NCBI GenBank assembly: GCA_963821325.1
Contig: CAWGDC010000001.1
Span: forward strand, 450,178-514,177
Reading direction: 5' to 3'
DNA from: an uncultured Actinomycetes bacterium
Lineage (GTDB): Bacteria > Actinomycetota > Acidimicrobiia > IMCC26256 > PALSA-555
Length of the DNA stretch: 64,000 nt
Shown here: positions 1 to 64,000 of the stretch, in pieces
Position numbering within the stretch: the first letter of the stretch is position 1
Layout of the letters: the number at the start of each line of letters is the position of its first letter
Translations under genes and position numbers: made by a program
Notes under the pieces: generated by a model
The model's database searches: none
Told to the model about the DNA's origin: nothing
Seen by the model: the letters and a program-made list of their open reading frames with translations, nothing else

Positions 1-1380
1 CGGCCTCGTCGATGAGCGCCAGGTCGGCTTCGGTCCAGGCGACGTCGCGCAGCCCGCGGTGACCGCTCCCGGACGAGCAGCGCCTGCTCGGCGTCGCTGA
101 GGATCCCGGCGGACGCCGATCGGACCAGCCCGGGGAACGAGCAGAGATCGTGGACGAGGTCCCCGCCGGTGAGCACGGGCCACATGCGCTCCAACGCGGC
201 GCGGATGTCGGGCAGCCGCCGGAGCCGGGCGTCGAGCTCGCGGTCCCAGTCGGCGTCGTCGGGCGCCGCGGCGCCGAGCGCGCGGCGGTACTGCGCGGCG
301 GAGGTTCTCGACCACCGCCCGGACGACGCCCGGCCGCTTGGCGTTGTGGGTGCCCCGCCGGCGGCGCGCCCGCTCGACGATGCGCTGCGACGTGGTGCGG
401 GACAGCCGCAGCACCGTCCCGTCGACCATGACCACGACGTCGCGGGCGAGCGGGTGCTCGCGGTCGCGCAGCGCCCGCTCGATCACGCGAGCCATCCGGG
501 GGTCGCCCTTCAAGCGAGCCGCTGCCGGGGTGTCCTCGGCGCGCACCGGGTAGGACGGCTTGACCCCCGCGAGGGTCGAGAGCTGCACGTCGCTCTCCCC
601 CAGCGACGGCAGCACCTGGTCGATGTAGCGGACGAAGATCGAGTTCGGCCCCACGAACAGCACACCTTGGCCGGCGAGGCGTCGCCGGTGCGTGTACAGG
701 AGATAGGCGGCGCGGTGCAGTGCCACGGCCGTCTTGCCGGTGCCCGGACCGCCGGCGACGATCAGCACTCCGGGCAGGGCGGCGCGGATCGCCTCGTCCT
801 GCTCGGCCTGGATGGTGGCGACGATGTCGCCCATCCGTCCGGTGCGGGCCCGATCGAGCGCCGCGAGCAGCGCGCCCTCGCCGAGCACGGTGAAGCCCGA
901 CGACACGGCCGCCGCCCGGTCGAACACCTCGTCGTCGATGCCGACGAGCTCCCGGCCGTCGCCGACGCGGGTGAGGAAGTGGCGACGCCGCACCACCCCC
1001 ATCGGGTCGGCGGCGGTCGCCCGGTAGAAGGGCTCCGACACCGGCGCCCGCCAGTCGACGATGAGCGGCACCTGCTCCTCGTCCATGACCGCCACCCGGC
1101 CGATGTAGAAGAGCCGCCCGTCGTCGCCGCGGCCGTCGGCAGCCAGGTCCAGACGGCCGAAGCACAGCGGCGCGGCGCCGATGTCGAGCGCCGCGAGCCG
1201 CCGGCGGGTGACGCCCTCGGCGACGTCTCGCTCGAGACGGGCCTGATGCGTCCCGCCGGCGCCCACCTCGGCGTAGCCGTCCGCGACCCGACGGGCCGCG
1301 GCTCGCATGGCCTCCAGGCGGTCGTAGGCGCGATCGACATACCGCTGTTCAGCCACGAGCTCAGGGTCGGCGGCAGACAA
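1..1380 (-). CDS. helD: HelD-like superfamily-1 helicase / RNAP-recycling ATPase, first ~460 codons (3' end runs off the window start); frame-disrupted as sequenced
   Basis: Not present as one ORF in the track. Minus-strand translation from TTG 1378-1380 gives LSAADPELVAEQRYVDRAYDRLEAM... Walker A VLIVAGGPGTGKT is encoded at 730-768. Later ...AAQYRRALGAAAPDDADWDRELD... and ...RGLRDVAWTEADLALIDEA lie in shifted frames (shifts near ~300 and ~61). Confidence 0.7.
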   Translation of the reverse strand, partial: MSAADPELVAEQRYVDRAYDRLEAMRAAARRVADGYAEVGAGGTHQARLERDVAEGVTRRRLAALDIGAAPLCFGRLDLAADGRGDDGRLFYIGRVAVMDEEQVPLIVDWRAPVSEPFYRATAADPMGVVRRRHFLTRVGDGRELVGIDDEVFDRAAAVSSGFTVLGEGALLAALDRARTGRMGDIVATIQAEQDEAIRAALPGVLIVAGGPGTGKTAVALHRAAYLLYTHRRRLAGQGVLFVGPNSIFVRYIDQVLPSLGESDVQLSTLAGVKPSYPVRAEDTPAAARLKGDPRMARVIERALRDREHPLARDVVVMVDGTVLRLSRTTSQRIVERARRRRGTHNAKRPGVVRAVVENLRRAVPPRARRRGARRRRLGPRARRPAPAAARHPRRVGAHVARAHRRGPRPRSLLVPRAGPIGVRRDPQRRRAGAARPGAVTAGCATSPGPKPTWRSSTRP

Positions 1381-1471
1381 CGCGGCGGGTGCTCTCGCTT
1401 CGGTTGCGAACAGGGGGACGACCACTCTATCGGCCGCCGTGCCCAAGGGGGTCGTCTCGCCGCGCGACTCC

Positions 1472-2103
1472 TCAGTCGGGTTGTGCCGCCGGCGCGGCGC
1501 CGACGTTCGGGGCGACCGTGTCGATCAGCGCGACGCGAGGGCCGAGCGCGAGCCCATCCGCGACGCGCTCGAGCCACACCCCGCCGAGGTTGGGGACCGG
1601 CCACGCGGGTGGACACCAGCTCGCCGACGACGGCGCGGATCAGCCCGCCGTGCGAGACGACGACGGCGACGTCGCCCGCGACGAGCGACGCGGCGGCGGC
1701 CCGCAACGCCGGCCAGCAGCGGGCCCGCACCGCGTCGTCACCCTCCCAGCCGGGCGGTCGTCGCCCATCGGTGAGCCACCCGGGGAACTGCTCGTCGATC
1801 TCCGCGCGCGTCAGACGCGGTCCAGGGCCCGACGTCGCGCTCTCGCAACCTCGCGTCCACGCGGACCGTCACGTCGCCAGGGGCGAGGAGCTCGGCGGTG
1901 CGCCGCGCCCGGGCGAGGTCCGAGGACCACACGGCGACCGCACCCGTCAGCGCGGGGGCCGCCTGGCGGGCCTGCCCCTCACCCGCCGGGCTGAGCGGCG
2001 GGTCGGCGCGGCCCTGCCAGCGCGCCTCGACGTTCCACGTCGACTGGCCATGGCGCAGGAGCAGCACACGCGCGACCGCCTCGGCGACGGGCGGGGTCCC
2101 CAT
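1472..2103 (-). CDS. histidine phosphatase family protein (phosphoglycerate-mutase-like); frame-disrupted twice as sequenced
   Basis: ORF 1738..2103 begins ...VLLLRHGQSTWN (RHG motif). The continuation RLTRAEIDEQFPGWL...VVVSHGGLIRAVV is in the frame of ORF 762..1730. The tail ...PNLGGVWLERVADG...AAQPD-stop (TGA 1472-1474) is in the third frame. Shifts lie near ~1815 and ~1595. Confidence 0.7.
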
Positions 2104-2188
2104 CCGCCGGACGGTAGCGGCCGCGCCGATGACCCCGACGGCGTGGCGTCCGCGAGGGTTCGGGCCCGGCGCGACGGGTCCGGTCCCG

Positions 2189-3005
2189 CTACGCGTGTCG
2201 CGGCCGGTTGGTCCAGGTGCCCTCGAGCGTCCGGAACCACCCGCCAGCCGCGAACGTCCCGCCGTCGGCGTGCACCGTCGTGCCGGTCACGAACGCCGAC
2301 AGATCGGACGCGAGAAACAGGGCGACGCCCGCCAGATCGTCGGGTGTGCCGAACCGGCCGAGGGGCACCCACAGCGGCACGAGCGGTGCGTCGTCGGGCC
2401 GCACCCAGCTCGAGTACGGCACCTGCAGCGTCTCGGTGACGTCGGGCGCGATCGCGTTCGACCCGGATCCCGTGCTGGGCGTACTCGAGCGCCAGGCTCT
2501 TCGTCAGCCCGGTGATCCCTGCCTTGAACGCCGCGTAGACGGCCCGCGTCGGGATGCCTCGGAACGCCTCGATCGTCGACACGTTCACGATCGCCCCGGC
2601 ACCCTGCTCGACCATCGGGCCGAGCACGGCGCGGCTGGTCAGCAGCACGTGCTCGAGGTTCACGCGGTACAGGTCGAGCCACTCCTCCGGCGTGGACTCG
2701 TGGAACGGCTTGCGCGCCCCGCCGTAGTGGCCGACGTTGTTCACGAGCACGTCGACGCGGCCGGCGACCTCGATGGTCGCCGCGACCACGCGGGCGACGT
2801 CGTCCGCCTCCCGCACGTCGGCGACCACGGACTGCACCGTCCCACCCCGCCCCAGGATCGCCGCCGCGGTCTCCTCGGCCCGCCCCGCGTCGATCTCGGC
2901 CACCGTCACGGCCGCACCCTCGGTCGCGAACCGCTCGGCGATCCCCCGCCCGATCCCGCCGCCACCGCCGGTGACGATCGCCGTCTTCCCGTCGAGGAGC
3001 GCCAC
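2189..3005 (-). CDS. short-chain dehydrogenase/reductase (SDR) family oxidoreductase; one frame disruption as sequenced
   Basis: The N-terminal part lies inside ORF 1947..3980 ([26 protein letters not shown]..., [13 protein letters not shown]). The C-terminal part is ORF 2189..2422 ([34 protein letters not shown]). GTG 3003-3005 is taken as start (uncertain). One extra base lies near ~2460 at the GIRV/NAIAPDV junction. Confidence 0.8.
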
Positions 3006-3041
3006 CTCCCCGAGCCTACGAGCCCGGGTAGGTTGACCCCC

Positions 3042-4082
3042 GTGGGCACCGACGCGACCCTCGTCGACGACGACCGCGAGGTGACGGTCGAGGCAACCCC
3101 GACCGGGGACACCCTCCTCGTCGCGGCGGACGACCTCGCTCGCGAGACCGGATGGACGCTGCGGCCCGCAGGGCTGTGCCGAGCGAACGTCTGCGTCCCC
3201 GTCCGCGACCGCGATGCGCTCGTGACCGACGAGGGCATCGACGTGCGGGCCTTCGGCGCCGCGATCGGCCGTCCCGTCGCCGTGGAACCCGACGTCGGCG
3301 TCGCCGTCCTCGGCGCCGCACCGACCGAGGTCCAGGCCCGCCTCGACGCGCGCACCGCCCCGCCGTTCACGCTGCCCGACCTCGACGGCCACCCCGTCTC
3401 GCTCGACGACTTCGCCGGCCGCAAACGACTGCTCATCGCCTGGGCCTCGTGGTGAGGCTGCCGATGGGACCTGCCCGTGTGGCAGGAGCTGCACGATGAG
3501 CTGGCCGCGACCGGCCTGGTGATGCTCGCCGTCGCGCTCGACGAGGACGCGGACGCCGTCCGGCAGTGGGCCCGGGATGAGTCGCCGGTCCCGCTGACCT
3601 ACCCGGTGCTGCTCGACCGTGACCACCTCGTCGCGGAGCGGTACGGGATCCTGAACATCCCGACGACGGTCTGGATCGACGAGGCCGGCACCATCGTCCG
3701 ACCGCCCGCCATCGCGCCCGCCGACGACCGGTTCAAGGACTTCACCCAGATCGAGTCGGCCGTGCACCACGAGGCGCTGCGCCGCTGGGTGCACGACGAC
3801 GTCGCGCCCATGACCGCTGCGGAGATCCACGACCGCCTTATCCCGGCCGACGACGCCGAGCAGCAAGCGCGCGCCGAACGCCGCCTCGCCGTGCACCTGC
3901 TGCGGGCCGGACATCGCGACGCCGCCGACCGTCACCTCGCGGCGGCGATGGAGCTCGCGCCCGGCGACTGGACCATCCACCGCGGGTCGATGCCCCTGCG
4001 CGGGGAGGACCCCTTCGGTCAGGCCTTCTTCGACTACTACCAGACCTGGGAAGCCGCGGGACGACCCGGCTACGGGGCGTGA
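3042..4082 (+). CDS. ResA/TlpA-like thioredoxin-fold protein with in-frame TGA at the redox motif (WASW-U-GC); candidate selenoprotein
   Basis: GTG 3042 is in the same frame as ORF 2208..3455 (tail ...APPFTLPDLDGHPVSLDDFAGRKRLLIAWASW-stop) and ORF 3477..4082 (WQELHDELAATGLVMLAVALDED...ILNIPTTVWIDEAGTIV). Only TGA 3453-3455 plus 7 sense codons separate them. The protein has a thioredoxin-fold layout and a helical TPR-like C-terminal tail. Confidence 0.7.
3453..3455 (+). other. in-frame UGA, candidate selenocysteine codon
   Basis: The TGA sits where TlpA/ResA-type proteins carry the first redox Cys. Both flanking ORFs share the same frame (3042, 2208 and 3477 are all 0 mod 3). Confidence 0.6.
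3470..3486 (+). promoter_or_regulatory. candidate SECIS-like hairpin downstream of the UGA
   Basis: Perfect 6-bp stem CCTGCC/GGCAGG with 5-nt loop CGTGT, starting 14 nt after the TGA. An alternative pairing of CTGCC (3458-3462) with GGCAG is possible. No covariance model was run. Confidence 0.45.
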
Positions 4083-4951
4083 ACGCCGAGGTCGTCACCA
4101 CCGGCATCCGGTTCCCGGAAGGCCCGGTGTTCTGCCCCGACCCGGATGGTGGGCCGGGCACGCTGGTGTGCACCAGCGTCGCCGACGGCGCCGTCGAACG
4201 CGTGCACCTGGCCGACGGCCGAGTCGAGCGGATCGCGACCGTCGGCGGCGGCGCGAACGCGGCCTACGCCGCGGACGACGGCGGCTTCCTCGTCACCCAG
4301 AACGGCGGGATCGACTTCGCCAGCACGAACCTGTATCCCGACCCGCCGCCGTACCAGCCGGTGACACCCGGGGTGCAGCGCGTCCGTCCCGACGGGTCGG
4401 TGCACTACGTCGCCGACGGCGAGTTCCTCGCCCCGAACGACCTGGTCGTCGCGGCGGACGGCACGCTGTGGTTCACCGACCCGCCACCGTTCCCACCGAC
4501 GGGCGCGCCCCGCGGCCGCATACACACGATGACACCCGACGGCACCACCACCACGGTCGCCACCGGCTTCATCTACTGCAACGGCATCGCCCTCGAACCC
4601 GACGGCACACCCGTCGTCGTCGAGGACCGCGGCCTGCTCCGGCTCGTGGACGGCGAGCGGGCGTGGATCGTCGAGGAGCTGCCCGGAGGCAGCGGCGACG
4701 GCCTCTGCGTCGACGTCGACGGTCGGCTCTACGTGGCCAACACGGCCGCGCACGGCGTGCGCGTCCTCGAGCCGGACGGCCAGGAGGTCGAGTTCCTCGC
4801 CCTCGACGGCCGCGGGGTCACCACCAACTGCTGCTTCGGCGGCACCGACGGCCGCACCCTCTTCGCCACCGACGGGCTCCCCGGCCACATCGTCGCCTGG
4901 GAGGGGCTGCCCACCCCGGGCCTGCCCCTGCACCCCTGGCCGAGCCCCTGA
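4079..4951 (+). CDS. SMP-30/gluconolactonase/LRE-like beta-propeller protein
   Basis: ORF 4079..4951 contains GIRFPEGPV, LWFTDPP, LYVAN and LFATD propeller-blade-like motifs. The GTG start overlaps the upstream stop (GTGA). Confidence 0.8.
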   Translation: MNAEVVTTGIRFPEGPVFCPDPDGGPGTLVCTSVADGAVERVHLADGRVERIATVGGGANAAYAADDGGFLVTQNGGIDFASTNLYPDPPPYQPVTPGVQRVRPDGSVHYVADGEFLAPNDLVVAADGTLWFTDPPPFPPTGAPRGRIHTMTPDGTTTTVATGFIYCNGIALEPDGTPVVVEDRGLLRLVDGERAWIVEELPGGSGDGLCVDVDGRLYVANTAAHGVRVLEPDGQEVEFLALDGRGVTTNCCFGGTDGRTLFATDGLPGHIVAWEGLPTPGLPLHPWPSP

Positions 4952-4990
4952 TACGTTCGGCACGAGCCGAGCGAGCAGGGAGCACACCAC

Positions 4991-6067
4991 ATGCGCGCAG
5001 CCATCTTCGTGGAACCAGACGGCGACCTCGTCGTCGAGGACGTCAAGGCCACCGACCCGGGGCCCCGCGACGCGGTGATCCGCATCACCGCGAGCGGCGT
5101 CTGCCACTCCGACCTGTCGGTCATCAACGGCACGCTGCCCATGCCGCCGCCGGCCATCCTCGGCCACGAGGGCACCGGCATCGTCGAGTCGGTCGGCGAC
5201 GAGGTCTCCCGCGTCAAGCCCGGTGACCGGGTCATCGGCACGTTCATCCCGGCGTGCGGGGTGTGCTGGTTCTGTCGAAACCAGCAGACCAACCTGTGCG
5301 AGCAGACCTACGCCGTGATGGGCACCATGCGAGCCACCCGCAGCGACGGCACGCCCCTCCCGACCATGACCGGGCTCGGCACCTTCGCCGACACCATGAC
5401 CTGCGACGAGATCTCGCTCGTCAAGGTCGAGACCGACCTACCCGACGAGCAGCTCGCGCTCATCGGCTGCGGTGTCACCACCGGTGTAGGCGCGGCCCTC
5501 AACACCGCGAAGGTCGTGCCCGGCTCGACCGTCGCGGTCGTCGGCTGCGGCGGCGTCGGCCAGGCCGTCATCCAGGGCGCCCGGATCGCCGGCGCGGCGC
5601 GCATCATCGCCATCGACCCCGTCGAGCTGAAGCGCACGACCGCCCTGCAGCTCGGCGCCACCGACACGATCGACCCGACCGCCGGTGACCCGGCCGCCCA
5701 GGTCCAAGCCCTGACAAGCGGCCGCGGCGCCGACTACGCGTTCGAGGTCATCGGGAACCCCGCCACCGTCCGCCAGGCGTTCGACATGACCCGACCCGGT
5801 GGTGCGTGCATCGTCGTCGGCGTCCCCCGCTTCGACCAGAACTTCGAGCTGCCCAGCATGCCGCTCGTCCTCCAGGAGAAGCGGCTGCTCGGCACCGTGT
5901 ACGGGTCCGCGCAGGTCAACCGCGACTTCCCACGTCTCATCGGGCTCGTCGAGTCGGGCAAGCTCGACCTCGGCGACATGGTCTCGCGCCGGATGGGCCT
6001 GAACGACATCAACGACGCGTTCAAGGCGATGCAGGCCGGCGAGGTCATCCGCAGCGTCATCCAGTGA
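4991..6067 (+). CDS. zinc-dependent alcohol dehydrogenase family protein
   Basis: ORF 4991..6067 contains GVCHSDL, GHEGTGIVESVG, the structural-zinc motif CGVCWFCR, and the NAD fold VAVVGCGGVGQ. Confidence 0.9.
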   Translation: MRAAIFVEPDGDLVVEDVKATDPGPRDAVIRITASGVCHSDLSVINGTLPMPPPAILGHEGTGIVESVGDEVSRVKPGDRVIGTFIPACGVCWFCRNQQTNLCEQTYAVMGTMRATRSDGTPLPTMTGLGTFADTMTCDEISLVKVETDLPDEQLALIGCGVTTGVGAALNTAKVVPGSTVAVVGCGGVGQAVIQGARIAGAARIIAIDPVELKRTTALQLGATDTIDPTAGDPAAQVQALTSGRGADYAFEVIGNPATVRQAFDMTRPGGACIVVGVPRFDQNFELPSMPLVLQEKRLLGTVYGSAQVNRDFPRLIGLVESGKLDLGDMVSRRMGLNDINDAFKAMQAGEVIRSVIQ

Positions 6068-6074
6068 CCGCGGG

Positions 6075-6794
6075 TCAGGTCGCGAGGCCGTAGAACCCCT
6101 CGGCGAGCCGCCCGTCGGGCCACCCGGCCAGCTTCGCGTTGCCCGCCAGCCAGCCGCGGATCATCGGTTCGAGCGCGTCCGGGTTCGCGTGCTGCGAGAC
6201 GTGGCAGCGCAGCGCCTCCACCTTGCGGTCGAACACGTCGGTCACGTCCACGAACCGGTTCGGCTCGCTCATCGCCGCCATCAGCCACACCTCCCCGACC
6301 GACCACGGCTCGAGCTGCTCGTCGGCGAGCAGCTCGGGATGCGCGAACGGGTTCCGCGAATCGGGGTAGACGGCGCACAGCAGGGCCTCACCGGCAGCGA
6401 GGTGATCGGGGTGGCTGGCAAAGATCCGCTGGTAGTTCCGGTCGGGGGACTGCGCCACGACGCGCTGCGGCCGCGTCTGGCGGATCACCCGGGACAGGTC
6501 GCGCCGCAGCTCCAGCGTGACCTCGAGCCGCCCGTCCGGGTAGCCGAGGAACACGATGTCTTCGACCCCGACCGTCTTCGCGGCGGCGGTCTGCTCAACC
6601 TGGCGGATCTCGGCCATCTCGGCGCGGGAGATGCTCGGGTCGAACCCGCCCGCCGCGCCGTCGGTCACGATGCAGTACGTGACGTCCTTGCCGGCATCGG
6701 TCCACGTCGCGACGCTGCCAGCCGCACCGAAATCGACGTCGTCCGGGTGGGCGGACACGACCAGGACGCGTTCGACGTCGTCGTCTCCGGGCAC
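6075..6794 (-). CDS. PIG-L/LmbE family deacetylase
   Basis: ORF 6075..6794 contains VLVVSAHPDDVDFGAAG (AHPDD motif) and ...HPDH... Confidence 0.85.
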   Translation of the reverse strand: MPGDDDVERVLVVSAHPDDVDFGAAGSVATWTDAGKDVTYCIVTDGAAGGFDPSISRAEMAEIRQVEQTAAAKTVGVEDIVFLGYPDGRLEVTLELRRDLSRVIRQTRPQRVVAQSPDRNYQRIFASHPDHLAAGEALLCAVYPDSRNPFAHPELLADEQLEPWSVGEVWLMAAMSEPNRFVDVTDVFDRKVEALRCHVSQHANPDALEPMIRGWLAGNAKLAGWPDGRLAEGFYGLAT

Positions 6795-6866
6795 GCACCG
6801 ACCCTATCGCCTCGCCCGGAGATTCCGGCGCGACCGCGCGACGCCGACGACAGGTAGCGTCACGCC

Positions 6867-7268
6867 GTGCTGCCGGTCTCGTGGACCACGATCCGACTGT
6901 TCCTCCATGTCAGCGCGACGACCGTGTGGGTCGGCGGCCAGCTCACCCTGGCGGGGATCGTGCCCAGCCTGCGACGGATCTCCCCCACTGCGCCGCGCAC
7001 GGTGGCGCGACTCTTCAGCGCGATCGCCTGGCCGGCGTACGCGCTGCTCGTCGCGACGGGGATCTGGAACGTTCTCGCCGTGCACGTCGACTGGTCCAGC
7101 AGCTACGGCACCACGCTCATCGTGAAACTCGCCGTCGTCGGCATCTCCGGCCTCACCGCGCTGCTGCACAGCCGGTCACGGTCGCGGACCGGCCTGGCCG
7201 TCTTCGGGGCGCTGAGCGGGCTGAGCGCGCTCGCCGCCCTGTTCCTCGGGATCCTGCTCGCCGGCTGA
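6867..7268 (+). CDS. small integral membrane protein (about 4 TM helices; CopD-like by feel only)
   Basis: ORF 6867..7268 has four hydrophobic stretches (LFLHVSATTVWVGGQL, AWPAYALLVATGIW, IVKLAVVGISGLTALL, LSGLSALAALFLGILLA). The family was not confidently recognised. Confidence 0.6.
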   Translation: MLPVSWTTIRLFLHVSATTVWVGGQLTLAGIVPSLRRISPTAPRTVARLFSAIAWPAYALLVATGIWNVLAVHVDWSSSYGTTLIVKLAVVGISGLTALLHSRSRSRTGLAVFGALSGLSALAALFLGILLAG

Positions 7269-7274
7269 CCCGGC

Positions 7275-7775
7275 TCAGAAGACGGGGTTGCCGTACATCT
7301 CACCGAGCGGGTCGCTGATCAGCTCGACGCGGGCGCCGTCCGGGTCCCGGAAGTACAACGACGACGAGATGCACTCGGTCTCGATCCCCGCCTGCTCGAG
7401 GCGCTCGCGCTGCTCCCGCCACCGCTCCGGCGGAACGGAGATCGCGAGGTGGTGCAGCCCGCCCAGCACCTCGGCATACGGGCCGAGGGCCAGGTTCGGG
7501 AAGTCGAAGAACGCGAGCGCGTTGCCGTTCCCGATGTCGAAGAAGAAGTGGGTGGATCCCGGGGAGTCGCGGTTCTCGAACAGCTCGGTGAGCGGGAAGC
7601 CGAGCAGCTCCTGGTAGAAGCGGATTGTCCGCTCGACGTCCTGGCTCAGCAGCGCGACGTGGTGCACGCCGCGGGCCGACGTCGCCGGCCGGTCGGCGCG
7701 CGGCCGCAGGTACCGCTGGCGGAGGTCCTGCCACTCGTGCTCACGGGACCCTCGCGCGACGTCCGCCTGGCTCAT
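7275..7775 (-). CDS. VOC (glyoxalase/bleomycin-resistance/dioxygenase) family protein
   Basis: This is the last 166 codons of ORF 7275..7982, from ATG 7773-7775: VHHVALLSQDVERTIRFYQELLGFP...HLAISV...LYFRDPDGARVEL. The ATG overlaps the upstream stop (ATGA). The Arg/Pro-rich 5' extension of the ORF was discarded. Confidence 0.85.
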   Translation of the reverse strand: MSQADVARGSREHEWQDLRQRYLRPRADRPATSARGVHHVALLSQDVERTIRFYQELLGFPLTELFENRDSPGSTHFFFDIGNGNALAFFDFPNLALGPYAEVLGGLHHLAISVPPERWREQRERLEQAGIETECISSSLYFRDPDGARVELISDPLGEMYGNPVF

Positions 7776-8956
7776 GCAGGCCGCCGGGCGGTCAACGCGA
7801 CGGCGTTGTCCCGCAGGACGAGCCGCCGGGACTCGGCGTCGAGCTCCTTGAGCTCGGCGACGTAGTCGAGCGGCCGCGGCATGCCTTCGATGTGGGGCCA
7901 GTCGGAGCCGAAGATGACCCGGTCGGCGCCCATGAGGTCGACGATCTGGTACGGGTCGTCCTCCCAGAACGGGTTGATCCACACGTGGCGGCGAAACGTC
8001 TCGGCGGGATCCTCCGGGAAGTAGCCGGGCATCTTGCGGCGCGTGGACGCCAGCTTGTGGAACAGGTCGGGCAGGAACTCCGAGCCGTTCTCGACGGACG
8101 CGACGCGGACGTTCGGGAACCGGTCGAAGAGCCGGTCGAACGCCAGGGTCAGGAGGAAGTCGTACGCCGCCCGCTCGATGGCGAGCTGCTTGATCGAGGG
8201 TCGGCCGGCGCCCTCGAACGTGGCGGCGAACCCGTCTTTGGCGTAGCCCTGCGACGAGTACCCGCTGTCGCCGGCGTGCACCACGACGGTGATGCCCGCC
8301 TCGTTGGCCCGGGCCCAGAACGGGTCGAACGTCGGGTCGGTCGGTGGCAGCTGCCCGGCCGCGGTGACGGGCGCGGCGGGTCGCATCACGACGGTGCGGG
8401 CGTCACGGCTGAGGGCCCACTCGAGCTCCCGCACGGCCCAGTCGACGTCACAGAGGGAGATGTAGGGCGCGGCGTAGATCCGGTTGTGGTAGTTGCAGCC
8501 CCAGTCCTCGTCGAGCCAGCGGTTGAACGCCGTGAACGTGAGGGTTACCGCCTCGGGGTCGTCCTTGAGCAGCTCCTCGTACAGGATCCCGAGGGTCGGG
8601 AACAGCCACACCGATTCGAGACCGAACTCGTCGAGCGTCGCGAGCCGCGCGTCCCGGTCCCGGTACTCCGGACGGATGGGCTCTCGGGCCCGCAGGAACT
8701 CGAGCGGCGACTTCGAGTCGGGGTTGCCGCGGAAGTAGTCGTGGAGCGCCCCCGCCTTCGCGACCGGGTCGAACGTCGGGTTCACGACGGCATGACTGAC
8801 GCGGCCGCCAACGACGTGGTAGCGGCGTCCGTCGATCTCCGCCCACTGCACGCACCTCGGTCCGAGCCGCGGATCGAGGTGCCGGGTGAACGCGTCGAGC
8901 GCCTCGTAGTAGTGGTTGTCGGCGTCGAAGGCGAGGTAGTCCAGGTCCACGGGCAC
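7772..8956 (-). CDS. metal-dependent amidohydrolase (amidohydrolase_2 / ACMSD-like) family protein
   Basis: ORF 7772..9064 was trimmed to GTG 8954-8956: VPVDLDYLAFDADNHYYE...VVHAGDSGY...IFGSDWPHIEG. Confidence 0.8.
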   Translation of the reverse strand: MPVDLDYLAFDADNHYYEALDAFTRHLDPRLGPRCVQWAEIDGRRYHVVGGRVSHAVVNPTFDPVAKAGALHDYFRGNPDSKSPLEFLRAREPIRPEYRDRDARLATLDEFGLESVWLFPTLGILYEELLKDDPEAVTLTFTAFNRWLDEDWGCNYHNRIYAAPYISLCDVDWAVRELEWALSRDARTVVMRPAAPVTAAGQLPPTDPTFDPFWARANEAGITVVVHAGDSGYSSQGYAKDGFAATFEGAGRPSIKQLAIERAAYDFLLTLAFDRLFDRFPNVRVASVENGSEFLPDLFHKLASTRRKMPGYFPEDPAETFRRHVWINPFWEDDPYQIVDLMGADRVIFGSDWPHIEGMPRPLDYVAELKELDAESRRLVLRDNAVALTARRPA

Positions 8957-9042
8957 CCAGCGTAGAGCAGCCTCGCGGCTGGTCGACCGCCCGACCACCG
9001 CCGCAGCCGCGGGAGAGGTGGTAGACCTCACCGCCGCACGAG

Positions 9043-10170
9043 GTGAGCCGCGCCGGAGGCGCAACGACCACGGACGAGACGCCCCGACCCCAGACCTCCA
9101 CCCGGGACCTCAGCGACCTCCACGACCGCCTCGTGACGTGGATCGAGGGGCGGCTTCCGCCCGGCGCACGCCCCGACGTGTCCGCGTTCGACGTGCCCAG
9201 CAGCAACGGCCTGTCGAGCGAGACGGTGCTGTTCGACGTCACCTGGCACGACGCCGGGACACCCCGCGTCGATCGGCTGGTGGCCCGGCTCGCGCCCGCG
9301 GCGTCGGCGGTTCCCGTGTTCCCGTCGTACGACCTCGAGCGGCAGTACCGCGTGCTCGAGGCCGTCGCCGCGCGCAGCTCGGTCCCCGTGCCCCACGTCC
9401 GCTGGCTCGAGCTCGACGCCGGGCCGCTCGGCTCGCCGTTCTTCATCATGGACCGCGTCGACGGACAGGTGCCGCCCGACCTCATGCCGTACAACATCAG
9501 CAGCTGGCTGACCGAAGCCACCCCGGCCCAGCGCGACCAGCTCCAGGACCGCACCGTGGCGATCCTCGCCGCCCTGCACGGCATCGAGCAGGCAACCGAC
9601 CGGTTCTCGTTCCTCGAGCCGCCGGGGACCGGCTCACTCCTCGAACGTCATGTCGCCGCGCTGTGGTCGTACTACGAGTGGGTGAGCGCCGGGACCCGCC
9701 AGCCGCTCCTCGAGCGCTGCTTCGCATGGCTGCGCGACCACTGGCCCGCGCACGAGAGCGACGCCACCCTGAGCTGGGGCGACTCGCGGATCGGCAACAT
9801 CATCTACCGCGACTTCGAGCCCGTCGCCGTCCTCGACTGGGAGATGGCGACGCTCGGACCGCCCGAGCTCGACGTCGGTTGGCTCATCTTCATGCACCGG
9901 TTCTTCCAAGACGTCGTGGCCCAGTTCACCCTGCCCGGGCTGCCCGACTTCCTCCGGCGCGACGACGTCGCCCAGCGCTACGAGGCCCTGACCGGCCATG
10001 CCCCCCGGGACCTGGACTTCTACGAGCTGTACGCCGCGTTGCGGCACGGGATCATCATGAGTCGGATCCAACAGCGGGCCATCCACTTCGGTGAGGCCGT
10101 CCGCCCCGACGACCCCGACGACCTCATCACGCACCGGTCCACGCTCGAGGCGATGCTCGCCGGCGACTAG
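9043..10170 (+). CDS. phosphotransferase (APH/choline-kinase-like) family protein
   Basis: ORF 9043..10170 contains ...TLSWGDSRIGNIIYRDFEPVAVLDWEMATLGPPELDVGW (kinase catalytic-loop/DxD-like region). Confidence 0.75.
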   Translation: MSRAGGATTTDETPRPQTSTRDLSDLHDRLVTWIEGRLPPGARPDVSAFDVPSSNGLSSETVLFDVTWHDAGTPRVDRLVARLAPAASAVPVFPSYDLERQYRVLEAVAARSSVPVPHVRWLELDAGPLGSPFFIMDRVDGQVPPDLMPYNISSWLTEATPAQRDQLQDRTVAILAALHGIEQATDRFSFLEPPGTGSLLERHVAALWSYYEWVSAGTRQPLLERCFAWLRDHWPAHESDATLSWGDSRIGNIIYRDFEPVAVLDWEMATLGPPELDVGWLIFMHRFFQDVVAQFTLPGLPDFLRRDDVAQRYEALTGHAPRDLDFYELYAALRHGIIMSRIQQRAIHFGEAVRPDDPDDLITHRSTLEAMLAGD

Positions 10171-10286
10171 CGACCCGAGCCGGCGGCGCCGCGAATTCGG
10201 TCGGCGACCGAGCGCCGCCCGCTACCCTGACGATCGTGTAGCGCGCCACCCACCGTCTCGCTCCGTCGACCACCTGGGTTTCGCGC

Positions 10287-11936
10287 ATGCCGTCACCACG
10301 CTCGTTCAGCCTCACCGCGCACGCCGTCTCGTTCGCTCGCGGTGACCAGCAGATCCTCGATCACGTCGACCTGACCATCGGTCCCGGGACACGGGTCGGT
10401 GTCGTCGGACCGAACGGTGCCGGGAAGTCAACGCTGCTGCGCATCCTCGCCGGCTTCGAGCACCCCAACACCGGAGCGGTCGCGGCGAGCCCCGACGACC
10501 TGCGCGTCGCCTATCTCCCCCAGGAGACCGATCCCGTCGACGGCACGGTCCGCGGCCTCCTCGCCCGACGCACGGGCGTCGCCGCTGTCACCGCGCAGCT
10601 GGAGGCAGCCGGCCGTGCAGTAGCCGCTGACGAACCGGGAGCACCCGAGCGGTACGCGACCGCGCTCGACGCGTTCCTCGCCGTCGCGCGCCGCGGACTT
10701 CGACACGCGCGCCACGGCCGTCGCCGCAGAGGTCGGGCTGCCCGATCGCGCTGCTCGACCGACCATCAGGCAGCCTCTCCGGCGGTGAGGCGGCCCGTGC
10801 CGCCCTCGCCGCCGTGCTCCTCGTTCGAGCGGACGTGGTCCTGCTGGACGAGCCGACGAACGACCTGGACTTCGTCAGGGCTCGAGCATCTCGAAGGCTT
10901 CGTCGCGTCGCAGCGCGGCGGCGTGGTCGTCGTGAGCCACGACCGGTCCTTCCTCGAACACACCGCGACATCGATCCTCGAGCTGGACGGGCACACCCAC
11001 CAGGCACGGCTCTTCCGGGGCGGCTGGGCCGCCTACCTCGACGAGCGCGCCGTGTCCCGACGGCACGGCGAGGAGCGATACCGCGAGTACGAGGCCGAGC
11101 GGGCACGGCTCCGGCGCCGGGCCCAGCGCCAGCGCGAGTGGGCGACGCAGGGCACCCGCCGCGCCCAGCGCGACGCCAACGAGCCCGACAAGCTGCTCCG
11201 CAACAGGCGCATCGCCGCGTCCGAGCAGCTCGCCACGAAGGCCAAGGCCAGCGAGCGAGCCCTCGAGCGACTCCCCGAGGTCGACAAACCCTGGGAAGGA
11301 TGGGACCTGCGGTTCCAGATCGCCGACGCGCCTCGGAGCGGCGCAGTCGCCTTCCGCCTCTCCCACGCCCGGATCGAGCGGGGTGCGCTGAGCCTCGGGC
11401 CCGTGAACGTCGAGGTGCGTTGGGCGGATCGCATCGCGATCGTGGGCCCCAACGGCGCCGGCAAGACGACCCTGCTCGCCGCCCTGCTCGGCGAGGTGCC
11501 GCTCACCACCGGCCACCGGTGGATCGGACCGAGCGTCGTCGTCGGCAACCTGGACCAGCGGAGACAGCGCCTCCTCAGCGACGCGACGCTGCTCGACCTC
11601 CTCCCGCCCTTCGGCGGGCTGCGCACCGCCGATGTTCGGAGCCAGCTCGCCAAGTTCGGGCTGGGCGCCGGCCAGCTGCGCCAACCCACCGCGACGCTGT
11701 CCCCTGGCGAACGCACGAGGGCGATCCTCGCCGAGTTCGCGCTGCGAGGCGTCAACTGCCTCGTGCTCGACGAGCCGACCAACCAGCTCGACGTCCCGGC
11801 CATCGAGGAGCTCGAATCGGCGCTCGATCAGTACCCCGGCACGCTGCTCCTGGTCAGCCACGACCGGGCACTCCTCGAGCACGTCGAGATCACCCGCCAC
11901 TGGGTGATCCGAGATGCCACGGTGGAAGAAGCGTGA
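10287..11936 (+). CDS. ABC-F family ATPase (two ABC domains, no TM domain); three clustered frame disruptions as sequenced
   Basis: Walker A occurs twice (VVGPNGAGKSTLL, IVGPNGAGKTTLL). The first signature/Walker B, LSGGEAARAALAAVLLVRADVVLLDEPTNDLDF, is only readable in the frame of ORF 10814... The second is LSPGERTR...LVLDEPTNQLD. The frame path is 0 -> +1 -> +2 -> 0 near ~10685, ~10750 and ~10874. Confidence 0.8.
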   Translation: MPSPRSFSLTAHAVSFARGDQQILDHVDLTIGPGTRVGVVGPNGAGKSTLLRILAGFEHPNTGAVAASPDDLRVAYLPQETDPVDGTVRGLLARRTGVAAVTAQLEAAGRAVAADEPGAPERYATALDAFLAVARRGLRHARHGRRRRGRAARSRCSTDHQAASPAVRRPVPPSPPCSSFERTWSCWTSRRTTWTSSGLEHLEGFVASQRGGVVVVSHDRSFLEHTATSILELDGHTHQARLFRGGWAAYLDERAVSRRHGEERYREYEAERARLRRRAQRQREWATQGTRRAQRDANEPDKLLRNRRIAASEQLATKAKASERALERLPEVDKPWEGWDLRFQIADAPRSGAVAFRLSHARIERGALSLGPVNVEVRWADRIAIVGPNGAGKTTLLAALLGEVPLTTGHRWIGPSVVVGNLDQRRQRLLSDATLLDLLPPFGGLRTADVRSQLAKFGLGAGQLRQPTATLSPGERTRAILAEFALRGVNCLVLDEPTNQLDVPAIEELESALDQYPGTLLLVSHDRALLEHVEITRHWVIRDATVEEA

Positions 11937-12013
11937 CGGGCCGGTGCTCTGGAATAGCGGGACACCGCGGGGCGCTGCATGATGGAGCAGGTCGACAGCG
12001 AAAGGAGCGCGTC

Positions 12014-12460
12014 GTGACGGTGAAGGAGCTCGGTCACCTGGTCCTCTACGTCCGAGACCTCGAGCGCTCCGAGCGGTTCTACCGCGACGTCCTCGGCTGG
12101 CAGGAGATCAGCCGCCCGGCCACCATGCCCGCGGCGGCGTTCTCGTCGGGTCGGACCCACCATGAGTTGCTCCTCATCGAAGTCGGGCCCGACGCGCAGC
12201 CCATCCCGTCCGGACGTCGCGTCGGCCTGTACCACTTCGGCCTCAAGGTCGGCGAGACCGACGACGAGCTCCGCGACGCGTTGGCACGCGTGCAAGAGGC
12301 CGGCGTCCACATCGTGGGCACCAGCGACCACACGGTCACCCACAGCCTCTACGTGCTCGATCCTGACGGCAACGAGGTCGAGCTCTACGTGGACATGCCT
12401 GGGCAGGACTGGGACGACCCCGCGACGGTGCTCGCCCCCGTCAAGCCGCTGCGCCTCTGA
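12014..12460 (+). CDS. VOC family protein (glyoxalase/extradiol-dioxygenase-like)
   Basis: This is the last 148 codons of ORF 10814..12460, from GTG 12014 (AAAGGAG 7 nt upstream): VTVKELGHLVLYVRDLERSERFYRDVLGW...HHELLL...LYHFGLKV...SLYVLDPDGNEVELY. Confidence 0.85.
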   Translation: MTVKELGHLVLYVRDLERSERFYRDVLGWQEISRPATMPAAAFSSGRTHHELLLIEVGPDAQPIPSGRRVGLYHFGLKVGETDDELRDALARVQEAGVHIVGTSDHTVTHSLYVLDPDGNEVELYVDMPGQDWDDPATVLAPVKPLRL

Positions 12461-12477
12461 CGCGTCCGGTGCGGTCA

Positions 12478-13430
12478 TCAGCTGAGCGGATGCTGCTGGA
12501 AGAACGCCCAGATCATCGAGGACGCCTGGACCTGCGACTGCGGACCGAGCACCCGGGTGATGCTGCGCGGCAGCGGCGGCCCGCCCGGCCACGTGTGACC
12601 CGCCCCGCTGATCGTGTACAGGGACACGACCGCGCCTCCGGCGCACCCCGCGTACTCGGTCAGCTGCCCGCCCGGCCCGACAGCTTGCGTCGACGGCGTG
12701 GTCGAACAGGAATCCTGGGCGGCCCAGCGCTGCGCCGCGACGGGCACGCTGTAGGTCCAGTACGCCTGGCCATTGCCGTTGTACGGATCGACCGGGTCGG
12801 CGGTCCCATGGAACGAGACGACCGGCACCGGCCGCGTCGCGCGGCACGGGCTCGGCAGACGTAGGCCGCTGACGGGCGCGATGGCTGCGATGCGCGCGAG
12901 AGGTCACAGCCCAGCTGGCTGCTCAGCCGGGCGCCGCCCGAGAATCCGGTGGCGTAGACACGCCTCGTGTCGACGCAGTAGCGCTGCTCCAGGTAGGTGA
13001 TCGCCTGGGCAATGAACAAGACGTCGTTCGCCGACCCGCTCGGCACGGCCTTTCCACCGAGCAGCGGGACACCCGGCACGTTCCAGTCGAAGCCCGACCC
13101 CGAGCGAATAGCGCCTTGCGGGTACGCAACGATGAAGCTGTTCGCGTCCGCGGTCGCGTTCATGCCGCTGAACGCCTCTTGTTGCGTTGCGGACGATCCG
13201 CTGCCGTGCAAGTTCAAGACGAGCGGAACGGGACGCTTGCCCGTGTAGCCCGAGGGAGTGTGCACTACGACGGTGCGAGCGCGTCCCGACGCTCGGACGC
13301 CGAACGTCGTCGTACGCGACCCACCGGACCCGGTGCACCCCGGAGTGCTGGCACCGGCAGCGCCGACGCCGGCGGCGCTGGCCGCCACACCGGCCGCGAC
13401 GACAGCCGCCATGGTCAGACTGATCATCAC
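12478..13430 (-). CDS. secreted alpha/beta-hydrolase, PHB-depolymerase/LpqC-like esterase family; one frame disruption as sequenced
   Basis: The N-terminal part comes from ATG 13428-13430 inside ORF 12660..13778 (MISLTMAAVVAAGVAASAAG signal-like; LVLNLHGSG; YATGFSGGA). The C-terminal part is ORF 12478..12828 (VVSFHGTADPVDPY...GAGHTWPG). One base appears to be missing near ~12895. Confidence 0.7.
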
Positions 13431-13604
13431 GCCCCGAACGGTGCCGCCCCACCGCCGAAGCTCTCCCCCGGCGCTCGCACCCACGCGTGTGACCTCCTCA
13501 AGGCACCCGCTCGGACGTGAGCGCACCATCTCACGAATTCGAGACGAAGGCCCGTCGCCCCGGACCCACGTCGCGCCGGACGCGCCCATCCCAGTACGCT
13601 GTGT

Positions 13605-13660
13605 GACGGCGATGGAGCTCGCCGCAACCGCCTCCCTGCGAGGCTGATGGCTCCTACCCG
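13605..13660 (+). promoter_or_regulatory. fluoride riboswitch (crcB RNA motif)
   Basis: GACGGCGAUGGAGCUCGCCGCAACCGCCUCCCUGCGAGGCUGAUGGCUCCUACCC matches my memory of the crcB-motif aptamer (GGCGAUGG..GCC..AAC.GCC....GGCUGAUG..CUCCUAC). It lies directly upstream of crcB. Confidence 0.85.
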
Positions 13661-13685
13661 ACCAAACACCGTGCGGGAGGACCAG

Positions 13686-14177
13686 ATGGACGCGGAGCTC
13701 CACGGATCGCCGCCGGCGGAGACGTCGGCCGCGCCTCGGCCGTCCGTCCCGACCGACCGTGAGGGCCGGTTGCGGCATCGCCAGTGGGACTTGCTCGTCG
13801 CCGTCGGCGCGGGCGGCGCGCTCGGCACGTTGGGTCGCTACGAGTTGGGCCTCGCCATCCCGACACCCACGGGCAGCTTTCCGTGGGCCATCTTCATCGT
13901 CAACGTCACCGGCGCTCTCGTCTTGGGTTTCGCCGTGACCCTGGCCCTCGCCGGCATCGTCCCGAGTCGCTACGTACGGCCGGCCGTCGGCATCGGCTTC
14001 TGTGGCGGCCTGACCACGTTCTCAACCTGGATGGTGGACACCGTGAACCTCGGTAATGCGCACCATGCCGTGGCCGCCACGCTGAACGTCGTGGCAACGT
14101 TGACCACGGGACTGGTGGCGCTGTTCCTCGGCGTCGTGGCGGCACGACTCATCACGAGGCAAGGAGCCCGATCATGA
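13686..14177 (+). CDS. crcB: fluoride channel CrcB/FluC, copy 1
   Basis: ORF 13647..14177 was trimmed to in-frame ATG 13686 (GGGAGG 5-6 nt upstream), because ATG 13647 lies inside the riboswitch aptamer. Motifs: [34 protein letters not shown]. Confidence 0.85.
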
Positions 14178-14509
14178 ACAGCGAAGGATCCGCCGAGCGA
14201 CTCACGATCTTCGTCGGCGAAACCGACCGGCACGCTCACATGCCCTTGTACACGGAGATCGTGCACCGTGCGCATGCAGCGGGGCTTGCCGGCGCGACGG
14301 TGCTTCGCGGGATCGAAGGCTTCGGTGCGTCCAACCACGTGCATACGGCCCGGATCCTGCGCCTCAGCGAGGACCTGCCCGTCATGATCGTGATCGTCGA
14401 CACCCCCGAACGCCTCGACGCCTTCCTCCCTCAGCTCGACGATCTGATCAGCGAAGGACTCGTCATCCGCGAGCCCGTCGAGGTCGTCAAGTACGTGGGT
14501 CGCCCCTGA
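14174..14509 (+). CDS. DUF190 (PII-like) domain protein, commonly associated with crcB
   Basis: ORF 14174..14509 contains [11 protein letters not shown]...[28 protein letters not shown]. It has an ATGA overlap with crcB-1 and a TGATG overlap with crcB-2. Confidence 0.8.
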
Positions 14510-14874
14510 TGCCCGCCCTCGTCGCCCTCGCCGGCGGCTTCGGCGCCGTCGCGCGGTTCGTCCTCGACGGGCTCATTCAGGACCGCACGGACAGCCCGCT
14601 GCCGCTCGGCACCTTCGTGATCAACCTCACCGGCTCGTTCCTGCTCGGCGTGCTCTCGGGACTGGTCATCCACCACACGTTGAGTACCCATACCAAGCTG
14701 ATCGCCGGCACCGGTTTCCTCGGCGGCTACACGACCTTCTCGACCTTCGCCTACGAGACCTTCCAGCTCGCCGAAGACCGCGCCCGAGGCTTGGCCACGC
14801 TCAACATGGCCCTCAGCGTCGCCGCCGGGCTCGCGGCCGCAACGATCGGCCTGCTCGTGACCGGCGGGCTGTGA
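14509..14874 (+). CDS. crcB: fluoride channel CrcB/FluC, copy 2
   Basis: ORF 14509..14874 contains GGFGAVARF, FVINLTGSFLLG and GFLGGYTTFSTF. Confidence 0.9.
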   Translation: MPALVALAGGFGAVARFVLDGLIQDRTDSPLPLGTFVINLTGSFLLGVLSGLVIHHTLSTHTKLIAGTGFLGGYTTFSTFAYETFQLAEDRARGLATLNMALSVAAGLAAATIGLLVTGGL

Positions 14875-14966
14875 TCGGTACGTCAGCCGGCATCCGTCGC
14901 GTCGTGTCGCCGCATGCCCCCGGACTCCCCCTGGCGCCATGACCACCACCCGAGCAGCGTCGATCC

Positions 14967-15659
14967 ATGGGTGATCCCGACGCTGAGGAACGAGGCGCGG
15001 TGCAGCAGCTAGTCCGCGACCGGCTCGCCCGTCTCACCCGTGATGGTGTCACGACCGCCCGCCTCGACGGCAGCGTCCACCAGCTGTTCCCGGTCGCGCC
15101 GAACGCGAGGGAAGGCGCCGCGCTCCGCGACTGCGTGATCCAACTCCGAGCCGTCAAAACCGTTGAGGTGGGTCTCGGCTACGGCATCTCCGCCCTGTAC
15201 ATCTTCGACGGCCTGCTCAGCGGCGCCCGGGTCGCACCTCGCCATGTCGTCATCGACCCTCACCAGCGGACCAGGTTCGCCGACTGCGGGCTACAGCACC
15301 TCGACGATGCCGGCGTGCTGTCCATGGTTGACCACTACCGCGACGAATCGCAGATCGTCCTGCCGCGTCTGCTGCGAGAAGAGCGGGCCTTCGACCTCGC
15401 GTTTGTGGACGGCAACCACCGTTTCGACGGTGTCTTCCTCGACCTCGTCTACCTCGGACGGCTCGTCCAGCCGCAGGGAATCATCTTCCTCGACGACTAT
15501 CAGCTGCCCGCGGTGCGGCGTGCGGCGGCGTTCTTCGTGACGAATCTCGGCTGGACGCTGGAAGAGACGTCCCGCACGGACCAGCATCACGGGTGGGCAG
15601 TACTTCGAACAGCGCTCGGGCCAGATGCTCGCGCCTTCGACGACTTCGTCGAGTTCTAG
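14967..15659 (+). CDS. class I SAM-dependent methyltransferase (O-methyltransferase-like)
   Basis: ORF 14967..15659 contains VEVGLGYGISALYI (motif I-like) and FDLAFVDGNHRFDGVFLDLVYLGRLVQPQGIIFLDD. Confidence 0.7.
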   Translation: MGDPDAEERGAVQQLVRDRLARLTRDGVTTARLDGSVHQLFPVAPNAREGAALRDCVIQLRAVKTVEVGLGYGISALYIFDGLLSGARVAPRHVVIDPHQRTRFADCGLQHLDDAGVLSMVDHYRDESQIVLPRLLREERAFDLAFVDGNHRFDGVFLDLVYLGRLVQPQGIIFLDDYQLPAVRRAAAFFVTNLGWTLEETSRTDQHHGWAVLRTALGPDARAFDDFVEF

Positions 15660-15670
15660 TGACCATCGCC

Positions 15671-15695
15671 GAGCCTGAGCGCGTCCCTCAGGCTC
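15671..15695. terminator. hairpin between the convergent methyltransferase and nrdJ genes
   Basis: Perfect 9-bp stem GAGCCTGAG/CTCAGGCTC with 7-nt loop CGCGTCC, sitting between stop 15657-15659 (+) and stop 15699-15701 (-). There is no clear U-tract. Confidence 0.5.
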
Positions 15696-15698
15696 CGA

Positions 15699-18600
15699 TC
15701 AAGAGCAGCCGCTCGTCGCGCCGCAGCTCGGACAGGCATGGCACGAACCGGCGCGCTGCATGATGTCGCCGCACACGTAGCAAAGAACCACCTCGACATC
15801 ACGTCCCGTCGGGTTCACCGTCCCGGTCTCGACCGGTGCCGCGGTGAGGGCGGCCGACGGTGCCCGATCCTCCGGCGGCAGCACGTCGAAGCCGCCCTGG
15901 CTGGGCGTCGCGGCCTCCTCCACCCCGGGCAGCGTCGGCTGGAGGCGCTCGGACACCGTGAAGATCCCGAGGTCGGCGCGCTCGTCGACGGACAGGTACT
16001 CGACAGCAAGGCGCCGGAAGATGTAGTCGACGAGGCTCGTCGCGATCCGGATCTCGGGGTCGTCGGTGATACCAGCGGGCTCGAACCGCATGTTGGTGAA
16101 CATCTCGACGAACGCGCGGAGCGGGACGCCGTACTGCAAGCCGTGGCTCACCGAGATCGCGAAGGCATCCATGATCCCCGCCAGGGTCGAGCCCTGCTTG
16201 GCGACCTTCAGGAACACCTCGCCGGGGCGGCCGTCCTCGAACTCGCCCACCGTCGCGTAGCCGTGGCAGTCCGCGACCCGGAACGAGAACGTCTTCGAGG
16301 TGCGGGTGCGGGGCAGCTTCTGACGTACCGGGCTCTGCACGATGACGTGCTCGACGACCCGCTCCACCTGCTGGGCGAGCGCGCTCGACGCGCCGCCTTC
16401 CTCGGCGGCACCTTCCTTCTTCTGGGTCGCGAGGGGCTGGCCGACCTTGCAGTTGTCCCGGTAGAGGGCGATGGCCTTGATGCCGAGCTTCCACGAATCG
16501 AGGTAGAGCTGCTCGACCTCCTCGACCGTGGCGGACTCGGGCATGTTCGCCGTCTTCGAGATCGCACCGCTGATGAACGGCTGCACCGCCGCCATCATCT
16601 TCACGTGACCCATGTAGTGGATCGTGTTGTCACCCATCGAGCAGGCGAAGACCGGGAGATGCTCGGCCTTGAAGCGGGGCGCCCCGATGATCGTCTTGTG
16701 CTCGTCGATGTGACCGATGATCGCCGCCGCCTCGTCGTCGGAGTAGCCGAGCTTGGCGAGAGCGCGAGGCACCGTCTGGTTGACGATGAACATCGTGCCG
16801 CCGCCGACCAGCTTCTTCGCCTTCGTCAGCGCGAGATCGGGCTCGATCCCGGTCGTGTCGCAGTCGAGCGCGAGACCGATCGTCCCCGTCGGCGCGATGA
16901 CAACCGCCTGGGAGTTCCTGACACCGTGCGCCTCGGCAACCTCGACGGCGTCGTCCCACGCCCGTTGCGCCGCGCTGAGCAGATCGATCGGCACGCTGTC
17001 CTCGTCGATCTTGGCGACCTCGGCGCGGTGCATCCGCAGCACCTCGACCATCGGCTCGGCGTTCTCGGCGAAGCCGGCGAAGGGACCCATGCGGCGGGCC
17101 GTGCGGGCGCTCGTGGCGTAGGCGTGCCCGGTCATGAGCGCGGTGATCGTCCCCGCCCACGCGCGGCCCTCCGGTGAGTCGTACGGGAGACCCTGGGCCA
17201 TCAGCAGCGCGCCGAGGTTCGCGTAGCCGAGGCCGAGCTGGCGGAACCGACGCGTCGTCTCGGCGATCTTGTCCGTCGGGTAGTCGGCGTTGCCCACGAT
17301 GATCTCCTGGGCGGTGAACACCACCTCGACCGTCTGGCGGAACGCCTCGACGTCGAACGTGCCCTCGTCGTCGAGGTACTTCAGCAGGTTGATGCTCGCG
17401 AGGTTGCAGGCCGAATTGTCCAACGACATGTATTCTGAGCAGTTCCGCACAATTGTCCCATTTACTACGTAGCTGTGGTTCCGTGGCTCGCAGAGGTTGT
17501 ACGTGAGCTCGACGCCGTCGTCGCAACGCTCGACGAGGCGAACGGCATCGTGCCGGACGGAACAGCGGTGCCCGGCGATGCATCGAGCGAGCTTCGTCGA
17601 CTTCGACGGGATAGCGAACCCGATCACGTCGGCGAATCGCGGGATCGATTCGCCGGTGATGCGCAGGTCGAACATCGGCCCCGACACATAGTCGACCTGG
17701 GACCCGTCCTTACGTTCGTAGGTGAACGTCGACCGTGACCGGTTCGGCATCTCGTAGATCCGCGAGAAGATCCCGAACGTCGTCAAGAGCCGCTGCACGC
17801 CTCGCAGCAGCTCATCGGACGCCGACCCGAGCCCGACGTAGTGGCAGGTCCGCCCGTCGTAGACGCAGCCGTCCGCGTCGAACAGGCCCTGCAGGAAGGC
17901 GGCAACGACCTCGGTCGGTGCCTGGTAGATCGCGTGCGGCACCGTCTTCCCGCTGGCGCGCTCTCGGCTAACGCCGAGGGCTCCGAGGACGTCCCGGATC
18001 GCCCGCCGTCCGGCGCGCAACTGGACTGTGCCGTTGGCCTGCCGCGAGGGCTTCGCGAGCGTTCCGGTGATCGACGCCAGAAATTCGCGGTGTGCAGGAA
18101 GGACGTGCTCCTGCTCCTCGTCGCCGCCGTAGACGGTGACCGCGATGGCATCGGTGAGACAGCCGTCGCCGACGAGCCAGCCGAGGTAGTGCCCAAGCTC
18201 GGGGCTCCACTTCTCGGGGAGGCGCATGCCGCGTCGCTCGCGCAGGTCTCCGGCCAACGCCGGCCTCGAGCGCCGCGGACGGGAGCCGCCAGTCCGCGCT
18301 CGTGGCGGGTGCGGGGAGGTCGAGCACCTTGACCCGGTCGTCCGGGGTCAGCTCGGATGCGGCGACGTAGCCGCGGTTCGTGGTGAAGAGGGCGTGGTTG
18401 GGCGTGCAGCGCAGCTGCATCCCGTTCGAAAAGGTGAGCTTCACGATCTCGTTCATGCCGCGTGAGCATGACGGCGTCCGGGCGTGTCACCTCGACCCGT
18501 TGCGCCGGCGCGGTCGGGCTCGTGACGTCGTGCGTGTAGACGCCGACCACGTCGCCCTCTTGGGCCAGCTCGGACAAGCTCACCAAACCGCAGGAGCCCC

Positions 18601-19694
18601 CGGTCGGTGTGGACGAACTCGCTCGCGGGAAAGCAGGGGTTGCTGGCGGTGATGCGGCCCGAGTTGGGGACGGTGTGCCAGCGGTTGATCGTGGTGTCGT
18701 ACTGCATGCCCGGGTCGGCGCACTCCCAGGCAGCCTCGGCGATCTGGCGCATGAGGTCACGGGCCGGCACGGTGCGGAGGACCTCGCCGGTCGTGACCGC
18801 GAGGAGGTCCCAGTCGCGGTCCTCTTCCACGGCGCGCATGAACTCGTCAGTGACGCGGACCGAGTTGTTGGCGTTCTGGTACTGGACGGAGTGCGAGTCG
18901 AGGCCGTCGAGGTCCATGTCGAACCCGGCGTCGCGCAGGGCCCGCGCCTTGCGCTCCTCCCGCGCCTTGCACCAGACGAACTCTTCGATGTCGGGGTGGT
19001 CGACGTTGAGCACGACCATCTTCGCGGCGCGGCGGGTCTTGCCGCCCGACTTGATCGTCCCGGCGGACGCGTCGGCGCCGCGCATGAAGCTCACCGGGCC
19101 GCTGGCCGTGCCGCCACCGGCGAGGTTCTCCTGGGACGACCGGATCGTCGACAGGTTGATCCCGGACCCCGAGCCGCCCTTGAAGATGATGCCTTCCTCG
19201 CGGTACCAGTTGAGGATCCCGTCCATCGTGTCCTCGACGGACAGGATGAAGCACGCCGAGCCCTGGTTCGGGACGCCCTCGACGCCGATGTTGAACCAGA
19301 CCGGGCTGTTGAACGCGGCGCGCTGGTGCACGAGGATGTACTTCAGCTCGTTGCGGAACGCCGCGCCTTCCTGCTCGTCGACGAAGTAGCCGTCGCGCAC
19401 GCCCCACGCGGTGATGGTGTCGACGATGCGGTCGAGCACCTGGCGGAGGGACTGCTCACGGTCCGGGGTGCCGAGGGTGCCCCGGAAGTACTTCTGGGCG
19501 ACGATGTTCGTGGCGTTCTGCGACCAGCTGACCGGGAACTCGACGTCGGGCTGGAAGAAGGCGTCGGTGCCGTCCTTGTAGTTCGGGATCCGGGCGTCGC
19601 GGCGCTCCCACCCCACGGTGTCGTAGGGGTGCTCCCCGGGTCGGGTGAAGTACCGGCGGATCCCGATCCCGATCTGCTCCGGCGCGATGGCCAT
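15699..19694 (-). CDS. nrdJ: class II (adenosylcobalamin-dependent) ribonucleotide reductase NrdJ, interrupted by an intein; three frame disruptions inside the intein as sequenced
   Basis: The N-extein is ORF 18453..19715 (start more likely ATG 19692-19694, preceded by GGAGGGGGAGG): ...AQKYFRG...NSPVWFN...GSACFILSV...GGSGSGINLS...RITASNP. The C-extein lies in ORF 15699..18257 from CSEYMSLDNSACNLASINL... to the C-terminal Cys cluster CYVCGDIMQRAGSCHACPSCG. Confidence 0.9.
17442..18635 (-). mobile_element. NrdJ intein with LAGLIDADG homing-endonuclease domain (1194 nt as sequenced)
   Basis: It starts at Cys codon 18633-18635 (CFPASEFVHTD...), has a block-B-like RCTPNH, and LAGLIDADG motifs LGWLVGDGC and LQGLFDADGC. 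It ends ...NHSYVVNGTIVRN (Asn 17442-17444), followed by Cys+1 (17439-17441). The reading frame steps three times (~18573, ~18457, ~18255) but the exteins share one frame. Confidence 0.85.
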
Positions 19695-19743
19695 GCCGCT
19701 GACCTCCCCCTCCATGTCTGTGGCGTTCCAGAGGGCTCACCCA

Positions 19744-19759
19744 CCACTATATGTTGTGG
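19744..19759 (-). promoter_or_regulatory. NrdR-box-like palindrome upstream of nrdJ
   Basis: CCACTATATGTTGTGG (plus-strand reading) matches 13/16 positions of the NrdR box consensus acaCwAtATaTwGtgt as I remember it. It lies 50-65 nt upstream of the nrdJ ATG. A weak second site (10/16) sits 31 nt away at 19775-19790. Confidence 0.5.
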
Positions 19760-19840
19760 TCTGGGTTCCCCTGGGCACGAGATGCAGGGTGAATTACAGC
19801 ACTGCAACTCGTTGGCGTCAACCGCCGATTGTCGTCCCGG

Positions 19841-20326
19841 TCAGCGCCCGATGCGGGTCCGAGCCCGTTTGGGCTCGGTGGTCTTGCGGAGCTCGACGGC
19901 GGCCCGCTCGAAGTCCGCCGGGGACTCGAAGCCCTGGTAGACGGACGCGAACCGCAGGTACGAGACGGGGTCGAGGGCTCGGAGGCGCTCCAGGACGGCG
20001 AGGCCGAGGCGCTCGCTGCCCACCTCGGCGCCGGCGGCGCGCCCCTCCTCCTCGATGTCGGCGGCGAGGGCCTCGACGGCTCGAGGGTCGACGGGGCTGC
20101 CGGCGACGGCGCGCTCGATCCCCCGCTCGAGCTTGCGGCGCTCGAAGGGCTCGCGTTGGCCCGACCGCTTGATGACCATGAGGGGCAGCTCGACGACGCG
20201 CTCCTGGGTCGTGAACCGTCGACCGCAGGCCAGACATTCTCGGCGGCGGCGCACGGCCGATCCGTCGTCCCCGGGCCGGGAGTCGACGACCTTGTCGTCG
20301 TCGGCCTGGCAGAAGGGGCAGCGCAT
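19841..20326 (-). CDS. nrdR: transcriptional repressor NrdR
   Basis: ORF 19841..20362 was trimmed to ATG 20324-20326: MRCPFCQADDDKVVDSR...CLACGRRFTTQERV (zinc ribbon), followed by an ATP-cone (VIKRSGQREPFERRKL...). Confidence 0.92.
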   Translation of the reverse strand: MRCPFCQADDDKVVDSRPGDDGSAVRRRRECLACGRRFTTQERVVELPLMVIKRSGQREPFERRKLERGIERAVAGSPVDPRAVEALAADIEEEGRAAGAEVGSERLGLAVLERLRALDPVSYLRFASVYQGFESPADFERAAVELRKTTEPKRARTRIGR

Positions 20327-20376
20327 GCCGTCACGGTAACTCCACCGCCCGGAGGACGGCACTGAGGCTCAGCGGA

Positions 20377-20793
20377 TCAGGCGGGGCCGCGCAGGGTCTC
20401 GCCGGGAAGCAGGGGCCGGGAGCCGTTGAGGGCGACGAGCTCGTCGACGACGGGTCGGGGGTCGGCGCCCGGGTCGATGCGCTCGGCGATGGCCCAGAGC
20501 GTGTCGCCGGGTCGGACGACGATGGTGCGTGCCGAGATGAGGGTCGGGCTGCGCCCGGGAGCTCCGAGGGGAGAGCCCCCGAGCGCCGCGCCCGCCTGCC
20601 CCGCCACGACCACGGTCCCCAGTGCCAGCGCCGCGAGGACGACGCGCCGGCGTCGGAAGACCGTGGGGGATGTCCGGCGAGCGCGTGGGGTGGCAGCACG
20701 CGCCCCGCGCTGGTCGGCTCGGGTGAGCGCCAGCGGGGAGCCGGGGGTAGTCGTGGCGGTGGCCATATCTGCTCGAGTCGTCGGGTGGGTCAT
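20377..20793 (-). CDS. LysM domain-containing membrane-anchored protein (positional counterpart of the mycobacterial lexA-adjacent LysM gene)
   Basis: This is the tail of ORF 20377..21195 from ATG 20791-20793 (alternative ATG 20766). It has a TM segment, VVLAALALGTVVVAGQAGAAL, then a LysM-like VVRPGDTLWAIAERI...VVDELVALNG. It is divergent from lexA. Confidence 0.75.
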   Translation of the reverse strand: MTHPTTRADMATATTTPGSPLALTRADQRGARAATPRARRTSPTVFRRRRVVLAALALGTVVVAGQAGAALGGSPLGAPGRSPTLISARTIVVRPGDTLWAIAERIDPGADPRPVVDELVALNGSRPLLPGETLRGPA

Positions 20794-20844
20794 CGCCGGC
20801 ACCACACCACGGGGGTGTGACACCGGCCCGGTCCAGGCGGTGAC

Positions 20845-20925
20845 CGAACCTGTGTTCGTGTAGTGAACACCGAACGGGTGTTCGCTGTCAAGGTCGAACG
20901 GGTGTTTGCCCCGAACGCATGCTCG
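20845..20925. promoter_or_regulatory. array of four LexA (SOS) boxes in the lexA / LysM-gene divergent intergenic region
   Basis: CGAACCTGTGTTCG (20845-20858) and CGAACGGGTGTTCG (20871-20884) are perfect GAAC-N4-GTTC sites. CGAACGGGTGTTTG (20895-20908) and CGAACGCATGCTCG (20912-20925) each have one mismatch. Confidence 0.8.
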
Positions 20926-20940
20926 TGTTACCGTCCCACC

Positions 20941-21567
20941 ATGACTGACCTGACGCCCCGGCAGCAGCAAGTCCTCGAGTTCATCGACCAGGAGGTCCGA
21001 CAGCGCGGGTACCCGCCGAGCGTGCGGGAGATCGGCGAGGCCGTCGGCCTGTCGTCCAGCTCGACGGTGCACGCCCACCTCGCGGCCCTGCAGGACAAGG
21101 GGTATCTGCGTCGTGACCCGACGAAGCCCCGGGCCCTCGAGCTGCACTTCGCGTCGGCGTCGGGTGGCGCCGCCGAGCGGCGTCCCGTCCGCCATGTGCC
21201 GCTCGTCGGCGACGTCGCGGCCGGCACGGGCGTGCTCGCGGTCGAGAACGTCGAGGAGACCGTCCCCATGCCGGAGGACTTCACCGGCGCGGGCCAGCTC
21301 TTCATGGTCCGGGTGCGGGGCGACTCGATGATCGAGGCCGGCATCCTCGACGGCGACTACGTCGTCGTCCGCCAGCAGCCGACGGCGGAGGCCGGCGAGA
21401 TCGTCGTGGCGGGCATCCCCGGTGAGGAGGGCACGGTGAAGACGTTCCTTCGCCGCCGCGGGAAGATCGTGCTGCGACCCGAGAACCCGGCGCTCGACGA
21501 GATGGTCTACGACCCGGATGACGTCACGATCTACGGCAAGGTCGTCTCGCTGCTGCGCCGGTTCTGA
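20941..21567 (+). CDS. lexA: SOS repressor LexA
   Basis: ORF 20863..21567 was trimmed to ATG 20941: MTDLTPRQQQVLEFIDQEVRQRGYPPSVREIGEAVGLSSSSTVHAHLAALQDKGYL (winged HTH), followed by the S24 peptidase region ...VRGDSMIEAGILDGDYVVV...TVKTF. Confidence 0.95.
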   Translation: MTDLTPRQQQVLEFIDQEVRQRGYPPSVREIGEAVGLSSSSTVHAHLAALQDKGYLRRDPTKPRALELHFASASGGAAERRPVRHVPLVGDVAAGTGVLAVENVEETVPMPEDFTGAGQLFMVRVRGDSMIEAGILDGDYVVVRQQPTAEAGEIVVAGIPGEEGTVKTFLRRRGKIVLRPENPALDEMVYDPDDVTIYGKVVSLLRRF

Positions 21568-21588
21568 TCCGCGCCGCGGGCGCGACGC

Positions 21589-22419
21589 TCAGACCGCGAT
21601 GCCGTGCTCGCGGAGGATGTCGTTGAGGCGCGCCTTCTCGTAGCGCTCACCCTCGGTGAGGTGCCGCACGATGAGCAGGCACGGCAACCCGAACTCGCCG
21701 CCGGGGTAGCGGCGCGGGCGGGTGGCCTGCATGCCGACGCACCAGTCCGGGACGACGCCCCGGGCGAGCTCGTCGCCGGTCTCGGCGTCGATGACGGGGA
21801 TGCCCGGGTTCAACAGGACGCCCTCGCCGAGCACGCAGCCCTTCCCGACGCGGGCGCCTTGGGTGATCATGCTGCGGCTCCCGACGAGGGAGTCGTCGCC
21901 GATGATGACGGGGCTGGCTTGGGGCGGTTCGAGGACCCCGCCGATCCCGACCCCGCCGGAGAGATGGACCCGGGCCCCGATCTGGGCGCAGGACCCGACG
22001 GTGGCCCAGGTGTCCACCATCGTGTCGGGGCCGACGTACGCGCCGATGTTCACGTAGCTCGGCATCAGGATGGAGCCGCGCCCGATGTACGAGCCCCATC
22101 GTGCGGACCCGCCGGGGACGACGCGGACGCCGGCGTCCTCGTAGTGGTGCTTGAGCGGGATCTTGTCGGCGTACTCGAACGGTCCGAGCTCGGTCGTCTC
22201 CATGCGCGCCAGGCGGAAGAGCAGGAGGATCGCCTGCTTGAGCCACTCGTGGACGACGACCTGTCCGTCGACGACCTCGGCGACGCGGGCCTCGCCGGCG
22301 TCGAGCCGGTCGATCGCGGCGTAGACGACCTCTCGGGCTTCGGCCTCGCTCGCGGTGCTGCGGGTGAGGTCCTCGCGCCGCTCCCAGAGCGTGGCGATGC
22401 GTGGGGCGAGGTCGTCCAC
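21589..22419 (-). CDS. dapD: 2,3,4,5-tetrahydropyridine-2,6-dicarboxylate N-succinyltransferase
   Basis: ORF 21589..22419 has hexapeptide-repeat left-handed beta-helix motifs (GARVHLSGGVGIGGVLEPPQASPVIIGDDSLVGSRSMITQGARVGKGCVLGEGV) and a typical actinobacterial DapD N-terminal domain. Confidence 0.85.
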   Translation of the reverse strand: MDDLAPRIATLWERREDLTRSTASEAEAREVVYAAIDRLDAGEARVAEVVDGQVVVHEWLKQAILLLFRLARMETTELGPFEYADKIPLKHHYEDAGVRVVPGGSARWGSYIGRGSILMPSYVNIGAYVGPDTMVDTWATVGSCAQIGARVHLSGGVGIGGVLEPPQASPVIIGDDSLVGSRSMITQGARVGKGCVLGEGVLLNPGIPVIDAETGDELARGVVPDWCVGMQATRPRRYPGGEFGLPCLLIVRHLTEGERYEKARLNDILREHGIAV

Positions 22420-22498
22420 GGCCGCTCACCCTAACGGCTGCGGTCGCGACCGCCGTGCCCGAATGGCGAACGGGCGCGTCGCGCCCGGCTCGGTGTGG

Positions 22499-23657
22499 TC
22501 AGCGCGTGGCGGCGGCGAGCCGGTCGACCACGCACGCGACCTGCGCGTCGGTGAGCGTGAGCGCCAGGCGGACCTGCGCTGCGCCAGCCTCCCCGTAGAG
22601 GTCGCCGGGCGCGACGAGGATCCCGAGGTGGGCCAGCTGGTCGGCGAGCGCCCAGCCGTCAGGCGTGTCGGCGCGGGCGAGCCACAGGTAGAACGTGGAA
22701 GGGCCGCCGACATGGACGACGTCGTGGGCGGCGAGAGCGTCGAGCATCGCGGCGCGCCGGGTGGCGTAGCGGGTGCGCTGCTCGTCGACGTGGCGGTCGT
22801 CGCCGAGCGCCGCGGCCGCGGCGGCCTGCACCGGGCCGGGCACCATGAGGCCGGCGTGCTTGCGCACCTCACCCAGGTAGGTGACGAGGTCGGCGTCGCC
22901 GGCTACGAAGCCGACGCGCAGGCCCGCCATGTTCGAGCGCTTCGACAGCGAGTGGACAGCGAGGACGCCCGTCGCGCCGGACGCGAGCGCGGTGATGGGC
23001 GTCGTCGACCGACCGTCGGCGTCGTAGGTGAACTCGGCGTAGCACTCGTCGCTCGCGACGACGATGCCGTGGGCCCGGGCCCAGCCGACGGCGGCGTCGA
23101 GCGCCTCGGCGGTGGCCGACGCCCCGGTCGGGTTGGCGGGGTCGTTGAGCCACAGCAGCAGCGCACGGGCGCGGTCGTCGGCGTCGACCCGTGCCAGGTC
23201 GAGCTGCCAGGCGGCGTCGACCGGGACGGGCACGGCCCGCAGCCCGGCGAGCGTGGCGCCGAGGGCGTAGGTGGGATACGAGACCGCGGGGTACAGGACG
23301 GTGTCGCGGCCCGGGTGGCGCAGCGACAGCCAGCGGGGCAGCGACGCGACGAACTCCTTCGTCCCGACACAGGCGCATACCGCGCTCGGGTCGACGGTGA
23401 CGCCGAAGCGGCGGGCCAGCCAGTCGACCGCCGCGCCGCGGTACTCGGGGGTGCCGATCGTGGGCGGGTAGCCGCGGGCGCTCCCCATGGCGTCGTCGAG
23501 CGCGGCCCGCGCGATGGCCGGGAGCGGATCGACGGGCGTCCCGACCGACGCGTCGACGACGCCGCCTGGGACCCGGTCGGCGACGGCCCGTAGACGCGCC
23601 GAGCCGGTCGTGGGGGTACGGCGGGGGGACGAAGCCGGCTTCCACGTCGCGCGGCAC
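22499..23657 (-). CDS. dapC: PLP-dependent aminotransferase, succinyldiaminopimelate transaminase-like; one frame disruption as sequenced
   Basis: The body is ORF 22499..23488 (...NDPANPTG...SLSKRSNMAGLRVGF, PLP-lysine region). The N-terminus from GTG 23655-23657 (VPRDVEAGFVPPPYPHDRLGA) joins LRAVADRVPGGVVDASVGTPVDP after one extra base at ~23594. It lies next to dapD. Confidence 0.7.
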
Positions 23658-23685
23658 GATCGCAGGCTACCGCCGGGGTGGTCGG

Positions 23686-24987
23686 TCAGCCGGTGAGGAA
23701 TGCCTGGTAGCGGCCGAGGTCGAGCTCGTCGATCCGCGCGCGCACCCGTGTCCCGACGTCGGCGTGCACCTCGATGAGCACCTCGCCGTCGCGGTGCAGC
23801 GCGGCGAGCACGTCGCCGCGGTCGTAGGGGACGAGGAACTCGACGACGGCACCGAGCGAGCGGAGCCGCTCGGTGAGCGCGTCGAGCAGCTTGTCGAGCC
23901 CCTCGCCGGTGCGGGCCGACACGCCGACGGCCGCTTCGCCGACGCCGAAGTCACGCCCGGGGGACGGGAGCGCGTCGATCTTGTTGACGACGAGCAGCTC
24001 GGGGCGGTCGCCCGCGCCGATCTCGTCGAGCACGGAGCGGACCGCCGCCACCTGGCCCGGGGCGTCGGCCGCGACGCCGTCGACGACGTGGACGACGAGG
24101 TCGGCGTCGGTGACGACCTCGAGGGTGGAGCGGAACGCCTCGACGAGCCCGTGCGGGAGCCGGCGGACGAACCCGACGGTGTCGGAGCACAGGACGGTCT
24201 CGCCGCTGGGAAGGCGCAGCCGTCGGGTGGTCGGGTCGACGGTCGAGAAGAGTCGGTCCTCGACGGGGACGTGCGCGTCGGTCAGGGCGTTGAGCAGGGT
24301 GGACTTGCCGGCGTTCGTGTAGCCGACGAGCCCGATGGTCGGGATGGCCCGCCGGCGGCGGGCCTTGCGCTGGGTGGCGCGCGTCTGGGTGACGCGGTCG
24401 AGGTCGCGCTCGAGCTTCGTGATGCGGCGCTGGATGCGCCGGCGGTCGACCTCGAGCTGGGTCTCCCCCGGGCCGCGGGTCCCGATGCCGCCGCCCTGCT
24501 GGCTGAGCGAGACGCCGCGGCCGCGCAGCCGCGGCAGCCGGTAGCGGAGCTGGGCGAGCTCGACCTGCAGCATCCCGGCCTGGCTGGTGGCGTGCTGGGC
24601 GAAGATGTCCATGATGAGCGCCACCCGGTCGACGACGTCGCGGCCGAGGCGCTGCTCGAGGTTGCGTTGCTGGGCGGGGGTGAGCTCGTCGTCGAACACG
24701 ACGACGTCGACGTCGAGCGCGTCGGCGGTGTGGCGCAGCTCCTCGGCCTTGCCGGGTCCGACGTAGGTCGCGGGGTCGGGCCGGTCGCGGCGCTGCAGGA
24801 CGGTGTCGACGGGGTCGGCGCCGGCGGTGTCGGTGAGTCGGGCGAGCTCCTCGAGCGACGCCTCGGCGTCGGCGGCGGTGCGGGTCCCCGCGCCGGTTCC
24901 GACGAGCAGGGCGCGTTGTCGGACGACCTCGAGGTCGATCTCGGTGGCGGTGAGCCGCCGTCGGGCTCGTCCGGGTCGTCCGCTCAC
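23686..24987 (-). CDS. hflX: GTPase HflX
   Basis: ORF 23686..24987 has the HflX N-domain (...VFDDELTPAQQRNLE...) and G motifs GYTNAGKSTLLN, DTVGF and NKID. The GTG start overlaps the dapF stop (GTGA). Confidence 0.92.
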   Translation of the reverse strand: MSGRPGRARRRLTATEIDLEVVRQRALLVGTGAGTRTAADAEASLEELARLTDTAGADPVDTVLQRRDRPDPATYVGPGKAEELRHTADALDVDVVVFDDELTPAQQRNLEQRLGRDVVDRVALIMDIFAQHATSQAGMLQVELAQLRYRLPRLRGRGVSLSQQGGGIGTRGPGETQLEVDRRRIQRRITKLERDLDRVTQTRATQRKARRRRAIPTIGLVGYTNAGKSTLLNALTDAHVPVEDRLFSTVDPTTRRLRLPSGETVLCSDTVGFVRRLPHGLVEAFRSTLEVVTDADLVVHVVDGVAADAPGQVAAVRSVLDEIGAGDRPELLVVNKIDALPSPGRDFGVGEAAVGVSARTGEGLDKLLDALTERLRSLGAVVEFLVPYDRGDVLAALHRDGEVLIEVHADVGTRVRARIDELDLGRYQAFLTG

Positions 24988-25808
24988 GATGGGGTGGGCA
25001 TCTCAACGTCGAAGACGTGGGTGACCGGCCCGCCGAGCCGGACGGTGGCGCCGAGCCTCACGTCGAGGTCACCCCCGGGGACGTGGACCGTGACGTGGTC
25101 GTCCACGAGGCCGCGTCGGTGGGCGACCGCGGCGGCGGCGCAGGCGCCGGTGCCACAGGACAGGGTCTCGCCGACGCCGCGCTCCCAGACGCGCATCTGG
25201 AGCGCGTCGCGTCCGACCGGGGTGACGAACTCGACGTTCGTGCTGGACGGGAAGCGCGGGTCGTGCTCGAGGTGGGGGCCGTGCTGGGTGACCCGGGCGC
25301 TGGTGACGTCGTCGACGAGGAGCACGAGGTGCGGGTTGCCGACACCGGCGGCGTCACCGTGGTAGGTGACACCGTGGAAGGTGACCTCGAGATCGAGCGC
25401 GCTCGGGCCCGAGAACGGGATCGCCGCGGGGTCGAAGGTGACCGGCCCCATGTCGACCGTCGCGGCGCGGAGCTGCCCGGTGGCGTCGCGGTCGAGGTCG
25501 ACCGGGCGCCGCCCCGCCGCGGTGTCCACGACGAGCGTGCGGTCGGTGCCGAGGCCCTGGGCGGCGGCCACCCAGGCGAGGCAGCGGATGCCGTTGCCGC
25601 TCATCTCGGCGGGGCTGCCGTCGGCGTTGTAGAGGGTCATGGTGCAGTCGGCGCCGTCCGTGCCGGGGCCGAGGACGAGGAGACCGTCGGCGCCGACCCC
25701 ACGGTGCCGGTCGCAGAGGTCGCGGATCGTGGCGGGGTCCGGGGCGGGCGCGTCGGCCACGAGGAAGTCGTTGCCCGTGGCGTGGAGCTTCGCCAGCCGG
25801 ATCGTCAC
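24984..25808 (-). CDS. dapF: diaminopimelate epimerase
   Basis: This is the last 274 codons of ORF 24984..26516, from GTG 25806-25808: VTIRLAKLHATGNDFLV...SGNGIRC...GETLSCGTGA. The rest of that ORF is Arg-rich read-through of miaA in the wrong frame. Confidence 0.9.
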   Translation of the reverse strand: MTIRLAKLHATGNDFLVADAPAPDPATIRDLCDRHRGVGADGLLVLGPGTDGADCTMTLYNADGSPAEMSGNGIRCLAWVAAAQGLGTDRTLVVDTAAGRRPVDLDRDATGQLRAATVDMGPVTFDPAAIPFSGPSALDLEVTFHGVTYHGDAAGVGNPHLVLLVDDVTSARVTQHGPHLEHDPRFPSSTNVEFVTPVGRDALQMRVWERGVGETLSCGTGACAAAAVAHRRGLVDDHVTVHVPGGDLDVRLGATVRLGGPVTHVFDVEMPTPS

Positions 25809-26716
25809 GCGCTCCAGGCTGCCAGGAGACTGGCGAGGACGCGGCACGGGTTGTCGGACGTCCCGTGCCAGGTGATGCGGGGGTCGCGGCGGAACCACAT
25901 GCGCTGGCGGCGGGCGAAGGACCGCGTCCGGCGGGCGATGGCGTCGAAGTCGTCGTCGCCGGGGGCGCGGCCGGCGTCGAGCGCGTCGGCGAGCTCGCGG
26001 TAGCCGATGGCTTGGCGGGCCGTGCGGCTCAGCCCTGGCGCGTGACGGGCGGTGTCGACCTCGGCGACCAGGCCGGCGTCCCGCATCGCATCGACGCGGG
26101 CGGCGATGCGCGCCGCGAGGCGGTCTCGGGGCAGCCACACGCCCGCGACCCGGACGGGGAACGCGGTCGGGCCGAAGGTCGCGACGCCGGGACCGAACGA
26201 CGAGAAGGGCTGCCCGGTGACGGTGATGACCTCGAGGGCGCGCACGATGCGTCGCGCGTTGTGGGGGTCGATGCGTGCCGCGGCGGTGGGGTCCGCGGTC
26301 CGGAGCTGCTCGTAGGCGCGGGCGACGCCGCCCGGCTCGGTGGTGGCGGCTTCGAGCTCGGTGCGCACGGCGAGGTCCTCGGCGGGGAGGCGCAGGTCGT
26401 CGAGCACCGCCTGGACGTAGAGGCCGGTGCCACCGACGAGCAGCGCCCGTCGGCCGCGGGCCTCGATGTCGGCCACGGCGCCGCGGGCCATCGCTTGGGT
26501 CCGGGCGACCGACCATTCGTCGTCCGGGTCCGCGACGTCGAGGAGGTGGTGACGCACGGCCTGGCGGGTCGCGGCGTCGGGCTTGGCGGTCCCGACGTCG
26601 AGGCCCCGATAGACCTGCATCGAGTCGAGGGAGACGATCTCGACGTCGCCGAGGGTCGTCGCGGCCGCGGCGGCGAGGGCCGACTTGCCCGATGCGGTCG
26701 GCCCGACGAGGGCCAG
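25805..26716 (-). CDS. miaA: tRNA dimethylallyltransferase MiaA (start codon unresolved)
   Basis: This is the tail of ORF 25805..27292: ...RPHLALVGPTASGKSALA (P-loop) ...SLDSMQVYRGLDVGTAKP...LVGGTGLY... No ATG/GTG/TTG lies in frame between the miaB stop (26748) and the P-loop. The 5' end is provisionally set at CTG 26714-26716. Confidence 0.8.
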   Translation of the reverse strand: MALVGPTASGKSALAAAAATTLGDVEIVSLDSMQVYRGLDVGTAKPDAATRQAVRHHLLDVADPDDEWSVARTQAMARGAVADIEARGRRALLVGGTGLYVQAVLDDLRLPAEDLAVRTELEAATTEPGGVARAYEQLRTADPTAAARIDPHNARRIVRALEVITVTGQPFSSFGPGVATFGPTAFPVRVAGVWLPRDRLAARIAARVDAMRDAGLVAEVDTARHAPGLSRTARQAIGYRELADALDAGRAPGDDDFDAIARRTRSFARRQRMWFRRDPRITWHGTSDNPCRVLASLLAAWSA

Positions 26717-26747
26717 GTGCGGACGCGGGGACGTGGGCGGTTCCCGA

Positions 26748-28094
26748 TCAGGCGGCGGCGACGGGGATGCGCGGGAGGGCCTCGCCGCGGAGCCAGTGCG
26801 GCGCCGCGTCGGTGACCCGGACGTGCACGAGCGCACCGGCGTCGAGGCCCGGCCCGGACGTGACGTGCGCGAGCTTGCCTTGACGGGTGCGGCCGCTGAC
26901 CCGGCTCGGGTCGCGCTTCGAGGGCCCCTCGACGAGGATCTCCTCGACGCGCCCGATGCGGTCCCGGTGGCGGGCGAGGGCGTGGCGCTCGACGACGGCG
27001 GTGAGGCGTCGCATGCGGTCCTGCGCGACGTCGGCGGGGACGAAGTCGTCCTGGGCGGCGGCCGCCGGGGTTCCCGGTCGGGGCGAGAAGATGAACGTGT
27101 ACGCGGCGTCGAAGTCGGCGGCGTCGACCACGGCGAGGGTGGCGTCGAAGTCGGCGTCGGTCTCGCCGGGGAACCCGACGATGATGTCGGTGGTGACGGC
27201 CAGGTCGGGGATGGCCCGGCGGGCCGCGTCGAGCTTGGCGAGGTACCGGTCGGCGGTGTAGCCCCGGTGCATCTGGGCGAGGGTGCGGTCACTGCCCGAC
27301 TGCAACGGCAGGTGGAGCTGCTCGCACACCGCGTCGCACTCCGCCATCGCGGCGATGGTCTCGGGTCGCAGGTCCTTCGGGTGCGGTGAGGTGTACCGGA
27401 TGCGCCGAATCCCGGGGACGGCGTCGACGGCCCGCAGCAGGTCGGCGAAGCGGGGCCGGTACTGGCCGGCGCCCAGGTCGCGGCCGTAGGAGTTGACGTT
27501 CTGGCCGAGGAGCGTGACCTCGCGGACGCCGTCGGCCGCGAGATCCTCGATCTCGTGGATCACGTCGCCGAGCCGTCGGCTGATCTCCGGGCCGCGCACG
27601 ATCGGGACGATGCAGAACGTGCAGCTGTTGTCGCAGCCGACCTGGATCGTCACCCACGCCCGGTGGGTGCTCGCCCGGGCCGCGGGAAGCGCGGTGGGGG
27701 CGCCGTGCTCCTCCAGGATCTCCACGATCGGGCCGTCGCGGCGGGCCCGCGCGAGCAGCGTCGGGGCGTGCGCCAGGTTGTGGGTGCCGAACACGACGTC
27801 GACGTGCCCGGCCCGGGCCAGGACGTCGCCCCGGTCCTTCTGGGCCAGGCAGCCGCCGACGGCGATCTGGACGTCGGGGCGGCGGTCCTTCAGCGCCTTG
27901 AGGTGCCCCAGGGTGCCGTAGAGCCGGTTGTCGGCGTTCTCGCGGATGCAGCAGGTGTTGAGGACGATCACGTCGGCGGTATCTGGGTCGGCGGTCGGCT
28001 CGAGCCCGTCGGCACGCAGCAGCCCGGCCAGGCGCTCGGAGTCGTGCTCGTTCATCTGGCACCCGAAGGTGCGAATGTGGAAGCGCCTCGCCAT
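26748..28094 (-). CDS. miaB: tRNA-2-methylthio-N6-dimethylallyladenosine synthase MiaB (radical SAM methylthiotransferase)
   Basis: ORF 26748..28094 has the N-terminal Cys triad (FGCQMN, NTCCIRE, GGC), the radical-SAM motif CDNSCTFCIVP, and a TRAM-like C-terminus. Confidence 0.92.
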   Translation of the reverse strand: MARRFHIRTFGCQMNEHDSERLAGLLRADGLEPTADPDTADVIVLNTCCIRENADNRLYGTLGHLKALKDRRPDVQIAVGGCLAQKDRGDVLARAGHVDVVFGTHNLAHAPTLLARARRDGPIVEILEEHGAPTALPAARASTHRAWVTIQVGCDNSCTFCIVPIVRGPEISRRLGDVIHEIEDLAADGVREVTLLGQNVNSYGRDLGAGQYRPRFADLLRAVDAVPGIRRIRYTSPHPKDLRPETIAAMAECDAVCEQLHLPLQSGSDRTLAQMHRGYTADRYLAKLDAARRAIPDLAVTTDIIVGFPGETDADFDATLAVVDAADFDAAYTFIFSPRPGTPAAAAQDDFVPADVAQDRMRRLTAVVERHALARHRDRIGRVEEILVEGPSKRDPSRVSGRTRQGKLAHVTSGPGLDAGALVHVRVTDAAPHWLRGEALPRIPVAAA

Positions 28095-28137
28095 ACCCGT
28101 TCGAGTCTACGGGGCCGGTCTGTCAGGATCACCCGCC

Positions 28138-28860
28138 GTGCACGTCGGCGTGGGGGCGTTCGTGGTGGCCGCCACCGCGGTGTCGGTCGGTGCGATGGTC
28201 CAGGGGTCGATCGGGTTCGGCTTGAACCTGCTCTCCGCGCCGTTTGTCGCGATCGTCGTCCCGCGGGCGCTGCCGGCCACCCTGGTGCTCGTCGCGTTCC
28301 CGCTGGCCGTCACGCTCCTGGTCCGGGAGCACCCGCACGTGCATCGGCGGGCGCTGCCGTGGCTGGTGCTCGGCGCCGTCCCGGGCACGGCGGCCGGGCT
28401 GCTGATCGTCGGCCACGTGAGCAGCGTCGACCTGGCGATCGTCGTGGGGGGGATCACCCTGCTCGGCGTCGCGCTGAGCATCGTGTCGCCGCCCGTGGCG
28501 GTGACGCCGGTGACGGCGTTCGTCGCCGGGTTGGCGTCGAACGTGTTCGGGACGGCGTCGTCGGTGGGTGGGCCGCCGGTCGCGCTGCTGTTCCAGCACC
28601 ACCCGGGGCCGGCCGCCCGCTCGACGCTCAGCGCGTTCTTCGCGTCGAGCGCCCTGCTGTCATTGGTCGGCTACGTGCTCACCGGGAACATCACGGTCGA
28701 CCAGCTGCGGTTCGCCGCCGAGCTCCTGCCCTTCATGGTGGGCGGGTTCTGGATCAGCCGCCATCTCCGCGGCCAGATCGACCGTGGCTGGCTGCGTCCG
28801 ACGGTGCTCGCCCTGTCGGCGGCGGCGGGGACGGTGGCGATCCTGCGGGCCGTGCTGTAG
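28138..28860 (+). CDS. TauE/SafE family (sulfite-exporter-like) membrane protein
   Basis: ORF 27928..28860 was trimmed to in-frame GTG 28138 (after the divergent miaB start). It is multi-TM with MVQGSIGFGLNLLSAP... and ...GTASSVGGPPVALL... Confidence 0.7.
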   Translation: MHVGVGAFVVAATAVSVGAMVQGSIGFGLNLLSAPFVAIVVPRALPATLVLVAFPLAVTLLVREHPHVHRRALPWLVLGAVPGTAAGLLIVGHVSSVDLAIVVGGITLLGVALSIVSPPVAVTPVTAFVAGLASNVFGTASSVGGPPVALLFQHHPGPAARSTLSAFFASSALLSLVGYVLTGNITVDQLRFAAELLPFMVGGFWISRHLRGQIDRGWLRPTVLALSAAAGTVAILRAVL

Positions 28861-28869
28861 TGCAGCACG

Positions 28870-28900
28870 CCGGTGGCGGGAGCGTGACTCCCGCCACCGG
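28870..28900. terminator. strong hairpin between the convergent TauE-like gene and recA
   Basis: Perfect 13-bp stem CCGGTGGCGGGAG/CTCCCGCCACCGG with 5-nt loop CGTGA. It lies 10 nt after the TauE-like stop and 28 nt after the recA stop. Confidence 0.65.
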
Positions 28901-28927
28901 TCGTGCCGGGCTGGGCAGGGGGCAGAG

Positions 28928-31057
28928 CTAGGAGTCGACCTCGGCGGGTTCGGTGGTCTCCTCGGTGACGTCGACGGAGTCGTCGTCGTCGAGGCCGACG
29001 GCGGCCCGGATCTTCTCGCTGATCTGGACCATCACGTCGACGTTCTCGGTGAGGAACTGCTTGGCGTTCTCGCGGCCTTGGCCGAGCTGCTCGCCTTCGT
29101 ACGTGTACCAGGCGCCGGACTTCTTGGCGATGCCGAGGTCGACGGCGACGTCGAGCAGGGATCCTTCCCGGCTGATGCCGCGTCCGTACATGATGTCGAA
29201 CTCGGCCTGCTTGAACGGGGCGCTGACCTTGTTCTTCACGACCTTGACGCGGGTGCGGTTCCCGACGACCTCGGCACCGTCCTTGATCGATTCGACGCGG
29301 CGGATGTCGAGGCGCACGGACGAGTAGAACTTCAACGCCCGGCCGCCGGGGGTTGTCTCGGGGCTGTTGTGCACGACGACACCGTCGGCGAGGTAGTTGT
29401 GGCTGCCCTCGACTTCCAGGTCGAAGCGATGCATCGACCGCGTCGGCGGCTTCACCGCGATCCGCTCGATCGGGAGGGGCATCAACTCGTAGCGTGGCGT
29501 CACGAGCTGTGGGGCGACCGCGAACCGGCCGCGGTACCGGGGCAGCAGCTTGTACTCCATCGAGGGATGCACGAACGGTGCGATCAGGGCGTGGAGCTTG
29601 GCGGTCTCGTCTTTCGAGAAGCTGAGGTATGCCTGACCACGTGAGCCTCGCGGCGTCAGCGTAGGAGTGATCCCCCATGTGTCGCGGAGGTGGTCGACGA
29701 GGCGTTGGCGCGTCGTGGTCTCCATCGCCTCGATGCAGATCTCGGAGTGTCCGCTGCCGTCACGAGTGCGTTCCTGGCGCCCGGCTGCCCGGAGCGAGAA
29801 CGAGCCGTCGTCCATGTACCAGAGCGCGAGGGCAAGCGGGGTGAGGTGCTTCAGGTAGTCGTGGCTGAACGCCTTCTTGCCGTCGACGTAGACCGCTCGG
29901 CGTAGTTCGGCGAGCTCAGGGAGCGGTCGGACGTCGACGCGGGAGACGCCGTCGTCGCGCCGCGCCGACCGGCTGACACCGATGTTCTCGAAGAGCGTTG
30001 CCTTCCACTCGCAGTAGTCCGCCTGCTTCGGACCGTGACTGAAGCGGAAGCGCGCGCCGTGGCCGGATCGGGTCGGTGAGAGAGCCCCGTCGCCCATGAG
30101 CGAACCGAGAATGACCTCCCACTGGAAGTTGGACAGGTAGACGGGTACAGCTTGGAGTACCCGGTCGCCGGGCCGGAGGTCTTGAGCTTCTCGCCAGCCG
30201 GCCGGTGTCCGGATGCGGTGGTTGGCCGTCACGCCGAACTGGGCCTTGCCGTTCTTGCCCGGCTTCGCGACGGTGAACTGGAGGAACTGGTCAGTCGGGC
30301 CATTGTCGAACCAGTTGGTCACCTTCTTCGGCACGACCGCGCCCTGGTCGGGGTCGTACGAGAGGACCTCCACGGGGAGACGCTGATTCACGACCTTGCC
30401 GATCTTCTCTTGCGAGCCGTCCGCCAGGGTCACCCGCGTGTTGTAGGTGCAGCACCCGTAGATGACGCCGATCTTCTCCCGCAGCTGGTTGATGAACACG
30501 CAGATGGTGCGGGAGCGGTTGAGGTTGGCGGTGAGCTTGCGCAGCGCCTGGCTCATGAGCCGGGCTTGGAGGCCGACGTGGGTGTCGCCCATCTCGCCTT
30601 CGATCTCGGCGCGGGGGACGAGCGCGGCGACGGAGTCGATGACGACGACGTCGAGCGCGCTGGAGCGGATGAGCATGTCGGCGATCTCGAGGCCTTGCTC
30701 GCCGGTGTCGGGCTGGGAGATGTACAGGTCGTCGACGTTCACCCCGATCGCGGCGGCGTAGACCGGGTCCATGGCGTGCTCGGCGTCGATGTAGGCGCAG
30801 ACCCCGCCGTTGCGCTGGGCTTCGGCGACGACGTGCATGGCGAGCGTCGACTTGCCCGAGGCTTCGGGACCGAAGATCTCGACGACGCGGCCGCGTGGGA
30901 GGCCGCCGATGCCGAGCGCGAGGTCGAGGGCGAGGGCACCGGTGGAGATGGCCTCGACGCCGACGTTGCCCCGCTCGCCGAGGCGCATGATGGCGCCCTT
31001 CCCGTACTGCTTCTCGATCTGGCCGACGGCCATGTCGAGCGCCTGCTTGCGTTCCAC
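28928..31057 (-). CDS. recA: recombinase RecA, interrupted by an intein
   Basis: ORF 28928..31621 was trimmed to GTG 31055-31057 (AGGAGG 6 nt upstream): [27 protein letters not shown]...[14 protein letters not shown]...[12 protein letters not shown]...REKIGVIYG | intein | [23 protein letters not shown]... The upstream 188 codons of the ORF are Arg-rich junk. Confidence 0.95.
29366..30454 (-). mobile_element. RecA intein with LAGLIDADG homing-endonuclease domain (363 codons, single intact frame)
   Basis: Cys1 codon is 30452-30454 ([14 protein letters not shown]...). Block B is [10 protein letters not shown], and the LAGLIDADG motifs are [11 protein letters not shown] and [11 protein letters not shown]. 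It ends ...[11 protein letters not shown] (Asn 29366-29368), followed by Ser+1. The insertion point is between ...IGV(I/M)(Y/F)G and SPETT. Confidence 0.9.
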
Positions 31058-31163
31058 TGCGTCCTCCTGCGTCCCGGCGTCGTGTTGGTGTGCTCGACCT
31101 TCTACGTCGGGGGTGTGACGCGGCCGAGCGTAGCGGTTGCTTACAGACGTGTAATTACCGGCC

Positions 31164-31192
31164 AGCGTATGCGAACAGGCGTTCGGTTTCAA
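31164..31192 (-). promoter_or_regulatory. putative sigma-A-type recA promoter with the LexA box in the spacer
   Basis: The minus strand reads TTGAAA (31187-31192) - 17 nt (containing the LexA box) - TACGCT (31164-31169). The -35 hexamer overlaps the thpR stop codon. This is a prediction by eye only. Confidence 0.4.
31172..31185. promoter_or_regulatory. LexA (SOS) box upstream of recA
   Basis: CGAACAGGCGTTCG is a perfect GAAC-N4-GTTC site, about 115 nt upstream of the recA GTG. Confidence 0.8.
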
Positions 31193-31746
31193 GGACCCAG
31201 GGGGTGGCGGGCCCAGACGGTGTGGACGGCGCCGGTGGGGCGGGTGTCGCTCTCCACGACGGCGACGTCGGTGACGGGAAAGGGCGGCCCGATGGGGGTG
31301 GCGCCGAGGGCGTCGACGAGGCCGGTGACGGCCCGGGGGCGGGCGGCGCGGGCGATCGTGAGGTGCGGATGGTGGGGGCGGCCGTCGTCGGGGTGCCCGA
31401 GCGGGCGGGTGGCGTCGTGCACCGCGGCCGCGAGCGCGACGAGCGGGTCGGGCGGCTGGACCCCGACCCAGAGCACGGTGGCGCGTCGGGGGGACGGGAA
31501 CGCGCCGCCGCCGGCGAGCTGGGTGTCGAAGCGAGGCGACGCGGCGACGGCCGCGCCGACCGCGGCGGTGAGCGTCTCGGCGTCGTCGACCGCGCCGAGG
31601 AACTGCAGCGTGAGGTGCCACTGGGCGCGCGGCGTCCAGCGCAACGCCGGTTCGGTGGCGGCGAGGGCGGCGACGTGGGGCTCGAGCGCGTCGAGGACGG
31701 CCGGGGTGGGGACGACGGCGACGAACGCGCGTCGCAGCCGGGTCAC
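31189..31746 (-). CDS. thpR: RNA 2',3'-cyclic phosphodiesterase (2H phosphoesterase, ThpR/LigT-like)
   Basis: This is the tail of ORF 31189..32160 from GTG 31744-31746: [11 protein letters not shown]... It has two H-x-T motifs, HLTLQF and HLTIAR. The GTG overlaps the cinA stop (GTGA). Confidence 0.8.
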
Positions 31747-32987
31747 GGGAGGGCGTCGAGGCGGAGCCGCAGCAGGTTGAGGAGGGTGATGGTCGCGAAC
31801 TGGCGGACCCGGAACCGGTCGCCGGGCAGCCGGGTGGTGACGGCTTCCACGGGGGTGTCGGGCAGGGCCAGCCCGAACCACACCGTGCCGACCGGTTGTC
31901 CGTCCTGTTCGGTGGGTCCGGCGACGCCGGTGGCGGCGATGCCGACGTCGGCGCCGAGGACGGTCTGGGCGCCGACGGCCATCTGCTCGGCGCCGGCCTG
32001 GCTGATGACGTGCTCGGTGGTGACGCCGAGGACGGTGCGCTTCACCTCGGTGGCGTACGAGGCGATCGAGCCGCGGAAGGTGTCGCTCGCGCCGGGCGCG
32101 TCGGCGATGCGGGCGCCGACGAGGCCGCCGGTGAGGGATTCGGCGACGCCGAGCGTCCACCCGCGGGCGCGGAGCCGGGTGAGGACGGCGTGCTCCATCG
32201 TCTCGTCGTCGACGCCGAAGACGAGGTCGCCGAGCACCCGACGGAGCTGGCGTTCCTCGTCGGCGATGAGGGCCTCCGCCTCGGGCTCGGTGGCGGCCTT
32301 GGCGGTGATGCGCACGTAGAGGCCCTCGATGCCGCGGGCGAGGAAGGCGATCGTGGGGTTGGTCTGGGCGTCGACGCGGTCGGCGATCATCTCGGCGAGC
32401 CCGGATTCCGAGGTGCCCCAGGTCTTCAGGGATCGGGAGACGATGACGGCGCGCTCGCCGGAGCGGGCGAGGAGGTCGGGCAGCACGTGGTCGGTGACCA
32501 TCTGCTGCATCTCGTAGGGGACGCCGGGGACGGCGTAGACGACCTTGTCGGCGCCGTCGACGCGCAGGTCGCTGCGCAGGCCGGGGGCGGTGCCGATGGG
32601 GTTCGGGATGACGTCGCCGCCGACGGGGACGTCGGCTTGGCGGAGGTTGTTGTCGGGCATGTCGCGACCGCGGGTGCCGAAGAGGGCGGCGATCTGGTCG
32701 ACGAGCTCGGGTCGCCGCTCGAGGTCGACGCCCATGACGGCGGCGATGGCCTCGCGGGTGACGTCGTCGGGGGTCGGGCCGAGGCCGCCGCAGACGAGGA
32801 CGGCGTCGGCGTGGCGGAGCAGGTCGCGGAGCGCCTCGACCATGCGGGGGAGGTTGTCGCCGACCTTGCGGTGCTCGAAGCTGTCGATGCCGGCCGCGGC
32901 GAGCTGCTCACCGATCCAGGCGCTGTTGGTGTCGACGATCTGGCCGAGCAGCAGCTCGGTGCCGATCGCCAGGACGTCACATCTCAC
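31743..32987 (-). CDS. cinA: competence/damage-inducible protein CinA (MoCF-like domain + nicotinamide-nucleotide amidase domain)
   Basis: ORF 31743..32987 contains [29 protein letters not shown]...[18 protein letters not shown]... and the C-terminal ...[13 protein letters not shown]...GVAGP. Confidence 0.9.
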
Positions 32988-33627
32988 GTGGTGCGCTCGC
33001 TCCGGGCGTGGCGGGGCGCTCGAGCGTGAGGGCGTCGGGGTCGCGGGGGGTGTGGCGGGCGGCGAGGACGAGGTCGGCGGCGGAGAGCAGCGAGAGGACG
33101 ACCGCGACCCACAGCGTGGCGTGCCAGAGGTGCTGGAGGTTGCGGGCGGGCGGGAAGAGCACGAGGGCGACGACCGCGAACTCGACGGTGGCCTTCCACT
33201 TGCCGAGGCGGCGGGCCGGCACGGAGATGCCCTGCCGGCCGACGAGGGACCGCCACGCCGAGATCGCGACCTCGCGGCCGACGATGAGGAGCACGGGGAG
33301 CCAGGCGAGGTCGCCGCGGGCGGCGAGGGCGAGCAGCGCGCCGCCGACGAGGAGCTTGTCGGCGAGCGGGTCGAGGAAGGCGCCGGAGCGGGTGGCGCCC
33401 TCCCGGCGGGCGAGCCAGCCGTCGGCGAGGTCGGTGACCCAGAGCAGCAGCCAGCCGGTGAACGTCCCCCAGTTGGTGTGGCCGTGGCGGTGCTGGTCGA
33501 GGATCCAGATCAGCACCGGGATCGCGAAGATGAGGCGGCTGAACGTCACCGCGTTCGCCGGGGTCTTGATCGCGGTGTCGCCGAAGCGGCGGGCCCGCTC
33601 GGCGGGCGTCGGCGACCGGTCGCTCAC
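32977..33627 (-). CDS. pgsA: CDP-diacylglycerol--glycerol-3-phosphate 3-phosphatidyltransferase
   Basis: This is the tail of ORF 32977..35373 from GTG 33625-33627. The CDP-alcohol phosphotransferase motif is DLADGWLARREGATRSGAFLDPLADK, and the protein is multi-TM. The GTG overlaps the rimO stop. Confidence 0.88.
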   Translation of the reverse strand: MSDRSPTPAERARRFGDTAIKTPANAVTFSRLIFAIPVLIWILDQHRHGHTNWGTFTGWLLLWVTDLADGWLARREGATRSGAFLDPLADKLLVGGALLALAARGDLAWLPVLLIVGREVAISAWRSLVGRQGISVPARRLGKWKATVEFAVVALVLFPPARNLQHLWHATLWVAVVLSLLSAADLVLAARHTPRDPDALTLERPATPGASAPREM

Positions 33628-34943
33628 CCGAGCTCCTCGATCGGCTCGGCGACGACGTCGACGCCGAGCGCCTCGACGGCCTTGGCCCGCACGAGGCGGC
33701 CGATCGGGGTCGTGGCGCCCGGCAGGTGGACGCGGCCGTCGATCTCGGGGGCCTCGCGGTGGGTGCGGCCCCACGGGTCGCCGCGCTCGGGGTCGACGCC
33801 TTCGACGAGGACCTCGAGGTCGGCGCCGACGAGCGCGTCGCGTCGCGACGCGGTGATGGGGGCTTGGACGTCTTCGCACTCGGCGAGCCATTCCTGGCGG
33901 ACCGGGTCGGGGACGACGCCGTCCATCGTCGCCGCCGGTGTCCCCGTCTCGGGGGAGAAGGCGAAGAACCCGGCCCAGTCGAGCTGCGCCGCGGTGAGGA
34001 ACGCGAGGAGCGTGTCGTGGGCGGCTTCGGTCTCGCCGGGGAACCCGACGATGAACGACGACCGGAACGCCGCGTCGGGCCGCGCGGCGCGGATGGTGTC
34101 GAGGAGCGTGAGGAAGCGCTCGTCGCTGCCCCAGCGGGCCATGCGGCGCAGCAGCGCGGCGTCGGCGTGCTGCAGCGACAGGTCGAAGTACGGGACGGCG
34201 GTGTCGAGCTCGAGCAGGGTGTCGAGGAGCGCGCCGCGCACCTCGCTCGGGTAGAGGTAGAGGAGCCGGAGGCGGCGCAGCCCTTCGCCCGCCAGCTCGT
34301 GGTCGAGGCGGCGCAGGAGCGGGGCGAGCGCGCCGGGCTGGCCGGTGTCGCGCCCGTACCAGGCGACGTCTTGGGCGACGAGGACGAGCTCGGCGGCGCC
34401 GCCCTCGACGAGGGTGCGGCACTCGGCGACGATCGAGTCGGGGTGCCGGGACCGCTGCTTCCCGCGGAACGACGGGATGGCGCAGAAGCGGCACACCCGG
34501 TCGCAGCCCTCCGCGACCTTCACGTAGGCCCACGGGGCGCTCGGCGCGGCGCGGGGCAGCTCGAGGAGGTCGCGCACGCCACGGGGTGTCCGGCGGGGGG
34601 CGTCGACCGCGACGGCGGCGAGGTCGCCTTCGCCGGCGAAGCCGACGACGGCGTCGACCTCGGGGAGCGCGGCGGCGAGCTCGGGCCCGGATCGCTCGGC
34701 GAGACAGCCGGTGACGACGAGGCGGGCGCCGGGTCGGCGCACGTCGGCGAGCGCGAGGATGGTGTCGATCGATTCGCGGCGGGCGTCGGCGACGAAGGCG
34801 CAGGTGTTCACGACGACGAGGTCGGCCTCGTCGGGGCCGGCCGCGGGGGTCAGGCCGTCGTCGAGCAGGCTGGCCCGCACCTTCTCCGAGTCGACGGCGT
34901 TCTTCGGGCAGCCGAGGGTCTGCACCCAGAAGCGGTCGGACAC
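33624..34943 (-). CDS. rimO: ribosomal protein S12 methylthiotransferase RimO (radical SAM)
   Basis: ORF 33624..35090 was trimmed to GTG 34941-34943: VSDRFWVQTLGCPKN...NTCAF...TGC, the radical-SAM motif CDRVCRFCAIP, and a TRAM-like C-terminus. Confidence 0.9.
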   Translation of the reverse strand: MSDRFWVQTLGCPKNAVDSEKVRASLLDDGLTPAAGPDEADLVVVNTCAFVADARRESIDTILALADVRRPGARLVVTGCLAERSGPELAAALPEVDAVVGFAGEGDLAAVAVDAPRRTPRGVRDLLELPRAAPSAPWAYVKVAEGCDRVCRFCAIPSFRGKQRSRHPDSIVAECRTLVEGGAAELVLVAQDVAWYGRDTGQPGALAPLLRRLDHELAGEGLRRLRLLYLYPSEVRGALLDTLLELDTAVPYFDLSLQHADAALLRRMARWGSDERFLTLLDTIRAARPDAAFRSSFIVGFPGETEAAHDTLLAFLTAAQLDWAGFFAFSPETGTPAATMDGVVPDPVRQEWLAECEDVQAPITASRRDALVGADLEVLVEGVDPERGDPWGRTHREAPEIDGRVHLPGATTPIGRLVRAKAVEALGVDVVAEPIEELG

Positions 34944-34951
34944 AACGGGAG

Positions 34952-35413
34952 ATGGTACCGGTGCGCCTGCGCGACACTCGCCCGGTGCCTGGGACCACGA
35001 CCTGGTGGTGTCCGGTGTGTGGCGCGTCCGACCCGGGACCGGGCGCGTGCGCCCGCTGCGCGGTGGCGCGGGTGCGGGACCGTCCGGCACGCGGCGACGG
35101 GCTGGTGCCGCTCGGCGCGTGGCCGCGCCTCGCGGCGCAGATCCTGCGGGCGCGTCTCGAGTCGGCGGGGCTGGCTGTGCTGGCCGCGGGATCGGACCGG
35201 CCGGACGGGCTCGTCACGTTGGCGGTGGCGCCGGCCGACGTCGAGTTCGCGTCGGCGGTCGTCCAGGAGATCGAGGTCGACGACGAGGTCCCTGACACCT
35301 CCCCCCTGGCGTACGTGGCCCGCATCGAGGAGCATCTGTCGGTCGTCGCCGAGCTGCTCGACGAGCTGCGCACCCGCGTCGACGACCTCGAGGGCGGCGA
35401 TACCGGTCGGTAA
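34952..35413 (+). CDS. hypothetical protein with N-terminal Cys4 zinc-ribbon-like motif and a possible DUF2007-like domain
   Basis: ORF 34952..35413 contains WWCPVCG...CARC, then GLVPLGAWPRLAAQILRARLESAGLAVLAAG...LVTLAVAPADVEFASAVVQEIE. The opposite-strand ORF 34850..35461 looks like junk. The start lies only 8 nt from the divergent rimO start, so it is uncertain. Confidence 0.5.
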   Translation: MVPVRLRDTRPVPGTTTWWCPVCGASDPGPGACARCAVARVRDRPARGDGLVPLGAWPRLAAQILRARLESAGLAVLAAGSDRPDGLVTLAVAPADVEFASAVVQEIEVDDEVPDTSPLAYVARIEEHLSVVAELLDELRTRVDDLEGGDTGR

Positions 35414-35542
35414 CCTCCGGGGCCCCCGGATGGTCAGAGCACGTGGTTCGGTCACCAGCAACGACGCTGGCGCCGCCGCCGGCAGGCGGCCCTGCCGGCC
35501 TCGTGGGGGATGAGGCCGGTGGGGCGCCCCGGACGGGTCGGG

Positions 35543-36139
35543 TCAGGCCGCGCCGGACACGCGGCGCAGCGCCGCCTCGACGAGCAGCACGAGCGTCTCT
35601 TGCACGTGGGTGCGCCGCCGGGCGTCGCAGAGCACGACGGGGACGTTGGCGGGCACCGAGAGCGCCTCGCGGACCTCGCGGGGATGGTGGGTGGCGACGC
35701 CGTCGAAGAGGTTCACCGCGACGACGAACGGCACCTCGAGGTGCTCGAAGTAGTCGACCGCGGCGAAGCAGTCCTGGAGGCGTCGCGTGTCGACGAGCAC
35801 GACGGCACCCACCGCGCCGCGCACGAGCTCGTCCCACAGGAACCAGAAGCGGTCCTGTCCCGGCGTGCCGAACAGGTAGAGGACCATCTCGTCGTCGATG
35901 GAGATGCGCCCGAAGTCCATCGCGACGGTCGTGCCGCGCTTGGCGCCCGTGAGCGGGCCGGCGTGGTCGACGCCGAGGCTCTCGACGGTCATCTCGGCTT
36001 CGGTGCGCAGCGGCTCGATCTCGGAGATGGACCCGACGAAGGTGGTCTTGCCGACGGCGAAGCCGCCGGCGACGACGATCTTCATCGTGACCGGCGCGAC
36101 CGGGGAGCGTCCCGGTCGGCTAAAGGGCGCGGATGCCAT
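35543..36139 (-). CDS. cvnD: conservon small GTPase (CvnD-like ATP/GTP-binding protein)
   Basis: ORF 35543..36139 contains KIVVAGGFAVGKTTF (P-loop), LFGTPGQDRF and AVNLFD. The alternative start ATG 36085 lacks an SD sequence, while ATG 36139 has GAGAGG upstream. Confidence 0.85.
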   Translation of the reverse strand: MASAPFSRPGRSPVAPVTMKIVVAGGFAVGKTTFVGSISEIEPLRTEAEMTVESLGVDHAGPLTGAKRGTTVAMDFGRISIDDEMVLYLFGTPGQDRFWFLWDELVRGAVGAVVLVDTRRLQDCFAAVDYFEHLEVPFVVAVNLFDGVATHHPREVREALSVPANVPVVLCDARRRTHVQETLVLLVEAALRRVSGAA

Positions 36140-36485
36140 CGAGGAGCCTCTCGAGGAGCTCGGCGTCGGTCGAGGCGCCGAGGGGGGTCGCGGGGGTGAT
36201 GGTCACGGCGCCGATGGCGTCGAGGTCACCGACGAGGACGCGCACGACCCCGACGGGGAGGGTGAGCCGGCCGGCGAGCTCGGCGAGGGCGGTGGGGGCG
36301 GCGCCGAGCTCGAGGATGCGCAGCATCTCGGGGGTGTCGGGCACGGGGCGGCTGTCGGCGGTGGCGGTGGTGCGCACGGTGGCGTCGAGGGGGAGGATCG
36401 GTCCGGGGGCGCGGGTCCGACCGCCGGTGAGGACGTAGGGGCGCACGACGCGCGGGAGCCGAGGCTCGGGGCCGGAGGGCGCCAC
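36120..36485 (-). CDS. cvnC: DUF742 protein (CvnC-like)
   Basis: This is the tail of ORF 36120..36929 from GTG 36483-36485 (AGGAG 5-6 nt upstream): ...VVRPYVLTGGRTR...EMLRILELGAAPTALAELAGRLTLPVGVVRVLVGDL (HTH-like). Confidence 0.8.
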   Translation of the reverse strand: MAPSGPEPRLPRVVRPYVLTGGRTRAPGPILPLDATVRTTATADSRPVPDTPEMLRILELGAAPTALAELAGRLTLPVGVVRVLVGDLDAIGAVTITPATPLGASTDAELLERLLDGIRAL

Positions 36486-36493
36486 GTCCGCTC

Positions 36494-36916
36494 CTATTGC
36501 GGCAGCGCGGTCTGGAGCTCGGCCACGATCGCGGGGGTCAGCGCGGCGGCGCAGCGCTCGACGAGGACCGCCATCTCGTAACCGATGAGCCCGGCGTCGC
36601 AGGGGCGGGTCGCGGTGACCGCGAGCGCGGACGTGTCGCTCACGCTCATCACGAAGAGGAGGGCGTGCTCGAACTCGACGATCGATTCGTGGACCGCGCC
36701 GGCCCGCAGCGGCGCGGCGGCGCCGCGGGCGATGCTCTGCATGCCGGCCGCGACGGCGGCGAGCCGGTCGGCGGCGGCCCGGTCGAGGCCGTCGGACATG
36801 GCGATGAGCAGCCCGTCCGAGGACACGACCGCGGCCTGGCCGACGCCCGGGACCCCGGCCACGAAGTTCGACACGAGCCAGTTGAGGTTGCGGGCCTCGA
36901 CGCTCATGCGGATCAC
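36494..36916 (-). CDS. cvnB: roadblock/LC7 domain protein (CvnB-like, MglB-like)
   Basis: ORF 36494..36916 contains NLNWLVSNFVAGVPGVGQAAVVSSDGLLIAMS... The GTG start overlaps the cvnA stop (GTGA). Confidence 0.88.
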   Translation of the reverse strand: MIRMSVEARNLNWLVSNFVAGVPGVGQAAVVSSDGLLIAMSDGLDRAAADRLAAVAAGMQSIARGAAAPLRAGAVHESIVEFEHALLFVMSVSDTSALAVTATRPCDAGLIGYEMAVLVERCAAALTPAIVAELQTALPQ

Positions 36917-39262
36917 GGCTCGTCCTCACGGACCTGGCCTTCGTGCACGCCGCGCGCGTGGCGGGTGAGCAGGTCGTGGACCCGCTCGGGGCGGGGGCGG
37001 GCCTCGCCGCCGTTCGCGGGGGTCGGCGACGGCCGGTGGGAGAGGTGGGTGCCCGGCACGCGGGCCGCGAGCTCGTCGTCGGCGCGGCGCGGCACGGCCC
37101 GGACGGCCCGGCGCGGGAGCATCTCGTCGTCGGGGTCGTCGTCGAGGACGGGCTGGCGCTCCGGGGGATGGAAGGTGATCGGGGTGTCCGCGTAGGACGG
37201 CGCGGCGTCGGGTGACGGGGTCGGCACCGGCGCCGGGCGGGCCGCGGGCATCGGGATCGGCTCGGCGACGACCGGCGCGGCGCCGCGGGTCGCGGGCTCG
37301 GCGACCGCCTCGTCGGACGGCGCGGCGGGCGTCTCGGTCGGGGTGTCGGTCGCGGTGACCGGGGCGAGGATCGCCGGGGGCAGGGCCACGACGGCGACGA
37401 CCCCGACCGGCTCGTTGCGGCGCAGCTGCACGTAGATGCTGTGGCGGGCGGCGAGGTAGGCGACGACGTGGAGGCCGAGGGTGCGCGACAGCGCGAGGCC
37501 GGGTGCGGGCGGGCGGGCGAGCAGGTCGTTGAGGCGGGCGAGGCGCTCGTCGTCGACGCCGATGCCCTGGTCGGTGACCGTGAGCACGTAGCGGTGCTCG
37601 CTCGGCCCGCCGGTGACGACGACGGGCGTGGTCGGCGGCGAGAACGCGGTGGCGTTCTCGAGCAGCTCGGCGAGGAGGTGGGTGACGTCGGCGACGGCGT
37701 GGCCGGCGACGGCCAGGTCGGGGCGCAGCCCGCTGTTGGCGACGCGGGCGAAGTCGGCGATCTCGGCGGCGGCGGCGCGCACGACGTCGATGACGGGGAT
37801 GGCGGTGCGCCACTGGCGGGGCTGGGGTGAGCCGGACAGGACGAGGAGGCTCTCGGCGTTGCGGCGCATGCGGGTCGAGAGGTGGTCGAGCTCGAAGAGG
37901 GTGGCGAGGTCGTCGGGGTCGCCGGCGTCGCGCTCGAGGTCGTCGAGGAGCGCGAGCTGACGGTCGAGGAGGCTCTGGTTGCGGCGCGCCAGGTTCACGT
38001 ACAGGTCACCGATGCCCTTGCGCAGCAGGGTGGCCTGTTCCTCGGCGACGCTCACGGCGACGCGTTGGATGTTCCCGAACTGCTTGGCGAGCTCGCCGAT
38101 CTCGTCGCGCGAATTCGACGCGCACCGGCGCGAGCCGTTCAAGCTGGTCGGGGGTGATCTGCCCTCCGGCGAGGACGGTGTCGACGAGCTGGGGCAGGCG
38201 CCGCTCGGCGACGTTGCGGGCGGCGCGGGTCAGGGCGCGCAGCGGCTTGTTCACTGCCTGGACGAGCGCCCAGGCGAGGAGCAGCACGAGCGCGATGAGC
38301 AGCGCGGTGCCACCGGCGGCGAGGACGAGCAGGGTGCGGGCGTTGGCCTCGTTCGCGGCGGCGGTGCGGTTGACGACGGCCTGGACGGCGTTGACGCCCT
38401 GGTCGATGCTCGACTGCTTCGCGAGGAACGCCTGGAAGTAGGTGTAGACGTTCACCGGCGGGTTGGCGGGGAACGCGGTGGGGAGCGCGCCGGGGGCGGT
38501 GGAGCGCATCGGGTCGGTGGGCGGCGGCCCGACGGCCGTCACCTGGGCGGCCGCCTCGGCGGGCGTGGCGGTCTGCGAGAACGCGTCCTGGGCGAGGAGC
38601 TGGTCGTGGACGGCGGCGTCCCACGACGCGACGTCGCCGGGGTGGCCGAGGAACCAGTTCACGACGACCGATGCTTCGGTGGCGGTTGCGACCTGGCCCT
38701 GCCGCAGGTCGACGATGCCGAGCAGGCTGGTGGACAGGCTGCGGTCGCTGACGTCGCGGGCCACGGCGGCGGCGGCGGCGCTCGCCTCGTTCGCGAGGGT
38801 GGTGAAGAAGGTGTCGCCGGGGTTCTCGAACAGGTCGACCTCGGCGCGGACGCTGCGCTGGCTCCCGGCGCCGACCTGCAGGACTTTGGCGCCGGTGGCG
38901 ACCTCGGCGACGAGCTGGAGGGTGTGGTCGCTCACGTGGCCGTGCAGCGATGCGAGCGACTGGCCGAGGGCCTGGACGGCGCGGTCGGTGGCGCCCCGGG
39001 TGTCGAAGATCAGGGCCTTCGACGCGGGCGGGTTGCCGAGCGGCTCAGCGACGAAGTACGCGGAGGCGACGCCCTCGTCGGCGACGGCGGGCCCGAGGCG
39101 GGCGAGCGCCGAGAAGGCGGGGACGACGTGGCCGTACTGCTGCTCCTGGGTGAGGGCGTGGTACCGGCTGTAGATCGTGACCCCGGCGAACCCGACGAGG
39201 GCGAACAGGGGGACGCTGACGACGAGGAACAGCTTGGTTCGGAACGGCAGCTTGCGGAGCAT
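36913..39262 (-). CDS. cvnA: conservon sensor histidine-kinase-like protein (CvnA-like: TM - large extracytoplasmic sensor (NIT-like?) - TM - HAMP - HATPase_c - Pro/Ala-rich tail); one frame disruption as sequenced
   Basis: The N-terminal part is ORF 38006..39262 (TM FLVVSVPLFALVGFAGVTIY; second TM LLVLAAGGTALLIALVLLLAWAL; HAMP-like AVNKPLRALTRAARNVAE). The C-terminal part is ORF 36913..38142 (SRDEIGELAKQFGN...LLAELLENATAFSP...LTVTDQGIGV...). One extra base lies near ~38115. Confidence 0.8.
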
Positions 39263-39328
39263 GCCACCCCCGTGGGCATGCCCACCCCACGAGGTTTACG
39301 GCACCCCCGCGAGGCCCCTTGAGGGCGT

Positions 39329-41710
39329 CTACACGCTCTGGCGGGCCTCGAGCTCGTCGACGGTCATGAGCACGGCGCGGGCCTTCGAGCCCTCGGAGGG
39401 ACCGACGATCCCCCGCCGCTCGAGGAGGTCCATGAGCCGCCCGGCGCGGGCGAAGCCGACCCGGAGCTTGCGTTGCAGCATGGACGTCGACCCGAGCCCG
39501 GAGCGCACGACGAGCTCCATCGCCTCGGCAAGCAGCTCGTCGTCGTCGCCGGCGTCGCCGCCGCCCCGCCCGGGGGTGGCGCCGTCGTCGGCGAGGCCCG
39601 CGACGTACTGCGAGTCGGTGACCTGGCGACGCCAGTGGGCGGCGACCTTCTGGATGCAGGCCTCCTCGACCCAGGCGCCCTGGATGCGGCGGGGCCGGCT
39701 CTCGCTGGCGGTGACGAGCAGCATGTCGCCCTGCCCGACGAGCTTCTCGGCGCCGGACTGGTCGAGGATCACCCGCGAGTCGGCGAGGCTCGTCACCGAG
39801 AACGCCATGCGGCTCGGGACGTTCGCCTTGATCACCCCGGTGATCACGTCGACCGAGGGTCGCTGCGTGGCGATCACGAGGTGGATGCCGACGGCGCGGG
39901 CCATCTGCGCGATGCGACAGATGCTTGCCTCGACGTCGCGGGCCGCGACCATCATCAGGTCGTTCAGCTCGTCGACGACGACCACGATGTAGGGGAGCCG
40001 CTCGTAGCCGCGGCCGGTGACCGGGTCGGGGTCGCTCGGGGTGGGGAGGTCGCCGCGGTCGAACGCCGCGTTGTAGCCGGCGAGGTCGCGCACCCCGACC
40101 TCGGCGAGGAGCTCGTAGCGCAGGTCCATCTCGCGGACCGCCCAGTCGAGCGCGTTGGCGGCCCGCTTCGGGTTCGTGACCACCTCGGTGAGCAGGTGGG
40201 GCACGTCGTTGTAGCCGCCGAGCTCGACGCGTTTGGGGTCCACGAGGATGAGCCGCACCCGGTCGGGGGTGTTGCGCATGAGCAGCGACGTGACGAGCGA
40301 GTTGATGCAGCTCGACTTGCCGGCCCCGGTGGCGCCGGCGATGAGGACGTGGGGCAGCGCGGCGAGGTCGAGCATCACGGCCCGGCCGGCGATGTCGCGT
40401 CCGAGCCCGACGGCGAGGGGCTCCTTCGCGGCGGCGGCGTCGGGGGACGCGAGGATGTCGCCGAGGGTGACGAGCTGACGCTGCCGGTTGGGGACCTCGA
40501 CGCCGATCGCGCTGCGGCCCGGGATCGGGGCGAGGATGCGCACGTCGGGTGACGCCATCGCGTACGCGAGGTCGTGGGCGAGGCTCGTCACCCGGTTCAC
40601 CTTGACACCGGGGGCGAGCTCGAGCTCGTAGCGGGTGACGGTCGGCCCGACGGTCATGCCGGTCACGTGGGCGTCGACGCCGTGCTGGTGCAGCGCCTCG
40701 GCGAGGACGGTGCCGGCCGCCTCGGCGAGTCGCCGGTCGGCCTTCGCCGCCGGGCCGCGGGCGAGCAGGGTCGCGGGTGGCAGCTTCCACGCCCCCGGCC
40801 GGCCGGCGCGGGCGACGTCGAGGGCCATCTGGCCGCCCGCCTCCTCGACGACCGACACCGGCGCGCCGCCGGGCAGCGTCGGATCCCGGTCCGGATCCGG
40901 GTCGGGTGGGCTGGGCGCCTCCCGTTCGACGTCGTACAGCTCGGCCGGGCCGGGGGCCTCGCCGTCGTCGTCGAGCGCGGTGAGGTCCAAGACGGGCGGG
41001 TCGGGGTCGGCGGGGCGGGCGGCGAGCTGTCGGGCGCCCCGGGCGGCGACGCGGCCGGCGTGCGCGACGGCTTCGCCGACCCGGCGGGCGGACACACCGG
41101 CGACGAGCAGCGCGCCGAGGAGGCCGAGGCCGACGAGGATCACCGTGGCGCCGACCGTGCCGGCCGCGGCGCCGAGCGGCCCGCCGGTGACGGCCCCGAG
41201 GTAGCCACCGGCGGCGCGCAGCGTGGCGACCGGTGCGCCGATGGCGGGGGTGCCGGCCGCGAGGTGCAGCAGGGCGACGACGGCGACGGTGACGAGCAGC
41301 GCGCCGAGCCCGATGCGCAGCGTCGCCGGCTCCGACGGCGCCGTCTCGGGGGCGTCGTCGAGCGCGGGCTGGGGGGCCCGGGCGCGCAGGCAGGCGAGCG
41401 CCGCGGCGACGCAGGCGATCGGGACGCCGTAGCGGGCCTGGCCGGCGACGGCGCCGAGCCCGTTGGCGAGGCCGCGGCCCACCCCGCCAGCGAGGTTGGA
41501 GGCGAGCCCGAGGGCGGTCAGCGCGGCGAGGACGAGGAGCCCGACGCCGGCGGCGTCGCCTCGGTGGGCGTGCAGCTGGCGGCGCGCCGCGGCGGTCAGG
41601 TCGTGGCGGGGCGGCTCGGGCTCCGGTTTCCGTCGGGTCGGGCGACGGGCGGCCGGCTTGGACGTGGCGGAGGCGCGGCGCCGAGACCGAGTGGTGGTGC
41701 GGGACGCCAC
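39329..41710 (-). CDS. ftsK: DNA translocase FtsK/SpoIIIE
   Basis: ORF 39329..41710 has N-terminal TM helices, Walker A LIAGATGAGKSSCINS, Walker B IVVVVDELNDL, and the gamma-domain STSMLQRKLRVGFARAGRLMDLLE. Confidence 0.95.
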   Translation of the reverse strand: MASRTTTRSRRRASATSKPAARRPTRRKPEPEPPRHDLTAAARRQLHAHRGDAAGVGLLVLAALTALGLASNLAGGVGRGLANGLGAVAGQARYGVPIACVAAALACLRARAPQPALDDAPETAPSEPATLRIGLGALLVTVAVVALLHLAAGTPAIGAPVATLRAAGGYLGAVTGGPLGAAAGTVGATVILVGLGLLGALLVAGVSARRVGEAVAHAGRVAARGARQLAARPADPDPPVLDLTALDDDGEAPGPAELYDVEREAPSPPDPDPDRDPTLPGGAPVSVVEEAGGQMALDVARAGRPGAWKLPPATLLARGPAAKADRRLAEAAGTVLAEALHQHGVDAHVTGMTVGPTVTRYELELAPGVKVNRVTSLAHDLAYAMASPDVRILAPIPGRSAIGVEVPNRQRQLVTLGDILASPDAAAAKEPLAVGLGRDIAGRAVMLDLAALPHVLIAGATGAGKSSCINSLVTSLLMRNTPDRVRLILVDPKRVELGGYNDVPHLLTEVVTNPKRAANALDWAVREMDLRYELLAEVGVRDLAGYNAAFDRGDLPTPSDPDPVTGRGYERLPYIVVVVDELNDLMMVAARDVEASICRIAQMARAVGIHLVIATQRPSVDVITGVIKANVPSRMAFSVTSLADSRVILDQSGAEKLVGQGDMLLVTASESRPRRIQGAWVEEACIQKVAAHWRRQVTDSQYVAGLADDGATPGRGGGDAGDDDELLAEAMELVVRSGLGSTSMLQRKLRVGFARAGRLMDLLERRGIVGPSEGSKARAVLMTVDELEARQSV

Positions 41711-41774
41711 CGGGTCACGCTAACACCAGCCCCAGAAACGTCAGCGGACACATGCGCCGCTCGGGCCCCGCGGG

Positions 41775-42563
41775 TCAGAGGGCGGGGGCGTAGCCGCCGT
41801 CGACCGGGTACACCTGCCCGGTGATCCACTCGGCGGCGTCGCTGCACAGCAGCACGGCGAGGGGCGCGGGGTCCTCGACGCGGCCGAGGCGCCCCACCGG
41901 GTAGGCGCGGGCCAGCTTCGCCTCGAGCGCCGGGTCGGCTTGGACCGCGTCGGCGAGCGCGGCGTGCTTCATCGAGCCGAGCGAGATGCAGTTGACCGTG
42001 ACGCCGTCGCGGCCGACCTCGGCGGCGAGGCCGCGCACGAAGCCCATCGCCGCGGCCTTCGCCGCGCCGTAGACGACCTGGCGGCGCTCGCCGCGCCGTC
42101 CGGCGTCGGAGACGATGACCAGGATCCGGCCCCAGCGGGCGTCGAGCATGGCGGGGAGGTAGGCGCGGGTGACGTAGAGCACCCCGGCGAGGTTCACGCG
42201 GATGACCGGGTCCCAGTCGGCGGGCCCGGATTCGGCGAACGCGACGAGTCGCTGGCCGCCGCTCCAGGACCGCACGCCGCTGCCGGCGTTGTTGACCAGG
42301 ATGTCGAGCGCCCCGGTGGTGTCGAGCATCCCGGCGACGGCGTCGCCGTCGCACACGTCGGCGATCACCGGCTGGGCTTCGCCGCCCTCGGCGCGGATCT
42401 CGTCGCACACCCCGCCGGCGCGGCCGAGATCGAGGTCGTTGACCCAGATGCGCGCGCCGGCGCGGGCCATCTGGATGGCGATGGCCCGTCCGATCCCGGC
42501 GCCGGCGCCGGTGACGAGCGCCACTCGACCGCCGATGAACGCCGACCAGTCGCGGATGGTCAC
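41775..42563 (-). CDS. SDR family oxidoreductase (FabG-like)
   Basis: ORF 41775..42563 contains VALVTGAGAGIGRAIA, NNAG and the catalytic VVYGAAKAA. Confidence 0.88.
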   Translation of the reverse strand: MTIRDWSAFIGGRVALVTGAGAGIGRAIAIQMARAGARIWVNDLDLGRAGGVCDEIRAEGGEAQPVIADVCDGDAVAGMLDTTGALDILVNNAGSGVRSWSGGQRLVAFAESGPADWDPVIRVNLAGVLYVTRAYLPAMLDARWGRILVIVSDAGRRGERRQVVYGAAKAAAMGFVRGLAAEVGRDGVTVNCISLGSMKHAALADAVQADPALEAKLARAYPVGRLGRVEDPAPLAVLLCSDAAEWITGQVYPVDGGYAPAL

Positions 42564-42570
42564 AGCGGGC

Positions 42571-44232
42571 TCAGATCTCCATCACCACCGGGATGACCGC
42601 TGGGCGGCGGCGGGTGCGCTCGTTGATGAGCCGGGCGAGGGCCCGGCGGGCGGCGCGGCGGAGCGCCTCGAAGTCGACGGTGCCGTCCTCGGTGGCGTGC
42701 GCGATGGCGTCGCGGACCGCGCCGCGGGCGTCCTCGAGGAGCTCGGCGGCTTCGGCCTCGTAGATCCAGCCGCGGGTGACGATCTCGGGGCCGGTGACGA
42801 GCTCGCCGCTGACCGCGTCGACGGTGACGATGACGACGACGAAGCCCTCCTCGCCGAGGGTGCGCCGGTCGCGCAGCACGCCGTGGCCGATGTCGCCGGC
42901 GATGCCGTCGACGTACTGGTAGCCGGCGGGGACGGCGCGCCGCTCGACGTCGAGGCCGCGCTCGTCGAGCACGACGGCGTCGCCGTCCTCGCAGACGATG
43001 ACCTGGTCGGGGGGGATGCCCATCTCGATGCCGAGCGCGGCGTGGTGCACGAGGTGGCGGTACTCCCCGTGGACCGGGATGAACCAGTCGGGTTGGACGA
43101 GCCCGAGGACGAACTTCAGCTCCTCGCGGGACGCGTGCCCGGAGACGTGCACCGGGGCGGTCGCCTCGTGCAGGACGAGGGCGCCGGCCCGGTGCAGGCC
43201 GTCGATCACCCGGTGGACGCCGGCCTCGTTGCCGGGGATGGCGTGGGCGGACAGGACGACGACGTCGTCGCTGCTGACCTTGAGCAGCTTGTGCTCGTGG
43301 GTGGCCATGAGCGACAGGGCGCTCATCGGCTCGCCTTGGGAGCCGGTGCACACCACGCACACCTCGCCGGGGGCGAAGCGTGTCACCTCGTCGGCGTCGA
43401 TGATGGCGTCGGCGGGCAGGTCGACGATGCCCATCTCGCGTCCGAGGGTGACGTTCTGGGTCATCGACCGGCCGAGGAACGCGACGCGGCGCCCGGCGGC
43501 GATAGCCTCGTCCGCGACCTGCTGCACCCGGTGCAGATGGGACGCGAACGATGCGACGATGAACCGTCGGGTGGGGTGGTCGCGGAACAGGTTGCGCATC
43601 ACCGGCCCGATGCTCGACTCGGTGGTCGTGTAGCCGGGCCGTTCGGCGTTCGTGGAGTCCGAGAGCAGCAGGCGGACCCCGGCGCGGCCGAGCTCGCCGA
43701 GGCGGGCGAGGTCGGTGCGGCGCCCGTCGACCGGGGTGAGGTCGAGCTTGAAGTCGCCGGTGTGCAGGATCGTGCCCGCCGGGGTCGAGTACGCGACCGC
43801 GACGGAGTGCGGCACCGAGTGGGCGACGGGGATGAACTCGCAGTCCACGGCGCCGATGCGGACGGTCTCGCCGTCCGCGACGGGGATCAGCTCGGTGCGG
43901 CCGAGGAGCCCGGCTTCGTCGATGCGGTTGCGGGCCAGGCCGAGGGCGAGCCGGGACCCGTAGATGGGGGCGGAGACGTCGCGCAGAAGGTAGGCGAGCC
44001 CGCCGACGTGGTCCTCGTGGCCGTGGGTGACGACGACACCGTCGACCGCGTCGGCGTGGTCGCGCAGGAACGTGAAGTCGGGCAGGACGAGGTCGACGCC
44101 GGGCATGTCCACGGCCGGGAACATGAGGCCGCAGTCGATGACGAGGATGCGCCCGTCGACCTCGAGGCAGGCGCAGTTCCGGCCGATCTCGCCCAGCCCG
44201 CCGAGGAAGACGAGCCGGACGGACGCGGGCAT
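42571..44232 (-). CDS. rnj: ribonuclease J
   Basis: ORF 42571..44232 contains FLGGLGEIGRNCACLE, the metallo-beta-lactamase motif THGHEDHVGG, and beta-CASP and C-terminal domains. Confidence 0.93.
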   Translation of the reverse strand: MPASVRLVFLGGLGEIGRNCACLEVDGRILVIDCGLMFPAVDMPGVDLVLPDFTFLRDHADAVDGVVVTHGHEDHVGGLAYLLRDVSAPIYGSRLALGLARNRIDEAGLLGRTELIPVADGETVRIGAVDCEFIPVAHSVPHSVAVAYSTPAGTILHTGDFKLDLTPVDGRRTDLARLGELGRAGVRLLLSDSTNAERPGYTTTESSIGPVMRNLFRDHPTRRFIVASFASHLHRVQQVADEAIAAGRRVAFLGRSMTQNVTLGREMGIVDLPADAIIDADEVTRFAPGEVCVVCTGSQGEPMSALSLMATHEHKLLKVSSDDVVVLSAHAIPGNEAGVHRVIDGLHRAGALVLHEATAPVHVSGHASREELKFVLGLVQPDWFIPVHGEYRHLVHHAALGIEMGIPPDQVIVCEDGDAVVLDERGLDVERRAVPAGYQYVDGIAGDIGHGVLRDRRTLGEEGFVVVIVTVDAVSGELVTGPEIVTRGWIYEAEAAELLEDARGAVRDAIAHATEDGTVDFEALRRAARRALARLINERTRRRPAVIPVVMEI

Positions 44233-44294
44233 GGGACGAAGTTACTGCGGTGTCGCGGCCCGGCCGGGTTGGCCCGGCCACGGGCGACCCCGGC

Positions 44295-45413
<1,119 letters not shown>

Positions 45414-45417
45414 GGGA

Positions 45418-46045
45418 TTACCTCCGGGACGGGTTGGGGGACTCGGTGGTGGGGGTGAGGGCGGGGACGATGAACGCTGCGGCGTACCGCCGGACGGCGG
45501 CCTCGTCGTCGAGGGGGACGGGCGCGTGGGGCGCGCAGAGCAGGGTGAGCCCGATGCGGGTGACCCACTCGGCGCCGCGGGCGGCCCGGTCGTCGCCGAC
45601 GTACGGGGCGAACGCGGGCGCGAGCGCGACGCTGGCCCGGGCGAGGAACCCGTCGAGGCCGCCGAAGCACAGGCTCGGCAGCAGCCACTCCGGCTCGCAC
45701 GCCGCGACGTAGTTCAGCGCCGGGTGGCCGGTGAGCTCGCGGTGCGCGGCGCGCAGCACGGCGACGATCGCGTCGTCGAGCGTGGTCGTCGCCGCGGCGG
45801 CGTCGAGCAGCACGGCGGGTGACGCGGCCGGCCTCGAGGCGCACCGCGGCGTCGACGACGGCCTGCTTGCTCGCGAAGTAGCGGTACAGGGTCGCCCGGG
45901 ACGTGCCGGCCTCCCGGGCGACGTCGTCGAGGGTGGTCTTGCGGAGCCCCTGACGGGCGACGCACGCCAGCAGCGCCTCGACGGCCCGTCCCTCGAGGTC
46001 GCTGACCCGGAGGGCGGGCTCACGCTCGGTGAGGACCGCGCTCAT
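45418..46045 (-). CDS. TetR/AcrR family transcriptional regulator; one frame disruption as sequenced
   Basis: The N-terminus lies in ORF 45119..46045 (HTH TLDDVAREAGTSRATLYRYF). The C-terminus lies in ORF 45418..46023 (PAVLLDAAAATTTLDDAIVAVLRAAHRELTGHPALNY...). One extra base lies near ~45820. Confidence 0.85.
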
Positions 46046-46128
46046 CCTGGTTGAGACGATACGACTCGATTCGTCTCAGCGTCAACGATGGGCGGTGTGG
46101 CGTGCGTCACCCGGCCGCCCGGGCGGTG

Positions 46129-46672
46129 CTACGTCCCGAGGAGCTTCGCCTTCTGGGCCTGGAACTCGGCGTCGGTGAGGGCGCCGGAGTCCCGGAGGCT
46201 GGCCAGCTTCTCGAGCTCGCTGGCGAGGCTCGGGGACGCGGCAGGCGCCGCCGGCGCGGCGGCGGGCGTGGCCGCGGGGCCACCTGGAGATCCATCGGCC
46301 GCCCGCGAAGATGGCCGCGCCGCCCGACGACTGGGACATGGCCTGCTGGATGATGTGGTTCTGCTGGGCGGCCTGCACCTCGCCCCACGACTCGGTGGGC
46401 GCGGCGGGATCGATCGCGACCTTCGAGTGGTCGCGCGGGTCGTAGAGGACGCTGACGAGCGACCCGAGGGACGGGCCGCCCTGCGTCGCCGGGTACGGCA
46501 CCTGGATGGTGACGTTGAAGGGTCCGGTGTCGTCGGGCATCACCCGCATCGTCACCTTCCAGAGGATCTGGCTGGGGTCGGCCTTCCACTTCCTCCCGGA
46601 CTTCGCCTCGCTGATCAGGGCGCGGCCGGGCTTGCCTCCGCTGGCCCGCAGCTCCTCGAGACCATCAGCCAT
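46129..46672 (-). CDS. hypothetical protein with C-terminal SHOCT domain; one frame disruption as sequenced
   Basis: ORF 46082..46672 is plausible for ~125 codons (MADGLEELRASGGKPGRALI...LVSVLYDPRDHSKVAIDP...). After one extra base near ~46298, the linker DGSPGGPAATPAAAPAAPAASPS and the SHOCT-like LASELEKLASLRDSGALTDAEFQAQKAKLLGT-stop (TAG 46129-46131) become readable. Confidence 0.6.
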
Positions 46673-46708
46673 CGCGTGCTCCTCCCTCGAAGGTCCTCGT
46701 CGTGTTGC

Positions 46709-47107
46709 TCACGTGCCCGACCAGTCGATCGCGACGTGCTGGGGGTGGGCCGGGTCGACGCGCACGTCGAGGTCGGCGCCGGCCTGCAGGCGGCCGAAGT
46801 GGTCGGGCGGCACGGTGGTGGTCAGGCGGAGGTCGTACGGCGGCCGGCCGCCGACGGCGACGGTGAGGTCCAGCACGACCTGGGGGTTGAACTGCACGAG
46901 GACCCCGAGGTCGGTGAACCGGGTGATCGTCGCCCGGCCCGGCGTGCCCGATTCGAGCAGCGCCTGCTCGGCATGGATCTGGGCTTGGAGCGCCATCGCG
47001 TCGTCCACGATCGCGCTGCCCTGGTTGGTCGTCGACGGCTCCGACCGGGCCGCGTCCCCTTCGGGACGCGGCCCGACCGGCGTCGACCGCTCGTTGGCGG
47101 TGTCCAT
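46709..47107 (-). CDS. hypothetical protein, paralogous to the N-terminal domain of the downstream SHOCT protein
   Basis: ORF 46709..47107: LLESGTPGRATITRF...PPYDLRLTTTVPP...LQAGADLDVRVDPAHPQHVAIDW aligns by eye with LRASGGKPGRALISE...GPFNVTIQVPYP...LGSLVSVLYDPRDHSKVAID. Confidence 0.6.
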   Translation of the reverse strand: MDTANERSTPVGPRPEGDAARSEPSTTNQGSAIVDDAMALQAQIHAEQALLESGTPGRATITRFTDLGVLVQFNPQVVLDLTVAVGGRPPYDLRLTTTVPPDHFGRLQAGADLDVRVDPAHPQHVAIDWSGT

Positions 47108-47175
47108 CCCGTACTCCCCTGCCTGCCCGCCGTGGCCTGCCGTCGGGACGCGGCCAGGCCGCTCCCCCGTCGGCG

Positions 47176-47736
47176 CTACGAGGTGAGCGCGCTGACGACG
47201 GCCTCGCTCGCCGGGTCGCGACCCACCATGAACTGGGTCGGCTGGCCGAGGCCCGGCGCCATGTTGGCCAGCATCTGGTTCGGCAGGTAGAGGACGAGGA
47301 CCTGGCGGTCAGCGGGCACGCCCTGGGCCGCGGCCGCGATGTCGATGCCCGTCTTGGCCTGGAAGCCCTGCCGGTCAAACGACTTCAGCACCTTCCCGAC
47401 ACTCAGGTCCTTGCCCTTCTTCGCCTTCGCTTCGATGGCGTGGATCTTCGTCGGCGTCACCGCGAGGACGAACATGCTCGGCAGCCCGCCGGTCCGCATC
47501 TCCCCAACGCCCCTCATGCTCTTCCCCATGAACTTGGTCATGCCCTTGCTGATCGACATGCTGGCGTTGGCCATCCCCTGCATGCCCTTGCCCATGCCGA
47601 CGGCGCCCACGGCCATGCCGACCTTGAGCTCCTCACAGCGCGTCGCGGCCTCGACCGGCTCGTCGAGGATGCCCCCGGCGGCGGCCTTCGCCTGCTCGTT
47701 CCACTTGAGCTCGTCCGGCGTCATCACATCAGCCAT
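47176..47736 (-). CDS. hypothetical protein with a Met/Gly/Lys-rich segment
   Basis: ORF 47176..47736 has a strong SD (AGGAGGCAACAGG upstream of the ATG). The segment VGMAVGAVGMGKGMQGMANASMSISKGMTKFMGKSMRGVGEM has 10 Met in 41 residues. The C-terminal half looks globular. No family was recognised. Confidence 0.65.
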   Translation of the reverse strand: MADVMTPDELKWNEQAKAAAGGILDEPVEAATRCEELKVGMAVGAVGMGKGMQGMANASMSISKGMTKFMGKSMRGVGEMRTGGLPSMFVLAVTPTKIHAIEAKAKKGKDLSVGKVLKSFDRQGFQAKTGIDIAAAAQGVPADRQVLVLYLPNQMLANMAPGLGQPTQFMVGRDPASEAVVSALTS

Positions 47737-47825
47737 TCCTGTTGCCTCCTGTCTGGGACCGGCACCCCGGTCCGCGTGGCGTCATCTTTGCCGCTTCGGC
47801 CCGCCGGGTCCTGAGTAGGCGGTAC

Positions 47826-48419
47826 TCAACCCCCGGGCGCGGCGAGGATCCCGCCGAGCAGCTCGGCCTGGACGAGGGCCCGCACACTGGCGGGGTCCTC
47901 GAGGTCCCAGCGTCCGGGGCTGCCCATGAGGGACAGGACCATCCGGGCGAGGTAGTCGGCGGCGGCGTCGACGTCGACGCCGGCCCGCAGGTGCCCGGCG
48001 GCGGCCTCCCCGGCGAGGAGGGGCCGCAGGTAGGTGGCGATGTAGCCGAGAACCCGGTCCTGCTCGAGGGTCATGAGGGGGAGCAGGGCGTCAGGTTCGG
48101 TGACGAGGATCTTCTGCAGCACGACGTGGTGCCGGACCGCCCGGTGGGCGAAGGTCAGTGCCGTCTCGAGGCGGGCCGCGAGGTCAGGGGCGTCGGCGAC
48201 GGCGTCGGCCAGGCGGGCGAAGAACCGGTTCATCTCCCAGCCGACCGTCTCGCGCAGCAGCTGGTCGCGACCGCCGGGGAAGAGCCGGTAGATGGTGGCC
48301 CGCGACACCCCCGAGACCTTGGCGACGTCGTCGACGGTGGTCTTGCCCATCCCGAAACGGGCGACGCAGTCGTAGGCGCCCGACAGGACCCGGGCGCGAG
48401 CGTCGCCGGCGGAGGCCAC
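47826..48419 (-). CDS. TetR/AcrR family transcriptional regulator
   Basis: ORF 47826..48419 has the HTH TVDDVAKVSGVSRATIYRLF. The GTG start abuts the dapB stop. Confidence 0.9.
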   Translation of the reverse strand: MASAGDARARVLSGAYDCVARFGMGKTTVDDVAKVSGVSRATIYRLFPGGRDQLLRETVGWEMNRFFARLADAVADAPDLAARLETALTFAHRAVRHHVVLQKILVTEPDALLPLMTLEQDRVLGYIATYLRPLLAGEAAAGHLRAGVDVDAAADYLARMVLSLMGSPGRWDLEDPASVRALVQAELLGGILAAPGG

Positions 48420-49211
48420 TCAGAGGCCGAGGAGCGCGTCGAGGCCGACGGTCAGACCGGGCCGGTCGGCGACGCGCTGCACGGCGAGGACGACGCCCGG
48501 CATGAACGACGCCCGGTCGTAGCTGTCGTGGCGGATCGACAGCGTCTGGCCGGTGGTGCCGAGCAGCACCTCCTGGTGGGCGACGAGGCCGCGCAGCCGC
48601 ACCGAGTGGATGCGGATGCCGGCGGGGCTCGCGCCGCCGCGGACCCCCTCGACGACGACCTGCTGGGTGGGGTCGGCACCCCAGTCGGGTGACGCCGCGG
48701 CCATGCGCTGGGCGGTGAGCAGCGCGGTCCCGGACGGCGCGTCGATCTTCTCGTCGTGGTGCAGCTCGATGATCTCCGCGGTGTCGAAGAGCGGGGCGGC
48801 GAGCTCCGCGAAGCGCATCATGAGCACCGCCCCGATCGAGAAGTTGGGGGCGATCACCGCGTTCGCGGCGGACGCGTCGAAGCGGCGGCGCAGGTCCTCG
48901 AGGTCGTCGGGGGTGAAGCCGGTGGTGCCGACGACGGCATGCACGTCGTGGTCGGCGCACCAGACCAGGTTGCCGCGCGCCGCGTCGAGGACGGTGAAGT
49001 CGACCGCGACCTGCGCGTCGGCGTCGGCGAGCGCGTCGGCCGAGCCGGCGACCTGCAAGCCCGTGTCCGCGACACCGAGCTGCTGCAGGTCGATCCCGGC
49101 GTGATATGGGTCGACCGCGGCGACGAGCTCGAGCGTCGGCTCGGCGACGACCGCGCTGCACACCGTGCGGCCCATGCGACCGCCGGCGCCGAACACCCCG
49201 ACCCTCGTCAC
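48420..49211 (-). CDS. dapB: 4-hydroxy-tetrahydrodipicolinate reductase
   Basis: ORF 48420..49211 contains VGVFGAGGRMGRTV (NAD fold) ...APNFSIGAVL...ELHHDEKIDAPSGTA... Confidence 0.93.
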   Translation of the reverse strand: MTRVGVFGAGGRMGRTVCSAVVAEPTLELVAAVDPYHAGIDLQQLGVADTGLQVAGSADALADADAQVAVDFTVLDAARGNLVWCADHDVHAVVGTTGFTPDDLEDLRRRFDASAANAVIAPNFSIGAVLMMRFAELAAPLFDTAEIIELHHDEKIDAPSGTALLTAQRMAAASPDWGADPTQQVVVEGVRGGASPAGIRIHSVRLRGLVAHQEVLLGTTGQTLSIRHDSYDRASFMPGVVLAVQRVADRPGLTVGLDALLGL

Positions 49212-49220
49212 GGCGTGAGG

Positions 49221-50476
49221 CTACGCCCGGGTGCCGAAGCGTTGCTCGGAGAACGGGCCGACGACGGCGAGGGTCCGCGGCCCGCCGGCCAACACCCGGT
49301 CCACGACCCGGGCGACGTCGACGACGGGTGACCGCGTCGATGTGGGCGACGACCTCGTCGAGGGTGGGCACGTCGCCGAGGGTGACCTCGTTGCGGCCGA
49401 GCCGGTGCATGCGCGCACCAGAGCTCTCGAGCGACAAGGCGAGCGAGCCGCGCAGGTGGCCGCGCGCCGCCTCGAGCTCACGGTCCGACACGCCGGCGTC
49501 GTCGACGACGCGGACGCAGCTCGACGTCGAGGACGTCGAGGAGCTCATCGACCCGGTCGGGTGCGGTGCCGGCGGACACGGCGAGGACCCCGGCGTCCTC
49601 GAGCGCGGCGCGGTACGAGTACACCGAGTAGGCGAGGCCGCGGCGTTCCCGCACCTCCTGGAACAGCCGGGACGACATGCCGCCCCCCAACGCCTGGTTC
49701 AGCACCATCAGCGCGTACCGGTCCGGGTCCTGGTGGGGCAGCGCCCGCATGCCGAGCACCAGGTGGGCCTGCTCGGTCGGCCGTTCGAGCACGGCGACGG
49801 GGCGGGGCGGCGGCTCGCCCGAGTAGGGCTCGCGTCGCGGGCGGTGCCCGTTCCCGGCGCCGAGGGCGGCCTCGACGAGCTCGACGACCCGGTCGTGCTC
49901 GAGGTTGCCGGCGGCCGCGACGACGACGTTGCTCGGGTGGTAGTGCTCCTCGTGGAACGCCGCGATCTCGTCGCGGGTCATGGCGGTGAGCGTCTCCAAC
50001 GACCCGATGACCTCGCGGCCGATCGGATGGTCGGGGAACACGGCGTCGGTGAACAGGTCCTGGACGAGGTCCTCGGGCTCGTCGTCGCGCAGGTGCAGCT
50101 CCTCGAGGATGACCTGACGCTCCGACTCGACGTCGGCGGGGCGCAACGCCGGCCGCCACACGATGTCGGAGAGGATCTCGACACCTCGGGCGAGACCCTC
50201 GTCGGGGACCCGCAGATAGAAGGTGGTGAGCTCCTGCGCCGTGAAGGCGTTCATGTCACCGCCCCCCGACTCGACGGCCTCGGCGATCGACGCCGCGTCG
50301 CGGTCGGCGGTGCCCTTGAACAGCAGGTGCTCGAGGAAGTGGCTGACCCCGGCCCGGGCTGCCGGCTCGTCGCGCGACCCTGTCCCGACCCAGAAGCCGA
50401 CCGCGACGGAGCGCAGGTGCGGCAGCGCCTCGGTGACGACGCGCAGGCCCGAGGCGAGCCGGGTCCGCCCGATCAT
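49221..50476 (-). CDS. M16 family (pitrilysin-like) zinc metallopeptidase; two frame disruptions as sequenced
   Basis: It runs from ATG 50474-50476 inside ORF 49478..50848: MIGRTRLASGLRVVTE...GVSHFLEHLLFKG (HxxEH). It continues VRVVDDAGVSDRELEAARGHL... in ORF 48184..49548, and the tail PVVDVARVVDRVLAGGPRTLAVVGPF... lies in ORF 49221..49481. Shifts lie near ~49519 and ~49329. Confidence 0.8.
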
Positions 50477-50519
50477 CTCGCCGGCATCGGCATCGGGTGC
50501 GGTCGGGTTGAGCAGCGGG

Positions 50520-53016
50520 TCAGCGGCGCCGACGCGGCCGGGACCGGCCCCGATCCCCGCCGCCCCCGCCGCCTCGGCTGGGGCCGCCGGTGCGGGCGGC
50601 CTCGGCCGGTCCGAGGTCCCCGAACTCGGCGCGGGCCTCGGATTCCCAGCGGTCCTCGAACGACGCGACGTCGCCGTCGCCCCGATCGCGGGCGGCGGTC
50701 CTCGGTCGCGGGCGCCGGTCCTCCCGATCGCGGGACGGCCGGTCCTCCCGATCGCGGGACGGCCGGTCGTCGCGGTCGCGGGCGGGACGCGGACGGGCGG
50801 GCCGGTCCTCGGACGGGTCGCCGCCGTCGCCGTCGCTGTCGTCGCCAACGAGGCTGAGCGAGAGCTTCCCGGCGTTGTCGATGTCGTCGACTTTGACCGT
50901 GACCTCGTCGCCGAGGTTCAAGACGTCCTCGACCCGGTCGATGCGCCGGCCGCGACCCAGCTTCGAGATGTGCAGCAGCCCGTCCTTGCCGGGCAGCACG
51001 TTCACGAACGCACCGAACTTGGTGATGTTCACCACCCGGCCGGTGTACTCGGCGCCGAGATCGGCGGTGGGGGGATCGAGGATCAGCGCGATGCGACGCT
51101 GCGCCTCCTCGACGGACGACGACTCCTTCGACCCGATCGTCACGGTGCCGACCGCCCCGTCGTCCTTCACCGACACGTCGGCGCCCGTCTCCTGGGTGAT
51201 GGTGTTGATCACCTTGCCCTTCGGGCCGATCACCTCGCCGATCTTGTCGATCGGGATCTCGAAGCTGATGATCTTCGGGGCGATGGGCTTCACGTCGTCG
51301 CGCGGCTCGCTGATCGCCCCGGTCATCGTGTCGAGGATCCGGAGGCGTGCCTCGTGCGCCTGGTGCAGCGCCTGGGCGAGCACGTCGGCGGGCAGCCCGT
51401 CGATCTTGGTGTCGAGCTGCAGCGCCGTCACCGAATCGCGGGTGCCGGCCACCTTGAAGTCCATGTCGCCGAAGGCGTCCTCGGCGCCGAGGATGTCGGT
51501 CAGGGTCGTGTACTTGCCGTCGGCGTACACGAGACCCATCGCGATGCCCGCGACGGCGTCCTTGATCGGCACGCCGGCGTCCATGAGCGACAGCGTCGAC
51601 CCGCACACCGACGCCATCGACGTCGAGCCGTTCGACGACAGCACGTCGGACACGACCCGGACGGTGTAGGGCCACTCCACCGCGTTCGGGATGACCGGGA
51701 CGAGCGCCCGCTCCGCGAGGGCCCCGTGGCCGATCTCGCGGCGCTTCGGGGACCCGACCCGGCCGGTCTCACCGGTCGAGAAGGGCGGGAAGTTGTAGTG
51801 GTGCATGTAGCGCTTGCGGTCCTCCACCCCGATGGTGTCGAGGATCTGCTCCATGCGGGGCATGCCGAGCGTCGTGACGGTCAGCACCTGGGTCTCGCCC
51901 CGCTGGAACAGGCCGGAGCCGTGCGCCGTGGGGATGAGCGCCACGGCGGCGGACAGCGGACGGATGTCGGTCGGGCCGCGGCCGTCGATGCGGACCCCGT
52001 CGGCCACGATGCGGGTGCGGACCACCTGCTTTTGCAGGGCCCGGAACGCCTTGCGGATCTGCCCGGGCCGGTCCGCGAACGGGGTGTCGGGCGCGCCCGC
52101 GAGGTCGGCCTCGATGGCGGACTCGATCTCGTCGAGGCGCTCGTTGCGGGCCGTCTTGTCGGCGATCGCCATCGCTTCGGCGGTCTCGGCGCGGACGGCG
52201 TCGGCGACGGCGTCGAACACGTCGACGTCGTAGTCGTGGCGTGGCTCGTAGGCGATCTCCTCGATCGGCCCGTTGCGCTCCTGCACACCGGCGACCAGCT
52301 GGAGCTGCAGGTCGATCGACGAGTTGATCCACTGCTTCGACCAGTCGAGGCCGTCCGCGATGACGTCCTCGGTGACCTTCGGGGCGCCCTGCTCGTAGAG
52401 CTCCCATGTGGCCTCGGTGCCACCGGCCTCGACCATCATGATGGCGACGTCGCCGTCGGCGAGGCGTCGGCCGGCGACGACCATCTCGAACGTCGAGTCG
52501 TCACCGTCCTGATAGGTGGGATGGGCGATCCACTCGCCGTTGCGGTGCGCGATCCGCACCGCGCCGATCGGCCCGTTGAACGGGATCCCGGACACCATCG
52601 AGCGCGGCGGACGCCCCGTTGATCGACGCGACGTCGTGGGGGTTCTCCAGGTCGGCGCCGAGGATGGTGGCGATGACCTGCACCTCGTTGCGGAACCCCT
52701 CGGGGAACGAGGGGCGCAGCGGCCGGTCGGTGAGCCGGCACGTCAGGACGGCCTGCTCCCCCGGTCGGCCCTCCCGTCGGAAGAACGAGCCGGGGATCTT
52801 CCCCGCGGCGTACATGCGCTCCTCGACGTCGACGGTGAGGGGGAAGAAGTCGATGCCCTCCCGCGGCTTGCTGGTGACCACCGTCGACAAGAGGGTGGTC
52901 TCGCCCAGCTGGACGACGACGGCGCCGTTGGCGAGCGGGGCGAGGCGGCCGGTCTCGAAGGACAGCGTCTTGCCGTCCGGCGTGACCGGTCCTGAGACTC
53001 GAATGGGTTCTGGCAC
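50520..53016 (-). CDS. pnp: polyribonucleotide nucleotidyltransferase (PNPase) with a long Arg/Asp/Glu/Pro-rich C-terminal tail; one frame disruption as sequenced
   Basis: The N-terminus is ORF 52501..53016 (...[16 protein letters not shown]...[29 protein letters not shown]...) and the rest is ORF 50520..52598 (second RNase PH domain, [20 protein letters not shown]1 [27 protein letters not shown]). One extra base lies at ~52599 (ASAAL/MVSGIPF junction). Confidence 0.93.
50697..50788. repeat. 24-nt tandem repeat inside the pnp 3' coding region
   Basis: GGTCCTCCCGATCGCGGGACGGCC occurs twice perfectly (50717-50740, 50741-50764), flanked by degenerate copies. On the minus strand it encodes [16 protein letters not shown]. 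Confidence 0.8.
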
Positions 53017-53133
53017 GGGAACGTGCTCCTCTCATGACTGACGGAGCGACGGTTCCCAGTGGTCAGGGTCCGGGTGAGGCGACCGCCAGGCGGCACCTCA
53101 GCCAGGCACTGGCGACTGACAACCGGCGCTCGG

Positions 53134-53391
53134 TTATCGACGCAGACCGAGCTTGGCGATGAGCGCCCGGTACCGCTCGACGTTGTTGCGTCGGAGGTAG
53201 TCGAGCAACCGACGACGGCGACCGACCATCGTGAGCAGACCACGGCGCGAGTGATGGTCCTTGGTGTGGACCTTCAGGTGCTCCGTCAGGTGGTTGATGC
53301 GCTCGGTCAGGAGCGCCACCTGCACCTCGGGCGAGCCGGTGTCGGTCTCGTGGAGGCGGTGGTCGGCGATGGTGGCAGTCGTGTCGGGCAT
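53134..53391 (-). CDS. rpsO: 30S ribosomal protein S15
   Basis: ORF 53134..53415 was trimmed to ATG 53389-53391: [53 protein letters not shown]... Confidence 0.93.
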
Positions 53392-53604
53392 GCGTAGTTG
53401 GCCTGCGGCAGGCACACGCAGGTTACCAGAGATGCTGGCCGGTCCCCCCAGGCGGTGCTCGACGCGACGGGCGATCTCCTCGACCGTCGAGCGGTCCTTC
53501 GATCAGCCGCTGGCGCAGTACGAGGCGCCGCACCGGGTGATCTCCGAGCCGGGCGACTGCTCCCGGCCCCACCGTGACCGCGACCCGACGTGGCGCTCCC
53601 CGCG

Positions 53605-54565
53605 TCAGCGGCCGACGATGGCGCGGGTGGCCTCGACGTCGCGGCGCATCTGCGCGACGAGCGCGTCGACCGAGTCGAAGCGGTCCTCGCCGCGGAGGCG
53701 CTCGACGAAGCGGACCTGCACGGCCTGGTCGTAGAGGTCGCCGTCGAAGTCGAGCACGTGCACCTCGAGCATTGACCGGTCGGCGTCGGCGTAGAAGGTG
53801 GGGCGCCGCCCGACCGAGATGGCGCCGGCTCGTTCGATCCCGTCGGCGGCGACGAACGTGCCGGCGTAGATCCCGTCGGCGGGCAGGCAGGTGCGGTCGG
53901 GTGGGGTCACGTTCGCGGTCGGGAAGCTCAGGGTGCGGCCGCGGCCATCGCCGCGCACGACGATGCCGCGCACCTCGTAGGGGCGGGGCGGCCGGCCGAG
54001 CATCGCGGCCGCGGCGGCGACGCCCCCGTCGGCGAGGAGGCGGCGGATCTCGGTCGACGAGTAGGGAACGCCGCCGGGGTCCCCGACCACGGGGATGAGG
54101 CCGAGGCCGACGACCTCGAAGCCGAGCTCGGCGCCCATCTGCTCGAGGAGCCGCACGGTGCCGTGGCGTCGGTAGCCGAAGTGGAAGTCGGCGCCGACCA
54201 CGACGACGCTTGGCGGCCAGTCCGGCGACGAGCACCGTCTGGACGAACTCCTCGGCGGGCTCGTGGCTGCGCGCCTCGTCGAAGGTGAGCACGGCCGTGG
54301 TGTCGACGGTGCCGGTCGCGGCGAGCAGCGCGAGCTTCTGGTCCAGGGTGGTGAGCGTGCACGGCGCCGAGTCGGGCCGGACGACCTCGGCGGGATGCCG
54401 GTCGAACGTGAGGCACACCGCGGTGTGGCCCCGTGCCGTGGCGAGCTCGCGGACGAGGCGCAGCACCGCCTGATGGCCGAGGTGGACGCCGTCGTAGGCG
54501 CCGATCGTCACGACCGCGCCGTTCGGGGCCGGGTCGTAGCCCTCGAGGTCGGTGACGACTTGCAT
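53605..54565 (-). CDS. ribF: bifunctional riboflavin kinase / FMN adenylyltransferase; one frame disruption as sequenced
   Basis: The N-terminus starts at ATG 54563-54565 inside ORF 53423..54958 (VVTIGAYDGVHLGHQAV...). The C-terminus is ORF 53605..54201 (VGADFHFGY...RGDGRGRTLSFPTANV...). One extra base lies near ~54207. Confidence 0.9.
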
Positions 54566-55457
54566 CAGGGGGCCGCGTCCGGGGTCGCGACGACGACCGT
54601 CGGCTTGTACCCGGCGTGGCGTCGCTCGTAGACGGCGAGGAGCTCCCCGTCGGGGCCGACGAACGCGAACGGGCCCGGGCCGGTCGGGGTCGGCAGCGAC
54701 GAGCAGGGGAACGTCATGCCGTGGCGCACCCCGCGGGCCTGCTCGATGTCGACGTCGACCCGTTCGAGGTCGCGCACCGCGACCGTCGGGGCCAGGACCG
54801 CGGCGTCGGGGTCGCGCTCCACTGCGGGGAGGGTGCGGGCCTCGGTGAGGTCGAACGACCCGACCGAGAGGCGTCGCAGGGCGTCGAGGTGGGCGCAGCC
54901 GCCGAGCGCCGCGCCGAGGTCGGCGGCGAGGGACCGCACGTAGGTGCCGGCGCCGCACTCGACGACGATCGTCGCCACCGGGTACGGGCCGGGCAGGAAG
55001 GCGTCGACGTCGAGGCGCTCGATGTGCACGGCGCGGGGGCGCGCTCGACCTCCTCGCCGCGGCGGGCCAGGTCGTGGAGCCGGCGGCCGCCGACGCGCAG
55101 CGCGCTCACCATCGGCGGGACCTGCTGGATGTCGCCCACGAAGCGGACCGTGGCGGCGTCGACCTGCTCGCGGGTGACGGGCAGGGGCCGGCGGTCGAGG
55201 ACGGCGCCGGACGCGTCGAGGGTGCTCGTCGCGACGCCGAACCGGACGTCGCCCCGGTAGACCTTCGGGCGGTCCTGGAGGTAGCGCAGCAGCCGGGTGA
55301 CCCGGCCGAGCCCGACGAGGAGCACCCCGGTCGCGTCGGGGTCGAGGGTGCCGGCGTGCCCGACGCGGCGTTGGCCGTAGACGCGCCGCAGCCGGGCCAC
55401 GACGTCGTGGGAGGTGCAGCCCGCGGGCTTGTCGACCACCACGAGGCCGTCGCGCAT
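54565..55457 (-). CDS. truB: tRNA pseudouridine(55) synthase TruB; one frame disruption as sequenced
   Basis: The N-terminus is ORF 54714..55457 (VVVDKPAGCTSHDVV...GHAGTLDPDATGVLLVG...) and the C-terminus is ORF 54565..55029 (HIERLDV...CGAGTYVRSLAADLG...). One base appears to be missing in a C5/G5 run near ~55037. Confidence 0.9.
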
Positions 55458-55467
55458 GGCGCGCGGC

Positions 55468-56427
55468 TCAGAGCGCGGCGCGGATGGCCGCGACGGTGGC
55501 CGGGATGTCGTCGTGGGACGTGAACCCGGCGGCGTAGCGGTGGCCGCCGCCCCCGTGCGCCTCGGCGATCCGGCGCACGTCGACCGCGCCGAGGGAGCGC
55601 AGGCTCACCCGCACCGTGCCGTCGGCCTCCTGTTTCAAGACGCAGGTCACCTCGGCTTCGGCGGTGCGGCGCAGGATGTCGATGAGGCCCTCGACCTCCT
55701 CGAGGGTGACGTCGTGGCGGGCCAGCATCGACTGGGTGACCGCGGTCCACACGAAGTGCTGGTCGTGGACGAGCTCGGCGTCGGCGAGCGCCTCGCCCAG
55801 GAGCCGCAGGTACGCGAAGCGGTGCTCCTCGAAGAGGGAGCGGGAGAGGCGGGCGACGGGCACGTCGAACTCGGTGAGCCGTCGGGCGAGGTCGAACACC
55901 TCGGGGGTGGTCGTGTCGTACTGGAAGCGGCCGGTGTCGCAGACGATCGCCGCGTAGAGGCACACCGCGGCGTCGCGGTTCAACGGCAGCCCGAGGGTGT
56001 CGACGAGGCGCTGCACCACCCAGCCGCTCGCGGCGGCGTCCGGCTCGATCACGTTGATGGTGCCGTACCGGTCGTTCGAGATGTGATGGTCGATGACGAT
56101 GAGCTCGGCGGCGGCGGACGCGGCGGGGGCGAGGCCGCCGAGGCGGTCGAGGGACCCGCAGTCGAAGGTGAGCATCACCTCGGGCGCCGCGGGAAAGTCC
56201 TCGGGCTTGGTGAGCAGGTCGAGGCCGGGCAGCTCCCGGTAGTGGGGCGCGACGATGAACGGCGGCGGGAACGTGGCCACCACGTCGCGGCCCGCGGCGC
56301 GCAGGACGTGGAACAGGCCGAGCATCGAGCCGAGCGCGTCCCCGTCGGGGTTCACGTGGCAGGCCAGGCTGATCTGGTCGGCGGTGCGCAGCACCGCGGC
56401 CGCGCGTGCGAGCTCGACGTCGCTCAC
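55468..56427 (-). CDS. nrnA: DHH-family phosphoesterase, NrnA-like bifunctional oligoribonuclease / pAp phosphatase
   Basis: This is the tail of ORF 55468..56808 from GTG 56425-56427: ...ISLACHVNPDGDALGS...LIVIDHHISN...IVCDTGRFQY...GGGHRYAAGF. Confidence 0.85.
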   Translation of the reverse strand: MSDVELARAAAVLRTADQISLACHVNPDGDALGSMLGLFHVLRAAGRDVVATFPPPFIVAPHYRELPGLDLLTKPEDFPAAPEVMLTFDCGSLDRLGGLAPAASAAAELIVIDHHISNDRYGTINVIEPDAAASGWVVQRLVDTLGLPLNRDAAVCLYAAIVCDTGRFQYDTTTPEVFDLARRLTEFDVPVARLSRSLFEEHRFAYLRLLGEALADAELVHDQHFVWTAVTQSMLARHDVTLEEVEGLIDILRRTAEAEVTCVLKQEADGTVRVSLRSLGAVDVRRIAEAHGGGGHRYAAGFTSHDDIPATVAAIRAAL

Positions 56428-56808
56428 GCTGTGTCCTCCCCGCCGCTCCGGTCCGCCCGGTGCAGCCCCCGCAGGATCTCCTCGACCCGTTGACCCCGCT
56501 CGATGGCCGGGTCCTCCCGGAAGTGCAACTTGGGAAGGTACTTCAGGCGGACCTCGCGGCCCAGCACGGCCCGCAGGTGCGGGGCGGCGGAGCGCAGCGC
56601 CTGCGCGGTGGCGTCGTCGTGGCGGCCGAGCGCCGCGTAGAAGACGGTGGCCTGGCGCAGGTCGGGGCTGACCTCGACGCCGGTCACGGTGACCATCGTC
56701 GAGACGCGGGTCGGAGAGGCGCTCGAGCTCGTCGGCGAGGGACTCGCGGACGACCTCGTTGACGCGCAGGGTGCGGGCGAAGCGGCGGCGGGGTCGGGGG
56801 GGCGGCAT
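56424..56808 (-). CDS. rbfA: ribosome-binding factor A; one frame disruption as sequenced
   Basis: The N-terminus is the head of ORF 55468..56808 (MPPPRPRRRFARTLRVNEVVRESLADELERLSDPRL). The rest is the tail of ORF 56424..57365 (MVTVTGVEVSPDLRQATVFYAALG...LKYLPKLHFREDPAIERGQRVEEIL). One extra base lies near ~56700. Confidence 0.85.
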
Positions 56809-56809
56809 C

Positions 56810-57124
56810 TCACCAGGCGCCCAGGCCGCCGTCGGGTTCGACCAGCTCGGCCCGCTCGACCCCGAGGACCTCGACGCCTGCGGCCCGGTGCACGAAGCGC
56901 TCCACGGTGTCGAGGACCTCGTCGAGGCGGCCGGGGCTGTCGGCCACCGCGGCGACGCCGAGCGCGGCGCGCTGCCACGTGTTCTGGTGGTCGACCTCGG
57001 CGACCGACACGTGGAGCCGGTGCCGCAGCCCGTCCACGATCGGACGCACGGCCGCCCGCTTGGTCTTCAGGGACTGGCTGTCGGGGATCCACAGCTCGAA
57101 GCGCAACGCGGCCGCCTGCATCAT
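56810..57124 (-). CDS. DUF503 domain protein (YlxP-like), typical infB-rbfA neighbour
   Basis: ORF 56810..57124 contains MMQAAALRFELWIPDSQSLKTKRAAVRPIVDGLRHRLHVSVAEVDHQNTWQRAALGVAAV... Confidence 0.85.
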   Translation of the reverse strand: MMQAAALRFELWIPDSQSLKTKRAAVRPIVDGLRHRLHVSVAEVDHQNTWQRAALGVAAVADSPGRLDEVLDTVERFVHRAAGVEVLGVERAELVEPDGGLGAW

Positions 57125-57153
57125 CTCTATTGTGCCGGGCTACCGTCGCCTCG

Positions 57154-57651
57154 ATGCACCGCGTCCTCGCGGCGGCCACGGCCCTCGCCGCCCTCACCGG
57201 GCTCCTGGTCCTCGGCCCGTGGATAGCGCAGGCCGGCGCCCGCGACGCCGACGGGAGCGCCAATCCGGCCACCGACGTGTGCGAGCCCATGGTCGGCAAC
57301 GCCATCGTCGAGTTCCTCGGCGGGCCGCTGCCCGCGGCCCAGCACGGGGCGTGGGCCGGCCGCACCTACACCTGCGTGTACCCGCTCCGCGGCGGGCAGC
57401 TCGTCCTCACCGTCGACCAGCTGCGCAGCACGGCCGCCGCGACGACGGCGTACAACCGTCTCGCGAAGGCCGTCCGGGGCCGAACCCGCCTGAACGGGCT
57501 CGGCAACGCCGCCTACCAGGCCCCGAACGGGACGCTGGTGGCCCGCAAGGACCAGTTCGTGCTCGACGTCGACCCCACCGGCGCCCCGCCGTCCGTCCGG
57601 CCCGCGGACCTCGCCTTCGCCGTCGTCGTCGCCGTCATGGGCTGCTGGTGA
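57154..57651 (+). CDS. secreted hypothetical protein
   Basis: This is the tail of ORF 56647..57651 from ATG 57154. It has a signal-like MHRVLAAATALAALTGLLVLGPWIAQAGA followed by ~135 residues of normal composition. No family was recognised. Confidence 0.55.
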   Translation: MHRVLAAATALAALTGLLVLGPWIAQAGARDADGSANPATDVCEPMVGNAIVEFLGGPLPAAQHGAWAGRTYTCVYPLRGGQLVLTVDQLRSTAAATTAYNRLAKAVRGRTRLNGLGNAAYQAPNGTLVARKDQFVLDVDPTGAPPSVRPADLAFAVVVAVMGCW

Positions 57652-57772
57652 CCGGCGGCCAGCGGGTGGAGCGGGAAGGCCGGCTCGGGCGCGTCCGCGG
57701 CACGATCCGCCCGCTCATCGCGCGGGGACGGCCCGGCGGGCGTCGGCCGCGTGCGAGTCCGCGCCCCCACGA

Positions 57773-58258
57773 TCACCCAGCGCGCCTCGGCGGGTCCGCG
57801 TCGAACACCCACCGGGTCGGCGAGCCCTCGAAGTCGTCGGCGCGCAGCGCGAACACCCACGCGGGTGCGAGCCGGTAGCAGGCGTTCTCGAGGAAGAACG
57901 CCGCCGGATAGCTGACGTCGTACTTCGTGTTGGTCCAGTCGGCGAACTCGGTGACGGCCGCCGGGTCGGTGATGAGGGTCGTGGCGCCGTCGACGACGAC
58001 CGGCGACGCGGCGTCGTCGGTCGTGGCCACCGCGGACGGGCGGCGCGCGAGGTTGCGGGCCTTGCGGGACGTCGGGCTGCAGCTCCACCACAGCGCGTCG
58101 CGGGCCCACACCCCCCACACCGGCGTGACGTGCGGCCGTCCGTCGGGCCAGACGGTCGCCAGCCAGTAGTCGTGTGACCCGACGAGGCGCGCCTCGGCCC
58201 ATGACCAGGGCAGCAGCCCGCTGCCCCCGTCCGCGTCGAGGATCCCGTAGCCGGGCAT
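57773..58258 (-). CDS. pyridoxamine 5'-phosphate oxidase-like (PNPOx/FMN-binding split-barrel) family protein
   Basis: ORF 57773..58390 was trimmed to ATG 58256-58258: ...SHDYWLATVWPDGRPHVTPVWGVWARDALWW... Confidence 0.7.
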   Translation of the reverse strand: MPGYGILDADGGSGLLPWSWAEARLVGSHDYWLATVWPDGRPHVTPVWGVWARDALWWSCSPTSRKARNLARRPSAVATTDDAASPVVVDGATTLITDPAAVTEFADWTNTKYDVSYPAAFFLENACYRLAPAWVFALRADDFEGSPTRWVFDADPPRRAG

Positions 58259-58367
58259 GACCGGCCGGCTGGCGCGCGGCTCCCCGGCGGACGGCACGCC
58301 CCGATCATGCCGCGCGGCACGAATCCCCGGCTGTTGCGGCGGCGGGCGCCGGTACCCTCGACGGATC

Positions 58368-59144
58368 GTGACCGGCCGCTTCGACGTCATCTGCGAGATC
58401 GAGCCGCCGACCCGGCCCGACCTGCGCCACGTCCGCCATCAGATCGGGGTGCTGACCCCGATCGCGTCGGCGTTCCTCATCCCCGACAACCATCTCGGGC
58501 GGGCGACGGTGTCGAGCGTCGCGGTCGCCCACGAGGTCGAGGCGATGGGTGGCCGGTCGATCGCCTGCCTGAACTGCCGGGACCGCAACGAGCTCGGGCT
58601 GCGGCGGGACCTGCTGACCGCCGCGGCGTACGGCGTCGACCAGTTCCTCTGCGTGTACGGCGACAAGCCGACGGTCGGGGGCCGGACGAGCGAGCTCACG
58701 GTCCGCACGATGCTCGACGAGATCCGGGCCTTCGGGTGCGGCATCGCCTCGGACGGGACCGCCCCGCGGGTGGGGGTCGTCGCCGCGTCAGCGACGTTCC
58801 CGGCCTGGAAGCGCGCCGCCGACTTCGTGTTCGCCCAGGTCTCGTTCTCGGTGGACGAGCTGGTGCGCTGGCGGGAGCGGGTCCGCCTGGACGTGCCGGT
58901 GTACGCGGGTGTGCTGGTGCTGGCCAGCGTCCGCCACGCCCGCCGCCTCGCCGCCGACATCCCCGACATCACGATCCCCGACGACCTCGTCCGGCGCGTC
59001 GAGGCCGACCCGGCCGCCGGGGTCGACGCGGCGTGCGAAGAGGTGCTGGCCCTGCGGGACAGCGGCGCGTTCGCCGGCGTGCACCTGATCCCGGTGGCCC
59101 GCTACCGGGAGGTCGCGGCCCGCCTCGAGGCGCTCCTCGCCTGA
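58368..59144 (+). CDS. methylenetetrahydrofolate reductase-like protein (short actinobacterial MTHFR-type)
   Basis: ORF 58257..59144 was trimmed to GTG 58368: VTGRFDVICEIEPPTRPD...AFLIPDNHLGRATVSSVAVA...CRDRNELGLRRDLLTAAAYGVDQFLCVYGD... Confidence 0.6.
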   Translation: MTGRFDVICEIEPPTRPDLRHVRHQIGVLTPIASAFLIPDNHLGRATVSSVAVAHEVEAMGGRSIACLNCRDRNELGLRRDLLTAAAYGVDQFLCVYGDKPTVGGRTSELTVRTMLDEIRAFGCGIASDGTAPRVGVVAASATFPAWKRAADFVFAQVSFSVDELVRWRERVRLDVPVYAGVLVLASVRHARRLAADIPDITIPDDLVRRVEADPAAGVDAACEEVLALRDSGAFAGVHLIPVARYREVAARLEALLA

Positions 59145-59150
59145 GCGCGC

Positions 59151-61767
59151 TCAAGAGAGGGTGCGGGCGATCTCTTTCAGCTCGTAGGTCTCGATGACGT
59201 CGCCCTGCTTGAGGTCCTGGAAGTCCGAGAGCCCGATGCCGCACTCGTAGCCGGCCTGCACCTCGCGGGCGTCGTCCTTGAAGCGCTTCAGCGACGTGAT
59301 CGTCCCGTTCCAGATGACGACGCCGTCACGCAGGAACCGGACCCGGGACCCGCGGGTGATGCGACCGTTCTGGACGAAGCAGCCGGCGACCTTCCCGACC
59401 CGCGGGACGGAGAACACCTCGCGGACCTCGGCGTCGCCGGTGACGATCTCCTCGAACTCGGGCTGGAGCAGCCCGACGAGCGCGGCGGTGACGTCCTCGA
59501 GCACCTGGTAGATGACCTCGTAGAGGCGCAGCTCGACATGCTCGTGCTCGGCGAGCTCGCGGGCCTTGCGGTCCGGTCGGACGTTGAAGCCGACGACGGT
59601 GGCGTTCGACACCGCGGCGAGGTTGACGTCGGACTCGTTGATGCCGCCGACGCCGCGGTGCACGAACGAGAGGCGCACCTCCTCGTGGTCCTGGTCGAGC
59701 TTGCGCAGCGCCTCGGTGACGGCCTCGAGCGAGCCGTGCACGTCGGACTTCAGGACGACGTTGAGCGTCGCGACCTCGCCGCGCTGCACCATCGCGAAGA
59801 TGTCCTCGAGGCGGGCCCCGCCGGCGAGCGTCATGGGGTGGGCCATGCTCGCGACGTGGCGGCGTCGGGCGCGGGCCTCGGCCACGGTGCGGGCCGTCTT
59901 CTCGTCGGGCGCGACGCGCAGCTCGTCCCCGGCCAGGGGCAGGTCGTCGAGGCCGAGGACCTCGACGGGGGTGGACGGCCCGACCTCCTTCACGGACGCG
60001 CCGTGGTCGTCGAAGAGGGCGCGAACCTTGCCCCATCCGTTGCCGGCCACGACGGGCTCGCCGACCCGGAGCGTCCCTCGCTCGATGAGCGCGGTGACGA
60101 CCGGCCCGCGGCCCTGGTCGAGGTTCGCCTCGAGAACGAACGCCCGAGCCGGGGCCTTCGGGTTCGCGGCGAGCTCCTCGACGTCGGCGACGAGCACGAT
60201 GGCCTCGAGCAGGTCGCTCACGCCCCGGTTCTCGGTGGCGGCCACCTCCACGACGATGGTGTCGCCGCCCCACTCCTCGGGGACGAGGCCTTGCTCGACG
60301 AGCTGCTGGCGGACCCGCTGCGGGTCGGCCTCCTCACGGTCGACCTTCGTGATCGCCGCGATGATCGGCACCTCGGCCGCCCGGGCGTGGTTGATCGCCT
60401 CGACGGTCTGGGGCATGACGCCGTCGTCCGCCGCCACGACGAGCACCGCGATGTCGGTGGCCTGCGCCCCGCGGGCGCGCATCGCGGTGAACGCCTCATG
60501 GCCCGGCGTGTCGATGAACGTGATCGGTCGGCCGTTGTACTCGGCCTGATACGCGCCGATGTGCTGGGTGATGCCGCCCGCCTCCCCCGCCGCGACGCGC
60601 GTCGAGCGGATCGCGTCGAGCAAGGTGGTCTTGCCGTGGTCGACGTGGCCCATCACGGTCACGATCGGTGGGCGCGGCTCGAGCAGCGCGGCGTCGTCCT
60701 CGTCGTCGTCGCCGAGGAGGGCTTGGAGCTCGAGCTCCTGCTCCTGGCCCGGCTCGACGATCAGCACCTCGGCGCCGAGCGTCTCGGCGATCAGCTCGAT
60801 CATCTCGTCGCCGAGGGTCTGGGTGGCCGTGACCATCTCGCCGGCGTCGAGGAGGAGCCGCACGAGGTCCGCGGTGTTGCGGTTCAGCTTCGGCGCGTAC
60901 TCCTGCATCGTCACGCCGCGCGGCACGACGATCTCCCCGTCCGGCACCGGCGCGTCGAGCGGGGTGAGCGCCGTGGGGGACGCCGGGCCGAGATCCTCGA
61001 AGTCGCGGCGGCGCCGCTTCTTGCGTCGCGGCCGCTGACCCTGCGGGCCGGAGCGCCGGCCGGGCGGACCGCCACCGCGGCCACCCGGTCCGCCGGGGCC
61101 GCCGCCGGGTCCGCCGCCCGGACGGCCGGGGAACGACGGGCCGGCACCGAATTCGGGGACGGCCGCCGGGTGCGCCCGCGCCGGGCCCGCCCCCGCCGCG
61201 GGGTGGCCCGCCGGTGCTCGGGGTGAACATGCGGGGACCGGACGGGGGTGGCTGGCGTCGCGCCCCGGGCGGGGGCGGGATCGGCTTGCCGGTGGCTGAG
61301 CGCAGCGTCTCGGGCGGCGGCGCGGGCGGCGCCGCGGCCGCGGGGCGAGGCATCGTCGGCTCGCGGACGGTGGGCGGGGCCGGTTCGGGCAGCCCGCCCG
61401 TCGAGCGCACCACTCGAGGGGCGAGCGGCGGCGGCTCGGGCAGCCCCCCGGTCGAGCGCACGACGCGGTGCGGCGCGTCGGGCCGGGGGGTCTCGGTCGA
61501 CGGCGCCGGCGTCGCCGGGGCGGCGGCGACCGGTGCCGGCTCGGGGACGGGCGCCGGGGTGGGTTCTGGCTCTGGCGGGGGTGCCTCGACGTGCCGAAGC
61601 CCCTTCGTGTCCGCCAGGCGACGGACGCGATCGGCCATCGCGTCCTCGATGCTCGAGGAGTGGCTCTTCACACCGATCTTGAGCTCGTCGGCGAGGTCGA
61701 GGACCACTTGGTTCTCGACCCCGATCTCCCGAGCGAGCTCATAGATCCGGATCTTCTTGGTGGGCAA
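59151..61767 (-). CDS. infB: translation initiation factor IF-2; one frame disruption as sequenced
   Basis: The N-terminus is ORF 60496..61767 (TTG start; [29 protein letters not shown]...). The G-domain and C-terminus are ORF 59151..60947 ([24 protein letters not shown]). The Gly/Arg-rich linker ...[19 protein letters not shown]...[12 protein letters not shown] is readable after removing one base near ~61156 (a G4 run). Confidence 0.93.
61384..61485. repeat. imperfect 51-nt tandem duplication in the infB N-terminal coding region (coordinates approximate)
   Basis: (T/C)TCGGGCAGCCC.CC.GTCGAGCGCAC.AC recurs 51 nt apart. It encodes [12 protein letters not shown] twice, at a 17-residue spacing. 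Confidence 0.6.
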
Positions 61768-62218
61768 GGCGTCCTTCCGCGGCGGCCACCGGCCGCCGGT
61801 TCAGCGGTCTAGCTGTGCAACGTTCGGTATTGGCTCATTTGGCCTGTCACACCCTGGTTCTCGTTTCCACCGTGCGAAGCCGTCGGTCCCTCGGTAGGAG
61901 GGAGCGTGAAGCTGGCTTCGGGCTGCCGACGCAAAGCCGAAGGTCCGCAGCGGGCCGAAACTGACCCACTACCCAAGTTTCGCACGGAACGCGGCGACGT
62001 CGGGCTCCGAAACCGGGCGGCGCAACGCCCGGTCGAGGGCACGGCGTCGCAGCGCGGCATCGAGGCAGTCGAGCGCCGCGGGCGGGCGGCACAGCCACGC
62101 GCCGCGACCCGGTCCGCGGCCGAGCTGCGGCCGTCCGTCGGCGTCGAGGAAGACCCGGACCAACTCCGCCGGATCGACGACGCGCCGGCAGCCGACGCAG
62201 GTGCGCCGCGGTCGCCGG

Positions 62219-63537
<1,319 letters not shown>

Positions 63538-63541
<4 letters not shown>

Positions 63542-64000
63542 CGGTGGGCCGCCTCTCGGGTCGGGCGCCCCGGACGGCTCGTGGCCGAGCCCCACTCGAA
63601 CACGGTGCGGGCCTGCGCGACGTCGCCGTAGCCGAGGCGCTCGCGGCCGGTGTCGAAGTCGACCTCGATGGCGGTGTCGTCGGCGGCGACGAGCACGCCG
63701 CGGCGGCGCAGCCCGGCGCCGGCCACCGTGGTCTTGACGGAGATGGTGGTGCCGAGCGCGTGCTGGAAGTGGGCGGGGGTGCGCAGGCGGCGTTCGAGGC
63801 CGGGGCTGGTGACCTCGAGGGTGTAGGCGCCGGGGCAGGCGGCCTGCACGGCCGGGTCGTGGTCCAGGACCGGGGAGAGCGCCTCGCTGGCCGCGGCGAT
63901 GGCGTCGAGGTCGACGCCCCCGTCCCGGTCGACGACGACCCGCACGGTGCGGGAGCGGGCCGGGCCGGTGGCGTCGACGTCGTACAGTCGCAGTCCGAGC
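63538..64000 (-). CDS. rimP: ribosome maturation factor RimP (5' end beyond the window)
   Basis: ORF 63538..63945 plus in-frame upstream codons reaching the window edge (LGLRLYDVDATGPARSRTVRVVVDRDGGVDLDAI...YTLEVTSPGLERRL...). The stop overlaps the nusA ATG (ATGA). Confidence 0.85.

Follow-up and report, generated by a model that had tools for sequence, protein, structure and literature searches.

A predicted selenoprotein with a U-G-C redox motif on a ResA-like fold, encoded across an in-frame TGA in Acidimicrobiia DNA

Two open reading frames located at 2208..3455 and 3477..4082 of the 64-kb stretch of DNA analyzed here (the window) lie in the same frame, and only one TGA codon and seven sense codons (3456-3476) set them apart. 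Are they the halves of a damaged gene, two adjacent genes, or a single gene in which UGA is read as selenocysteine? An earlier note had pointed to the last possibility, and had placed the TGA in a W-A-S-W-U-G-C redox motif. The arrangement of the two ORFs is as described, and translation of the region gives W-A-S-W-[TGA]-G-C. The candidate selenoprotein is supported by the occurrence of either TGA or Cys codons at this column in relatives, by the conservation of the TGA, by purifying selection downstream of it, and by a hairpin which is specific to TGA forms. The region 3042-4082 is very probably one gene encoding a selenoprotein of 346 residues, in which the TGA at 3453-3455 is decoded as selenocysteine, a reading drawn from the comparison of sequences. 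The features of the locus are listed in Table 1.

Table 1. Coordinates of the predicted selenoprotein gene and of its features in the window
Feature	Position	Strand	Basis
Complete predicted selenoprotein gene, 346 codons including Sec138	3042..4082	+	GTG start at 3042, own stop TGA 4080-4082
UGA codon, predicted Sec residue 138, position 1 of the U-G-C redox motif	3453..3455	+	Cys in homologues
Predicted SECIS-type hairpin	3470..3486	+	stem 3470-3475/3481-3486 (6 bp), loop CGUGU 3476-3480
N-terminal beta-rich domain, about residues 1-99	3042..3338	+	invariant columns, AlphaFold2 pLDDT 94
ResA/TlpA-like thioredoxin-fold domain, about residues 100-229	3339..3728	+	Pfam, Foldseek
C-terminal all-helical domain, about residues 230-346	3729..4079	+	predicted helices 237-336, conserved columns

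The codon at 3453-3455 is the one internal TGA found upon translation of the frame which runs from the GTG start to the terminator of the gene, and the peptide read through it is ...GRKRLLIAWASW-U-GCRWDLPVWQELH... The equivalent GTG was chosen by the gene caller as start of the N-terminal piece in an independent contig (L001). Full-length Cys homologues, 340-356 aa long, can be aligned end to end with the read-through product, and this supports the extent assigned to the gene. The ORF at 2208..3455 reaches far 5' of the gene because the frame is open by chance across the antisense of a SDR gene. Since the terminator of the gene is itself a TGA, recoding at residue 138 would be site-specific, and no general reassignment of the codon is implied.

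The window was also scanned for TGA codons located between two same-frame stretches of high GC3. Three sites emerged, at 3453-3455, at 4949 and, on the minus strand, at 48422. The TGA at 4949 was considered as a further selenoprotein candidate and discarded, being a true gene end.

The start of a SGL-family gene overlaps the stop of the selenoprotein gene, and genes encoding a Zn-ADH and a PIG-L/BshB-like deacetylase are among the neighbours. All three score under their NCBIfam cut-offs. No functional link to the neighbours is claimed, because of these scores and because synteny is confined to the near clade, where it involves Sec and Cys forms alike.

The TGA column among relatives

The read-through sequence, with Cys replacing Sec, was used as query in a protein search. 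About 115 full-length homologues were retrieved, 48-67% identical to the query. All of them feature the motif W-[AS]-x-W-C-G-C-R, within which W-C-G-C-R is invariant, and the TGA column coincides with the first Cys of this invariant stretch. Five fragments of 201 aa, 81-99% identical to the query, were found in the same search, and start exactly where the second ORF of the window starts.

Six of the six metagenome contigs analyzed, which encode these fragments (L001-L006, from five samples, 81-99% identical at the aa level), have TGA at the same codon, and synonymous changes flank it on both sides. The gene order SDR(-)/selenoprotein gene/SGL/ADH is common to all six. Contig L001 and the window share 97.4% DNA identity over 6.6 kb, and differ by single-base indels, as the one at 2459. 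As L001 shares the TGA in spite of these indels, a substitution error is excluded. The earlier note had contrasted the in-frame stop with the other broken genes of the window, regarded as frameshifts; the contrast stands, as the single-base indels revealed by L001 explain the other broken genes.

A scan of genomes, limited to one genome per species, identified 80 loci carrying the gene, mostly in MAGs of Acidimicrobiia, some in Binatia, Myxococcota/Deltaproteobacteria and other Actinomycetota. The codon at the Sec138 column is TGA at 34 loci, TGC at 44 and TGT at two, and TAA or TAG at none of the 80. Hence the question raised earlier, whether orthologues have TGA or Cys codons at this column, is answered by the presence of both (34 TGA, 46 TGC/TGT). 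Overall, TGA is kept at 41 independent loci from at least three phyla, and neither TAA nor TAG is found at any. Parsimony counts at least 8 switches between Sec and Cys on a neighbour-joining tree, which is a rough tree. The association of other features with TGA is therefore not the legacy of one clade. The in-frame TGA is aligned with the Cys of homologues and embedded in protein conserved on both sides, and is conserved in independent genomes, no other stop occurring at the site. These are the hallmarks of a Sec/Cys pair.

The 208 codons located 3' of the TGA form an open frame of equal length in six relatives. Changes in this region fall mostly at third positions; in L003, they are 17, 24 and 80 at codon positions one, two and three, respectively. 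Open frame and third-position bias jointly argue that the downstream half is translated in this frame, and the pattern of substitutions indicates that the region downstream of the TGA is under purifying selection.

The hairpin following the TGA

The hairpin CCTGCC/CGTGT/GGCAGG, which starts 14 nt after the TGA, is present as described in the earlier note. Per se, it is no better than chance. The 60-nt region 3453-3512, folded as a single sequence, is not unusual (z-score -0.35), and, of the 1104 TGA trinucleotides of the window, 92 (8%) precede a hairpin of 6 bp or more whose geometry is SECIS-like. The significance of the hairpin comes from the comparison with relatives. Tracts of at least 5 contiguous pairs are found at the hairpin position in 41/41 TGA forms, but in 12/46 Cys forms only (Fisher p 3e-14). 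Among sequences encoding L-P-x-W-Q, Leu is specified by CUG in all 39 TGA forms and in half of the Cys forms (10/20; p 3e-6), Gln by CAG in 39/39 TGA forms and 17/20 Cys forms. The third-position entropy of the Leu codon is 0.17 in TGA forms, 1.13 in Cys forms, while most of the other nearby codons have broadly similar third-position entropies in the two groups.

In the hairpin alignment 95.4% of stem cells are paired, and the same 5-bp core was obtained with RNAalifold. A compensatory change from C-G to U-A is found in the stem of four sequences. A change from G-C to U-A is found in L060 only, where the Leu codon CUU pairs with AAG, Lys replacing Gln. The loop fits N-G-[U/G]-N-U in 40/40 Sec forms, being GGUCU in 27, CGUGU in 8 and CGGGU in 5. 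As a consequence of this loop sequence, the corresponding residue is Val or Gly, while it is mostly Ala in Cys forms; TGA forms thus feature P-V/G-W, Cys forms P-A-W. The conservation of the hairpin is partly a protein-level effect, because 4 of the 6 pairs are largely dictated by the conserved residues D-L-P-x-W-Q. A longer stem of 11 bp, starting 3 nt after the UGA, was also evaluated and rejected, since the share of paired cells is 77.7% and its covariation does not exceed that of shuffles.

No SECIS-type Rfam family was matched, either by the whole window at gathering thresholds or by the interval 3400-3560 at E<=10. This was to be expected, bacterial SECIS elements being poorly covered by Rfam. 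According to the bSECISearch consensus, the apical loop measures 3-9 nt and the upper stem 4-16 bp, a G occupies loop position 1 or 2, in most cases with G or U after it, 16-37 nt separate the UGA from the apical loop, and the MFE is <= -7.5 kcal/mol (PMC13188914, Fig. 2). The hairpin of the window has a loop of 5 nt and a stem of 6 bp, G and U at positions 2-3 of the loop CGUGU, a spacing of 20 nt (3456-3475), and an energy, calculated for the 17-nt hairpin, of -9.3 kcal/mol. The earlier remark that the hairpin is placed like a bacterial SECIS element is therefore sustained by the agreement with all the bSECISearch values, by conservation specific to TGA forms and by compensatory changes. The data support 3470-3486 as a predicted SECIS element, with nucleotide constraints which appear specific to TGA forms.

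Alternative readings of the TGA

The TGA could reflect faulty sequencing or assembly, or a nonsense mutation that occurred recently, in what is really a Cys-type gene or a pseudogene. The window does have single-base indels which break other genes when compared to L001, and the closest full-length proteins in databases are all Cys forms. Yet the errors in the window are indels, not substitutions, and the TGA recurs in 6 metagenome contigs, each assembled independently, and in 34 species-level genomes, is never replaced by TAA or TAG, and precedes 208 codons which are intact and under purifying selection; this reading, largely refuted already, retains next to no probability. Nor is it credible that the locus hosts two genes, one encoding an N-terminal protein of 137 aa, with the TGA as its stop, the other encoding a 201-aa protein which starts from GTG 3477. 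Gene callers split all TGA-bearing contigs in this way, and the GTG of the window is found just 8 codons after the TGA; but a start codon occupies the same position in only 8/40 TGA forms, 27/40 have no start in the 17 codons following the TGA which the 54-nt alignment covers, and Cys forms are single proteins of 340-356 aa. The split would moreover fall between strand 1 and helix 1 of the thioredoxin fold, with loss of the active-site Gly-Cys-Arg.

Improbable, too, is the passage of UGA without a Sec system, either by near-cognate decoding as Trp or Cys or by leaky termination, which would result in low yields of a Cys or Trp protein, or in mostly truncated protein. Read-through might, in principle, be favoured by a hairpin that slows the ribosome, and no Sec machinery was detected either in the window or in the sequence flanking related loci. 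In tblastn searches with E. coli SelA, SelB and SelD, none of selA, selB and selD was detected in the 64 kb of the window or in 86 related loci, the sole SelB-like match in the whole set being infB, which adjoins nusA. No tRNA was predicted by ARAGORN in the window, nor any tRNA-Sec in 29 related loci. Decoding of this kind is nonetheless hard to reconcile with a hairpin whose geometry and G[U/G] loop are those of the SelB-type consensus, and whose loop bases are constrained in TGA forms only. Were the nucleophile replaced by Trp, a redox centre which is invariant in all homologues would be lost, and repeated switching between Cys and TGA is the classic pattern of selenoproteins. Sec machinery is present in the class Acidimicrobiia, being known in Actinomarina (bioRxiv 10.64898/2026.04.03.716425), a datum which provides context and does not concern this genome. 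Decoding of the UGA as selenocysteine remains the preferred reading.

Protein architecture, function and known systems

Domain organization was investigated by running AlphaFold2 and Foldseek on P0001, a Cys orthologue 67% identical to the protein. In the model (pLDDT 94), a beta-rich N-terminal domain (about residues 1-95) is followed by a thioredoxin fold, and the C-terminal domain (about 230-344) is helical. The core matches ResA structures (1su9, 1st9, 2f9s) with E values of ~1e-10 and TM scores of 0.8-0.85 relative to the target, in keeping with a thioredoxin fold which includes the insertion typical of ResA. Residues 105-219 match the Pfam families AhpC-TSA (6e-21) and Redoxin (8e-18), and Sec138-Gly-Cys140 (Cys140 at 3459-3461) sits where the first helix of the thioredoxin fold begins. 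The peroxiredoxin motif P-x-x-x-T/S-x-x-C is absent, Sec138 being preceded by L-I-A-W-A-S-W, in which position -7 is not Pro and position -3 is Ala. The match to PF00578 (AhpC-TSA) reflects a shared fold.

The N-terminal domain includes an invariant pair of cysteines spaced as C-x4-C, C46 (3177-3179) and C51 (3192-3194), in the sequence GLCRxxVCVPV. Modelled alone (pLDDT 94), this domain gave no significant fold match in the PDB, the best E being 0.24. The nearest folds in this search were those of usher N-domains and of 2Fe-2S ferredoxin-like beta-grasp proteins, at E values of 0.2-2. The C-terminal domain features the conserved residues DWTIxRGSMPLRGEDPFG...W..AGRPGY. The protein has four Cys/Sec residues only, C46, C51, U138 and C140, and all are invariant in the family. 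A hydropathy scan revealed neither hydrophobic segments (the maximum over 19 residues is 1.14) nor a signal-like N-terminus, and the N-terminus is acidic, without Lys or Arg. Judging from these features, the protein is probably soluble and cytoplasmic.

The NCBIfam family NF041054, 'ResA-like WAxxUGC motif-containing protein' (WAxxUGC_long), to which the earlier note had pointed, does exist, and is the best NCBIfam match of the protein. The motif is exact, as had been stated, and the E value is 2.8e-67, but the score (227.5 bits) is below the 300-bit cut-off of the family. Including this protein, 14/14 clade members tested, from three phyla, fall short of it, scoring 205-273 bits. Lengths are similar (346 residues vs. 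354 profile positions), and a good alignment to profile positions 6-205 is obtained for the thioredoxin domain and for the N-terminal domain, the latter corresponding to positions 6-115. The C-terminal domain matches positions 233-322 weakly (36 bits, E 4e-9). Because of the sub-cut-off scores and of the weak alignment of the C-terminal part, the clade is best viewed as sister to NF041054, rather than as formally part of it. It is captured by no curated model, and the NCBI pipeline would not name its members via NF041054. As gene callers split TGA forms and NF041054 misses the clade, the gene is systematically mis-annotated in MAGs of Acidimicrobiia and related organisms.

By analogy with the established SelB mechanism of bacteria, the UGA at 3453-3455 would be decoded as selenocysteine during translation, the hairpin, with its CGUGU loop, recruiting SelB-GTP-Sec-tRNA(Sec) to the ribosome. 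In the product, Sec138-Gly-Cys140 would replace the usual C-x-x-C of the ResA/TlpA-like fold. Sec138 may act as attacking nucleophile, and Cys140 may resolve the intermediate, giving a strained selenenylsulfide. The protein is most likely a thiol/selenol-disulfide oxidoreductase. One may speculate, with a low degree of confidence, that the clade, with its roughly 345 residues, is a distinct cytoplasmic selenoenzyme rather than just a disulfide reductase of ResA type, in which the four Cys/Sec residues make up an inter-domain redox relay, or a metal or iron-sulfur site. Alternatively, a C-G-C-type centre may act on mixed disulfides of low-molecular-weight thiols, as in bacilliredoxins. If the overall reading is true, the organism uses selenium. 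The 41 TGA and 46 Cys orthologues represent a natural experiment, illustrating how a SECIS hairpin constrains the choice of codons, and even of amino acids, within a coding region.

ResA and TlpA proteins are thiol-disulfide oxidoreductases which have a C-x-x-C motif, and are anchored to the membrane outside the cytoplasm. The likeness to ResA/TlpA pointed out in the earlier note holds for the fold and for the place of the active site, but does not extend to the redox motif, which is U-x-C and not C-x-x-C, nor to the anchor or signal. The core fold is shared with B. subtilis ResA (1su9, 1st9), at 22-25% identity, and the active site lies where strand 1 ends and helix 1 starts, as in ResA and in Bradyrhizobium TlpA. 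In contrast with ResA/TlpA, all members of the clade have U-G-C or C-G-C, and the protein described here has two extra domains, and no predicted signal peptide or membrane anchor.

The bacilliredoxins BrxA/YphP and BrxB of Bacillus have a thioredoxin fold and a C-G-C motif, and act on mixed disulfides of low-molecular-weight thiols. What they have in common with the protein described here is a thioredoxin fold whose redox pair is spaced, unusually, as in C-G-C, a likeness to be taken as a lead only. Domain architectures differ, and no sequence relationship to bacilliredoxins was detected, as there is no DUF1094 match in Pfam.

As in bacterial SECIS elements of the E. coli fdhF type, the predicted element is a stem-loop which closely follows the UGA within the coding sequence, with a small loop featuring G[U/G]. 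The loop of the fdhF element is GGUC, similar to the one found in most relatives, GGUCU. Unlike fdhF-type elements, the hairpin measures 6 bp and 17 nt only, and has no conserved lower stem.

The closest precedent is a selenoprotein family predicted in 2008 from the Global Ocean Sampling data, 'Prx-like (UGC-containing)', which matches pfam00578 and was represented by 46 Sec and 855 Cys sequences (PMC2398784). That family and the protein described here have in common the thioredoxin fold, matches to pfam00578/cd02966, the U-G-C motif and a large number of homologues with Cys (C-G-C), and that family, too, was predicted from Sec/Cys pairs in environmental sequences. The protein thus appears to belong to the 'Prx-like (UGC-containing)' group, known since 2008 as a prediction only. 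Judging from motif and domain matches, the clade itself probably coincides with 'Prx-like (UGC-containing)' (listed representative, MDE0950781.1). The kind of selenoprotein is a known, predicted one; new is a member in a clade which lies outside curated models. The work is a solid confirmation within a family predicted since 2008, not a discovery, and its main value resides in annotation and in the clear comparative demonstration of SECIS constraints within a coding region. To the label and the count available for 'Prx-like (UGC-containing)' proteins, the three-domain architecture and the SECIS constraints documented here can be added.

Surroundings of the selenoprotein gene

The selenoprotein gene and the downstream SGL-family gene share a GTGA at 4079-4082, the GTG start of the latter (4079) lying on the TGA stop of the former (4080-4082). 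This start/stop overlap suggests that the two genes are co-transcribed or translationally coupled. The adjacency is conserved in the near clade, in Sec as well as Cys forms (TGA or TGC/TGT at the Sec138 column, respectively). One Sec-form subclade (L055, L057 and L082, see table) has a tRNA-Cys(GCA) gene some 8 kb 5' of the selenoprotein gene; this synteny is probably coincidental. The fluoride riboswitch is the sole Rfam match at gathering thresholds in the whole window.

Coordinates of features in the window and in related loci
Feature	Sequence	Coordinates	Strand	Remarks
N-terminal domain of selenoprotein	window	3042-3338	+	model of P0001 residues 1-95, pLDDT 94 (confident)
Fluoride riboswitch	window	13599-13663	+	Rfam RF01734, 55.7 bits vs. 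gathering score 34, full-length match
infB (translation initiation factor IF-2)	window	59151-61767	-	
nusA	window	62219-63595	-	upstream of infB
tRNA-Cys(GCA)	L055	1872-1946		
tRNA-Cys(GCA)	L057	1880-1955		
tRNA-Cys(GCA)	L082	2168-2242		

Indels and interrupted frames

The window differs by single-base indels at 53, 297, 1615, 1814, 2163-2168 and 2459 from L001, an independently assembled contig 97.4% identical to it. The additional C at 2459 splits a minus-strand SDR gene, intact (271 aa) in L001. Such a pattern suggests an indel-prone, long-read-type assembly. infB appears to be broken up, probably by a further frameshift, into a pair of minus-strand ORFs that overlap (59151-60947 and 60496-61767). 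In the window and related loci infB was the sole match to E. coli SelB, but it does not encode SelB. The TGA at 48422 (minus strand) separates two high-GC3 stretches in the same frame (GLDALLGL*VASAGDAR), and is most likely the boundary of two neighbouring genes sharing one frame.

N-terminal domain of the selenoprotein

The domain features an invariant G-W...G-L-C-x4-C-V-P-V. Its model, taken from a 67%-identical Cys orthologue (P0001), retrieved nothing significant in a PDB fold search (best E 0.24); weak matches (E 1-2) were to beta-grasp, 2Fe-2S-ferredoxin-like structures.

Follow-up and report, generated by a model that had tools for sequence, protein, structure and literature searches.

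A probable LAGLIDADG intein at the radical cysteine of a class II ribonucleotide reductase from an uncultured Actinomycetes bacterium

The nrdJ gene in the window (the whole 64,000-nt stretch analysed here) very probably carries a genuine mobile intein, consisting of a Hint domain and a nested double-LAGLIDADG endonuclease and situated immediately N-terminal to the thiyl-radical cysteine, with frame breaks that are assembly errors. The observations behind this reading are the position of the insert, its motifs and homology, the fold of its endonuclease part, the occurrence of empty and occupied alleles, and two comparators that lack the extra bases. Judged by its sequence, the insert is a class 1 intein with a double-LAGLIDADG homing endonuclease that has every hallmark except the penultimate His.

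The host gene and its insert

The features of the locus are as follows.

19841–20362, minus strand: nrdR, repressor with Zn-ribbon and ATP-cone (PF22811, E=2e-21; PF03477, E=3.5e-15)
18636–19715, minus strand: nrdJ N-extein, 360 aa from the ATG at 19715 (PF08471; PF02867, profile positions 1–213)
17442–18635, minus strand: predicted intein with LAGLIDADG homing endonuclease (gap-free alignment to same-site NrdJ inteins; PF14528, PF14890, TIGR01445)
18633–18635, minus strand: Cys1, putative N-terminal splice nucleophile, block A (invariant in 115 aligned inteins including the present one)
18394–18405, minus strand: block B, TPNH (T-x-x-H; RCT..H kept at ≥90% in the intein family)
18159–18185, minus strand: first LAGLIDADG motif, LGWLVGDGC (G-W-L-x-G-D-G invariant in the alignment; a helix in the AF2 model)
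17865–17894, minus strand: second LAGLIDADG motif, LQGLFDADGC (F-D-A-D-G-C invariant; PF14528, E=2.9e-20)
17442–17489, minus strand: blocks F/G, EPRNHSYVVNGTIVRN, ending in the C-terminal Asn (EPRNHS and terminal N invariant)
17439–17441, minus strand: Cys+1, putative C-extein nucleophile and RNR thiyl-radical cysteine (alignment to 1XJE and 3HNC)
15699–17441, minus strand: nrdJ C-extein, 580 aa and TGA stop (PF02867, positions 212–523; PF12637)

Profile searches place nrdJ on the minus strand (19715–15699) directly downstream of nrdR, and the matches of the latter to PF22811 and PF03477 confirm the gene order given in the first-pass annotation. The N-extein, for which an alternative ATG lies at 19694, ends in ...RITASNP (18636–18656); it is 92% identical to that of a same-genus genome (G002) and 96% identical at the nucleotide level to that of a metagenome contig (L030). 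The C-extein opens with CSEYMS (17424–17441), right after the insert, and contains the remaining barrel, the TSCPD domain and a Cys-rich tail (15702–15782). Both exteins share one frame (19715–18257 = 1458 = 3×486), as had been claimed, but the interior of the insert has three 1-nt frame steps. Without the intein, the protein matches equivalog NF005122 with 1410 bits (cut-off 859) over positions 20–960 of 960, and its NPCSE and ACNL segments align with residues 320–324 and 333 of Thermotoga maritima NrdJ. With its full-length equivalog match, its redox Cys and the N-x-C-x-E loop of the catalytic site, the protein has the features of a class II (adenosylcobalamin-dependent) NrdJ. It is the only ribonucleotide reductase (RNR) found, with no second PF02867 match, NrdD or class I small subunit in an assembly that is 82.5% complete, which agrees with the earlier suggestion that it may be the main RNR of this host. 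The synthesis of dNTPs would hinge on splicing, as the genome yielded no other RNR.

The insert lies between ...RITASNP and CSEYMSLDNSACNL and starts with CFPASEF (18615–18635). It comprises 1194 nt as sequenced, or 1191 nt (397 aa) once three extra bases are removed, and the corrected intein aligns without gaps with the same-site inteins of NrdJ homologues at 75–83% amino acid identity. The starting Cys, TPNH, both LAGLIDADG motifs and the terminal ...VVNGTIVRN before Cys+1 were all found as the first-pass annotation had described them. A chance match is excluded by the LAGLIDADG_3 hit (E = 3e-20), by TIGR01445 (intein_Nterm; 31.4 bits against a cut-off of 24.5) and by homologous NrdJ inteins that match at E values down to 1e-197. 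The PDB sequence matches are the NrdJ-1 intein and VMA inteins. An Rfam scan of 14000–22000 returned only a sub-threshold asX3 match inside the intein coding sequence, which was taken as chance.

In T. maritima NrdJ (1XJE), the counterpart of Cys+1 in the alignment is residue 322, which we take to be the radical cysteine; in human RRM1 (3HNC) it is residue 429, by an offset counted by hand on an alignment of 6L3R. CSEY follows the insert in all 114 homologues. The penultimate residue of the intein is Arg, and across the 115 inteins this position holds R, A, S or M and never H. Inteins that lack the penultimate His are known to splice (PMC4031507), and its lack here is probably a variant of block G and not a failure of it.

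A structural model of the uninterrupted 268 aa of the intein was built with AF2 (pLDDT 84, and >90 over residues 10–230). Its Foldseek matches are the TliVMA intein, PI-PfuI, PI-SceI and I-DmoI (TM 0.72 on target). Both LAGLIDADG helices end in an acidic, presumably catalytic residue, and G-D-G and D-A-D-G are invariant. The endonuclease part is predicted by the model to have the alpha-beta-beta-alpha-beta-beta-alpha pseudo-dimer fold. Profile, PDB-sequence and fold matches uphold a Hint plus double-LAGLIDADG architecture, in line with the LAGLIDADG intein that had been proposed.

Frame breaks within the intein

As sequenced, the insert is not a single open reading frame; it runs through three frames in succession and is divided by three frame steps into the segments 18635–18571, 18569–18461, 18459–18247 and 18245–17442.

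18570–18571, minus strand: extra base 1, +1 step (absent in G002 and in contig L030)
18460–18461, minus strand: extra base 2, +1 step (absent in G002 and L030; removal restores the conserved MLTG(M/L)NEIV)
18453–18455, minus strand: TGA stop in the extein frame as sequenced (frame reading)
18242–18246, minus strand: extra base 3, +1 step, exact base ambiguous within 5 nt (absent in G002)

Removal of extra base 3 yields LEAGVGRRLRERRGMRLPEKW, which aligns with the homologues. TPNH stands in a third frame as sequenced, unlike Cys1 and the LAGLIDADG motifs. With the three bases removed, the intein is in frame with its exteins, whereas the sequence as given would encode no spliceable precursor, a point to which the first-pass annotation alluded only in the words “after error correction”. 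Exactly three 1-nt gaps separate the insert from that of G002, which is 84% identical, and at two of the three break sites the independent contig L030, at 95% identity, continues without interruption; the third, at about 18246, is covered by G002 only. Counted in the corrected frames, the differences from G002 in the shifted segments are distributed over codon positions 1/2/3 as 6/4/11 and 3/3/24. An ORF that starts inside the intein (P0006) was considered as a shared frameshift and rejected, since its contig ends there and it has different indels of its own.

Similar breaks occur elsewhere in the assembly, which has 6 contigs yet only 82.5% completeness. Compared with G002, 16 well-supported frame changes were counted in 120 kb, against 3 in the reverse comparison, when GC3 >0.8 and GC2 <0.62 were required on both sides in the query ORF; 11 of the 16 are +1, as read by hand from the frame pairs. 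A plain tblastn count (28 versus 19) was discarded, as it is confounded by stop-to-stop ORFs, which at 68% G+C continue out of frame, and a count of non-3n gaps in blastn at 84% identity was uninformative owing to many paired alignment artefacts. No DNA repeats matching the intein were found elsewhere in the genome, and misassembly through repeats is therefore not indicated. On these sequence comparisons, the three extra bases are most likely consensus errors, because they are absent in G002 and, at two of the sites, in L030, because the substitutions are biased toward third positions and because about 16 further breaks occur in 120 kb. The three intein breaks, all in its N-terminal third, would then be non-biological, namely single extra bases in an error-prone metagenome assembly, probably of the long-read type, although the cause of the errors is one that we infer.

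The three intein breaks fall within 325 nt, in some 32 kb that are free of other breaks, and are more clustered than a uniform error rate predicts; a comparable cluster, with 3 breaks in 1 kb, is present at the window start. Together with the stop at 18453 and the possibility that a second RNR is missing from the incomplete genome, this clustering might suggest that the insertions are real and that nrdJ is a recently inactivated pseudogene, the host living on an unassembled RNR or on salvaged deoxynucleosides. We consider this improbable. A search with the NrdJ protein found a second RNR large subunit in none of the same-genus genomes, but in more distant ones, and the third-position bias implies that the corrected frames have been under selection until essentially now. 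Furthermore, the exteins are intact and 92–96% identical to those of relatives, the frame is intact in the 95%-identical contig, and about 15% of the genes in the region have similar breaks, which fits error and not decay.

The local errors might also arise if the consensus over 18246–18570 were not plain read noise but a chimera of co-occurring strain variants, mixing either intein-bearing with intein-free alleles or divergent alleles of the intein. Consistent with such a chimera, the intein part is 88% identical to L030 as against 96% for the adjoining extein, L002 and L030, which are independent metagenome contigs, both stop within the N-terminal region of the intein, and intein-bearing and intein-free alleles coexist in the genus. 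On the other hand, the remainder of the intein (17442–18245) is free of breaks and the other 3-break cluster sits in a gene without an intein, and we give this explanation little weight; it would in any case refine the artefact reading and not imply a different biology. Programmed +1 frameshifting, or read-through of in-frame TGA codons, could be proposed on the grounds that three of the three steps are +1 and that the stops in the extein frame are all TGA. This has almost no likelihood, given that in close relatives a single frame, with no shift, encodes this peptide, that no motif is common to the three sites, that at 68% G+C an out-of-frame stop is expected to be TGA, and that insertion-type breaks predominate across the assembly. 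Consensus error remains the preferred reading of the breaks.

Insertion site, distribution and proposed splicing

The insert splits the PF02867 model of the RNR barrel between profile positions 213 and 212. Its flanks are contiguous in 11 relatives with an empty site, and the solved NrdJ structure 7B9P reads SNPCSEYM without an insert, which bears out the statement in the first-pass annotation that the two segments adjoin in intein-free proteins. There were 4 occupied alleles, and those of G001, G002 and G010 are single open frames of 1345–1364 aa. An orthologue alignment, which had been proposed as a check, thus revealed empty-site alleles and not a regular NrdJ domain. For the idea that the insert is an ordinary lineage-specific domain of NrdJ, no support was found; empty alleles in the same genus, matches to intein and LAGLIDADG profiles, and fold matches that are intein endonucleases refute it, leaving it a negligible probability.

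The intein matches 1546 database proteins, with at least 114 homologous inteins at the same site; the 114 that were extracted all lie at [AG]SNP/CSEY and conserve Cys1, T-x-x-H, both LAGLIDADG motifs, block F and the terminal Asn. Among 200 sampled genomes of the same class, 15 (about 7%) carry such an intein, scattered across families. Its distribution on the extein tree is patchy, and intein-bearing and intein-free alleles are both present within the genus. The present position is described as the most frequent site of contiguous inteins in class I/II RNRs (PMC2677866). Because it is the best-known RNR intein site, the nrdJ intein is ordinary rather than special. Literature searches for actinobacterial NrdJ inteins and for Cys322 of T. 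maritima found nothing within the collection of papers that they covered.

Protein splicing and endonuclease activity are inferred here from the sequence, with the class 1 pathway used as a template (Mills et al., 2014; PMC4031507). Translation would give a precursor of about 1337 aa, in which Cys1 would undergo an N-S acyl shift helped by the Thr and His of block B (TPNH). Cys+1 would attack the resulting thioester, the intein would be released by cyclisation of its terminal Asn, and an S-N shift would produce the 940-aa NrdJ with a restored SNP-CSEY active-site loop; the active site of NrdJ would thus be assembled only after splicing. The free intein or the precursor may cleave nrdJ alleles that lack the insert (AACCCN/TGCTCNGAGTAC) and, through repair, the intein would be copied into them, a homing proposal that fits the patchy distribution among relatives. 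It could also be imagined that the intein is a post-translational switch on the only RNR of the cell, retained for gating and not only as a parasite. Cys1 and Cys+1, the latter the future thiyl-radical Cys, flank the junction and the whole family has no penultimate His, so that splicing might proceed slowly and respond to redox state or cofactors, gating dNTP synthesis; we regard such a role as unlikely.

Significance and relation to known inteins

The locus should be annotated as one intein-containing nrdJ, rather than split into two or three ORFs or called a pseudogene, with the three frame breaks flagged as probable consensus errors. It illustrates cleanly how an essential gene can look broken through nothing but assembly quality. 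The intein family, which combines Cys1 and Cys+1 with the lack of a penultimate His and sits at the RNR radical cysteine, is possible material for splicing studies, for which occupied and empty alleles in one genus would also be useful; this extends well-known biology, and the importance of the finding beyond annotation is little.

The nrdJ intein is an ordinary further example of a common and well-known type. The “RIR1” inteins of InBase (Dassa et al., 2009; PMC2677866) reside in the same host family, the catalytic subunit of class I/II RNRs, and have the same insertion point, with the catalytic Cys as +1; they are likewise contiguous with a nested endonuclease. Compared with these, the present intein belongs to a lineage-specific family, of Acidimicrobiia type according to the source names of the hits, in which the penultimate residue is Arg or Ala and not His. 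PI-PfuI, the RNR intein endonuclease of Pyrococcus furiosus (1DQ3), is also a double-LAGLIDADG enzyme of an RNR intein (Foldseek E=2.8e-9), but its host is archaeal and the identity over the aligned fold is 21%. NrdJ-1, a split intein known from ocean metagenomes (8UBS; Dassa et al., 2009), shares the NrdJ host, and among PDB sequences its N-terminal Hint half gives the best match (E=2e-9). By contrast, NrdJ-1 is split, lacks a nested endonuclease and interrupts its host one residue later, on the C-terminal side of the catalytic Cys (PMC2677866). The TliVMA and PhoVMA inteins (7QSS, 7QSU, and 7QST) and PI-SceI have the same Hint and LAGLIDADG architecture and are the best structural matches (E to 9e-13), although their host is the V-ATPase subunit A and their identity to the present intein is about 20%.

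The nrdJ locus and the insertion site

The class II ribonucleotide reductase (RNR) gene nrdJ is encoded on the minus strand, where table-11 translation yields two open reading frames (ORFs) that have a common frame and both extend into an insert.

Features of the nrdJ locus
19841-20362, directly upstream of nrdJ: nrdR (Zn-ribbon and ATP-cone)
19715-18453, minus strand: N-terminal NrdJ ORF, 420 aa; ...RITASNP-CFPASEFVHTDRGLLRFGEL, then nonsense and TGA
18257-15699, minus strand: C-terminal NrdJ ORF, 852 aa; begins within the insert; ...VVNGTIVRN-CSEYMSLDNSACNL, on to the NrdJ end

The RNR barrel PF02867 is found on both pieces, split at profile positions 213|212, and Pfam also matches the class II N-terminal domain PF08471, LAGLIDADG_3 and TSCPD; the joined exteins (940 aa) match NF005122, the NCBIfam equivalog for NrdJ, along its entire length and score 1410 bits (cut-off 859). 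The first-pass annotation had described a LAGLIDADG intein in a nrdJ gene adjoining nrdR, with both exteins in one frame. ORF reading gives the identical insert limits (18635-17442, 1194 nt), every motif quoted was recovered at its coordinates, and the Pfam-identified nrdR and the shared ORF frame agree with the description; both the observation and its interpretation as an intein are judged right.

The alignment with Thermotoga maritima NrdJ (1XJE) is gapless from residue 273 and pairs the first C-extein residue (Cys+1) with residue 322, and the Cys of ACNL further downstream with residue 333 (HMMER). A manual count that combined the printed alignment of 6L3R, a shorter construct, with the match ranges also sets Cys+1 against residue 429 of human RRM1 (3HNC). 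We take residues 322 and 429 to be the thiyl-radical cysteine, and residue 333 to be one of the redox pair. Among contiguous inteins of class I/II RNRs this position is the most frequent one according to Dassa et al. (PMC2677866), who place the split NrdJ-1 intein one residue further on. Thus, the alignment of Cys+1 and that report together place the intein at the classic, best-known RNR site.

Between nrdR and nrdJ lies a palindrome, CCACAACATATAGTGG (19744-19759, minus strand), with a weaker GTG-N8-CAC element 44 nt away (19788-19803). The palindrome resembles the NrdR-box consensus, and as a putative NrdR box it would put nrdJ under NrdR control. At the other end of the gene, NrdJ terminates in a Cys-rich tail, CYVCGDIMQRAGSCHACPSCGATSGCS (15702-15782), which is nearly invariant among homologues and resembles the zinc-finger tail that many class II RNRs are reported to have.

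Frame steps within the intein

The insert is not one ORF: its Hint part is spread over three successive frames, every step being +1, and since these steps total three bases the exteins share a frame. A DNA alignment with the same-site intein of the same-genus genome G002 (83.7% nucleotide identity over 1500 nt) contains exactly three gaps, each corresponding to one extra base in the window (~18570, ~18460 and ~18246). Without these bases the intein comprises 397 aa, aligns gaplessly to its homologues and is 83% identical to that of G002.

Several indirect lines suggest that the three steps are most probably consensus errors or an assembly artefact. L030 is an independent JGI metagenome contig whose identity to the window is 96% across the N-extein and 97% across the stretch of intergenic spacer and nrdR. 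It carries the first 95 intein codons in a single frame, and neither the 18571 nor the 18461 extra base is present in it. Counted in the corrected frames, the differences that separate the two shifted segments from G002 are distributed over codon positions 1/2/3 as 6/4/11 and 3/3/24, a skew implying that purifying selection has acted on the corrected frames until now. Moreover, nrdJ is the sole RNR found in the host assembly (one PF02867 match), which, at 82.5% completeness, yielded neither NrdD nor a class I small subunit; same-genus genomes likewise show nrdJ only. Cells whose copy was genuinely defective would have difficulty surviving.

The host assembly as a whole is error-prone; it consists of 6 contigs, yet marker completeness is 82.5%. 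When intact, high-GC3 ORFs of G002 were used as probes, the 120 kb surrounding the window showed 16 well-supported frame changes, whereas the reverse comparison gave 3. Those in the window are at ~39, 293, 2457, 35003, 38114, 45810, 49512, 52598 and 55029, with seven others just outside it, and three are clustered within 1 kb at the window start. These changes across genes indicate residual indel errors throughout the assembly. A hand reading of frame pairs puts 11 of the 16 at +1, and three consecutive +1 steps in the intein are therefore unremarkable.

Nevertheless, three breaks within 325 nt of an otherwise clean ~32 kb form a tighter cluster than errors at a uniform rate would produce. L030 and L002, unrelated metagenome contigs from other samples, both break off within ~100 codons of the N-terminus of this intein family (L030 at window 18350), and L002:1-135 has indels of its own in the N-terminal intein part, which suggests that this region is hard to assemble. 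Divergence from L030 is also greater in the intein (88% identical) than in the exteins (96%). Because of these contig ends and this divergence, strain-level intein heterogeneity in the sampled populations may have degraded the assembly locally. Relative to the 95%-identical contig L030, the window has a further extra base (T) at 19835, 6 nt past the nrdR stop codon.

Predicted splicing, homing and distribution

By analogy with the class 1 pathway (PMC4031507), Cys1 would form a thioester, the N-extein would pass to Cys+1 by trans-thioesterification, the terminal Asn would cyclise without the aid of a penultimate His, and an S-N shift would restore the peptide bond. The precursor should be inactive, since the active-site loop N-P-C-S-E is present only after splicing. 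The endonuclease target is presumably the conserved AACCCN|TGCTCNGAGTACATG of empty alleles. At the first 10 C-extein codons (17412-17441), the host genome and G002 use A/T-ending synonymous codons (GAA, TTG, AAT, TAT), whereas all empty-site alleles have GAG, CTC and AAC there; the A/T-ending codons may represent a tract co-converted from the intein donor or endonuclease-protecting changes.

Where the site is readable in same-genus genomes, the intein occurs in G001, G002 and G010, each time within a single open frame (1345-1364 aa), and the site is uninterrupted in G004, G007, G008, G009 and G011. In the extein tree the host groups with G001 and G002 (100% support) in a clade whose sister is the intein-free G009, and the other subclade has only one carrier, G010; these positions require at least two gains or losses within the genus. 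Of the two G009 contigs concerned (C83 and C84), one carries a complete nrdJ that lacks the intein. The other bears a further, incomplete nrdJ (80% identical, residues 339-940), and in front of it lies this intein's C-terminal half, an arrangement that reflects either the binning of two strains or the presence of two copies. In an even sample of the class, a homologue (E <= 1e-30) occurs in 15 of 200 genomes, always inside very long open frames, and the carriers are scattered over more than 10 families and 15 of 102 genera, the host genome counted in. Other relatives have inteins elsewhere in nrdJ, near extein residues 220, 547 and 650. Such a patchy distribution is the usual picture of the cycle of homing and loss.

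The host genome (3.7 Mb) contains at least four inteins. The second in the window is in recA (29366-30454; RecA region 28928-31057), with a C-terminal PF14890 match at 29366-29428 (G000:C1:479543-479605). Outside the window are a SufB intein (G000:C1:922964-924076; ...TAQYE|CLRGS...VVHN|SEVVYH) and a PhoH-like ATPase intein (G000:C2:~679274; ...VTHN|TLNDSFIILDEAQN), the interior of which looks frame-damaged too.

Intein family and fold

A search restricted to the intein residues matched 1546 proteins at E <= 0.001. The best 120 of these include the window's own 852-aa ORF (100% identical), and all others among them contain PF02867; source names are mostly Acidimicrobiia/Acidimicrobiales MAGs. 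From those 119 others, 114 inteins were excised (379-407 aa), all located at [AG]SNP|CSEY[MLV]. They conserve Cys1, VHTD.GL, YTHD, RCT..H (block B), LPEKW, GWLxGDG, GLFDADGC, EPRNHSY (block F) and the terminal Asn, and the penultimate residue is R, A, S or M, never His.

The corrected intein scores above the cut-off of TIGR01445 (intein N-terminal region) and matches PF14528 (E=3e-20). An AlphaFold2 model of the uninterrupted 268 aa (18245-17442; 36-row alignment) has a pLDDT of 84, exceeding 90 over residues 10-230. Low confidence in its C-terminal 35 residues is expected of a fragment, since the Hint domain needs the missing N-terminal half. In sequence, the corrected intein matches the NrdJ-1 intein and VMA inteins in the PDB, and the modelled fold matches the TliVMA intein, PI-PfuI (an RNR intein), PI-SceI and I-DmoI. 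Overall, the element is one more representative of a very well-known kind and is common in its class.
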